Of a stretch of DNA of 64,000 nt, positions 1-64,000 are shown in pieces. The notes under the pieces were generated by a model, which worked only from the letters and a program-made list of their open reading frames with translations, made no database searches and was not told where the DNA came from. Within the stretch, counting starts at the first letter, position 1. The number at the start of each line of letters is the position of its first letter. Location of the stretch: contig NW_025963813.1 in assembly GCF_023055435.1 (NCBI RefSeq), forward strand, positions 20,770,001 through 20,834,000. The letters run 5' to 3'. The position numbers and the translations under genes were made by a program. The DNA comes from Haliotis rufescens. Its lineage: Eukaryota.

Positions 1-94
1 AACATATGCCTAACTTATATACCAATGCATGCGCAATGAGTTAAAGTCCAAAACACCTCTAGGTACATGTATGCCAACCTCCAATACAGGCAGG

Positions 95-131
95 CGCGCG
101 CGCACGCACGCACGCACGCACGCACGCACAC
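95..131. repeat. (GCAC)n microsatellite
   Basis: gcgcgcgcacgcacgcacgcac...; a similar run lies in HES intron 2 at about 11226-11255. Confidence 0.9.
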
Positions 132-1710
132 GGAAATATATATTACACAGACAGCATTGCATTCACAGCACAACTTTGTCTCCCTGTTCCCATGCTAGTA
201 TCTCTAATCTTTGTAACCATTTTGTTACAGATAGACATTTGTACTCTACCCCATAGATTAACACAAAACAATTAATTGGCTAGTTGGCTTGTTTTGCTGT
301 TATGGGAGTCTAGATCGGTTTTGATTCCATAAAATACGTACATATTCCACAGTTCTGGTGCAGGACTATCTGCCCCCGCGTTGGTATAATTTGTACAATA
401 TATTCTTGTTTCTTTTACAGAACACTGAAACCCAGAAAAACCTCGATAGGTTACGCAGTCCATTAAAAAATAACTGAATAAAGTCCACCTACAAACACGA
501 GTGCGCACTTTTTACAACAGAATTCATTTTCAAGGATGAAGCAATTTAAGGCGATCATCTATTACCAGTCATTTTCATCACCACCCACGCATACACATCC
601 CAGTTGACAAAGGCACACTCCCTAAAAAGTGAATAGAAAATAACCAAAAATGTGTTAACGTCCCCACACGTTGTTGATTATCACCGAGGTGCTGTAACAC
701 AGGGAGTTCCGGTTGGCGCAGGGTCAGGTGTGGGATATCAGGTAATTCATCCTCCTCGCGGGGGACATGGGGGGGGGGGGGGGGTTGCTTCCTTATACGG
801 GGAATTCTTTTCTACGCCAGGTGTGCGGTGGGAGGGTTGGGTGGGTGCGAGTGACCTTGACTAATATCGGTTAAAAAATACCCCTGGGTATTATTCTTTA
901 AGGTACAATCTGACATCTTCTATGTAGCTCTATTCAAGACATGAACCCTCTGTTCCTATTGGTTAATCCTGCATAAGCCTGGGTTGCTCGGCGCGTGTGG
1001 GTTTTTTTTTTTGCTTTCTAAAGACATTGCGAAGTTTAAGGATTGGAAGAATTTTGTTTTTGGAAATGTAGCGTTCTTTTTATTTACGTTTCTACAATGA
1101 ACCCATTTGTTGGCAGCTTATCTATGAGATTGAAACATGGATAGGGCGGCGCTGTGGTTTGTCCCGGCGTGTCCAGCTTCAGATATGTACTTTAATATGA
1201 TCCGTGTGCAATAACTCCCCCGGTGAAAGCTCCGTTTAGATAATTCATTCCTCTTTTTTGGAAATGGCGCTTAGGAGGTTAAAATATATTAAGGTATTAC
1301 AAAGCTCCCATTTGTAGTCCAATTTACGGTATACTAGGAATACATTCTACCGATTAGTTCGATCTTTCGAAGGCGTTTATATACTTTCTGTATATTCAAA
1401 AGGTTTATTTAACGATATGTTTTGCGTGTATGGAGGTTTTAATGCCACGAGCGATGTGCACACTGCATACATGTAGTTCATCCTGGTAGCTCGGAGATCC
1501 TGTGGCCACTGAAATATGTTTATAAAAGTTGGGCCACTTGTGTGTTAGCCCTAAGATTCTGATGACAGAAACGCATACGATCATGACGGACATGATGTCA
1601 CACTCCCAGTCCACGAATCACTGAACCTGTCTCTAGTGGCGTGTACTATACTGCACAATATGTCAGAGACACAAGAGCAAGTATAAGCATACCGTATGTG
1701 TCGTCACTGT

Positions 1711-4700
1711 CACTAATACATCACACTGTCGTAATCTACCTCATTTATACATCGCACCAACATCTACCTCAGTAATACATCACTACAACATCTACGTCAC
1801 TAACAAATCATTTCAACATCTACCTCGCTAATTTATCACAGGATCATCTACCTCAGTACTACATAGCTAGATGATCTACCTCACTAATACATCACTAGAT
1901 GATCTACCTCACTAACACATCACTAGATGATCTACCTCACTAATACATCACCAGATGATCCAAGTCACTAATAAATCACCAGATGATCCACGTCACTTAT
2001 ACATCACTAGATGATCCACGTCACTAAAACATAACTAGATCATATACTTCGCTAATACATCACAAATACATCTACCTCACTAACACATCATTTCAAAATC
2101 TACCTCACTAATTTATCACTGGATCATCTACCTCACTAATAAATCACTAGATGATCTACGTCACTAATACATCACTAGATGATCTACGTCACTAATACAT
2201 CACTAGATGATCTACGTCACTAAAACATCATTAGGTGAGCTACCTCACTAATACATCACTAATACATCTACCTCACTAATACATCACGAAATCATCTACC
2301 TCAAAATACAACATTACATCATCTACCTCAGTAATACATCACTTCATCGTCTACCTCACTAATACATCACTGGATCATCTTCCTCGCTAATACATCAGTG
2401 GATCATCTTCCTCACTAATACATCAGTGGATCATCTTCCTCGCTAATACATCACTGGATCATATTCCTCACTAATACATCAGTGGATCATCTTCCTCACT
2501 AATACATCACTTCATCGTCTACCTCACTAATTCATCACTTCATCATCTACCTCACTAATACATCACGAAATCTTCTTCCTCACTAATACAAAACTATATA
2601 GTCTACCCCACCAATGCTTCACTATAACGTCTATCTCACTAATAAATCAATTCATCATCTACCTCACTAATACATCACTGGATATTCTACCTCACTAATA
2701 CATCACTTCATCGTCTACCTCATTAATACATCACTGGATCATCTACCTCACTAATACATCAATTCATCGTCTACCTCACTAATAAATCAATTCATCATCT
2801 ACCTCACTAATACTTCACTGGATCTTCTACCTCATTAATGCATCACTTCATCGTCTACCTCATTAATACATCATTCGATCATCTACCTCACTAATACATC
2901 ACTTCGTCATCTATCTCACTAACACATCACTATATCGTCTACCTCACTAATACATCACTGGATCATCTACTGCTCTAATACATCACTTCATCATCAAACT
3001 CACTAATAAATCACTTCATCATCTACCTCAATAATACATCACTGGATCATCTTCCTCGCTAATACATCAGTGGATCATCTTCCTCACTAATACATCAGTG
3101 GATCATCTTCCTCGCTAATACATCACTGGATCATATTCCTCACTAATACATCAGTGGATCATCTTCCTCACTAATACATCACTTCATCGTCTACCTCACT
3201 AATTCATCACTTCATCATCTACCTCACTAATACATCACGAAATCTTCTTCCTCACTAATACAAAACTATATAGTCTACCCCACCAATGCTTCACTATAAC
3301 GTCTATCTCACTAATAAATCAATTCATCATCTACCTCACTAATACATCACTGGATATTCTACCTCACTAATACATCACTTCATCGTCTACCTCATTAATA
3401 CATCACTGGATCATCTACCTCACTAATACATCAATTCATCGTCTACCTCACTAATAAATCAATTCATCATCTACCTCACTAATACTTCACTGGATCTTCT
3501 ACCTCACTAATGCATCACTTCATCGTCTACCTCATTAATACATCACTGGATCATCTACCTCACTAATACATCACTTCGTCATCTATCTCACTAACACATC
3601 ACTATATCGTCTACCTCACTAATACATCACTGGATCATCTACTGCTCTAATACATCACTTCATCATCAAACTCACTAATAAATCACTTCATCATCTACCT
3701 CAATAATACATCACTTTATCATCTAACTCACTAATACATCACGAAACCATCTACCTAACTAATACACTACTATATCTACCTCACTAGTACATCACTAATA
3801 CATCTGCCTCACGTATACATCCCTTTATCATCTACCTCACAAAAACATCACGAAATCATCTACCTCACTAATACATCACGAAATCATCTACCTCATAAAT
3901 ACATCACTAGATCATCTACCTCACTAATACATCACTGGATCATCTACCTCACTAATACATAACGAAATCATCTACCTCACTAATATATCACGAAATCATC
4001 TACTTCACTAATACATCACGAAATAATCTACCTCACTAATACATCACTTCATCTAACTCACGAATACATCACTAGATCATGTACCTCACTAATACATCAC
4101 CTACCTCACTAATACATCACTAGATGATCTACCTCACAAATACATCACTTCATCTAGCTCACAAATACATCAGAAGATCATCCACCTCACTAATACATCA
4201 CTGGATCATCTACCTCACTAATACATCACGAAATCATCTACCTCATAAATACATCACTAGATCATCTACCTCACTAATACATCACTTCATCTAACTCACG
4301 AATACATCACTAGATCATGTTCCTCACTAATACATCACCTACCTCACTAATACATCACTAGATGATCTACCTCACAAATACATCACTTCATCTAGCTCAC
4401 GAATACATCAGAAGATCATCCACCTCACTAAAACATCACTGGATGATCTACCTCACTAATACATCACTAGATCATCTACCTCACTAATACATCTCTTCAT
4501 CTATCTCACGAATACATCACAAGATCATCTACCTCACTAATACATCACTGGATCATCTACCTCACTAATACATCACTGGATCATCTGCCTCACTAATACG
4601 GCACTTCATCTGTCTCACGAATACATCACAAGATCATCTACCTCACTAATACTTCACTACATCATCTACCTCACTAATACATCACTGGATCATCTACCTC

Positions 4701-6250
4701 ACTAATACATCACTCGATCATCTACCTCACTAATACATCACTATATCATCTACCTCACAAATACATCACTGGAACATCTACCTCACTAATACATCACTCG
4801 ATCAACTATCTCACGAATACATCACTGGATCATCAACCTCACGAATTCGTCACTTCATCATCTACCTCAATAAAACATCACTTTATCGTCAATCTCACTA
4901 ATTTATCACTCGATGGTCTGTCTACCTTACAAATACATCACTTCATCATCTACCTCACTAATGCATCACTTCATCCTCTACCACACGAATGCATCACTTC
5001 ATCCAGTACCTTACTAATACATCACTAGATCATCAACCTCACTAATACATCACTGGATCATCTACCTCACTAATACATAACGAAATCATCTGCGACACTG
5101 ATACATCACTAGATCATGTACCTCACTAATACACCACTTCATCTATCTCACGAATACATCACAAGATCATCTAACTCACTAATACATAACTAGATCATCT
5201 ACCTCACTAATTTATCACTCGATTGTCTACCTCACAAATACATCTCTTCATCCTCTACCTCACTAATACATCTCTTTATCCTCTACCTCACTAATACATC
5301 AGTTCATCATGTACCTCACTAATACACCACTTCATCTATCTCACGAATACACCACTAGATCATCTACCTCGCTAATACATCACTAGATCATCTACCTCAC
5401 TAATACATCACTTCATCTATCTCACGAATATATCACTATATCATCTACCTCACTAATACATCACGAAACTATCTACCTCACTTATACATCCCTTTATCAT
5501 CTACCTCACTAATACATCACGAAATCATCTACCTCACTAATACTTCACCAGATCATCTACCTCACTAATACATCACTTTATTATCTACCTCACTAATACA
5601 CCACTTCATCATCTAAATCCAAAATACATCACTTCATCATCTTTCACACTAATACATCACTAGATCATCTACATCACTGATACATCACGAAATCATCTAC
5701 CTCACTAATACATCACTGGATCATCTACCTCACTAATACATCACTGGATCATCTTCCTCACTAATACATCACTGGATCATCTTCCTCACTAATACATCAC
5801 TGGATCATCTTCCTCACTAATACATCACTGGATCATCTACCTCACTAATACATCACTCGATCATCTACCTCAATAATACATCACTGGATCATCTACCTCA
5901 CTAATACATCACTAGATCATCTATCTCACGAATACATCACTGGATCATCTTCCTCACTAATACATCACTGGATCATCTACCTCACTAATACATCACTGGA
6001 TCATCTACCTCACTAATACATCACTGGATCATCTACCTCACTAATACATCACTGGATCATCTACCTCACTAATACATCACTCGATCATCTACCTCACTAA
6101 TACATCACTCGACCATCTTCCTCACTAATACATCACTGGATCATCTTCCTCACTAATACATCACTGGATCATCTACCTCACTAATACATCACTGGATCAT
6201 CTACCTCACTAATACATCACTATATCATGTACCTCACCAATATATCACTT
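1711..6250. repeat. 28-bp minisatellite, about 160 copies, consensus CATCTACCTCACTAATACATCACTGGAT
   Basis: 28-bp period visible (TGGAT at 5941, 5969); degenerate left edge; internal 672-bp duplication. Confidence 0.95.
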
Positions 6251-6478
6251 CACCTACCAGACTAATACATCTAATATTACTGCAATACACCTGATAGTTT
6301 TTTGTCTGACCAGAAAGATTGTTCTGAACATTGAATAACTGTAGGGTAGGTTTTAATAAAGCTGCTGTATGTCGAGATCGCCATGGTATTAAATCTGCGG
6401 TATACAGAAAATACTGTCTGTGTTGATAGCGGTACCCGTGTAAGTGAAGCTGTCGTATATGGGTAATACACTGCGTAT

Positions 6479-6706
6479 GTTGGCTTGTTTGTAGGTACCA
6501 GCTATATGACGGCTGTCTGTACATAATCGAGTCTGGACCAGTCATTGACGTCATGAGCATCGATCTATGCAATTGGGATAGGATGACATGTATTAACCAA
6601 ATCAGCGAGCCTGACCACCCGGTATTCGCCTCTTAAGACATGCACAGTCGCCTTTTACGGCTGGCATGGGTTGCTGAAGACCTATTCTACCCGGATGTTC
6701 GCGTGT
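6479..6706 (-). mobile_element. SINE-like non-autonomous retroelement, family A, diverged copy
   Basis: Reverse complement aligns to the copies at 7704 and 57043 (TAGAATAGGTCTTCAGCAACCCATG...AAAAGGCGAC...GGGTGGTCAGGCTCGCTGA...CAGACTCGATTAT). Confidence 0.8.
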
Positions 6707-7703
6707 GTTGGTAGATGTATCTATCTGAGTAAAGCTGCTCTACATAGGAAATACTTCGTGTGTTAGCGGGGGTTATATGAGACAGAAGGTTGACCACACA
6801 CATACCGCCACGTGACGAATGCTCACTGAACCATTGTTATCGACATGCGCACACAATAACAACCGTTGTGGCACTCATCTACACAAAGACACAAACTGCC
6901 GATCACATTTGATCACCACTGTGCGACACGATTGGCTATCAAATGTGTTCATCGCAATTACTAAACCCTGCTGATAGTGAATTTCCGCACAGAGAAAATA
7001 TGAAGACTTATCGTCCTGGTACAGAACAAACCACACCGTTCAGATATTCGGTTACTTTTGACCATCCCTATGCAAAGCTTGTCGCCCGTGCGTCGTCGAG
7101 ATCCGTGGGGGAGCGAGACGCAAGGGCGAGGGAGGCCTGTTTGGCGGCTATTTGGGTCACGCGCCGCACGTGCTCTCATAGACTTTCGTCGCCTGACGTC
7201 CGTAATTCCCACGGTTGGTTAATTGGACAGGACACGGCGATTTATTGCCATTTTTCTGGTCGTTTTCTCTCTGTTAGTTAACTTTTTGAGTTATCTAGAA
7301 TAAGATTTGTTTGTCTGTTCAGTTTTGTAGCTGCTTTAAAAACGACTAAGTTTTAAGCATGAAGTCTAAACATTCTTCATAACACATTTAAATTCAAGAG
7401 TATATAAACGTGTCAATTTCAAGTCATGTCTCGTTTTGTGTCTTCATTCTGCCAGATTCACATGTGGAATATTAAACAATTGATACTTATTACTTATTAC
7501 TTATATTTCTGAAATTATGTCAATTTCCTCGAAATTCACTGTTGGTGCGCGTGTGTTAAATTGGTTTTGATAAAATAATCTAACATTTGACAACAAAACA
7601 TTTCCCAAAAATATTGTTATGTAAGATATTCGTATTCAAACAAAACCACACTATCATTTGACATGTACTTAGCTAAAACAAACACATATGATAGTCTGAG
7701 TCG

Positions 7704-7958
7704 TCATCTTCAGCAACCCATGCATCCATGCTTGCCGTAAAAGGCGACTATGCTTGTGGTAAGAGGCGACTAACGGGATCGGGTGGTCAGGCTCGCTGAC
7801 TTGGTTGATGCATGTCATCGATCCCAATTGCGTGGATCGATGTTCATGACATTAATCACTGGATTGTCTGGTCTAGACTCGATTATTTACAGACCGACGT
7901 CATATAGCTGGAATATTGTTGAGTGCGGCGTTAAACAACAAACCAACCAATCATCTTC
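7704..7958 (+). mobile_element. SINE-like family A, 5'-truncated copy with target-site duplication
   Basis: Body ends GCTGGAATATTGTTGAGTGCGGCGTTAAACAACAAACCAACCAA; direct repeat TCATCTTC at 7704-7711 and 7951-7958. Confidence 0.85.
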
Positions 7959-7968
7959 TTGATTAGGT

Positions 7969-8153
7969 TGTAAAGGATAAAACGCGTAGTCTTGGTCAGT
8001 AAGACCGAGAGCGAAGCTCAGTTTTACTATCCCTGCAACTCGAGTGTTTTACAGTCCCAGCCATAACCGAGCAACAGTTTTGTATCTAGTTCCGGTACCA
8101 ACAAGTGTGCCCGAACATATTAATAAAAATAATTGCATTGTTTATCCCTTACA
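7969..8153. mobile_element. Possible small terminal-inverted-repeat element remnant
   Basis: TGTAAAGGATAAA (7969-7981) and TTTATCCCTTACA (8141-8153) are inverted repeats, 12/13 identical. Confidence 0.35.
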
Positions 8154-9379
8154 CAAAAGTGGACTCGACCGGTACCTTGTCAACTTTCATGATTAATTTT
8201 GTTTTTTTAAAGCATTAAAAGATTTAACTCATTTTGTTATGTATTCAAGATAACAATGCTAAACGATTCCAAAGCTTAACTTCAAAACGTTTCCTTCCAA
8301 GGCGTCAATGGCCGCACCAGTGGTGACCGTCGAATCAGTAACGACATGCAATGCGGCATACAGGTACCCTTACCCATGAAAAGGAACAGATGACTACAAA
8401 GTTTCAAAACACCATATCAGGTTATATCTATCATAAATATTCTTTTAAAAAACAAACAAACACAGAATAGGTTACGGGCAGAGAGGAACCCACATATGTA
8501 TTATTAAAGGTGATTATACGAATATGAGAAACCTCCGAAAAGAATTGATGACGTCACAGAGGTGTCCGTCTCGTCAACTGGCGTCACGTGTGTCCAGTCG
8601 TATCGCTGACCATTTGTGACTGGTCGCAAATGGACATTGACAAGCAGGGACTGCTCGCTTCCGTTCCTTCATCAACAGGTGTGTCGAGTGTGCACGGAGC
8701 CGCAAGGAAGCAAGGATCGTTGTTCAGCTGGCGTTCCACCCAGTCCAGACACTGGCTCCTTGTGGATTTAAGACAATGCAGACTGATCATTATTGAACTG
8801 AATCAGTGAGGATGAAACATGAATCCTATATATTGTGGCCATTCCTGTTAATGCCACATTCCTTTGGGTCACGTCGTACGGGAACTTTAGTCTTGTCGAT
8901 TTAGTTTCGAAAGTATGTCGTTGAATGTTGTGATAATCCATCAACAACATATTGTCCCCTCTTTTTATTTAATGCCGGAGACTATTTACAGCACTGTGTC
9001 ATCTGAGAGTAGCGTCCTCGCAAGACATAACAAAACAGGCTGACACATAAATTTATGAAAGCTTGAAATCATACCACAGTTACAATGATAGAAAATATAT
9101 TATATGCATTACGAGGCTCCCAGTGTCAGAACTTTCAGTTTGCACTGATGATTATATCAATACTTCATACAGCACCAAAGAGTATTATAAATTAACGTCG
9201 CTTGTCGACTAAACACTATTTAGTGGTGCGATGTGGGGTTCAAACTTTAAAACTGTAAAGTGTGAGGCGCAAAAAATTGAAAACAAAAGATTATCAATGT
9301 GTGAAAATCGGCAAAGTTCCTAATCTGTATTGTAGGGCAATCAACCGAGGCAGCACAATCAGAGGCGTTCATCGATGTA

Positions 9380-9830
9380 CAGTACTTTCCCACGATTTGC
9401 GATGAAAGCATTTGAAGCGAAACACACTCGCGGGGCGCACTCTCTCTGTAAACCGAAAACAAACACTAAGTTGGGCTTTGAATTGTATTATTTAGACCAT
9501 CATGTACTGCGTGGTATGGTTGGTTTCTAATCACTTTTGGGGCAAAGAGGGCGGGAAATTCCCACAGACGAAATCTGAGGGTGGTGTAAGTTTCGGCGCG
9601 TGCGGAGAGTTTATCTCGTAAATTTCGCCACTGATTGACGCCTGGGAGTGCTCATTCCACTGCGCGCGCTCCCACTAGCCAATGAAATCTGGTGTCGCGC
9701 ACGACCACCACCCCCCGCAAAGCTTGATTGACAGCCAGTGGGTCTTCTCAGCGTGGGAAACCAAGACTTCGTGCCTTCACAGTGAGCTTGATGTATAAGG
9801 ACGGTAATCGACATCTAAATTCCGATACAT
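9380..9830 (+). promoter_or_regulatory. HES proximal promoter: CSL sites, kappaB site, GC box, Hairy class-C site, CCAAT, Su(H) paired site, TATA
   Basis: TTCCCACG 9387-9394; GGGCGGG 9549-9555; GGGAAATTCCC 9553-9563 overlapping TTCCCACA 9559-9566; GGCGCGTGC 9595-9603; CCAAT 9679-9683 in AGCCAATGA; CGTGGGAA 9752-9759 + 16 bp + TTCACAGT 9776-9783; GTATAAG 9793-9799, about 135 bp before the ATG. Confidence 0.75.
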
Positions 9831-9929
9831 TACATGCCGACGCTCACTCGGCTACCTGTTGCATTGGTAGACATTTCACTGGGAAAGTTGCTCATTTCAA
9901 CAGTCGTGTGGATGTGTTCTTCAGAAACC

Positions 9930-9980
9930 ATGTCGGATACCTGCAGTGATGACAAGCGATCAGGCGCCTCCTCTAGAAGG
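9930..9980 (+). CDS. HES1: HES coding exon 1 ([17 protein letters not shown])
   Basis: AAACCATGT start context; ends at GG|GTGAGT donor (9981); phase 0, joins in frame to the basic region. Confidence 0.88.
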
Positions 9981-12408
9981 GTGAGTTTATAATTTAAAGG
10001 TTTATTTTCATTTTCTTAATTTATTATTTTTATAGTGATAGGTTTTTTAATGCATCATTTTAGTAACTTTTGTCGTTATAAACGTTGACATCGATGGCAT
10101 TTCAACTTGATGTTCGTGTTTCGTGTGTTTCACGACTCACGCACATGTACGTGGTCATTCTACTAATGTATTTACAAAGTGCCCTACTACATGCGCGTGG
10201 ATATTTATTGCAGAGTAACAAACCGCTCATGGAAAAAAGACGGCGAGCTCGGATAAATGAGTGTCTCGGGCAGCTGAAATCTCTTGTCCTACAGGCTCTG
10301 AAGAAAGACGTAAGTGAAAACAGCTGATCCCACAGGTGACGTCCGGCACTGATACTGCTATACTCTAGCTGTGTTGACCGACACCTGTGGCTGTGAGATC
10401 ATCAAGTCAGTCAACGCACTGTCTTGTATTGCCGTGGATACTTTACGGTACCAATCATGTGTAGTGACATTATATATATGTATAAAGTTCGGTCATATGT
10501 AAAACTCTCACGCTCGTAGGCAATATCTCAAGTACAATCACAATATTTGATTACAAATTTCAATGACAGATATGTCAACACTATATGTTCATGGAGGACG
10601 ATTATATCGTATGCAGAAGATAGTTAATGGGTCATTTAGTTTGGAGTAGTTTCTTTCTCATGGGTCAGCGAGTCTCCACTTCTTTATTTCAAGCTTGGAG
10701 ATATTTACAATTGAGCTAACAGTAATTCTTTCAGTTAGACACTAGTTATCTCCCTTTGATTGTAGATCCCATAACCCCAGTCTATAATCTGCATGAATGT
10801 TTACACAGGTCCAAAACCCCAATCATTCACCGTGATGAGTACGAATGCAGGGAGTTCCCTCCCTTAGACAGGTTTACTGTTGAAATACACCAACAATAAT
10901 GTCGCAAGGTTACACAGGTTATCACTTTCTCACGGTGTTTTCAACTCGCTGTTGATAAGCGTGGCTCGCGACAAAGTGAGCGACCGAAGCATTGCAAATA
11001 CATTACGCCGGCTCGCAAACTGAGAGATTTGTACAGAGCTAACAATTCTGAACTTCGGCCAACATTGCCTTCAGCAAAAGCGTGGGAGCGAAAAAGTCGT
11101 GAAACTTTGCGAAATACTTTCGGACAAGAAAGTAAACGGAATCGGAAAAAAACAACCTCGACGGAATTCGTCCTGTTTGGCCTTCGATTATTGGCCATGA
11201 AATCAGAATCAATATGAAATGATAACACACACGCACACGCACGTACGCACGCATACACTCACATTCAAATAAGTGCAGAGCCATATAACATTTGATTTCA
11301 TATTGATGGTGGCTTATGGGGTCAATCAGGGCGATCGTGATTGGATTTTCTCAGATTGTTTGGACATTGCTTTTACAGAATATGTAAGAACTTGCTTTTA
11401 GTGTATTACAGTGTTGATATTCTCAGGTAGATAAAGCAGATTATTCTACAGACACATCCGTCTAATTCGCCATTGTGTATTTCAGAGCACGCAATATTCT
11501 AAACTGGAAAAGGCCGACATCCTGGAGATGACCGTGAAACACCTGAAGCTACTCCAGCGACAACAGATAGCAGGTAATGATAAACGCTATATGACAAATC
11601 GTAGAAACGCAACACCAGATACTAATGCAAGCTAGAACGATACTTATATGTAGCACGATCAGTCAATGTATGCGTTTGAGATCATGTTGTTTTGATATGG
11701 TATTTGGTTTATGTAAGAAGACAACATTCAAGATGAGTCAGGATTGAGTATGGCGCCGTTCAAGTCGTGAACTAATGTATTATCTTTCTTGCTTCAGCGG
11801 CCATGTCCTCCGATCCGTTCCTGATGGGAAAATATCGAGCTGGATTCAACGAATGTGCAGGTGAAGTCGCCAGATACCTCGATGCTGTTAGCGTCAATCA
11901 TGACGTCAAGTCACGCGTTCTCAACCACCTTGCCAACTGTGTGTCTCAGATCCCACCCGAGGCCCAAATCCACCCGGCCCACCTACAAGCCCTCCACGTC
12001 ATCCCTCAAGCCAGCCAGCCTGCGTTCCCCGTCAACAGCCTTGGCCCGTGCACGCCGGTGTGGAACATCGTCCCCTCGTCCGTCACTCACCAGGTCCACA
12101 GTCAACATGCTCGTATAAACGTTTCCCCATATTCCAAAATGGACCGGCCCAGGTTTACACCGTCTCCAGAGAGTAGGTCTCTCCCTGAGAGCCGTTCCTC
12201 CCCAGATTCATCACCTGTGTCTTCCCCGGACTCAAAGAGTGACATAGACCTTTCCTCAAGACGTCAGTGTGAAATGTATACACCTCCACACGTATCTGCG
12301 TCGCCATCTTTGATTTCCGTGAAAAGAGAAAGGGAGACAACTCCGCCCCGACAAGAACTTGAACAACAGTTGGAAGTCGAGGGTGATAAAATGTGGCGAC
12401 CCTGGTGA
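9930..12408 (+). CDS. HES1: hairy/Enhancer-of-split (HES1/HES4-like) bHLH-Orange-WRPW transcriptional repressor; spliced CDS join(9930..9980,10214..10309,11486..11573,11798..12408), 281 aa
   Basis: Splicing at canonical GT-AG sites gives [17 protein letters not shown]|[32 protein letters not shown]|[29 protein letters not shown]|[28 protein letters not shown]...KMWRPW*. It has the HES-diagnostic proline in the basic region, an Orange domain and the C-terminal WRPW Groucho motif. 846 nt, in frame. The symbol indicates family likeness, not proven orthology. Confidence 0.96.
10214..10309 (+). CDS. HES1: HES exon 2 (basic region, helix 1)
   Basis: TTTATTGCAG acceptor, 96 bp, [30 protein letters not shown] donor at 10310. 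Confidence 0.96.
11486..11573 (+). CDS. HES1: HES exon 3 (loop, helix 2)
   Basis: TATTTCAG acceptor, 88 bp, [17 protein letters not shown]|GTAATG donor at 11574 (phase 1). Missed by the ORF track because it is short. Confidence 0.96.
11798..12408 (+). CDS. HES1: HES exon 4 coding part (Orange domain, Ser/Pro-rich region, WRPW)
   Basis: ACTAAT branch-like site at 11771 and TTTCTTGCTTCAG acceptor; phase 1 joins into ORF 11803..12408, which ends WRPW-TGA. Confidence 0.96.
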
Positions 12409-12489
12409 TGAAAACAGTTTCTATAAAACAAGATCACTGACTTAATATGCAGGTTTTATCACAGCAGGGAGGTTGCACGTCTTTCACTT

Positions 12490-12815
12490 CAGTAATATCA
12501 TTGTCACACCGACACACACGTGTATATAATAGTGATATCATTGTGTCACACACAAGTGCCTTGTATATCCGCGATATTGTTCTACACACACGTTCCATGT
12601 ATATCCGTGATATCATTGTGTCACACACACGTGCCTTTTATATCCGTGATATCACTGTGTCACGGACATTTTGTGCCAGGTATATCCGTGATATCTTTGT
12701 GTCACACACGTGCCTTCAATATCCGTGATATCACTGTGTCAGGGACATTTTGTGCCACGTATATCCGTGATATCTTTGTGTCACACACACGTGCCTTGAT
12801 TATCCGCGATATCTG
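12490..12815 (+). repeat. 36-42 bp degenerate minisatellite, about 8 units, in the predicted HES 3' UTR; consensus TATCCGTGATATCWYTGTGTCACACACACGTGCCTT
   Basis: TATCCG recurs at 12566, 12602, 12641, 12683, 12720, 12762, 12801; two alternating unit types. Confidence 0.9.
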
Positions 12816-12972
12816 TCACTTCCACAAATTCACGTGCTTCGTAAATATTGGTGACGTCACTTTTTCCACTTACCCACGTGTCTGCCGCCAGAGGGGGTTG
12901 GTTGGCTGTTGACTTTATGGAAAGGGAATATTCCAAGTGCTCTCTGAGTGTAAGCTCAGATAATTGTGTCAA

Positions 12973-13008
12973 ATTAAACCACCATTTGAAATGCATCTGT
13001 GTTGTTGT
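12973..13008 (+). terminator. Probable HES polyadenylation signal and downstream GU-rich element
   Basis: ATTAAA 12973-12978, CA at 12994-12995, TGTGTTGTTGT 12998-13008. I saw no AATAAA between the stop codon and here. Confidence 0.55.
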
Positions 13009-13335
13009 CCTCTGTATAGACAAGTGTGTGAGAAGTCGGTGCTGCACCAGTCACGCACCGGTCCTGTCTCTTCACACCAGGTAATCGCAGTACTAAGATG
13101 TAAATTCGTAAGTTGGTGCGTTAACGAAACTCGAAGAATAACGAATACATCATGAACACAAGGCAGTATTGCTTTACTATACACAGTATATGAGATAGAA
13201 GAGAGTAATTGTTATATTATGTCTGCGTAATACACCACATGTAAGGATAATGCAGATCAGTTAAAGTGATGCTTGTATATATAAGTGTTTAACAAGTATA
13301 CATCGCAAAGACCTGACTGGAATATGTCAAGGGGT

Positions 13336-14420
13336 GTCGGGCCTCAGTTAGCAGTATTATAGCGAATGACACAGTCGCTACAACACTGCTACCTGTCGCC
13401 TGAACCACACTAGCCTCGGGCCACAGTAAGCCGTGTTGTAGTGAGTGACACTTGCGTCAGGCCTCAGTTAGCAGTATTGTAATGAGTGACACTAGCGTCA
13501 GGCCTCAGTTACCAGTATTGTAGTGAGTGACACTAGCGTCAGGCCTCAGTTAGCAGTATTGTAGTGAGTGACACTAGCGTCGGGCCACAGTTAGCAGTAT
13601 TGTAGCGAGTGACACTAGCGTCGGGCCTCAGTTAGAAGTATTGTAGCGAGTGACACTAGCGTCGGGCCTCAGCAGTATTGTAGCGAGTGACACTAGCCTC
13701 GGGCCTCAGTTAGCAGTATTGTAGTGAGTGACACTAGCGTCGGGCTACAGTGAGCAGTGTTGTACTGAGTGACACTAGCGTCAGGCCTCAGTTACCAGTA
13801 TTGTAGTGAGTGACACTAGCGTCAGGCCTCAGTTAGCAGTATTGTAGTGAGTGACACTAGCGTCGGGCCTCAGTTAGAAGTATTGTAGCGAGTGACACTA
13901 GCGTCAGGCCTCAGCAGTATTGTAGCGAGTGACACTAGCCTCGGGCCTCAGTTAGCAGTATTGTAGTGAGTGACACTAGCGTCGGGCTACAGTGAGCAGT
14001 GTTGTACTGAGTGACACTAGCGTCAGGCCTCAGTTAGCAGTGTTGTAGTTAGTGACACTAGCGTCGGGCCTCAGTTAGAAGTATTGTAGTGAGTGACACT
14101 AGCGTCAGGCCTCAGTTAGCAGTATTGTAGCGAGTGACACTAGCGTCGGGCCACAGTGAGCAGTGTTGTACTGAGTGACACTAGCGGCAGGCCTCAGTTA
14201 GCAGTGTTGTAGTGAGTGACACTTGCGTCGGGCCTCAGTTAGCAGTATTGTAGCGAGTGACACTAGCGTCAGGCCTCAGTTAGCAGTATTGTAGCGAGTG
14301 ACACTAGCGTCGGGCCACAGTGAGCAGTATTGTAGCGAGTGACACTAGCGTCAGGCCTCAGTTAGCAGTATTGTAGCGTGTGACACCAGCGTCGGGCCTC
14401 AGTTAGCTGTATTGTAGTGA
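13336..14420. repeat. 41-bp minisatellite, about 26 copies, GACACTAGCGTCGGGCCTCAGTTAGCAGTATTGTAGTGAGT
   Basis: GACACTAGCG at 13570 and 13611, continuing at the same period. Confidence 0.95.
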
Positions 14421-14741
14421 TGCAGTTAGCAGCGATGGCGTCAGCTTAAATTACAATTATCCACAGTATTGTCAAGGTGCTTAGTTCCCCAACTGTGTTG
14501 TCGTGTCTACAGTGTGGTCATGTTACGTTCCCTGAGGCGCCGTGACTGCAAGATGTCGTCATGGTATCTGATTCACTCTCGCTATTATACGCGCTCCTGT
14601 ATCAGAATAACGTGTTTGAAGGGTGTTCCTGAAATACATGTATGTTTATTTGATGTCCATTGCCTTCACATACAAGTTTCATAATATTATTTGATAATCT
14701 GTGTTGGCCTAATTTAACTACCTTTAAACGTCGCCCATCAT

Positions 14742-15408
14742 CCAAGTAACACAGAACCCTGACTTCCTCACACCTTGTGGTCACCGGAGCCGGCCACGTC
14801 ACCAAGTAACACAGAACCCTGACTTCCTCACACCTTGTGGTCACCGAAGCCGGCCACGTCACCAAGTAACACAGAACCCTGACTTCCTCACACCTTGTGG
14901 TCACCGAAGCCGGCCACGTCACCAAGTAACACAGAACCCTGACTTCCTCACACCTTGTGGTCACCGAAGCCGGCCACGTCACCAAGTAACACAGAACCCT
15001 GACTTCCTCACACCTTGTGGTCACCGAAGCCGGCCACGTCACCAAGTAACACAGAACCCTGACTTCCTCACACCTTGTGGTCACCGAAGCCGGCCACGTC
15101 ACCAAGTAACACAGAACCCTGACTTCCTCACACCTTGTGGTCACCGAAGCCGGCCACGTCACCAAGTAACACAGAACCCTGACTTCCTCACACCTTGTGG
15201 TCACCGAAGCCGGCCACGTCACCAAGTAACACAGAACCCTGACTTCCTCACACCTTGTGGTCACCGAAGCCGGCCACGTCACCAAGTAACACAGAACCCT
15301 GACTTCCTCACACCTTGTGGTTACCGAAGCCGGCCACGTCACCAAGTAACACAGAACCCTGACTTCCTCACACCTTGTGGTCACCGAAGCCGGCCACGTC
15401 ACCAAGTA
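14742..15408. repeat. Near-perfect 60-bp tandem repeat, 11 copies
   Basis: Successive 60-nt lines are identical except for two single substitutions (about 14787 and 15322). Confidence 0.98.
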
Positions 15409-16155
15409 GGAGTGTGTGGTGGTGAGGCAGGCATCAACACCCACTCTCCATGATTAATTCCTAAATAATGCACAACAGATTTCTTTGGGTAATTTTGACA
15501 GAATGGGGGAAAAGTAAGCGAAAAGTCAGTTAAACATGCTAGAAAAAGTTCTAAACAGTGTGTTTTGTAGAAGGGTGGCAGATGTTATAAACTCGGTTAG
15601 CTTGGGTATGTTGTTTACTTGGCGTGGTGTAATAGCTGCGAAGGGAGGGATGGGTTTTATTTACTAGACACAGTGAATTAAGAGCTGTGGAGCTTTGGGA
15701 TTATATACCCCGATCATCCATTACTCAAACTCCCTATAACACGAACAGTGGACTATTTCACCTACTTCTGTGGACCCAACCAAGCATAACAAATGACCTA
15801 ATTACCACCAGTTGTCTAAATACTAGACTCAGTGCCCGGACATCTGTAAGTTAGATGTAGAACTAGAAAATTATTTTATTAACGTGTCACGCATTGTAAC
15901 ATGCATGTATGACAACAACAAAATATTCATAAAAAGCAAACAATGTCAGGGTTTATGGCCTATGAGACTCAACACAACATCTATACAAATACGGATAAAA
16001 AACAAGTTTCATATATAGATCAAACTATAGATTCATGTGTTTTAACTTTACTTAGGAAAAGGTGAAGTTATAGAGTAAGTTTTTGTTTTCGTCGTCGAGA
16101 CATTCGATATAACAATGCGGCAAGGGGTTTAATAGACCAATCGTTCCACATTAAG

Positions 16156-16281
16156 TGAGTGAGTGAGTATGGTTTTACGCCGCTTTTAGCAATATTCCAG
16201 AAATATCACGGCGGGGGACACCAGAAATGGGCTTCACACATTGTACCCATGTCGGGAATCGAACCCGGGTCTTCGGCGTGA
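16156..16281 (-). mobile_element. tRNA-derived SINE (family B), 5'-truncated, with 13-bp target-site duplication
   Basis: Minus strand reads ...GACCCGGGTTCGATTCCC (Pol III B box)...CTGGAATATTGCTAAAAGCGGCGTAAAACCAT(ACTC)n; flanked by GTTCCACATTAAG at 16143-16155 and 16282-16294. Confidence 0.88.
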
Positions 16282-19200
16282 GTTCCACATTAAGAGCACA
16301 TCTGCAAATATGTAGGGTAATGTTGCAAAGGTCTTAGCTGAGCTCTGAGTAGAAACTACAGCCAGCTGGAGTTTGTGCTTCTCTTCCACAACGTTCCTGT
16401 TACTAAATTTACATGTTCTGTCTTGAAGTGGATTTTTGGGCGAGTAAATCTACCTTACACATATAGTTCTATTTGCAAAGACAGAGTGCTACAGTGAAAC
16501 TTGCCCATAATGCTACACTGAGATCTCAAACAAAACGAAAATATGATTCAACAGTTACTGCTGTGATTTAAATAATCTTCATGTACGTAATATATTACCT
16601 TTTGCTTGGCCATTACCATGTAAAGACCAGTAAACCAGCCATGGCCATCTAAAGAAAAAAAAGCGTTTTTAGCAAGATGAAAATCTGAACAAGAAACATC
16701 GTACAAATCAAACACTGGTAACTGAAGACTGTTTAGCAAGGCAAACACTTTGTTATTCACGGATATACGGATATTAACGGACTATCTGCAAATAGCGCTT
16801 AGCATTCGTGATTGATCGGCAGCATAAAGCCTGTGACAAAACCGTGCTATTTCAGTTCTGCGTCTGGTTACTGAAGGTCCCCACCAGCCGCCCATTCACC
16901 ACGAACACCTTAGTTTGGGGTTGTACTGCCGACTGCTGAGACAAACCTTCGTGCTCGGCTCTGGCCAGCATCCATACAGCTGACTTCCCTTGTACCCCAG
17001 ATAGCTGACCCATCATATAAGATAGGTTGCACTAGATTATCATACAAAGAATTGTATAAGTTATAAGCCAAGCCACCAACTGATTTATATTTACATATTA
17101 AAACACCAAGCGCTAACTGCAGATTTAGCCATTTCTTGACCGGTGAAAGTCATATCGAGCTTTTCATTGACCAGACAGCCAAATATTTATAAGCGTGAGT
17201 ACTTTCAACCAATACCATAGTAAGTTAAGATATATTAACTGTAGAAGGGCAAAAAATATACAACCTTATTTTTCTTAATATTGACAAGTAGACACCACTG
17301 TGAAAACCAGCGGGCTACACTATCTAATATTGGCTTTAAAGAGTTTCATAGCGCAGTAAGAGCGATATCATCAGCATACATGACAATGCTGAACATGTCA
17401 TCATCGAAGTACCACCGTTTAAGTTATTAACCTCAGTTATTAGATCTAAATCATTAATAAACACTGAAAAGAGAGTCGGCGACAAAACACCACCTTCTTT
17501 AACACCAGAATACACAGGTATGTTTTGTATTTACTGTTCATATATTTGTAGTTTGTAGAATATTGCCAATGGTTCACAATCGAATGTTACGCAATAAATA
17601 TCTTATCTTATTTTACTGGGAAACGAAGATAAGACATTCTGCATTCTTCTGCATGTGCTCACTGTCATTTTAGCTACCAGTGTTTTCATCTTGTTCATTT
17701 GCGTAAGACAACTTCCACTAGTTAAGTACTGCATGGGTCCGGGAGTCGGCAGGGGGACAGGCGAGTGTCAGCGTGTTGTAACGGATCTTCTCTGGCGCGT
17801 GGTTACCATGGGAGGCAATTGTTTCCGAACATGGAATCCCATTCCATCTACTCGAAACTGTTCAACAGCAGCTTAACGAGGAACGCGTTTGTAGGATGAC
17901 TACCTAGAATCCTCATCTAATCAAAGTCATTGTCATCTTAGTGGCAATATAATTCACTCTCTATGATGTATTTACGAGGTTCTGTTTTTACCCTTTGAAA
18001 TCTCCGTTTATGGAGGTCGTATATACATATCTCTCCACACACAGGTGTGATGGCGGCGAGACTGTGGCGTGGTGCTGGCTACTGACAATCACCATAGCAG
18101 TGTTATGTGACACCCTGTAGATTGCATGCCAAGTATGTGCGTCGCGTATTTCAAACCCTCAGATTATAGCTTTACGAGGAAGACATCACCCTTGTGATAA
18201 AGTTATCAAAGATATTTTATCCGTTAATAAAGTACAATTATTTTCACAGCTTGGTATCAATTCGAATTTTATTCCACTTCCCTTCTATGAAAGGTAAATT
18301 TAGTAGGTGCCGACGCCCTTAGAACAGGTCACATCAGCGGCAACGAATATAGTTTGTGACTAGTAGTCGCCCGACACACGACTCGCGCCGTTGTCAGCAC
18401 CAACACTTCACACAGTTGTGCCTAAGCCACATTGACTGGATGTCCACAACTTTTTTTAATTGTGACACTATAAGCAAATATTCTTATTCTTCCTCCTTTT
18501 TTGACAAAATCCCGAGTGTATATCCGCCTATGAATCAATTTGAGAGCGATGTATTAAGTGTACATCTCTGTAGTGGATCTGTCTGTTACCACGCAGTCGT
18601 CTCTCCGTAATTAGTGATTGCCCTATGAAAAGTACAAACGCCGTCCATGTCATACACCCATACAAACGTGTCAAGATACGAGCAGATTTCTCCACGCCAT
18701 GCAGTCTCACCCATAATAACGTCATGTTAAGTGCATGCGGTTTACATATCGACTCATTTACTCAATGTCAACACTGGGCAGGTTAAGCGTGTTTGTTGTT
18801 TGTTTATGTTTTAACATTGCTAAATGGCCAACCCTTCACATTTGCCTGGAGGTAAGAATATTTATGATATATTTTATAGTGATACAGATCTTCCAAAAAA
18901 TAAGTAACTAAGTATCACCTGTATCATCCACATATTAAGTTCTTCTCAAATAATTATACTGTATCGTTTAGTATTATGTGTTATACACACACTAAAAACT
19001 TATTGCCCAGATTAAAACAGGAAACGCCAAAATATGCTTCTTCGCAGGAGTGTGGCATGCAGCAAAGACAGGCTGACGTAGTGTTTATTCAATATTACCG
19101 CATTCTTATTTACTGGATGCCTTTGTTCAGTCAGCAGCAGCAGAGTGGCGAACGACCTAACTGTACCTGACAGGTACAGCAACATTTCACTTCAAGCCGT

Positions 19201-19524
19201 TGACAAGAGAATATTATGTTCATGTAATTGATCTCTTCATAAAGGGGAGAGTAAACGAGTGAAGCGTAATATATATAGTCCTCGCCACTTGAAATATAAT
19301 TACGAAATATTGCGACTATTAATTAACACAGATAACTGCATCTGCTCTAATACTTATAATATGGAACCAAGCCATTTCGGCGATAAGAAATATTACTTAC
19401 CATTTTTAAAAAAACCTTGCAAAGTGCGCTTTTCAAGAACTATCCATTTTATTAGCGATAAACATCATCATTGAGTTTTGACCACGTGGGTACAATCGGG
19501 GTATTCCATATTATATGGATATTT

Positions 19525-19642
19525 CTAGCCTTGGTCCAAGGCTGTAGTGGATGGAAAGTCCACGGGTGTGCGCCAGTCTCTTATAGGGACAACTTAATAT
19601 TTAGATAATCTAGAAATTATGATTTAAACTAATAACTATTGC
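19525..19642 (+). repeat. Unclassified dispersed repeat fragment, copy 1
   Basis: Shares CTAGCCTTG-TCCAAGG, an exact CCAGTCTCTTATAGGGACAA and an exact TTATGATTTAAACTAATAA with 57840-58005. Confidence 0.75.
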
Positions 19643-21473
19643 TTTATATAAGATCAGTTTCTCAATACCTGGTCCCCAATCAAGTCTAGACTTACATCTA
19701 GTCTCTGAAATGAACATGTTTAACGGATAAAAACAGTTGTTAAATTAGTGTTATGCTAACAACAACGCCGTCGCCTAAAAATAATTTATTCCGAAAAGAT
19801 CGCCACAGGAACCAGTTATAATAAACTTGACACAAAGCACACATTTCTGTTTATATACTTTAAAAAAGTAGATACTTTAAAAACTGCATATTTACGAGAC
19901 ATTTAGATTTATCAGAATATGCGAAAACTGTCGGAGATAATAAAATAATAGCCCACTCGAAAACACAGTTATCTGTTTCTTCTTGTTAAAAACCGCTTCA
20001 CGTCTCATGTCGTGTTTGACATCCTTTTTTTATAACCGAGAAAAAAATAAAAATAAAACCTATCTCGGGCCAATTCATTATACTTGTGATGGCGTCACTT
20101 GCGGGCGTTAGCTATTCTGTCATTGAAGATTGAAATGTACAAGAAGCGACCAAAGGACAGTACTGCAGAACACGTTTATTAATTGTCTTTGCAAAGCACG
20201 TGACACTCATGTGACATAACCTCCCCCGCTGCCTGTGTCTAAACCAGAGTGATTTACAACGTGCCTGTCAAAAAGAAATCAGAAATATGACGGAACTCGT
20301 TGTTGGGAGTGTTTTCAACAGACTACCGAGAGTTTTAAATGATCATGACTGACAATTACAGACAATAAAACAAGAATAATTATTGACAAGTGTAGATACT
20401 GTCACGCTCGACTGGTGGCTGATGTCGCCTATTGCTCCGTTAGTCTCGTGGCTTGAGACATTTCCTCGTGTCGGTGATCGATTGCTGACACTGACATCCC
20501 ATTGGTCGCTGTTTAACTCCATACAAACCAATGTTTTTTTTAGTAAAGCTATTGTCATCACTTATAGTCTATACAACTTCCGCATTAAATGTTGGAGAAC
20601 GTTCATGTGTCATATCACAACTATATTTAGTGCAACCAATCAACGATCCTAACAGAGCATAATTAGTTACTGACTTTCTGAAATGTCCGTTTTTGTCTAA
20701 CGTTAAATGATGAATGGTACCGCGTGTTGGCAATAAGGAAGTGTCCCTCGTCATAATGAGCGGTATCTTCAACTATTGATGAATTTGCGCCGTTCTGCAG
20801 CCACTGTGTCTGTGGTCTACACGGTTGGTGAGATACTGCCACCTAATCGGCTCACAAACCTGCTAACTTAATCAGCTTGTAGACGCACTTAAATATGATA
20901 CTCCGTTCAACTGTCACCTATAATTGACTCACAAGTTGCCATGCCCGTGATGGTCGAAGTAAAGTGGAGTCGATTATACACAATGTCAGTGACTACATTG
21001 ACGCGTCTCCTTTTTACTTATTTCCGTGGGTAAGTTTGGGAAAGACAGATATATGAATACTGCATGTGATCGTAGGACAGATAATTATAGATTCAAGCTG
21101 CTAGATATAAATATATTTAAGGTATCACATATCGCTCGAAATATACAATCATGTATAACCAACCTACAGATGTTCGAACTAAATGTTTTGTTGTAATAAG
21201 TTATAACATCACACGAAAGTATATTACAGTTTTAAAAAGGAAAAAACTGCAATGTCTACTTAAACCTGTCGGTCAACATGTTTACATTGGTGCGCAAGTA
21301 CTTCCTGAGAAGGAAAATGTAACTTATGCTGGATTGTTTTTAAACCCACCAAAGAAAACCTCAGAACGTACTAATTTAATACGTGAATGTTGAAACTCAG
21401 AATGTTAGTCAATGTAAATAATAATCATAGTCTATATTTTGGTGGTTTAAATCCCATCCCAGCTGTTCTTATA

Positions 21474-22899
21474 CTCAACAACAAAAGTTCCTGTGACACC
21501 AATATTTTAGTGTATTTTTCAAACAAGTATAGTTTGGTTTTCAATATTGTAGTACATGAATGGAATCATGCCACAAAAACGCAAAGTTCTGCTACAGAAA
21601 AGCATGCATTCCATGCAAAAGTTGACTTTTATGCAAGTCCCATGCATTTCACTACCCAAGAATGGGTATAAAAAAATGTGCGTTAATGGGATTTCGTTAT
21701 GCATTGTTTAGCATCGTGCTGACAGCAACCACTCTGAAAAACAACAAAACTACGCAATTAATACAACATTACGGAATGCCACGCCTGTCCGAAAATGAGC
21801 GTCTGCGAGCCATTGGTATGCTTAAAGCAGGATCGAGTCAACGTGATGTTGCAAGACAATTTAACGTCCACAGAAACACCATTTGGTGTTAATGGCAACT
21901 TTGGCAACAGACTAATGCAGTCAGAGACCATCCGCGGAGTGGAAGGCCACGCGTAACCAATAATCGACAAGATAACTGGATTCGAACAACACACCTACGA
22001 AATCGATTCCAGCTAGCAACAGTGACTGCAAGAAGCATCCCTGGCCTTCGACGAAAACCTTACGTCGTCGCCTCAGATGTGCAGGGATTGTTGCTAGAAG
22101 ACCCGCCAGACGTCCCATTTTGACTGGAAATCACCGTCAAGCAAGTCTACAGTGGTGCAGACAGCGTCTACGCTGGACGGCCATGCAGTGGGGACAAGTT
22201 CTATTCACTGACGAGTCTCGGTTTCACCTCAGCCACAACGATGGACGGATTCGAGTGTACCGACGTCGAGGTGAACGTTACGTCAATCATTGTTTCATGG
22301 AATAAGATTGGTTCGGGGGCGGCAGCGTTATGGTATGGGGTGGGATTACATCAAGACAGAGGACCCGTTTGATAGTGGTAGAGGGAAATCTCAATGGACA
22401 GCGCTACCGCGACGAGATCATCGACCCTGTTGTTCTACCGTTTTCGCGTCTTCATGGCCCAGGCATTACCTTTCAACATGATTACGCCCGGCCTCATATT
22501 GCTCGACTTGTTCAGGATTTCCTTCAACAAAACAACGTGAATGTCAACCACGTGTTCCACAGACACTCCAGGAACTTCGAAACATGCTCCAGCAGATATG
22601 GACGGATATCCCAAGGGACTTTATGCGACACCTGGTCCATTCCATGAGACAAAGATGTGTTGCTTGCATCGCAACCAGAGGTGGACACACACGCTACTGA
22701 TTTGTAAATTGACATTTTGGCATGTTCATGGTTTTTTTTATGAAATCATGCTTTTTCTGAAGTCAGTATGGCAAATTAAACTATTTGAACACTTACAGGA
22801 GTCTTTTATCTGTTGCAAACCGAAATTGTTTCAGATTTGGTAAAAAACATAACTTTGCATTAAATCTTATTCAATGTCACAGGAACTTTGGTTGTTCAG
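21474..22899 (+). mobile_element. Tc1/mariner DNA transposon, Tc1-like, defective
   Basis: 25-bp TIRs CTCAACAACAAAAGTTCCTGTGACA (21474-21498) and TGTCACAGGAACTTTGGTTGTTCAG (22875-22899), 2 mismatches, flanked by TA on both sides; transposase remnants inside. Confidence 0.93.
21776..22700 (+). pseudogene. Tc1-type transposase pseudogene
   Basis: MPRLSENERLRAIGML...VARQFNVHRNTI (HTH), RSGRPR, WGQVLFTDESRF, VMVWGGI, FQHDYARPH, GGHTRY*. Interrupted by stops (21890, 22303), frameshifts and deletions. Confidence 0.92.
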
Positions 22900-24627
22900 T
22901 ATATATGGGAAAGGGTAACATTACTATGTGGATTATTTGCTTATGAATTATGGTGTAAACTGTCATCAAAGGAATACGAAATGTTTCAAATTATTCAACG
23001 TCATTATTCAAGGATTGTCCAGACGCACTCCTTCCGCCGTTACCAGAGACTGTCTTGGTTTAATTTCTCTCCAGGCGTACATTGGAAGACTATGTGATCG
23101 TGACATTAACTTTGTATTTAAAAGACTATGACAGCACAGACTCGATACAATTAGAAAAAGACGATGAATGTAAAATGTCACCCGTGTTCCACATGCTGTC
23201 ACAAGTAAACAAGTATGAACTTATGAATGATATAAACACCTATACCACCTCTTCTCATTTCCCCACCAAACATGCATGTGCATGTCTTATCTCCACTGTC
23301 ACGAAGGAGAGACGGTCACATACTCGTGTATTAGCGCCATGTTTTCACATTCCACTAACCACGATCAGATCAATTTTCCCCTATAGTTGTTAATGAAACC
23401 AGTTAAAATGTCGCATTTTAGAAAAAGAGATTAACGGATCATGTAGTTTCTGTTTCTCACGTTAAACCCAATTTCACCCCACCTCTCAAAACAACACAAT
23501 GCGTCAGGATAGGTTTGTGTTTCTGATACTAAATCTTAATGTGAATGTAATAAACAGCTCTTTTGCGTGATAGATGACGCTGTCAGCCATGTTGACATCG
23601 GAAATAACGACGAACACACACCTGTGTAGGCCTACACCAGCCACCGTGTTACTGGGTCAACGGACATACACAAATAGCTTAATATGCCACATGAGTGAAG
23701 ACCGCTTCTAGATGTGTATGACCGTGTAAATGACAAACAATGAAATAGAAAAGGCTGGTCAGCATCTTATCTCAGACAGGACAAATAAAAACTGTTGAAC
23801 TTTATCCTGGATGCTATTTACCTGGTGGTGATGTTATATTATGTTTAATAATAAATCACTAGACTCCTTAGCTCACGCTGGATTGATAACCCTCAACTAA
23901 ACGTATCTGCCATGCTAAAACAGTCTTTCATTTCGTTGTATATTGTGTACATGGCTGGTTGGAGTGGTTGACGTTTACGTGTTGATGCTGCTGCTGCTGC
24001 TGCTGCAAAGTTCTAATGTAGTTAGTATATAGATAAATAAGTTAAATACGTATATTAACTGTAACAATATAATGTAGGCCCTGCCACAAAACTAAGCACA
24101 CCATTGCATGACCTTCAAATCTCCGAATTGTTAAACAAAATGTTGAGGCATTGCTTTGTACAGCCTCGGGGGTCTGAGGGTCAATTATCCAGTTAACCCT
24201 AAACGCCAAATACACGTGTCGCTGTGTTAAGGGCTTAGTTAGCATGAAAGCAACGACTAGTTACTGTGGCCTCTGATTAGCCAGCTTAATTCCCTGTAAT
24301 AAACGTTTTGCACCTCTGATTTGCCCCCACGGTACTGCACGATGTTATCACGTTGTCTGACGAAAGAAGATAATTAACATGGCTAGTTTAACTTTGATCT
24401 GAGCGACACAATATGGATACGGGGATGATTTCACCTGATAGTAGGCGCCCCCTGGCGGTGAGGTCCGCCCTGATCACCAGCGGCTGTAATCAGCGCCTCA
24501 TTAAACTCGGAGATGAACCTTCCTTGCTTCATACTGGAGTTGCCACCAACTGATGAATATGATAACCAGACATGTCCAACCATTGATGTATTCTTGTTGT
24601 ACAACACACACAGACTCATCTGCACAT

Positions 24628-24740
24628 CAGGGTCTACTAGCACAAAGCGATCTTAGCTCTGTGACTATCGTAAGCCTATGTTAAAGTATGGGAGTTACGA
24701 TAATCTAAGCGCTAAGATCGTTTTGTTCAAGTGGACACTG
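24628..24740. mobile_element. About 110-bp foldback/MITE-like palindrome
   Basis: Left arm CAGGGTCTACTAGCACAAAGCGATCTTAGC...TATCGTAA is the reverse complement, with mismatches, of TTACGATA...GCTAAGATCGTTTTGTTCAAGTGGACACTG. Confidence 0.7.
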
Positions 24741-26120
24741 GTGTACAACGCCATATACTTCTTGCACACGTTCCTTCAATCCCAGCAGTCTGGTGCCATG
24801 TAGCGCAGTGTATATGTTGGAGCGCACCCCGACAGGGACGCCCGTCCGGGGGACACCAGGTCCGGTGGACACGGTGTTCAAACCATATTCTAGGGGGACA
24901 TACTGTACCCATCACCAGAGACCATATAATAGACTTTTATATGGTCTCTGTCATCACAAAACAAAGTGTTGATAGATATGTAACGTTTTCAGTACACAAC
25001 TGGTGTGGAACCGTTCTATGGTCTTCGACACAGGTTACTGTGACTATTCAGTGTATGTTCTCAAACTAGAGACTATATACCAGACTAAAACATTTTTGAC
25101 AGCAAGCTATTGTTTGTAACTTTGATATATTGGTGGCATGTTCTATATAAACATACTCTATAGAGCTGCAGACATGGCAATACAACGTTATGCACATCAA
25201 GTAGTGGTTTACAACAAAGGTTTTCAGAGGAGCGACCGAGGAGTGACGTAAAATCAGTTTTGACCTTCAGAAAGATGTAATTATTAACTCGTTAGAAGTA
25301 TATGCCACAAGTTGGTCTCCCCGACTCCCAGAGAATAATTGAAAAAGGGATTTAACTCCCTCTGAAAACAAGTCTAGATTGCCCCAGATCAAGGACAGTC
25401 GTCATTGTCCTTTGCTCCATTTAGATTTAACATTTGAGTTTTTACAAATATATTTTTAAGTAAAGTAACTCGAATGTTTACTAAAGGCGTGATTTTCTAC
25501 AAGGTCATGAGTCCCAAAGACGGCATGTTCCTGAAGTGGGTTCACATATATCGGAGTGTCTCTGGAGTACGACTTGACCTGTTGAAGATGTGAACCCATG
25601 CCCGAGCTGTCTCGTGCACGTGCGTCCCCTGGGGCTCACACTTTGATGTTGTCGTCCTATTGTGTCGTCTCTACGGGCAACATTATATTGTGACTAACCA
25701 ACCACCAAAAGGTCTGCTTTATTGAGAAAGTATTTACGCTGTATACTGGGAGATAGTATCATCATTATTTGCTCGGCTGTCACAAGAAGGCACAGAAGTG
25801 CTGGCTAAGTGGCTAGTCCAGGACCTAACCTGTAATCTCGGACACTAGGAAGTGGGCGTGGCCCTTGCTCCAAATACCCGACACCCCTTTCCCCCTGACC
25901 AAGCAGCGACGACAAGGGGAGATAATACCAGGGTTCAGTTTGGGGGCGGGGCGGATGCTCAGATTTTGTGAAATACGCCGACACATGAATGAGTTGATTC
26001 TGAAGCTGATGAAGCTCCTAACAGTAACGGGTATGTTACGCCCATTTGAAGGCACACCTACATTAATCCAGATAAGTCAGTCATCAGGCAGAACAAAATG
26101 TACTGGGGGACATATTCTCA

Positions 26121-29100
26121 ACTGATTATGTCCGTCTGTAACTGCACCATCAAGAACTTCACGTGTTGACTGATTCTGTCCATCTGTAACTGCACCAGCC
26201 AGCTCTATACGTGTTGACTGATGCTGTCCATCTGTAACTGCACCAGCAAGCTCTATACGTGTTGACTAATTCTCCCCGTCTGTAACTGCACCAGCAAGCT
26301 CTATACGTGTTGACTGATTCTCCCCGTCTGTAACTGCACCAGCAAGCTCTATACGAGTTGACTGAGGCTGTCCATCTGTAACTGCACCAGCAAGCTCTAT
26401 ACGTGTTGACTAATTCTCCCCGTCTGTAACTGCACCAGCAAGCTCTATACGAGTTGACTGATTCTCCACGTCTGTAACTGCACCAGCAAGCTCTATACGA
26501 GTTGACTGATTCTGTCCGTCTGTAACTGCACCAGCAAGCTCTATACGTGTTGACTGATTCTGTCAGTCTGTAACTGCACCAGCAAGCTCTATACGTGTTG
26601 ACTAATTCTCCCCGTCTGTAACTGCACCAGCAAGCTCTATACGAGTTGACTGATGCTGTCCGTCTGTAACTGCACCAGCAAGCTCTATACGTGTTGACTA
26701 ATTCTCCCCGTCTGTAACTGCACCAGCAAACTCTATACGTGTTGACTGATTCTGTCCGTCTGTAACTGCACCAGCAAGCTCTATACGTGTTGACTGATTC
26801 TGTCAGTCTGTAACTGCACCAGCAAGCTCTATACGAGTTGACTGATTCTGTCCGTCTGTAACTGCACCAGCAAGCTCTATACGTGTTGACTGATTCTCCC
26901 CGTCTGTAACTGCACCAGCAAGCTCTATACGTGTTGACTGATTCTGTCCGTCTGTAACTGCACCAGCAAGCTCTATACGTGTTGACTGATTCTCCACGTC
27001 TGTAACTGCACCAGCAAGCTCTATACGAGTTGACTGATTCTGTCCGTCTGTAACTGCACCAGCAAGCTCTATACGTGTTGACTGATTCTGTCAGTCTGTA
27101 ACTGCACCAGCAAGCTCTATACGTGTTGACTGATTCTCCACGTCTGTAACTGCACCAGCAAGCTCTATACGAGTTGACTGATTCTGTCCGTCTGTAACTG
27201 CACCAGCAAGCTCTATACGTGTTGACTGATTCTGTCCGTCTGTAACTGCACCAGCAAGCTCTATACGTGTTGACTGATTCTGTCCGTCTGTAACTGCACC
27301 AGCAAGCTCTATACGAGTTGACTGATTCTGTCCGTCTGTAACTGCACCAGCAAGCTCTATACGTGTTGACTGATTCTGTCCGTCTGTAACTGCACCAGCA
27401 AGCTCTATACGTGTTGACTGATTCTCCCCGTCTGTAACTGCACCAGCAAGCTCTATACGAGTTGACTGATTCTGTCCGTCTGTAACTGCACCAGCAAGCT
27501 CTATACGTGTTGACTGATTCTGTCCGTCTGTAACTGCACCAGCAAGCTCTATACGAGTTGACTGATTCTGTCCGTCTGTAACTGCACCAGCAAGCTCTAT
27601 ACGTGTTGACTGATTCTGTCCGTCTGTAACTGCACCAGCAAGCTCTATACGAGTTGACTGATGCTGTCCGTCTGTAACTGCACCAGTAAGCTCTATACGA
27701 GTTGACTGATTCTGTCCGTCTGTAACTGCACCAGCAAGCTCTATACGTGTTGACTGATGCTGTCCATCTGTAACTGCACCAGCAAGCTCTATACGAGTTG
27801 ACTGATTCTGTCCGTCTGTAACTGCACCAGCAAGCTCTATACGTGTTGACTGATTCTGTCCGTCTGTAACTGCACCAGCAAGCTCTATACGAGTTGACTG
27901 ATGCTGTCCGTCTGTAACTGCACCAGTAAGCTCTATACGAGTTGACTGATTCTGTCCGTCTGTAACTGCACCAGCAAGCTCTATACGTGTTGACTGATTC
28001 TGTCCGTCTGTGACTGCAACAGCAAGCTCTATACGAGTTGACTGATGCTGTCCGTCTGTAACTGCACCAGCAAGCTCTATACGAGTTGACTGATGCTGTC
28101 CGTCTGTAACTGCACCAGTAAGCTCTATACGAGTTGACTGATTCTGTCCGTCTGTAACTGCACCAGTAAGCTCTATACGAGTTGACTGATTCTGTCCGTC
28201 TGTAACTGCACCAGCAAGCTCTATACGTGTTGACTGATTCTGTCCGTCTGTAACTGCACCAGCAAGCTCTATACGAGTTGACTGATGCTGTCCGTCTGTA
28301 ACTGCACCAGTAAGCTCTATACGAGTTGACTGATTCTGTCCGTCTGTAACTGCACCAGCAAGCTCTATACGTATTGACTGATTCTGTCCGTCTGTGACTG
28401 CAACAGCAAGCTCTATACGTGTTGACTGATTCGGTCCGTCTGTAACTGCACCAGCAAGCTCTATACGTGTTGACTGGTGCTATCCGTCTGTAGCACCAGC
28501 AAGCTCTATACGTGTTGACTGATGTTGTCCATCTGTAACTGCACCAGCAAGCTCTATACGTGTTGACTGATTCTGTCCGTCTGTAACTGCACCAGCAAGC
28601 TCTATACGAGTTGACTGATGCTGTCCGTCTGTAACTGCACCAGCAAGCTCTATACGTGTTGACTGATTCTGTCTGTTTTGTAACTACACCAGCAAGCTCT
28701 ATACGAGTTGACTGATGCTGTCCATCTGTAACTGCACCAGCAAGCTCTATACGAGTTGACTGATGCTGTCCGTATGTAACTGCACCAGCAAGCTCTATAC
28801 GAGTTGATTGATTCTGTCCGTCTGTAACTGCACCAGCAAGCTCTATACGTGTTGACTGATTCTGTCCGTCTGTGACTGCAACAGCAAGCTCTATACGAGT
28901 TGACTGATTCGGTCCGTCTGTAACTGCACCAGCAAGCTCTATACGTGTTGAGTGGTGCTATCCGTCTGTAGCACCAGCAAGCTCTATACGTGTTGACTGA
29001 TGTTGTCCATCTGTAACTGCACCAGCAAGCTCTATACGTGTTGACTGATTCTGTCCGTCTGTAACTGCACCAGCAAGCTCTATACGAGTTGACTGATGCT

Positions 29101-29318
29101 GTCCGTCTGTAACTGCACCAGCAAGCTCTATACGTGTTGACTGATTCTCCCCGTCTGTAACTGCACCAGAAAGCTCAATACGTGTTGACTGATTCTGTCC
29201 GTCTGTAACTGCACCAGCAAGCTCTATACGAGTTGACTGATTCTGTCCGTCTGTAACTGCACCAGCAAGCTCTATACGTGTTGACTGATTCTGTCCGTCT
29301 GTAACTGCACCAGCAAGC
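26121..29318. repeat. 48-bp minisatellite, about 66 copies, GTTGACTGATTCTGTCCGTCTGTAACTGCACCAGCAAGCTCTATACGT
   Basis: Highly homogeneous 48-bp period; produces a 16-aa repeat in the minus-strand ORFs. Confidence 0.97.
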
Positions 29319-32300
29319 AATGCTTTACGTGTCACTCGCGATGGCGTTTGGGCATTTACAATGTCAAACCGCGACATGACGAAATACGTTACAATTCCTC
29401 TCTGTCTTCTTGAAGAAGTATACGTGCCTACGTTCATACCGCCCTTTAGAATAAAGTAAAAGTCATCATGTCATCATTTAGCACGTGCCTCTGAACGGGG
29501 AATGACATGAATCTCGCGAGAACTTAGTGTGAGAGAATGCGGACTGTACGGATGTTGTACTACCAACATATCTGACATTTGTTTTAGAACACGATTAAGG
29601 ATTCATCTGCCCATTGTTTTGCATTAAGGTTATTTAATTCTCACATGTGAAAACCGAAACAGATGAAACAGATGAAACAAGGACAAGCCTTGCGCTGCGA
29701 AAGCATGACGTCCACACAGTTCCCACCCAAGGAACGCATGGTGTTGACATGACACACGTGGCTGTATGCAGTCTCTACTCTGGAGTGAGTTCATGCACAC
29801 AACGTGTATTCACAGACAGACATACACCTTACATACGTTCATTGGTGATGTCTGGATGTGGTGAAATGATTAAGTTCAAGATGCTTGTTATCTGCAATAT
29901 GTCTGGTTATTGTTGGAAGAACGGCAACTGCTGCACACTACAGTGTTCCCGGCCTTCTTCCCGGGTACGTCGTTCTTCAAATCATGCACTTACAACACCA
30001 TATCCATGGGGCCATCTCAAGAGTTGTATTGACACAATGATGATAATGATGATGTATGTAGTATGATAAGGCACGACCTACACGTGATTGTACTGATCCA
30101 GCTCGTGACCAGGCAGGTTGGAGCCCAGGCGGGGATGTTGAACATTCGGACAAACCATCATAAATCATTTATTTACAACATTTTCCATAATTCTGAGAAA
30201 TTATAGGTAACATCGTCCTAATTGAACAGTACTGACCTGGCATCCCCCAACATTCACGCACGACGGCACACAGTCAGAAGGATGCCACCGCCCATGTCAG
30301 CTCCATAACAAAAGAGAGAAGACAGGATTACCAGCGCATGCGCAACACTGCGGCTCGTAATAACAGTGTTGGGGGTCAAGGGTCGCGACACTGTCAAAGA
30401 CGTGGAACTCGTTAGTGTTTCCTTCAAGAAATCATTATCATTTCTCTTGAGACGTCAGCTTCAAGTGATCCATTGCAAATGGTTGCGCAAGCATGACAAG
30501 CGACACGTAAGACGTTGTGTAGTTTGAGAACCACATCAGGGAGAGAAAGAACACACTTATTGAACTATATCCCCGTCACGCGTGTAATGATGGCCCGGCA
30601 GTCGGTGACGGCACGAGCTGGGCTGGGATCAGACTCCCACAATAGATGCGTGGCACACTCAGTCACACAGCATTTGTTGCAATGATCTGGAATGCGAGAA
30701 CAACGCATATTACTATTTGAAACTGACATGAAATGAACTCAAGGTATTGACATCTCGTATTCTCGACAAAGGGTGATGGTAATCGGTGAACATGTATAAA
30801 TATATTGGAAACCGTAATTGGCCAAAATATGTACAGGCCTATATGTCATATGATGGTAAACAGGGTGTCTGTGTGGTTAAATATATGATGTACTCAGTGA
30901 CGGTATGTAAAATATACATCAGGAAATGTAGGAAGAAACAAACGTGCATTCACAGATATTCATATTTATCTGTGATGTACATTGAACAACCTGCAAATAT
31001 GTAATACAATCGATGAGCTCGATTAATAAGAAGAAGACCACCGTCATATACGGACAGCAAGGTCCATCAATCAAATAGCGAAATACATGTTTGAAGAAAC
31101 GTTTACTGTTATCTAGTAAAAACAGGTTAAAACAGACATAATTGTGTGTTTTTTGTTCAGCAAATTAGTATATGTATTCACGGTATTGTAAAAAGCGTTT
31201 AACATATGAAACAAAACAATTTTGAGGAAGTATTTGCTCATCATAAACAGTTGCCTTCAGTAAGATTTAATTTTTTGGGTTAAAATGAATCTAATTGTTG
31301 AAGTACCTAAACGAACCCTGGCTTACATTCTGTAATTTATCATCTCGCTGTCCAAAGTTTGGTTCATAAGACCTGTGGTGAATAACTTGGTTTTACCAAT
31401 AACTGTACATGTCGCAAATACTCGCCACTGTTCTAATCTGACCGTGTAGCACCGAGCACGTGACATCTCTACAAGACGTGTCAACTCTTGATCACAAAAC
31501 GGAAATATTCATCAAATAACTTAACTATTGAAAACGTTTCAAGAACACCCAGCATTCAAGTAGCATAACTCTTCCGGAACCGTACACACATTTGGCTACT
31601 GTTACCGTCATGTGACACCATCGTCCTTGTGTAACGCTCATGCGCGTCTTTTGTCACCATGTCATATTATCCCCACAACTAGTCAAAAGGCAGGTGTGGC
31701 AAAGATCATTTGCCAAAGATAACAGGCGTACAAATTGCGTTAAAGGTCCGGACTAAACCGCCATGGGAGGTAGTCATTACGTAACTAGCTCTTCAACTGG
31801 TCGTGGGAAAGGTGTGTGGCTTGAGCAATGCCTGCCCCGCTCCATACAGCACCACTGTAGCGAGTCCGAGACTGGTTTGTTTGTGTACCTGAGCAAATGA
31901 TCGCACTCGGGTCTCTACAAATTGAAACCAGTGTGGGTCAGTGCAACACAATGCCGCGCGAGATTGATAATCACGCCTTTGTGTTGCACGTGGTCGATTG
32001 CATTTGGCGCTGTAAACGGATTTCCTCGATTTCAGTTTGAGAAGTACACTCGTGGGAGGGGCAATATTCGTCATGGGTGGGGAGAAATGGGTAGGAGGTG
32101 CAGGGGTGGGTGGTTGAGTGGGGGTAGTGGTCTGTATCGGTACCCAAGAGGTTGAAAGGAGATGCACATGTGGATGGGGAGTAAAGATGATGTTAGGGGG
32201 ATAACGCGGCATGTGGTATATGCAGACAGAGAACATATACATCGTTATCGGGTCTCGCTATTAGGGGACATGGACGTGCTTTAGAGTTTGGTGATATAGT

Positions 32301-32559
32301 AATATGTCAAGGAATACGAGAATATGTTCACTGTGCCGCCTTAATAGAGCTGAAGATTGATATCATTTTCTGCTTTAAAGTCCATTCTTTTCTCAGTTTA
32401 GAATTAAGTATACACCATATGAATACCTTGTACATCCAAATATATATATACAATTTATAGAATATAAACAAATACATGACCATGTATTTGTACCCTACGC
32501 TAACTGTACAGAATGCATGTAAGATAAGTGTTTTTCTCATCGTATATACACACATCTGG

Positions 32560-32800
32560 TGTCTCCTTGGGCAAGTGACTTTGTTGGAAATGTACCTCTG
32601 TTCATCCAGCAGTGAATGGGTACCCGGTAGGATGAGAAGGCAACGTGGTTGTTAACCTTCTAGCGCCTGGCGGAGAGCTTTGGATGTATATTCCCCGGGG
32701 AGCTGAAAATGATTGTTGAGTGCACACTGATCCTTTGACAGGGTAATAAATGTCTAAACACTTAGAACATGCTTATGCATGGAGTACAGCGCCATATTAT
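32560..32800 (+). mobile_element. CORE-like SINE fragment with an L2-like tail
   Basis: TCCTTGGGCAAGTGACTT...CATCCAGCAGTGAATGGGTACC resembles conserved SINE central domains; TAAACACTTAGAAC...AGCGCCATAT resembles L2-type 3' ends. Recognised from memory only. Confidence 0.5.
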
Positions 32801-33280
32801 TGGACTGATATTATATTTTTTATGCATTGTTCTATAAGTCCGCCTCCTCCTAAGTACAGAAATAAAACAGTTGATATTGGATAATCGGGTGTGGCATGGT
32901 GTTATGGATGCAGGGGAAGCTTCCTCGGCTCCAAGATACCCTTCACTTACAACTGAAATATATCGTCATTTTCATTATGCATTGTTTTGGCTGGTCGTAG
33001 AAAGATAGACAGATCGATGCAGTAGATCGCATTATGAACTCAGTGCGAGGTCTGGTCTTATACTTCCAAGATGGACAAACAACATGTTTCATCGCATACG
33101 TTTCTTAATTATTACGTTCTTAAATTCAGAACTTGTAAAAACGTTTTGTGATTAAGACAGTCTGATAGTTTGCATAAACTGTACTAGCAATGACGTATTG
33201 TCAGATAGACCAGGATATACACACACTGTAAATAAGTTTAGACGTATTACCATTGAAGCCGTGATATACACACTCCACAG

Positions 33281-34132
33281 CCAGTCCTGACGTACTACCA
33301 GAGAGACCAAGATATGCACACCTTGTAACTCTCCGACCAGTCATGACGTACTACCAGAAAGACCAAGATATGCACACCCTGTAACTCTCCGACCAGTCAT
33401 GACGTACAACCAGAGAGACCAAGATATGCACACCCTGTAACTCTCCGTCTAGTCATGACGTACTACCAGAAAGACCAAGATATGCACACCCTGTACCTCT
33501 CCGTCCAGTCATGACGTACTACCAGAAAGACCAAGATATGCACACCCTCTAACTCTCTGTCCAGTCATGACGTACTACCAGAAAGACCAAGATATGCACA
33601 CCCTGTAACTCTCCGACCAGTCATGACGTACTACCAGAGAGACCAAGATATGCACACCCTGTAACTCTCCGTCCAGTCATGACGTACTACCAGAAAGACC
33701 AAGATATGCACACCCTGTAACTCTCCGACCAGTCATGACGTACTACCAGAGAGACCAAGATATGCACACCCTGTAACTCTCCGTCCAGTCATGACGTACT
33801 ACCAGAAAGACCAAGATATGCACACCTTGTACCTCTCCGTCCAGTCATGACGTACTACCAGAAAGACCAAGATATGCACACCTTGTACCTCTCCGTCCAG
33901 TCATGACGTACTACCAGAAAGACCAAGATATGCACACCCTGTAACTCTCCGTCCAGTCATGACGTACTACCAGAAAGACGAAGATATGCACACCTTGTAC
34001 CTCTCCGTCCAGTCATGACGTACTACCAGAAAGACTAAGATATGCACACCTTGTACCTCTCCGTCCAGTCATGACGTACTACCAGAAAGACCAAGATATG
34101 CACACCTTGTAACTCTCCGTCTAGTCATGACG
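33281..34132. repeat. 56-bp minisatellite, about 15 copies, CCAGTCATGACGTACTACCAGAAAGACCAAGATATGCACACCCTGTAACTCTCCGT
   Basis: CCAG at 33337 and 33393, continuing; a degenerate precursor unit starts at about 33190. Confidence 0.96.
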
Positions 34133-35291
34133 CACGAAAACAAGGTTGTTAAGTCAAGTGTAAATTGTTAGCAGGTATATGACATACATTTTATGTGAAA
34201 GGCCGTATACTGGTGACATCATTGGGTACTAACGGAATACTTCAGTTCAGCAAGTGTCGTCGTCTTGTACAGTTGCCCAGCTGCTGTGTGTACTCTCTGT
34301 GAATGATTAGTGACTGATTCCTACATAGCAACCTAGCCTACACCATATGATGCATAACAACTGTCACAATTAATATATGTTTACATGGTAACGAGTTGCA
34401 AGGTGCACTGTTTCTTCACTGTGTGCATCATGTGCAGCAGCGGTAAACCATTTTGCTGGAAGCTTCAACCAAGAAATCTCTACTTGCACCGGCCATGACT
34501 CTGTAAACCAGACATCCAATTCCATTCGACCCCCCCCCCCCCCCCCCCCAATTTTTAATCCGTGGAAAAATACGTCCTGCCACGTCTCATCAAACTTGTG
34601 CAATTTGGAGCAAATGGTCACACAATTAGCCTGCACGTTATAGCAACAGTTCAGCCTGACCGGACATGCACAACAGACTGACCATTCACTGGACAGTGAC
34701 GTAAGGTGTGACGGGAAACATGTCCTCCGGCTACTGTGCCCGGAACTGCAGTTTACCAACTGGATGAAACCCAACATGGCCTCTCAATGAGACTACTGCC
34801 GGACATTGTTCATACTATTGATTGGATGTCATCACACAACGTTTAATGAGTTCAGTAACCTTCTTCCACGTGTGTGAATGGGAAAGTGGGCACTCAAAGA
34901 AAATTGGATTTGTAATAGGCTTTTGTTAGATTGCAGCTAAAGATAACAGGCTTCGCGGGCCACACTACGCGTGTTTTCAGAGGGAAGTTTGAATGGATAC
35001 ACAGGCAGCCATTCCGTGATAGGCCAAGTTCCGCATAAGCAACATTTACCATGAACACATGAATCTCTGTTGTTCTCGCAGATTTACCGCCAAATACGCC
35101 AAACCTTCCAAATACGCCAAACCTTCCCAATACGACCATATCCATACTTACGTAAGCGACGCATCAGTTTTATAGTGTGTTTTTTCACATTGCACATGCA
35201 TGCGCAGTTAATATTGCATTGTCCTCTTCTAGTCCCTCAGTGCACACGAAACTTATCTGAGAAGGAGTCGTAGGTTTCGTTGTAATTAAAC

Positions 35292-35534
35292 ACACCTCAG
35301 AAGTGAAATTCCAGGTTAGAATTGGTCTTCATCAACTACTAACGGGATCGGATGGACTGGCTCGCTTATTTGGTTGAAGCATATCATCCTATCATCCTAT
35401 CCCAATTGCGTAGATCAATGTTCATGAAGTGAATCACTGGATCGTCTGGACCAGATTCTCTTATTTACAGTCCGCCGTGAAAATTGTAATATTGCAGAGT
35501 ATGGAGTTAAACAACAAACAAACACCTCAAAAGT
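35292..35534 (+). mobile_element. SINE-like family A, diverged, internally deleted copy with target-site duplication
   Basis: GGTTAGAATTGGTCTTCA...CTAACGGGATCGG...CCCAATTGCGTAGATC...GTTAAACAACAAAC; flanked by ACACCTCA(G/A)AAGT at 35292-35304 and 35522-35534. Confidence 0.8.
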
Positions 35535-35557
35535 CATGAAGCGAAATGCGGACACAT

Positions 35558-38371
35558 AGTAGACGCTGGTTCTAACGGTGGAGAAGGAACGCTAGAGGTG
35601 ACGATGTAGACAGAGTGCTGGTTGTGACGGTGTAGACGGAACGCTAGAGGTGACGGTGTAGAAGGAACGCTGGAGGTGACGGCGTAGACGGAGTGTTGGT
35701 TGTGACGATGTAGACGGGACGCTAGAGGTGACGGCGTAGAAGGAACGCTAAAGGTAACGGCGTAGATGGAGTGTTGGTTGTGACGATGTAGACGGAACGC
35801 TAGAGGTGACGATGTAGACGGAACGCTGGAGGTGACGGTGTAGAAGGAACGCTAAAGGTGACGGCGTAGATGGAGTGTTGGTTGTAACGATGTAGACGGA
35901 ACGCTAGAGGTGACGGTGTAGAAGGAACGCTAAAGGTGACGGCGTAGATGGAGTGTTGGTTGTGACGATGTAGACGGAACGCTGAAGGTGATGGCGTAGA
36001 AGGAACGCTGGAGGTGACGGCGTAGACGGAGTGTTGGTTGTGACGGTGTAGACGGAACGCAAGAGGGGACGATGTAGACGGAACGCTAGAGGTGACGATG
36101 TAGACGGAACGCTGGAGGTGACGGTGTAGAAGGAACGCTAAAGGTGACGGCGTAGATGGAGTGTTGGTTGTAACGATGTAGACGGAACGCTAGAGGTGAC
36201 GGTGTAGAAGGAACGCTAAAGGTGACGGCGTAGATGGAGTGTTGGTTGTGACGATGTAGACGGAACGCTGAAGGTGATGGCGTAGAAGGAACGCTGGAGG
36301 TGACGGCGTAGACGGAGTGTTGGTTGTGACGATGTAGACGGGACGCTAGAGGTGACGGTGTAGAAGGAACGCTGGAGGTGACGGCGTAGAAGGAACGCTG
36401 GAGGTGACGGCGTAGACGGAGTGTTGGTTGTGACGATGTAGATGGAACGCTGGAGGTGACGGTGAAGATGGAGTGTAGGTTGTGACGATATAGACGGAAC
36501 GCTGGAGGTGACGGTGTAGAAGGAACGCTGGAGGTGACGGCGTAGAAGGAGTGTTGGTTGTGACGATGTAGACGAGACGCTAGAGGTGACGGTGTAGAAG
36601 GAACGCTAAAGGTGACGGCGTAGATGGAGTGTTGGTTGTGACGATGTAGACGGAACGCTGGAGGTGCGGGCGTAGACGGAGTGTTGGTTGTGACGATGTA
36701 GACGGAACGCTGGAGGTGACGGTGTAGAAGGAACGCTGGAGGTGACGGCGTAGAAGGAGTGTTGGTTGTGACGATGTAGACGGGACGCTAGAGGTGACGG
36801 TGTAGAACGAACGCTAAACGTGACGGCGTAGAGGGAGTGTTGGTTGTGACGATGTAGACGGAACGCTGGAGGTGACGGCGTAGAAGGAACGCTAAAGGTA
36901 ACGGCGTAGATGGAGTGTTGGTTGTGACGGTGTAGACGGAACGCTAGAGGGGACGATGTGGACGGAACGATAGAGGTGACGATGTAGACGAAACGCTGGA
37001 GGTGACGTTGTAGAAGGAACGCTAAAGGTGACGGCGTAGATGGAGTGTTGGTTGTGACGATGTAGACGGAACGCTAGAGGTGACGGTGTAGAAGGAACGC
37101 TAAAGGTGACGGCGTAGATGGAGTGTTGGTTGTGACGATGTAGACGGAACGCTGAAGGTGATGGCGTAGAAGGAACGCTGGAGGTGACGGCGTAGACGGA
37201 GTGTTGGTTGTGACGATGTAGACGGAACGCTGAAGGTGATGGCGTAGAAGGAACGCTGGAGGTGACGGCGTAGATGGAGTGTTGGTTGTAACGATGTAGA
37301 CGGAACGCTGGAGGTGACGGCGTAGAAGGAGTGTTGGTTGTGACGATGCAGACGGGACGCTAGAGGTGACGGTGTAGAAGGAACGCTGGAGGTGACGGCG
37401 TAGAAGGAGTGTTGGTTGTGACGATGTAGACGGAACGCTGGAGGTGACGGTGTAGAAGGAACGCTGGAGGTGACGGCGTAGAAGGAGCGTTGGTTGTGAC
37501 GATGTAGACGGGACGCTAGAGGTGACGGTGTAGAAGGAACGCTGGAGGTGACGGCGTAGACGGAGTGTTGGTTGTGACGATGTAGATGGGACGCTAGAGG
37601 TGACGGTGTAGAAGGAACGCTGGAGGTGACGGCGTAGAAGGAGTGTTGGTTTTGACGATGTAGACGGAACGCTGGAGGTGACGGTGTAGAAGGAACGCTG
37701 GAGGTGACGGCGTTGAAGGAGTGTTGGTTGTGACGATGTAGACGGGACGCTAGAGGTGACGGTGTAGAAGGAACGCTAAAGGTGACGGCGTAGATGGAGT
37801 GTTGGTTGTGACGATGTAGACGGGACGCTAGAGGTGACGGTGTAGAAGGAACGCTAAAGGTGACGGCGTAGATGGAGTGTTGGTTGTGACGATGTAGACG
37901 GAACGCTGGAGGTGACGGCGTAGAAGGAACGCTGGAGGTGACGGCGTAGACGGAGTGTTGGTTCTGACGGTGTAGACGGAGTGTTGGTTATGACGGTGTA
38001 GACGGAACGCTAGGGGTGACGATGTAGACGGAGTGTTGGTTGTGACGGTGTAGAAGGAACGCAAGAGGTGACGGCGTAGAAGGAACGCTAGAGGTGACGA
38101 TGTAGACGGAGTGCTGGTTGTGATGGTGTAGACGGAACGCTAGAGGTGACGATGTAGACGGAGTGCTGGTTGTGACGGTGTAGAAGGAACGCTAGAGGTG
38201 ACGATGTAGACGGAGTGCTGGTTGTGATGGTGTAGAAGGAACGCTAGAGGTGACGATTTAGACGGAGTGCTGGTTGTGATGGTGTAGAAGGAACGCTAGA
38301 GGTGACGATGTAGACGGAGTGTTGGTTGTGACGGTGTAGAAGGAGCGCTAGAGGCGATGGCGTAGACGGAA
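35558..38371. repeat. 26-bp minisatellite, about 108 copies, two subunit types (GTGACGRYGTAGAMGGAACGCTRGAG and GTGACGGCGTAGAYGGAGTGTTGGTT)
   Basis: GTGACG every 26 bp; mostly AAB trimers, becoming AB dimers at the right end. Confidence 0.95.
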
Positions 38372-38611
38372 AGATGGCACAGTCGTTGAGAAGATAGATA
38401 ACAGAGTTTCACAAGTAATCAGTCGTGTGTTTGTTTGGTATGCATGCCAGACAGTGAGGCATGGCCGCGATAAACGCACCGCGTCGCGTCGCCCCATCCA
38501 AACGAAGGACAAACCCAGCGCCACTCTAAAGTTAAAAAAGACCTGGTTTTGTATTTTACATTGGTAATTATTTCTATTTACCTAACTCGTACTTGTCGTT
38601 GATAACAGTTT

Positions 38612-38698
38612 CATACAACTATTCAAACAACTATGCTTACAACTATATTCATACAACTATTCAAACAACTATGCTTACAACTATATTCATACAACTAT
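38612..38698. repeat. Short degenerate ACAACTAT-containing tandem repeat
   Basis: catacaactattcaaacaactatgcttacaactatatt, twice plus a partial copy. Confidence 0.8.
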
Positions 38699-40359
38699 GT
38701 CCAAACCCGTGAAGATCAGCACCATGTCCGTGCTCGTGGGTTTCACCAAAATCGTAAGCGTCTGAGACCTGCATCACTCATTAAGCTGACACTCGTGACT
38801 TAACTGGAATGCTGTTCAAAGAATACTCACTCACTCGTTGGTTTGAATCCCAGTTAACTTAGATATGGGACTATCAGCACTACAGCGCTGCCATAGGTTT
38901 GGGTGGGATATTGATATACTAGCTGTCCATAGTGACTCCAAACCCAGCCGGCACAAAATGGAGGCGACAAAACTTACAAATATTGTGATCAAAGTAAAAT
39001 TCGTTGTTGAGGGGATATATTCAATTTGTGAGAGTCTTATGATGGTGTGTGTGTTAGATTGTGTTTCAGTGGTACGGCGACCGAGTCTAAATGGCAAATG
39101 ACAGTTGATCATGACGGGGATAATTGACGTCAGGCTCGAAATGCGGTGTAGAGTGTCTTAATTCACAAATGGCAGTCGCTTTTCACGCAACCCGGGCTCA
39201 CCAGAAGGCAACAATGATATCCGAGACACCATCAAAGAGACAAGGGCCACGCGCCATCTTGTTCCAGTAACGTCAATGTTGGGATGTAAGTATGGTCACA
39301 AACCACACTCCCCCGACCTGGGTTTACAGCACGGGAATAAAGGATCTGTTTATTTAAGCCGTGGTCAAGCCGGTGATTTTATTTTATTTTGTTCATCAAA
39401 GTCTCCAAGAACGTGACATCGCATCCGTGATGGCGGATATTCACGTGACCTTGGGCAGTGTTGTCTGAGAGAGAGATCGGCGACTGTCATTATCGTATGG
39501 CCATTGTTTGATTCACTGTGGTCAGCCTACGAGCAGAAACATTGTATGAGATGTGAATTATGGTGCGACTGTTGACTGTGAATCTGGTCTGGAGGACGGA
39601 TATTGAGTGAGTGTTGTGAGAGTGTTGGATGTTTGCTTTTCTCATCTATGGCAACACGTGCAGGGTCAACCTACTGACCTAAGGCCGTGACAGCGAACTA
39701 CAAAAGTGATGAAGATTTTTAAATTGTGTACCATTCAAAAGTAATTTTCTACCAAATAAGTTTCATAGGCACAGTAATTTCGCCTTTTCTCAGCATGAAT
39801 CACAGAATATGCAACAGATCACTGTAGTGAAGGAAGGATGCGTTGATAGCCATCACCGATTTGTAAGCAGAAGGAAAGCAACTTTTTTTAAATTCGCGAA
39901 ACTAAGAGACTTTTTTATAGAGCGATTCATAAGGCGAGGCGTTGTTAATGCTGCCAACTTTCACCAAGTCTCTTCATTTAGCCTCCGTGACACAATGGCC
40001 GTTGTGGCGAATGTGAACGACATACTCGCCATGACGGAGCTATTGATGTGAAGGAGGTGTGTGCTCCACAACACGTAGCGATGTTCACGTTCCCCCAGCT
40101 GTAATGCTGAATCTTTTAGAAAACGTCCCATTAACACCTAGTTATGTATGTATGTATGTACACTGTCGATGAAATTCATAAAACAAGGAATCCTTCTGGT
40201 GTCCACAGTATCTGCGTGACAGAACGCGGGTGTGAATGTAGACGCCAGAGCTCAAACCGAGCATGATAAAACCGTTTGGAAAAGGATGAATGCAGTGTGT
40301 GATCGCGAAATATTAATAATAATTAAATTACTCCTGAAACATCCTCCAAATATAGGATA

Positions 40360-41985
40360 CAGCCCTATAGCATACTCGTAACGTGTGACACTGACCAGCC
40401 CTATAGAACACCGATAACGTTACACTGACCAGCCCTATAGCACACCGATAACGTGTTACACTGACCAGCCCTATAGAACACTGATAACGTGTTACACTGA
40501 CCAGCCCTATAGAACACTGATAACGTTACATTGACCAGCCCTATAGAACACCGATAACGTTACATTGACCAGCCCTATAGCACACCGATAACGTGTTACA
40601 CTGACCAGCTCTATAGCACACTGATAACGTGTTACACTGACCAGCCCTATAGCACACTGATAACGTGTTACACTGACCAGCCCTATAGCATACTGGTAAC
40701 GTGTTACACTGACCAGCCCTATAGAACACTGATAACGTGTCACATTGACCAGCCCTCTAGAACACTGATAACGCGTTACACTGACCAGCCCTATAGAACA
40801 CCGATAACGTGTTACACTGACCAGCCCTATAGAACACCGATAACGTGTTACACTGACCAGCCCTATAGCATACTGGTAACGTGTTACACTGACCAGCCCC
40901 ATAGAATACTGATAATGTGTTACACAGACCAGCCTTATAGAACACTGATAATGTGTTACACTGACCAGCCCTATAGAACACCGATAACGTGTTACACTGA
41001 CCAGCCCTATAGAACACCGATAACGTGTTACACTGACCAGCCCTATAGCATACTGGTAACGTGTTACACTGACCCGCCCTATAGAACACTGATAATGTGT
41101 TACACAGACCAGCCTTATAGAACACTGATAATGTGTTACACAGACCAGCCCTATAGAACACTGATAATGTGTTACACAGACCAGCCCTATAGAACACTGA
41201 TAATGTGTTACACAGACCAGCCCTATAGTACACCGATAATGTGTTACACTGACCAGTCCTATAGAACATTGATAATGTGTTACACTGACCAGTCCTATAG
41301 AACATTGATAATGTGTTACACAGACCAGCCCTATAGAACACTGATAATGTGTTACACAGAGCAGCCCTATAGTACACCGATAATGTGTTACACTGACCAG
41401 TCCTATAGAACATTGATAATGTGTTACACTGACCAGTCCTATAGAACATTGATAATGTGTTACACTGACCAGTCCTATAGAACACCGATAACGTGTTACA
41501 CTGACCAGTCCTATAGAACATTGATAATGTGTTACACTGACCAGCCCTATAGTACACCGATAACGTGTTACACTGACCAGTCCTATAGAACATTGATAAT
41601 GTGTTACACTGACCAGTCCTATAGAACACCGATAACGTGTTACACTGACCAGTCCTATAGAACACTGATAACGTGTTACACTGACCAGTCCTATAGAACA
41701 CTGATAACGTGTTACACTGACCAGTCCTATAGAACACCGATAACGTGTTACACAGACCAGCCCTATAGAACACTGATAACGTGTTACACTGACCAGTCCT
41801 ATAGAACACTGATAACGTGTTACACAGACCAGCCCTATAGATAACTGATAACGTGTTACACAGACCAGTCCTATAGAACACTGATAACGTGTTACACTGA
41901 CCAGCCCTATAGAATACTGATAACATGTTACACAGTCCAGCCCTACAGCACACTGATAACGTGTCACACTGACCAACCACATAGA
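40360..41985. repeat. 36-bp minisatellite, about 45 copies, CCAGCCCTATAGAACACTGATAACGTGTTACACTGA
   Basis: 36-bp period; 12-aa periodic ORFs on both strands. Confidence 0.96.
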
Positions 41986-42287
41986 ACCGTACTACGTTGG
42001 ACATAGATCTCCTGCTGCAAGTGACAAACGTGTATTACGTGAGGCCGTACCCCGTGACCTCCTACACCACAGTCCGTCGCCTACATGCGCGTGCACTGCG
42101 TTAGGCCCGTCGAGCACTTGAGCAAAGCGTGCGGTTTACCCTCCACTTCAAAGCTCCTGGGGAGGTCACATGGCCCCCGTGGTTCTCACGCCACAACACA
42201 CACCAGGGTCACGTTGGGATCTTTAATAACTCATACTGAGTGTTACATCTCAGTAGGTCAAGTGTGGACATACATAGGGCAGCAATA

Positions 42288-45200
42288 CCATGGGCAACAC
42301 CGACATGGGGAGTACAGACATGGGGAACACCGACATGGGGAGTACAGACATGGGGAACACCGAGATGGCGTGAACAGACATCGGGAACATCGACATTGGT
42401 AGTACAGACATGGGGAACACCAACATGGGGAACATCAACATTGGGAGTGCAGACATGGGGAACAGCGACATAAGGAACACCGACATGGGGAGTACAGATA
42501 TGGGGAACACCGACATGGGGAGTACAGACATGGGGAACACCGACATGGGGAGTACAGACATGGGGAACACCGAGATGGCGTGAACAGACATCGGGAACAT
42601 CGACATTGGGAGTACAGACATGGGGAAGACAAACATGGGGGACATCAACATTGGGAGTGCAGACATGGGGACAGCGACATAAGGAACATCGACATGGGGA
42701 GTACAGATATGGGGAACACCGACATGGGGAGTACAGACATGGGGAACACAGACATGGGCAACATCGACATTGGGAGTACAGACTTGGAAAACACGGACAT
42801 GGGGAGTACAGATATGGGGAACACCGACATGGGGAACATCAACATTTGGAGTACAGACATGGGGAACATCGACATGGGGAGTACAGACATGGGGACACCG
42901 ACATGGGGAGTACAGACATAGGGAACACCGACATTGGAAGTACAGACATGGGTAACACCGACATGGGGAACATCAACATTTGGAGTACAGACATCAGTAA
43001 CACCGACATTGGGAGTACAGACATCGGGAACACCGACATGGGGAACACCGACATGAGGAACACCGACATGGGGAACACAGACATGGAGTGTACAGACATG
43101 GAGAACACCGACATGGGGAGTACAGACATGGGGAACATCGACATGGGGAACATCAACATTTGGAGTACAGACATGGGGAACACCGACATTGGGAGTACAG
43201 ACATGGGGAACACCGACATGGGGAACATCAACATTTGGAGTACAGACATGGGGAACACCGACATTTGGAGTACAGATATGGGTAACACCGACATGGGGAA
43301 CACCGACATGAGGAACACCGACATGGGGAACACCGACATGGGGTGTACAGACATAGGGAACACCGACATGGGGTGTGCAGACATGGGGAACATCGACATT
43401 GGGAGTACAGACATGGGGAACACAGACATGGGGAGTACAGATATGGGGAACACCGACATGGGGTGTGCAGACATGGGGAACATCGACATTGGGAGTACAG
43501 ACATGGGGAACACCGACATGCGGAGTACAGATATGGGGAACACCGACATGGGGAGTACAGATATGGGGAACACCGACATCGGGAACATCGGCATTGGCAG
43601 TACAGACATGGGGAACACCGACTTGGGGAACATCGACATTTGGAGTACAGACATGGGGAACACCGACATGGGGAACACCGACATGGGGAGTACAGATATG
43701 GGGAACACCGACATGGGGAACATCGGCATTGGGAGTACAGACATGGGGAACATCGACATTGGGAGTACAGACATGGGGAACAACGACATGGGGAGTACAG
43801 ACATGTGGAACACCGACATAGGGAGTACAGATATGGGGAACACCGACATGGGGAACATCAACATGGGGAGTACAGACATGGGGAACACCGAGATGGAGTG
43901 AACAGACATAGGGAACATCGACATTGGGAGTACAGACATGGGCAGCACAGACATGGGGAGTACAGATATGGGGAACACCGAGACAGGGAACATCGGGATT
44001 GGGAGTGCAGACATTGGGAACACCGACATGGGGAGTACAGATATAGGGGAACACCGACATGGGGAACATCGGCATTGGCAGTGCAGACATGGGGAACATC
44101 GGCATTGGGAGTACAGACATGGGGAACACCGACATGGGGTGTACAGACATGGGGAATATCAACGTTGGGAGTACAGACATTGCGAACACCGACATGAGGA
44201 ACACCGACATTGGGAACATCGGCATTGGGAGTGCAGACATGGGGAAAATCGACATTGGGAGTACAGACATGGGGAACACAAACATGGGGAGTACAGACAT
44301 GGGGAACACCGACATGGGGAACATCGACATTGGGAGTACAGACATGGGGAACACAGACATTGGGAGTACAGACATGGGGAACACCGACATGAGGAGTACA
44401 GACATGGGTAACACCGACGTAGGGAGTGCAGGCATTGATAACACCGACATTGAGTGAACAGACATGGGGAACACCGACATGGGGAACATCGACATTCGGA
44501 GTACAGACATGGGGAACATCGACATGGGGAGTACAGATATGGGGAACACAGACATGGGAAGTACAGACATGGGGAGTACAGACATGAGGAACACCGACAT
44601 GGGGAGTAGAGACATGGGGAACACCGACATTGGGAGAACATACATGGGAACACTGACATAGGGAACATCGACATTGGGAGTACAGACATGGGGAACACAG
44701 ACATGGGGAGTACAGACATGGGGAGTACAGACATGGGGAGTACAGACATGAGGAACACCGACATGGGGAGTACATATATGGGGAACACCGACATTGGGAG
44801 AACATACATGGGAACACTGACATAGGGAACATCGACATTGGGAGTACAGACATGGGGAACACAGACATGGGGAGTACAGACATTTGGAGTACAGACATGA
44901 GGAACACCGACATGGGGAGTACAAACATAGGGAACACCGACATGGGGTGAACAGACATGGGTAACATCGACATTGGGAGTACATACATGGAAACACAGAC
45001 ATGGGGAGTACAGATATGGGGACACCGACATGGGGAACATCGGCATGGGGAGTACAGATATGGGAACACTGACATTGGGAGTACAGACATGGGGAACTAT
45101 GACATGAGGAACTCCGACATGGGGAATACAGACATGGGGAACACAGACATGGGGTGTACAGACATGGGGAACATCGACATGGGGAGTACAGACATGGGGA

Positions 45201-48200
45201 ACACTGACATTTGGAGTACAGACATGGGGAACACAGACATGGGGAGTACAGACATGGGGAACACCGACATGGGGAACATCGACATTGGGAGTACAGACAT
45301 GGGGAACACAGACATTGGGAGTACAGACATGGGGAACACAGACATGAGGAGTACAGACATGGGTAACACCGACGTAGGGAGTGCAGGCATTGATAACACC
45401 GACATTGAGTGAACAGACATGGGGAACACCGACATGGGGAACATCGACATTCGGAGTACAGACATGGGGAACATCGACATGGGGAGTACAGATATGGGGA
45501 ACACGTACATAGGGAGTACAGACATGGGAAGTACAGACATGGGGAGTACAGACATGAGGAACACCGACATGGGGAGTAGAGACATGGGGAACACCGACAT
45601 TGGGAGAACATACATGGGAACACTGACATAGGGAACATCGACATTGGGAGTACAGACATGGGGAACACAGACATGGGGAGTACAGACATTGGGAGTACAG
45701 ACATGAGGAACACCGACATGGGGAGTACAAACATAGGGAACACCGACATGGGGTGTACAGACATGGGTAACATCGACATTGGGAGTACATACATGGAAAC
45801 ACAGACATGGGGAGTACAGATATGGGGACACCGACATGGGGAACATCGGCATGGGGAGTACAGATATGGGAACACTGACATTGGGAGTACAGACATGGGG
45901 AACTATGACATGAGGAACTCCGACATGGGGAATACAGACATGGGGAACACAGACATGGGGTGTACAGACATGGGGAACATCGACATGGGGAGTACAGACA
46001 TGGGGAACACTGACATTCGGAGTACAGACATGGGGAACACAGACATGGGGAGTACAGACATGGGGAACTATGACATGAGGAACACCGACATGGGGAGTAC
46101 ATATATGCGGAACACCGACATTGGGAGAACAGACATGGGAACACTGACATAGGGAACATCGACATTGGGATTACAGACATGGGGAACATCGACATGGGGA
46201 GTACAGACATGGGGAACACCGACATTGGGAGTACAGATATGGGAAACACCGACATGGGGAATACAGACATGGGTAACACCGACATGGGGAACATCAACAT
46301 TTGGAGTACAGACATAGGGAACATCAACATTTGGATTACAGACATGGGGAACACTGACATTGGGAACATCTGCATGAGGAACATCGACATTGGGAACATC
46401 TGCATGAGGAACACCGACATGGGGAGAACAGACATGGGGAACACCGATATTGGGCGTACAGACATGAGGAACACCGACATGGGGAGTACAGACATGAGGA
46501 ACACCGACATGGGGAGTACAGACATGGGGAACACCGCTATTGGGAACATCGGCATGAGGAACACCGACATGGTGAGTACAGACATGAGGAACATCGACAT
46601 GGGGAACATCGACATTGGGAGTACAGACATGGGGAACACCGACATGGGGAACATCGACATTGGGAGTACAGATATGGGGAACACCGACAGGGGGAACATC
46701 AACATTTGGAGTACAGACATGGGGAACACCGACATGGGGAACAGCGACATTGGGAGTACAGACATGGGGAACATCGGCATTGGGAGTACAGATATGGGGA
46801 ATACAGACATGGGGAACATCGGCATTGGGAGTACAGATACGGGGAACACCGACATGGGGAACATCAACATTTGGAGTACAGACATGGGGAACACCGACAT
46901 GGGGAACATCGACATTGGGAGTACAGACATGGGGAATACCGACATGGGGAGTACAGACATGGGGAACACCGAGATGGAGTGAACAGACATAGGGAAGATC
47001 GACATTGGGAGTACAGACATGGGGAGCACAGACATGGGGAGTACAGACATGGGGAACACCGACATAGGGAACATCGGCATTGGGAGTGCAGACATGGGGA
47101 ATACCGACATGGGGAGTACAGAAATGGGGAACACCGACATGGGGAATACAGACATGGGGAACACCGACATGGGGTGTAGAGACATGGGGAACACCGACAT
47201 GGGGTGTACAGACATGGGGAACACCGACATGGGGAACATCAACATCGGGAATACAGAAATGGGCAACACCGACATGGGCAGTACACACATGGGGAACACC
47301 GACATGTGGTGTACAGACATGGGGAACAGCGACATGGGGTGTACAGACATGGGGAACATCGACATGGGCAGCACAGACATGGGGAGTACAGATATTGGGA
47401 ATACCGACATAGGGAACATCGGCATTGGGAGTGCAGACATGGGGAACATCGCCATTGGGAGTGCAGACATGGAGAATACTGACATGGGGAGTACAGAAAT
47501 CGGGAACACCGACATGGGGTGTACAGACATGGGGAACACCGACATGGGGTGTACAGACATGGGGAACATCAACATTGGGAGTACAGACATGGGGAACATC
47601 GACATTGTTGGTACAGACATCGAAAACACGGATATTGGGAGTACAGATATGGGGAACACGGACATGGGGAACATCAACATTGGGAGTACAGACATGGGAA
47701 ACACCGACATGGGGAATACAGACATGGGTAACACCGACATGTGGTGTACAGACATGGGGAACATCGACATTGGGAGTACAGACATGGGGAACATCAACAT
47801 TGGGAGTACAGACATGGGGAACACCGCCGTCATGGGGTGTACAGAAATGGGGAACAACGACATGGGGTGTACAGACATGGGGAACATCGACATTGGGAGC
47901 ACAGACATGGGGAACACCGCCGTCATGGGGTGTACAGAAATGGGGAACAACGACATGGGGTGTACAGACATGGGGAACATCGACATTGGGAGCACAGACA
48001 TGGGGAACACCGACATGAGGAACACCGTAATCGGGAGTACATACATAGGGAACATCGACATGGGGTGTACAGACATGGGGAACATCGACATTGGGAGTAC
48101 AGACATGGGGAACACAGACATGGGGAGGACAGGTATGGGGAACACCGACATGGGGAACATCGGCATGGGGAGTACAGATATGGGAACACTGACATGGGGA

Positions 48201-48650
48201 GTACAGACATTGGGAACATCGACATGGGAAGAAAAAACATGGGGAACTATGACATGAGGAACACCGACATGGGGAGTACAGACATGGGTAACACCGACAT
48301 GGGGAGTACAGACATGGGGAACACTGACATGAGGAACACCGACATGGGGAGTACAGAAATGGGGAACACCGACATGGGGAGTACAGACATGGGGAACACT
48401 GACATGAGGAACACCGACATGGGGAGTACAGACATGAGGAACACCGACATGGGGAGTACAGACATGAGGAACACCGACATGGGGAGTACAGACATGGGGA
48501 ACATCGACATGTTGTGTACAGACATGGGAAACACAGACATGGGGAGTACAGACATGGGGAACATCAACATTGGGAGTACAGACATGGGGAACACCGACAT
48601 GGGGAACATCGGCATTGGGAGTACAGACTTGGGGAACACCGAAATGGGGA
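42288..48650. repeat. 15-bp G-rich satellite, about 420 units, GACATGGGGAACACC / GACATGGGGAGTACA
   Basis: GACAT every 15 bp with occasional 1-bp indels; internal duplication with a marker at 44416 and 45371. Confidence 0.97.
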
Positions 48651-51600
48651 TATATATATGGCACGACACAGATACACACTGCAGTATGTGATGTATACAT
48701 ATAGCACCTCACAGATACACACTGCAATATGTGATATATATATAGCACCTCACAGATACACACTGCGGTATGTGATGTATATAGCACCTCACAGATACAC
48801 ACTGCAATAGGTGATATATATAGCACCTCACAGATACACACTGCAATATGTCATGTATATAGCACCTCACAGATACACACTGCAATATGTCATGTATATA
48901 GCACCTCACAGATACACACTGCAAAATGTGATATATAAAGCACCTCACAGATACACACTGCAATATGTGATATATATAGCACCTCACAGATACACACTGC
49001 AATATGTGATATAAATAGCACCTCACAGATACACACTGCAATATGTGATATTTATAGCACCTCACAGATACACACAGCAATATGTGATGTATATAGCACC
49101 TCACAGATACACACTGCAAAATGTGATATATAAAGCACCTCACAGATACACACTGCAATATGTGATATATATAGCACCTCACATACACACACTGCAATAT
49201 GTAAAATATATATAGCACCTCACAGATACACACTGCAATATGTCATGTATATAGCACCTCACAGATACACACTGCAATATGTCATGTATATAGCACCTCA
49301 CAGATACACACTGCAATATGTCATGTATATAGCACCTCACAGATACACTGCAGTATGTCATGTATATAGCACCTCACAGATACACACTGCAATATGTCAT
49401 GTATATAGCACCTCACAGATACACACTGCAATATGTCATGTATATTGCACCTCACAGATACACACTGCAATATGTAATGTATATTGCACCTCACAGATAC
49501 ACACTGCAATATGTCATGTATATAGCACCTCACATACACACACTGCAATATGTAAAATATATATAGCACCTCACAGATACACACTGCAATATCTCATGTA
49601 TATAGCACCTCACAGATACACACTGCAATATGTCATGTATATTGCACCTCACAGATACACACTGCAATATGTGATATATATAGCACCTCACATACACACA
49701 CTGCAATATGTAAAATATATATAGCACCTCACAGATACACACTGCAATATGTCATGTATATAGCACCTCACAGACACACTGCAATGTGTGATCTACATAG
49801 CACCTCACAGATACACTGCAATATGCCATGTATATAGCACCTCACAGACACACTGCAATGTGTGATATAAGTAGCACCTCACAGATACACACTGCAATAT
49901 GTGATATTTATAGCACCTCACAGATACACACTGCAATATGTAATGTATATAGCACCTCACATAGACACACTGCAAAATGTGATATATAAAGCACCTCACA
50001 GATACACACTGCAATATGTGATATATATAGCACCTCACATACACACACTGCAATATGTAAAATATATATAGCACCTCACAGATACACACTGCAATATGTC
50101 ATGTATATAGCATCTCACAGATACACACTGCAAAATGTGATATATAAAGCACCTCACAGATACACACTGCAATATGTGATATATATAGCACCTCACAGAT
50201 ACACACTGCAATATGTGATATATATAGCACCTCACATACACACACTGCAATATGTAAAATATATATAGCACCTCACAGATACACACTGCAATATGTCATG
50301 TATATAGCACCTCACAGATACACACTGCAATATGTCATGTATATAGCACCTCACAGATACACACTGCAATATGCCATGTATATAGCACCTCACAGATACA
50401 CACTGCAGTATTTCATGTATATAGCACCTCACAGATACACACTGCAATATGTCATGTATATAGCACCTCACAGATACACACTGCAATATGTCATGTATAT
50501 TGCACCTCACAGATACACACTGCAATATGTGATATATATAGCACCTCACATACACACACTGCAATATGTAAAATATATATAGCACCTCACAGATACACAC
50601 TGCAATATGTCATGTATATAGCACCTCACAGATACACACTGCAATATGTCATGTATATAGCACCTCACAGATACAGAGTGCAATATGTCATGTATATAGA
50701 ACCTCACAGACACACTGCAATATGTCATGTATATAGCACCTCACAGATACACACTGCAATATGTCATGTATATTGCACCTCACAGATACACACTGCAATA
50801 TGTAATGTATATTGCACCTCACAGATACACACTGCAATATGTAATGTATATTGCACCTCACATACACACACTGCAATATGTAAAATATATATAGCACCTC
50901 ACAGATACACACTGCAATATCTCATGTATATAGCACCTCACAGATACACACTGCAATATGTCATGTATATTGCACCTCACAGATACACACTGCAATATGT
51001 GATATATATAGCACCTCACATACACACACTGCAATATGTAAAATATATATAGCACCTCACAGATACACACTGCAATATGTCATGTATATAGCACCTCACA
51101 GACACACTGCAATGTGTGATCTACATAGCACCTCACAGATACACTGCAATATGCCATGTATATAGCACCTCACAGACACACTGCAATGTGTGATATAAGT
51201 AGCACCTCACAGATACACACTGCAATATGTGATATTTATAGCACCTCACAGATACACACTGCAATATGTAATGTATATAGCACCTCACATAGACACACTG
51301 CAAAATGTGATATATAAAGCACCTCACAGATACACACTGCAATATGTGATATATATAGCACCTCACATACACACACTGCAATATGTAAAATATATATAGC
51401 ACCTCACAGATACACACTGCAATATGTCATGTATATAGCATCTCACAGATACACACTGCAAAATGTGATATATAAAGCACCTCACAGATACACACTGCAA
51501 TATGTGATATATATAGCACCTCACAGATACACACTGCAATATGTGATATATATAGCACCTCACATACACACACTGCAATATGTAAAATATATATAGCACC

Positions 51601-54494
51601 TCACAGATACACACTGCAATATGTCATGTATATAGCACCTCACAGATACACACTGCAATATGTCATGTATATAGCACCTCACAGATACACACTGCAATAT
51701 GCCATGTATATAGCACCTCACAGATACACACTGCAGTATTTCATGTATATAGCACCTCACAGATACACACTGCAATATGTCATGTATATAGCACCTCACA
51801 GATACACACTGCAATATGTCATGTATATTGCACCTCACAGATACACACTTCAATATGTGATATATATAGCACCTCACATACACACACTGCAATATGTAAA
51901 ATATATATAGCACCTCACAGATACACACTGCAATATGTCATGTATATAGCACCTCACAGATACACACTGCAATATGTCATGTATATAGCACCTCACAGAT
52001 ACAGAGTGCAATATGTCATGTATATAGAACCTCACAGACACACTGCAATGTGTGATCTATATAGCACCTCAGAGATACACTGCAATATGTGATGTATACA
52101 GCACCTCACAGATACACTGCAATTATTCATGTATACAGCACCTCACAGACACGCTGCAATATGTGATGTATATAGCACCTCACAGATACACTGCAATATG
52201 TCATGTATACAGCACCTCACAGACACGCTGCAATATGTCATGTATATAGCACCTCAGAGACACACTGCAATATGTCATGTATACAGCACCTCACAGACAC
52301 GCTGTAATATGTGATGTATATAGCACCTCACAGATACACTGCAATATGTCATGTATACAGCACCTCACAGATACACTGCAATTAGTCATGTATACAGCAC
52401 CTCACAGACACGCTGCAATATGTGATGTATATAACACCTCACAGACACACTGCAATATGTCATGTATACAGCACCTCACAGACACGCTGCAATATGTGAT
52501 GTATATAGCACCTCACAGATACACTGCAATATGTCATGTATACAGCACCTCACAGATACACACTGCAATATGTCATGTATACAGCACCTCACAGATACAC
52601 ACTGCAATATGTCATGTATACAGCACCTCACAGATACACACTGCAATATGTGATATATATAGCACCTCACATACACACACTGCAATATGTAAAATATATA
52701 TAGCACCTCACAGATACACACTGCAATATGTCATGTATATAGCATCTCACAGATACACACTGCAAAATGTGATATATAAAGCACCTCACAGATACACACT
52801 GCAATATGTGATATATATAGCACCTCACAGATACACACTGCAATATGTGATATATATAGCACCTCACATACACACACTGCAATATGTAAAATATATATAG
52901 CACCTCACAGATACACACTGCAATATGTCATGTATATAGCACCTCACAGATACACACTGCAATATGTCATGTATATAGCACCTCACAGATACACACTGCA
53001 ATATGCCATGTATATAGCACCTCACAGATACACACTGCAGTATTTCATGTATATAGCACCTCACAGATACACACTGCAATATGTCATGTATATAGCACCT
53101 CACAGATACACACTGCAATATGTCATGTATATTGCACCTCACAGATACACACTTCAATATGTGATATATATAGCACCTCACATACACACACTGCAATATG
53201 TAAAATATATATAGCACCTCACAGATACACACTGCAATATGTCATGTATATAGCACCTCACAGATACACACTGCAATATGTCATGTATATAGCACCTCAC
53301 AGATACAGAGTGCAATATGTCATGTATATAGAACCTCACAGACACACTGCAATGTGTGATCTATATAGCACCTCAGAGATACACTGCAATATGTGATGTA
53401 TACAGCACCTCACAGATACACTGCAATTATTCATGTATACAGCACCTCACAGACACGCTGCAATATGTGATGTATATAGCACCTCACAGATACACTGCAA
53501 TATGTCATGTATACAGCACCTCACAGACACGCTGCAATATGTGATGTATATAGCACCTCAGAGACACACTGCAATATGTCATGTATACAGCACCTCACAG
53601 ACACGCTGTAATATGTGATGTATATAGCACCTCACAGATACACTGCAATATGTCATGTATACAGCACCTCACAGATACACTGCAATTAGTCATGTATACA
53701 GCACCTCACAGACACGCTGCAATATGTGATGTATATAACACCTCACAGACACACTGCAATATGTCATGTATACAGCACCTCACAGACACGCTGCAATATG
53801 TGATGTATATAGCACCTCACAGATACACTGCAATATGTCATGTATACAGCACCTCACAGATACACACTGCAATATGTCATGTATACAGCACCTCACAGAT
53901 ACGCACTGCAATATGTCATGTATACAGCACCTCACAGATACACACTGCAATATGTCATGTATACAGCACCTCATAGACACACTGCAATATGTCATGTATA
54001 TAGCACCTCACAGATACACTGCAATATGTCATGTATACAGCACCTCACAGATACACTGCAATATGTCATGTATACAGCACCTCACAGACACGCTGCAATA
54101 TGTGATGTATATAGCACCTCACAGATACACTGCAATATGTCATGTATACAGCACCTCACAGATACACTGCAATATGTCATGTATACAGCACCTCCAGATA
54201 CACACTGCAATATGTCATGTATACAGCACCTCACAGATACACACTGCAATATGTCATGTATACAGCACCTCACAGACACGCTGCAATATGTGATGTATAT
54301 AGCACCTCACAGATACACTGCAATATGTCATGTATACAGCACCTCACAGATACACTGCAATATGTCATGTATACAGCACCTCACAGATACACACTGCAAT
54401 ATGTGATGTATATAGCACCTCACAGACACGCTGCAATATGTGATGTATACAGCACCTCACAGATACACTGCAATATGTCATGTATACAGCACCT
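48651..54494. repeat. 39/37-bp satellite, about 150 units, ATAGCACCTCACAGATACACACTGCAATATGTCATGTAT
   Basis: GCACCTCACA every 37-41 bp; higher-order blocks recur at 1328- and 1304-bp offsets. Confidence 0.97.
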
Positions 54495-55461
54495 GCCTGC
54501 ATTCTGCCTACAGTATAATAATGAAATGATACGGTCTGATGCTCAGAAAGTGATGGATGAGTGAACATGACTGTTACCTGTTTCACCTGTGATAGGCGAT
54601 AAACTGGTCCATACTGTGACAACGAAACAGTGCAGGCGCAATGGGAAACACTTGTGAGATAAATAAAACCTTAACACGTAATGAAAGTCACGGATATATT
54701 ATATTTATAATATAACATAGAAGAAACATATAAAACAATAGTTTTGGCAATACTTTCACATTGAATTAATTAACCACAAGTTATTGTCCAGATTTGATAA
54801 GGTGACCAGTGGCATGTGGGAACTGCATGGGTGTCTTTCTTCCTTCAGTTTTATCAACCTGCTGTCTACGAAGTTTTACATCAGATTTTCACATGAATCG
54901 CTTACTAGTAAATTGAGTAAAATAAATCCCTGAGCGTAAAACTGAACATCTATCTGTGTTGTGGTACAGCAGTGACGTAGGTCTTAAACGAGTACAGCAG
55001 TCGCGTGTGCGTTTTTAGTACATGCTTATAACATGGGAATAACAAGACGCATAGAGCCCCGAACAAGGACACACATGCCTCTCCAGATTTCAGTTTTTCT
55101 CACCAAAAGGTTATCTCATTACTTCAATATGAACATCGTCATACGTAACATAATAAAACACAACATATAGATTATTTCCAAGCTTTTAGGGACCATGCGA
55201 ATATTTGAAATTGTTAAATATTTAATTTCACAAAGTTCTGTCATGTGGTCGAGGTAACCAGGGTCAATTATTTCTCGTTCTCACATTCAAGGAGTTTTCA
55301 CGAATACAAGTTTGTGTTCTTGGTTTCGATTAAGTTTTTCTTAGTTGCCACATAATTTGTACAACGTAATGGCGCATGACAAGGATGCCAACGTTTACAT
55401 ATTGTAGCATCTACGAGCTCACCGAGGACTCCCTTATTGAGAGTGATGGCGTGGTGAACGA

Positions 55462-55699
55462 ATGTGACTTCAACCACTGCTTGAACTATGAGTATTGCAG
55501 GATGAAACATGTGACTTCAACCACTGCTTGAACTATGAGTATTGCAGGAGGAAACATGTGACTTCAACCACTGCTTGAACTATGAGTATTGCAGGAGGAA
55601 ACATGTGACTTCAACCACTGCTTGAACTATGAGTATTGCAGGAGGAAACATGTGACTTCAACCACTGCTTGAACTATGAGTATTGCAGGAGGAAACATG
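55462..55699. repeat. 47-bp tandem repeat, 5 near-identical copies
   Basis: ATGTGACTTCAACCACTGCTTGAACTATGAGTATTGCAGGAGGAAAC at 55462, 55509, 55556, 55603, 55650. Confidence 0.96.
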
Positions 55700-55706
55700 A
55701 AAACCA

Positions 55707-55770
55707 TGAGTGAGATTGGTTTTACGCCGCTTTTAGCGATATAACGGCTTCACATATTGTACCCATGTGT
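55707..55770 (-). mobile_element. Family B SINE fragment with an internal deletion
   Basis: TGAGTGAG..TGGTTTTACGCCGCTTTTAGC...GGCTTCACATATTGTACCCATGT matches 16156-16252. Confidence 0.75.
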
Positions 55771-57042
55771 TGGGTCCAGCCCAGCCTGGCTGCCCTACCG
55801 ACCCTGAAAAAACGTGAACATTTTGCCGAATAACTGTAATATTTATGAAACATTTCATTCGTAGTAACGTGACAGTTGACAAAATTAAATGATCGATACA
55901 ACTGCGATTTAACATTTTCTATGAAATTAAACACACACGTTACTGGGATCTCGAAGTGTGCGTTCAGGGAACTGTGGGAAGTAAGATAAATTCTTTTCTT
56001 CCATAGGCAGGCAATCTACCATTGCTGGAGTAGTGGGGCGGAACTAATTTATGTAATGGATATTGATATATATATTGTTGTGTGCATGTGCATTTGAACC
56101 GCCATCGTCGTTTAAGTATATCAGCTGTATCGCGGTGACTCGTATGTTTGCCAGTAAGGACATAGCGTGTCATCTTCATCTCCGTACTGCATAACGGATG
56201 TGTATAGTTGTCAACACCACCACCCCCCCCACCCCCCCCCCCCCCCCCCCTCCCCATTTATTTCGTTTTATTTCGTATATATGGCCATAAGGCCAATAGT
56301 ACAACGACATTTTGGTGTAGGACAATTAGTCGTGTATATTGTAACTGTATAGATGTGCACATTTGAGTTGTATTAATATTTAATGTATCATATTTCTTTA
56401 AAAGAACTCTTGCTAATAAAAACTGCAAGTCAGAGAAGAATGTGGCTATTTTTGCTGTTCATTAACTTACTCATTTCCTTTGTGTTGGATACGTATAATA
56501 ATAGTGGATATATTACATTCATATTTAAAACTTGTGTTGTATCTTGTACAGGAAAACACAGCTAACGGTCACTGAGTATTATTTTGCACCGCAACTTCTA
56601 TCCTATTCAAATAAATCAATCAGAAATGCAAAGAATATTTTGTCATAGTCAACACATACGATTTAGTTTGAGGTATTTTGGTGGGACCTCCTCACAGCAG
56701 CATGTCTACAGTAATTCATAAAACGGTGGTGCTGTGAGACTGAGAATGTATAAAGGGGGGTAACTCTGTCAGCTCTACTTACTTCATCTGGTCGGCGGAA
56801 CCACTGAACACGAACTGCATCGGGACGGGGTGGTGAGGGTGCCTGATTCTCCGCGTGGTGCTTATCTAGACAACAAGAGCTATAACAGAAGTAGGCGTAA
56901 AAGTTATATGGACGCCCAGCACCATGTGAACCACTTCCAATATACCCGGCCTAAGACCATCGCCCGTAGGAGACACCAGAAAACCCTGGAAACTCTCAGG
57001 CGCCAAGCTGCCGAACACGGTCGCCATTCAAGGGCTCTCCTA

Positions 57043-57236
57043 GACCCGTGAAGATTCGTGTTAGAATAGGTCTTCAGCAAGCCGTGCGTGTTATAAGAGG
57101 CGACTATGCTTGCCGTAAGAGGCGACTAACGGGATCGGGTGGTCAGGCTCGGTGACTTGTTGATGCATGTCGATTATTTACAGACCGCCGTAGATGGACT
57201 ATTGCTGAGTGCGGCGTTAAACAACAAACCAACCAA
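57043..57236 (+). mobile_element. SINE-like family A copy, 5' complete, internal deletion
   Basis: GACCCGTGAAGAT...TAGAATAGGTCTTCAGCAA...AGAGGCGACTAACGGGATCGGGTGGTCAGGCTC...GCGGCGTTAAACAACAAACCAACCAA. Confidence 0.88.
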
Positions 57237-57271
57237 TCTAACAGCGGACATCGATACTCATCATGCTCACG

Positions 57272-57500
57272 ATTCCAGCCATATGACGGCGGTTTGTAAA
57301 TAATCGAGTCTGGACCAGACAATCTAGTGATTGATATCCTGAGCATCGATCCACGCAATTCGGACACGATGACATGCATCAATCAAGTCATCGAGCCAGA
57401 CCACCCGATCCCGTTAGTCCCCGCTAACGACAAGCATAGTCGCCTTTTTACGGTAAGCATGGGTTGCTGAAGACCTATTCTACCCCGGCACTTCACGGGT
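57272..57500 (-). mobile_element. SINE-like family A copy, inverted relative to its neighbour
   Basis: Reverse complement begins ACCCGTGAAG..CCGGGGTAGAATAGGTCTTCAGCAACCCATGC and runs to GCTGGAAT. Confidence 0.88.
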
Positions 57501-57839
57501 ACCCATGAACTAATGCGACGAACGCTGTCACCAACCACGGAGTAGCGCATACTTGTCATGATGTTGCTGTCAGCTTCTTCAGCAAACCTGTCCGTAACCA
57601 CCCGAGACTGTCGTCAGCGCCATTGCCGCTTCCTACAATAGAAATGCACTGCGTTTAGAAAGTATCATAGCATTATAAACATTGGATAGAAGTACAAACA
57701 ATCATTTATGTAAGGTTTGGGTTAGGTTGCGCTAGCCCAGGCTAATTTTGTTAAAAAGCAGGGATGAAGGGCGGAAATTTTTCCAAGAAATTTATTAACA
57801 CGTTCGACGTATCTCTCCCCGTCATTCGTGTCTGGAGAC

Positions 57840-58005
57840 CTAGCCTTGCTCCAAGGTTATACTGAAAGAAACGTCCATGGGTGTGTATTAATTCTATCCT
57901 CCTAATAGGCAAGTCTAGGTATGGCGACTCCAGTCTCTTATAGGGACAAATTGTTCTTATTATATACATTATCTAGAACTTATGATTTAAACTAATAATT
58001 ATTGC
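57840..58005 (+). repeat. Unclassified dispersed repeat fragment, copy 2
   Basis: Same three blocks as 19525-19642; exact 20-mer at 57930-57949. Confidence 0.75.
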
Positions 58006-59280
58006 GTTAGAGACTTGTGCAAGTTAGTGGAGACGGCAGGGAGTCGGGTCGACAAGGCTCGGTGGTGCCCCGAATCTCAGAGAAATGCCTTTGATTAACA
58101 CCACGTGTTCCCCTCATAAAGACGGGCTGTTTTTTTCAACATATGAGAGAGAGATAATTAATTAACCAGAACATGTAATTAGGTTAATTTGCAAGCCGGG
58201 GGTACAGATGCGTGTCCTAACTCTGAACGATGTTATCTGGAGGTATGTATTTGTCACAGAGGCTAATGTCCACAAGAACCTGCTTGATAAAAAACACAAC
58301 CTTCAAAGAAACTAGTAAATTAATTATTCTAGTCAGAGCATGTAGGAAAGTTTGTTATGTGTTGCTGACCGATTTTGTTGATCGAATGTCACTGCTTCCA
58401 TGTCGACAATTGAAACATGTTGCGATGTGTATATTATACTGAACTATGGATGGAAGCATATTTATGGAACAGCCGCTGACGGCGCCATTAAAGTGCTTAG
58501 CTTTTCATCATCAAAAGCGCAGTTAAACTTTTGAACTTATTTTGAATATAAGCAACAACATTCGGACCAGCACGACCGTCCCCCTTTATCACTCAAGACC
58601 GCTAGTCACGGACGCCCTCGGTGTAATCACATTACGCAATCATTGCACGTGCTCTCAGCGTCCACAGCGTGATATTCGTCACGTGACACCTTGGGGGATG
58701 ACCACCGGTCAGTTGTCACACATCATTACAGCAAGACGTGCTGAGATCAAAGAGAATCGTGCGCAAAGATAGGCTGAGGACCTCGTCCTCTGCAGTGCCG
58801 TGTTACGTGATTCCATAAACTTCCTGGGAATCCGTCCCACTGTTCACGCTGTGTTGACAAGCCTGGGCCTTGAGGAATATTGGCGGTTCTTCTCTGGTCC
58901 ATACTGTGTCGGCCTCTCCCCCTATTCCCCCACTCCCACCCACGACCACGTGGGCCTACGCCTAGATTAAAGACAATGCCCGATAAGCACCTGTTCAGGA
59001 CTGTAACCCCGTAATTGGTAGCAAGGATGCTTATCAACATTAAGATGATAATGGAATTTTGTGGTGAATGCAAAATTTGTAAAATAGATTCATGCAGTGG
59101 CACGGAACCTTGGGTCAATGAGCAATGTACACGGTTCGCGTGTGCTTCTAAATTACTCACCTGGTCTCATCATTACCATGTCAAGTTTGTAGTTTTACGA
59201 CGCAATCAAAACATATTCCCGCTGTATGTGGTTTGTAGATAAATAGTAGTGCGAGAAGGCCCCACAAGTGTCGTCCATGA

Positions 59281-60856
59281 ACTCCCCGTGACACTACACA
59301 GTAGTGGGAGTCTCCCGATAATACTATACAGTACTGGGGGTCTCCCGGTGACACTATATAGTAGTGGGAGTCTCCCGGTGACACTACACAGTAGTGGGAG
59401 TCTCCCGATAATACTATACAGTACTGGGGGTCTCCCGGTGACTTTATATAGTAGTGGGAGTCTCCCGGTGACACTACACAGTAGTGGGAGTCTCCCGATA
59501 ATACTATACAGTACTGGGGGTCTCCCGGTGACACTATACAGTACTGGGGGTCTCCCGGTGACACTATACAGTACTGGGGGTCTCCCGGTGACACTATATA
59601 GTAGTGGGAGTCTCCCGGTGACACTACACAGTAGTGGGAGTCTCCCGATAATACTATACAGTACTGGGGGTCTCCCGGTGACACTATACAGTACTGGGGG
59701 TCTCCCGGTGACACTATACAGTACTGGGGGTCTCCCGGTGACACTATATAGTAGTGGGAGTCTCCCGGTGACACTACACAGTAGTGGGAGTCTCCCGATA
59801 ATACTATACAGTACTGGGGGTCTCCCGGTGACACTATATAGTAGTGGGAGTCTCCCGGTGACACTACACAATAGTGGGAGTCTCCCGATAATACTATACA
59901 GTACTGGGGGTCTCCCGGTGACACTATATAGTAGTGGGAGTCTCCCGGTGACACTATATAGTAGTGGGAGTCTCCCGATAATACTATACAGTACTGGGGG
60001 TCTCCCGGTGACACTATATAGTAGTGGGAGTCTCCCGGTGACACTATATAGTAGTGGGAGTCTCCCGGTGACACTATATAGTAGTGGGAGTCTCCCGATA
60101 ATACTATACAGTACTGGGGGTCTCCCGGTGACACTATATAGTAGTGGGAGTCTCCCGGTGACACTATATAGTAGTGGGAGTCTCCCGGTGACACTATACA
60201 GTACTGGGAGTCTCCTGGTGATACTATATAGTAGTGGGAGTCTCCCGGTGACACTATACAGTACTGGGAGTCTCCCGGTGTCACTATTCAGTACTGGAAG
60301 CCTCCCGGTGACACTATACAGTTGTGGGAGTCTCCCGGTGACACTATACAGCACTGGGAGTCTCCCGGTGATACTATACAGTACTGGAAGTCTCCCGGTG
60401 ACACTATACAGCACTGGGAGTCTCCCGGTGATACTATACAGTACTGGAAGTCTCCCGGTGATACTATACAGCACTGGGAGTCTCCCGGTGACACTATACA
60501 GCACTGGGAGTCTCCCGGTGACACTATACAGCACTGGGAGTCTCCCGGTGATACTATACAGTACTGGAAGTCTCCCGGTGATACTATACAGCACTGGGAG
60601 TCTCCCGGTGATACTATACAGCACTGGGAGTCTCCCGGTGATACTATACAGTACTGGAAGTCTCCCGGTGATACTATACAGCACTGGGAGTCTCCCGGTG
60701 ATACTATACAGTACTGGAAGTCTCCCGGTGACACTATACAGCACTGGGAGTCTCCCGGTGACACTATACAGCACTGGGAGTCTCCCGGTGACACTATACA
60801 GTACTGGGAGTTTCCTGGTGACACTATACAGTAGTGGGAGTTTCCTGGTGACACTA
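59281..60856. repeat. 30-bp quasi-palindromic minisatellite, about 52 copies, TCTCCCGGTGACACTATACAGTACTGGGAG
   Basis: Exact 30-bp register with no indels across the array. Confidence 0.98.
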
Positions 60857-61850
60857 GCACCTCGTTTATCAGTGTCAGGGTTTTAACATACAATACCTAA
60901 CTCGCCCGTAGCGGAAACAATAATCATTGGGAACGCCTCCTATATTGCTATTATTGTGGAAATAATGCTGCCTCTGTGTTTGTCTGTATATTCACGGGTG
61001 TCAACATAAATTGCAGATTATTTAAAACGGGGTTTAAGGTTTTCGTAAAAGGATTATTCGGGTGGAGTCCATCCCGGGAAAAATTAAACTCGCAAAGGGA
61101 TGTGCGGCGTAAAGTAATGAGAGGATTAGAGAGTCCTCCTCCTCGTCTTCATGTCGTTTGTTGACGTCTTTTCCGTAGCATTCCCACAAAGAAGACCGTA
61201 TCGTAATCACGCTATTTCTGAACCATGAGTTTATCAACTGACTCTTCTGGTAATCCGCATACCCAGGCCCAAAGTTTGAAACATCTCCGACGTTTGCTCA
61301 AATAGCTGAGGGCAAAGTTTATCTTCTTGTCTCGCGCCTTAGTTTATCTGCTATATCTCAATAACTTCACTCAGCCAATTAAGGATTTGATTTCTCAGTT
61401 GTTTAGTATTTTGGCCCTCTTTTGTTCATGGGTCAAGGATCACAAGCATACCCAGAGGGAAAGTTTATCCGTCCTTCATCTGATGCCTGAAGTCAGGTAC
61501 ATCACACACTAGACCAGTATCCTTGGCAGTCTTCGCGCAGTCATGAAAAGAACGGTCAACAGTTTATGATGTCTGACAATCAGAGCAATCACTCGACTCA
61601 AAACCTTATGTTCACCTTGGTTAAATTCCAACCGCAATTACCGAAAACAACACGTGCCCCGAAAACTTTCAAAATACTGACTAACCCAGAGAGCATGTAC
61701 CTGACGATTCCTAAAACAAGTGAACCCTTCACAGGGCGATCACCTGGTTTATCCACACAGCTGATAACATTTGTCAGTATACACAGAGGGCAGCAAATAG
61801 TCTGTCTGAAATTAAGAATTGTCAGTCTAAGCAGCAATATCTACTAGCAA

Positions 61851-62213
61851 TCTATTAGCAATATTACCTTGGTGTAAATACAGTCTATTAGCAATATTAC
61901 CTTGGTGTAAATACAGTCTATTAGCAATATTACCTTGGTGTAAATACAGTCTATTAGCATTATTACCTAGGTGTAAATACAGTCCATTAGCGATAATACC
62001 TGGGTCTAAATACATGTCTATTAGCAATATTACCTTGGTGTAAATACAGTCTATTAGCGATAATACCTGGGTCTAAATACACATCTATTAGCAATATTAC
62101 CTAGGTGTAAATGCATGTCTATTAGCAATATTACCTTGGTGTAAATACAGTCTATTAGCAATATTACCTAGGTGTAAATGCATGTCTATTAGCGATAATA
62201 CCTGAGTCTAATA
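61851..62213. repeat. 33-35 bp AT-rich minisatellite, about 11 copies, TCTATTAGCAATATTACCTTGGTGTAAATACAG
   Basis: TCTATTAGC recurs at about 33 bp; decays rightwards to about 62370. Confidence 0.92.
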
Positions 62214-63716
62214 GCTTCAATTCATAGATCTAAATATACACGTATCAGCATCCATTCGTATATCTAAATACACATCTATAGCACCAATTCATAGGTCTGA
62301 AGTCACTTATATTAGCATCAATTCAAAGGTCTAAATACACGTCTTTTAGAATCAGATCATAGATCTAAGCATACTGCAGCTAGCAACCCTAGGTACCTAA
62401 GTACACATACAAAGTTCATGATAAGCAATAAGAAGTTGGAAGAACATGAAGACATGAAGGTTGTATGGATAACAACTTCTTTATTGTTTGTGCCGATGTT
62501 TCTTGTCCCTGTATCTGAGAGACAATACAGAAGCTGTTATCAGTCTTAGGTTCACGTCTTCTTAAACATTGTTAATATCATATCAAGAGATATTGATAAA
62601 GACATTATACTTGTGTAGTGCTGAGCACACCGTGCAACTGCTGTGGAACTAGATAGTGTGCAGGCTGTAGAGTAGGTTAGGGGACTCATGGTCCATATAC
62701 AGACACAGGTGTTCCCATCAAACATCAAAGTATTCGCCAGTTACGATTTATATCATAAATGGTTTATGTCGCTTTTAATATTGCAGTAAATGTGCAGTGG
62801 GTACATAAAACACTTAAAACAAGACATGGAATCTGCGCTGTACATCAAAGTTCCCGACGTAGTTACGAGGCACGTACAAAGCAGTTCTCTTTGTGTTTGT
62901 CCTCCAGTATGTATGTGTTATAAAACAGGAACACTTGCCGCCGCATATCAAACACACCGACGTGCTTGCAGAGCGGCCATTACACAACCAGTGTCGGCTC
63001 TGTGGATGTACATTTGTATATAGATGCCACCACAACACACACATGGAACTGTCTCACTGGCTGATGCAGAGGTTGCTGTATTTATATACAGTTATAGATG
63101 TGTTCCAGATAAACATGAACATGCCCTGCCATTAGAACACCCATCACCAAAGAGTGCCTGGCAATGTTTTGAATCACCTTTTCGTTTGTACAATAAATTA
63201 AATTTTCTTTTCTACTCAGACAAGCATATTGCCGTTATGTTTACGACTCCAGAATGAGTGCACGGCTAGTTCTATATTTACTGTTCTCTTTCCCTTCATT
63301 GCTCCAGGCTGAGTGACGTAATAGATAAACATTGTGACGTCATCCCAGCTGGGACCTCCGGCAGAGATGAAAGCATGGCCGCCGACATTTCCGTCCCTAA
63401 TCCTTTAATCGTTTGTTATATTTCAACAGTCAGTGATGCGAATAACACAGTGCATAAATATTGACAATAGACGCGTTTGAAATGCAATCGACGAGTGCTG
63501 ATTTGCCCAGGATTACGCAGAAAGCAGTCATCACCGACAGCAATTTGATTTTATTTGACAGGTATCAAAGCGCCCCACTGCGGCAAACATTGAGATTTCT
63601 GATAAGAGGGTGGTTGTTTATATTGGTGGCTAAGTGGTCGCTATCATGCGATAAAGCCTTCAGCTGATCGCCACTGTCTGCAGGAACCTGCTGTATGCTG
63701 TAGGAGAAGGCAGATG

Positions 63717-64000
63717 TGTGCCCGAACGCAAAGTTGTCTCATGTGCCCGAACACAAAGTTGTCTCATGTGCCCGAACGCAAAGTTGTCTCATGTGCCCGA
63801 ACGCAAAGTTGTCTCATGTGCCCGAACACAAAGTTGTCTCATGTGCCCGAACACAAAGTTGTCTCATGTACTTGAACACAAACTTGTCTCATGTCCCCGA
63901 ACACAAACTTGTCTCATGTCCCCGAACACAAAGTTGTCTGATGTACTTGAACACAAACTTGTCTCATGTGCCCGAACACAAAGTTGTCTGATGTACTTGA
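63717..64000. repeat. 25-bp minisatellite TGTGCCCGAACACAAAGTTGTCTCA, running off the window end
   Basis: About 11 copies visible. Confidence 0.95.

What the first reader, a model, noticed from the sequence alone, without database searches (positions are those of the whole stretch)
12490..12815. A minisatellite in the HES 3' UTR has multiplied a miR-124 target site
Seen: the repeat lies between the stop codon (12408) and the likely poly(A) signal (12973). It contains GTGCCTT four times (12556, 12631, 12710, 12791), three of them extended to CGTGCCTT, spaced 75-81 nt apart. One Pumilio-type TGTATATA is at 12521. Established: miR-124 (UAAGGCACG...) is a pan-bilaterian neuronal miRNA whose seed (nt 2-8) pairs with GTGCCTT and whose nt 9 pairs with the preceding C; miR-124 repression of Hes/Notch-pathway transcripts has been reported in chordates. 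Inference: tandem duplication has built a multi-site miR-124 cassette, so repeat copy number could tune how sharply HES is shut off in differentiating neurons. This is my best candidate for an undescribed regulatory device here. Caveat: the four sites descend from one ancestral site, so they are not independent evidence.
Basis: partly seen in the sequence, partly recalled or inferred. Interest (0 to 1): 0.8.

Follow-up and report, generated by a model that had tools for sequence, protein, structure and literature searches.

The report
Repeated miR-124 sites in abalone HES 3' UTR
A short tandem repeat inside the tail (3' UTR) of an abalone Notch-pathway HES gene really does carry four matches to the neuronal microRNA miR-124 and really is in the mRNA. 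Nothing shows that the multiplication was selected or that copy number varies, so it is a plausible but fairly ordinary new case of a known kind of regulation.

Summary
Observation confirmed. GTGCCTT occurs four times (12556, 12631, 12710, 12791), 75/79/81 nt apart. The sites lie in a ~39-nt / 79-nt tandem repeat directly downstream of a four-exon bHLH-Orange-WRPW gene. Its last exon is 100% identical to Haliotis rufescens HES-1-like.

Spliced RNA contigs from three studies run through the whole repeat. Two end in poly(A) at 12993/12995, about 20 nt after the ATTAAA at 12973. The repeat therefore lies inside a 585-nt 3' UTR. The genome encodes a canonical mir-124.

The "regulatory device" reading is not supported:
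- Only 4 of about 8-10 units keep the seed, and the seed is no better conserved than its flanks (P≈0.35).
- The UTR diverges from a close relative as fast as the introns do.
- The repeat structure is identical in the assembly and two transcriptomes.
- Site spacing lies outside the cooperative range.
- About 46% of the window is minisatellite, and periodic GTGCCTT arrays are common genome-wide.
- Only 1 of 6 HES paralogues has a site.

The same letters also form CACGTGCC, an E(spl)/Hey-type DNA site.

miR-124 repression of Hes genes (Ciona) and miRNA sites carried in a 3' UTR repeat (SHISA7) are both published.

Verdict: likely miR-124-responsive, probably a by-product of repeat formation. Modest interest.

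The parts
9752..9783 (+). Paired Su(H)/CSL-type site (CGTGGGAA ... TTCACAG) upstream of the TATA box. It marks the gene as a likely direct Notch target. A fifth GTGCCTT (9771) lies in its spacer, outside the organism-A transcript contigs.
9845..9980 (+). Exon 1 as covered by RNA contigs (the 5' end is approximate). ATG at 9930 gives [17 protein letters not shown]. The NCBI model starts at an in-frame ATG at 9834.
   Evidence: Spliced contigs; translation; P0001 alignment.
10214..10309 (+). Exon 2: basic region and helix 1 ([32 protein letters not shown]), with the HES-type proline.
   Evidence: GT..AG joints in three runs; translation.
11486..11573 (+). Exon 3: loop and helix 2 of the bHLH.
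   Evidence: Joints; translation.
11798..12408 (+). Coding part of exon 4: Orange domain and C-terminal WRPW; stop TGA at 12406-12408.
   Evidence: Pfam Hairy_orange E=9e-15; 100% identical to XP_046352091.1.
12409..12993 (+). 3' UTR, 585 nt.
   Evidence: X1 contig covers 11795-12993 with 0 mismatches and then A8. X13 contig reaches 12995 and then A21.
12489..12890 (+). Tandem repeat. Clear units U1-U7 span 12531-12805 (39-42 nt). A-type (seed-bearing) and B-type units alternate, giving a 79-nt higher-order repeat. U0 (12489-12530) and U8-U9 (12806-12890) are decayed units.
   Evidence: The unit occurs nowhere else in the genome.
12556..12562 (+). miR-124 7mer-m8 match, site 1 (AAGTGCCTTG).
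12631..12637 (+). miR-124 7mer-m8 match, site 2 (CACGTGCCTTT).
12710..12716 (+). miR-124 7mer-m8 match, site 3 (CACGTGCCTTC).
12791..12797 (+). miR-124 7mer-m8 match, site 4 (CACGTGCCTTG).
12517..12880 (.). Six CACGTG class-B E-boxes (12517, 12628, 12707, 12788, 12831, 12875). Three are CACGTGCC and overlap the miR-124 matches. Two lie in decayed units that have lost the seed.
12521..12528 (+). Single Pumilio-type UGUAUAUA. It is changed in the related organism B (T>C at 12521).
12973..12978 (+). Poly(A) signal ATTAAA. Cleavage is at about 12993-12995.

Best explanation
The stretch is an old tandem duplication that arose locally. It has about eight recognisable 39-42-nt units organised as a two-unit, 79-nt higher-order repeat, plus decayed units at the edges. 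It lies wholly inside the 585-nt 3' UTR of a Notch-type HES gene of red abalone (HES-1-like).

Every second unit carries a canonical 7mer-m8 match to miR-124, and the genome encodes miR-124 with the canonical mature sequence.

Most likely mechanism (inferred): in cells that express miR-124, meaning differentiating and mature neurons, each of the four sites independently recruits AGO-miR-124. The sites are 75-81 nt apart, so their effects should add rather than cooperate. This would speed deadenylation and decay of the HES mRNA and help shut off a progenitor-state repressor.

The multiplication itself is most likely a by-product of rampant minisatellite formation in this genome, not a selected or tunable device.

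Shown here: the anatomy, presence in the mRNA, the poly(A) site, the miR-124 gene, and HES identity. Inferred: any repression in vivo.
For: Four exact seed matches. Spliced, polyadenylated contigs cover the repeat in three studies and two organism labels. mir-124 scores 53.3 bits against a 49-bit cut-off, with mature UAAGGCACGCGGUGAAUGCCAAG. HES identity and domains are confirmed. The promoter has paired Su(H) sites. Predicted seed accessibility is average to high, at the 47th-93rd percentile of the UTR. Duplex energies are -16 to -19.5 kcal/mol, with some 3' pairing to GUGUCAC. There is no proximal poly(A) signal that would skip the sites. One unlinked HES paralogue (L006) has an independent CGTGCCTTG 17 nt before its ATTAAA. 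[quoted passage not shown] By-product reading: about 46% of the window is minisatellite, and periodic GTGCCTT triplets give 2683 genome matches.
Against: There is no expression, AGO-binding or reporter data. The seed is intact in only 4 of 8-10 units. U2 and U8 look like decayed copies (GTTCCAT, GTGCTTC) and the B units read GTGCCAG / GTGCCAC. There is no excess conservation of the seed among the A units (P≈0.35). The UTR differs from organism B by 7 events in 585 nt (1.2%), against 16 in 1708 nt (0.94%) in introns and flank and 1 in 846 nt in coding sequence. No site has the A opposite miRNA position 1. Five of six paralogues lack a site. Orthologue UTRs were not available.
Confidence: 0.5

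Rival explanations
1. Neutral passenger. The repeat is one more minisatellite in a genome full of them. The miR-124 matches are a coincidence of its unit sequence and have no meaningful effect in vivo.
For: The window is about 46% minisatellite. About 13 separate periodic-GTGCCTT arrays lie in the first 68 Mb of one contig. GTGCCTT is only one of 24 heptamers multiplied four or more times in this UTR. The seed is lost in half of the units. The UTR diverges at the intron rate. The heptamer is not enriched in the window. Paralogue UTRs mostly lack it.
Against: Four canonical 7mer-m8 sites in a confirmed 3' UTR normally respond to an abundant miRNA. The specific pairing of miR-124 with a Hes gene has experimental precedent (PMC4063677). 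The chance of this particular heptamer arising in a 585-nt UTR is about 0.03.
Confidence: 0.3
2. Tandem duplication was selected to build a multi-site miR-124 cassette, and repeat copy number tunes how sharply HES is shut off.
For: Four sites in the mRNA. Site number is reported to affect reporter output in the human SHISA7 3' UTR tandem repeat (PMC7398795).
Against: Repeat structure is identical, with 0 mismatches and 0 gaps, in the assembly and in contigs from two separate studies. The higher-order copies are already about 8% diverged and the A/B units about 28%. That is an old, decaying array, not an actively varying one. There is no constraint signal on the seeds. The 75-81 nt spacing lies outside the roughly 13-35 nt cooperative range (established knowledge: Grimson 2007, Saetrom 2007).
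Confidence: 0.1
3. DNA-level element. The repeat is a cluster of class-B E-boxes (CACGTG, three of them CACGTGCC) bound by HES/Hey-type or other bHLH factors, for example for HES auto-repression. On this reading the miR-124 match is the accidental 3' half of that site.
For: Six CACGTG lie within 364 nt, where about 0.13 would be expected from the rest of the window. They keep a 43-44 nt period into the decayed units U8 and U9, and U0 also keeps one, although all three units have lost CCTT. tggCACGTGcca is the optimal E(spl)/Hey site (PMC1950541). The CpG is retained in most units.
Against: The sites descend from one unit, so they are not independent. CACGTG is not enriched in the window as a whole (28 found against 23.7 expected). 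The B units have TGTGCC. Known HES auto-repression acts through promoter N-boxes (PMC1950541). No binding data exist.
Confidence: 0.08

Closest known systems
miR-124 repression of Notch and the three Hes genes in Ciona intestinalis (Chen, San Pedro & Zeller 2011, as described in PMC4063677 and PMC10970066)
   Same: Same miRNA, same target family, and canonical seed sites in the transcript. The logic is also the same: a neuronal miRNA shuts off a Notch effector.
   Different: The Ciona link is validated experimentally; here there is only sequence and transcript evidence. The host is a mollusc. The sites were multiplied by a tandem repeat. Only 2 of 7 abalone HES-family genes have a site, against all three in Ciona.
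Tandem repeat (VNTR) carrying miRNA binding sites in the human SHISA7 3' UTR (PMC7398795)
   Same: A tandem repeat inside a 3' UTR multiplies the binding site of one miRNA, and the number of sites is proposed to set the output.
   Different: That case involves a young primate miRNA (miR-3681) and a polymorphic repeat. Here the miRNA is ancient and pan-bilaterian, and no copy-number variation was seen.
K-box, Brd-box and GY-box motifs in Drosophila E(spl)/Brd 3' UTRs (established knowledge; cited in PMC4063677)
   Same: Notch-target bHLH repressor mRNAs held down through multiple short miRNA seed matches in the 3' UTR.
   Different: The motifs and miRNAs differ. This UTR has no K-, Brd- or GY-box, although paralogues L005, L006, L008 and L009 have K-box cores.
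E(spl)/Hey class-B binding site tggCACGTGcca (PMC1950541)
   Same: CACGTGCC occurs in three units and CACGTG in six.
   Different: Only half of the palindrome matches. The location is a 3' UTR rather than a promoter or enhancer. No binding evidence exists.

Membership tests
Canonical animal miRNA target site (miR-124, 7mer-m8) | Perfect Watson-Crick match to miRNA nucleotides 2-8 | tested here: met
   Four GTGCCTT against mature UAAGGCACG... read from the genome's own mir-124 locus. None has A opposite position 1, so they are 7mer-m8 and not 8mers.
Canonical animal miRNA target site (miR-124, 7mer-m8) | Site lies in the 3' UTR of the mature mRNA | tested here: met
   Spliced contigs in X1, X9 and X13 cover 11795-12993. 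Poly(A) tails begin at 12993/12995.
Canonical animal miRNA target site (miR-124, 7mer-m8) | Cognate miRNA encoded and expressed in the organism | tested here: inconclusive
   The gene is present (Rfam RF00239, 53.3 bits against a 49-bit cut-off). Expression was not tested.
Canonical animal miRNA target site (miR-124, 7mer-m8) | Site conserved in orthologous UTRs | tested here: inconclusive
   No listed difference in organism B falls in a heptamer. Its listed contigs cover sites 1, 2 and 4; site 3 is reached only by an unlisted contig. At about 1% divergence this has no power.
Canonical animal miRNA target site (miR-124, 7mer-m8) | Seed-dependent repression or AGO binding | not testable with these tools
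   Needs a reporter assay or AGO-CLIP.
HES / Hairy-E(spl) bHLH-Orange-WRPW repressor | bHLH with a proline in the basic region, an Orange domain, and C-terminal WRPW | tested here: met
   [14 protein letters not shown]. Hairy_orange E=9e-15, and HLH E=1.7e-14 on P0001. The protein ends ...DKMWRPW*.
Minisatellite / VNTR | Head-to-tail units of about 10-100 nt | tested here: met
   Period 39 and 79, TRF scores 284 and 373.
Minisatellite / VNTR | Copy number varies between individuals | tested here: inconclusive
   Contigs from two studies of organism A match the assembly with 0 gaps. Organism B contigs break inside the repeat, and only a 2-nt CA insertion is seen. Three samples are too few to decide.
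Pumilio response element | UGUANAUA, conserved | tested here: not met
   There is one match at 12521. Organism B has T>C at its first base in both its RNA and DNA contigs.
E(spl)/Hey class-B binding-site cluster | CACGTG core with tgg...cca flanks, bound by the factor | tested here: inconclusive
   The core is present six times. The 3' flank 'cc' is present in three and the 5' flank never matches. Binding cannot be tested here.

The most novel reading that the evidence does not exclude
The ten-letter core CACGTGCCTT is a dual-use module. As DNA it is an E(spl)/Hey-type auto-repression site, and as RNA it is a miR-124 site. Tandem amplification of this module in abalone was selected as a dosage-tunable off-switch for a Notch effector. 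That would be the first such case in Lophotrochozoa and would show that miR-124-Hes coupling is ancestral to bilaterians.
Probability: 0.07. Interest if true: 0.65.

Novelty: new member of a known kind. Interest (0 to 1): 0.3.

Why it matters
If the sites work, abalone would extend direct miR-124 repression of a HES gene from Ciona, the one animal where it is validated, to a mollusc. That would argue that this coupling between a neuronal miRNA and the Notch effector is old, or easily re-evolved. It would also give a natural example of how tandem duplication can raise miRNA site number in one step. As it stands, the case is a clean, testable prediction and not a discovery. Both ingredients are already described: miR-124 acting on Hes, and miRNA sites multiplied by a 3' UTR repeat.

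Tried and rejected
1. Orthologous 3' UTRs.

2. Metagenome scan with the 18-nt MWRPW-stop string. It gave 42 loci, but all match only at the pattern itself and are chance hits in unrelated DNA.

3. Dispersed repeat or transposon origin. Rejected: the 282-nt array and the 31-nt unit (up to 3 mismatches) occur only at this locus.

4. A shared ancestral 'K-box plus miR-124 site' module with paralogue L006. By eye, GTGATAT followed about 20 nt later by ACGTGCCTTG looked similar. Rejected: local alignment scores of this UTR against paralogue UTRs do not exceed shuffles. L006 scored 21 against a shuffle mean of 20.4. L004 reached P≈0.02 before correction for six tests.

5. Extra constraint on the seed among the A units. 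Not found (P≈0.35).

6. Rfam scan of the window for any structured RNA. Nothing found.

7. Other HES-type UTR motifs (K-, Brd- and GY-box, miR-9 site, AU-rich element) in this UTR. None found.

8. The joined, spliced protein was not assembled or searched.

Full report
**What is there**

Reading 11000-13400 and 8600-11000 shows a four-exon gene on the + strand. I translated the exons one at a time, and the joined spliced protein was deliberately not assembled or searched.
- Exon 1 gives [17 protein letters not shown].
- Exon 2 gives [32 protein letters not shown].
- Exon 3 gives [29 protein letters not shown].
- Exon 4 gives a 202-residue piece with an Orange domain, ending DKMWRPW-stop.

The stop codon is at 12406-12408. 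The exon-4 protein is 100% identical to XP_046352091.1, 'transcription factor HES-1-like [Haliotis rufescens]'. Orthologues at 99%, 95% and 92% identity exist in H. cracherodii, H. rubra and H. asinina. This looks like a direct Notch target.

**The repeat**

Tandem Repeats Finder reports 12532-12813 as period 39 (7.2 copies, 72% matches) and period 79 (3.6 copies, 86% matches). Aligning the units shows two alternating subtypes.
- A units (U1, U3, U5, U7) read ...GTGTCACACACA(C/A)GTGCCTT...
- B units (U4, U6) read ...GTGTCA(C/G)GGACATTTTGTGCCA(G/C)...
- U2 is a decayed A-like unit (CGTTCCAT).
- U0, U8 and U9 at the edges are older, more decayed copies.

The two best higher-order copies are 92% identical. 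The array and its unit are found nowhere else in the 1.33-Gb genome. It therefore arose locally and is not part of a dispersed element.

GTGCCTT is at 12556, 12631, 12710 and 12791. Spacing is 75, 79 and 81 nt, and three of the four are preceded by C. TGTATATA is at 12521, and the only A[AT]TAAA in the UTR is at 12973.

**Is it in the mRNA? Yes**

Laying contigs of four public runs on 9700-13400 gave spliced contigs with GT..AG joints at 9979/10213, 10309/11486 and 11570/11795. These appeared in X1 and X9 (organism A, two studies) and X13 (organism B, a third study).
- The X1 contig covers 11795-12993 with no mismatch or gap and runs on into A8.
- The X13 contig reaches 12995 and runs on into A21.

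The 3' UTR is therefore 12409-12993 (585 nt). The ATTAAA at 12973 is the signal in use, and the whole repeat is transcribed. No upstream canonical poly(A) signal could produce a short isoform without the sites.

**Is the miRNA there? The gene is**

The genome has one locus above Rfam's mir-124 cut-off, at 53.3 bits against 49. Its 3' arm reads UAAGGCACGCGGUGAAUGCCAAG. Expression was not tested. miRNA-seq runs exist, but the single read-laying run had been used.

**Quality of the sites**
- All four are 7mer-m8 with no A opposite position 1.
- They lie 148-383 nt after the stop codon and 196-431 nt before the poly(A) site.
- Local AU content is average, at 0.57-0.63 against 0.58 for the whole UTR.
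- Predicted accessibility is at the 47th to 93rd percentile of the UTR.
- Predicted duplex energies are -16 to -19.5 kcal/mol, with some 3' pairing to the GUGUCAC of each unit. A heptamer in the promoter, used as a control, gives -17.4.

From established knowledge (Grimson 2007, Saetrom 2007), sites cooperate when about 13-35 nt apart. At 75-81 nt they should act additively.

**Is there evidence of selection? None found**
1. Only 4 of 8-10 units keep the seed.
2. Among the four A units, 5 of 39 columns vary and none lies in the seed. The chance of that is 0.35.
3. Against organism B, the UTR shows 7 differences in 585 nt (1.2%). Introns and flank show 16 in 1708 nt (0.94%), and coding sequence shows 1 in 846 nt. 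The UTR as a whole is not visibly constrained. No difference falls in a heptamer, but at about 1% divergence that carries no weight. One difference (T>C at 12521) changes the Pumilio motif.
4. Repeat structure is identical in the assembly and in two transcriptome contigs of organism A. Together with 8-28% divergence between units, this points to an old, decaying array and not an actively varying one.

**Background**

About 46% of the window is minisatellite, in 15 arrays. Genome-wide, three GTGCCTT spaced 60-80 nt apart match 2683 times, against 979 for the reversed pattern. They fall into about 13 separate arrays in the first 68 Mb of one contig. GTGCCTT is one of 24 heptamers present four or more times in this UTR.

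My own rough calculation assumes about 70 heptamers would count as sites for pan-bilaterian miRNAs. On that basis, roughly one such repeat in ten would show a 'multiplied conserved miRNA site' by chance. For miR-124 specifically, the chance of an ancestral site in a 585-nt UTR is about 0.03 (from the shuffle mean).

**Paralogues**

Six further HES-type last exons are in the genome. Only L006 has a GTGCCTT in its likely 3' UTR, at +481 and 17 nt before an ATTAAA. It sits with a miR-9-type site and a K-box. Finding one or more among six by chance has P≈0.13. This UTR shares no alignable module with any paralogue UTR.

**A second reading of the same letters**

In three units the match is part of CACGTGCC. 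CACGTG occurs six times in 364 nt and persists, in period, in the decayed edge units that have lost CCTT. CACGTG is the preferred E(spl)/Hey site, with tggCACGTGcca as the optimum (PMC1950541). This supports a minor rival, a DNA-level bHLH site cluster.

**Comparison with what is known**

[quoted passage not shown] 2011). miR-124 also modulates Notch signalling in planarians and sea urchins (PMC10970066), and it is present in a molluscan CNS (PMC6163488). A human 3' UTR tandem repeat carrying sites for one miRNA, with site number affecting reporter output, has been published (PMC7398795). This case is therefore a new member of known kinds, not a new kind.

**Limits**

A metagenome scan gave only chance hits.

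**Verdict**

The anatomy is confirmed and the transcript evidence is strong. miR-124 responsiveness is likely on general principles: four canonical sites, the right gene family, and a published precedent. The claim that duplication built a selected, tunable cassette has no support, and several observations count against it. Interest is modest.

Noticed in passing
window 1734-63994: Fifteen minisatellite arrays (periods 25-286 nt, up to 6.4 kb each) cover about 29.7 kb, or 46% of the window. Examples are 42289-48650 and 48655-54494, back to back. None besides the finding carries GTGCCTT periodically.
   Followed up: partly
window 9752-9799: A paired Su(H)-type site (CGTGGGAA, a 16-nt spacer, then TTCACAG) lies directly upstream of TATAA (9794). 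A GTGCCTT at 9771 sits in the spacer.
   Followed up: partly
window 9834-9929: The NCBI model (313 aa) starts at an in-frame ATG at 9834, only about 36 nt after the TATA box. RNA contigs of organism A begin at 9843/9845, after that ATG, so the 32-residue N-terminal extension may not be translated. Contigs cannot fix a 5' end, and the organism B contig starts at 9757.
   Followed up: partly
L006 (G000:C212, about 3.296 Mb, - strand), +360 to +510 after the stop: This HES paralogue's 3' UTR packs four motifs into the last 140 nt before ATTAAA: a miR-9-type site (CACCAAAGA), a perfect 14-nt palindrome GTGTCACGTGAC AC around CACGTG, a K-box (CTGTGATA) and a miR-124 7mer-m8 (CGTGCCTTG).
   Followed up: partly
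L008 and L009 (G000:C35, about 2.54 and 2.63 Mb): Two HES paralogues have several K-box cores (TGTGAT) soon after the stop: +27, +127 and +169 in L008, and +44 and +207 in L009.
   Followed up: partly
G000:C35:20867501 (L004), about 85 kb downstream of this gene: A second HES-type gene lies on the same strand (50% identical over the Orange region). This suggests a loose tandem pair.
   Followed up: no
window 11225-11263: A (CA/CG)n microsatellite in intron 2 attracts many unrelated high-depth contigs in the DNA run (depth 470). It is a mapping artefact and not a feature.
   Followed up: no
window 12757: Organism B carries a variant A>T in unit U6, seen in about a third of the summed contig depth. 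It turns GTGCCAC into GTGCCTC, one step from the miR-124 heptamer.
   Followed up: no
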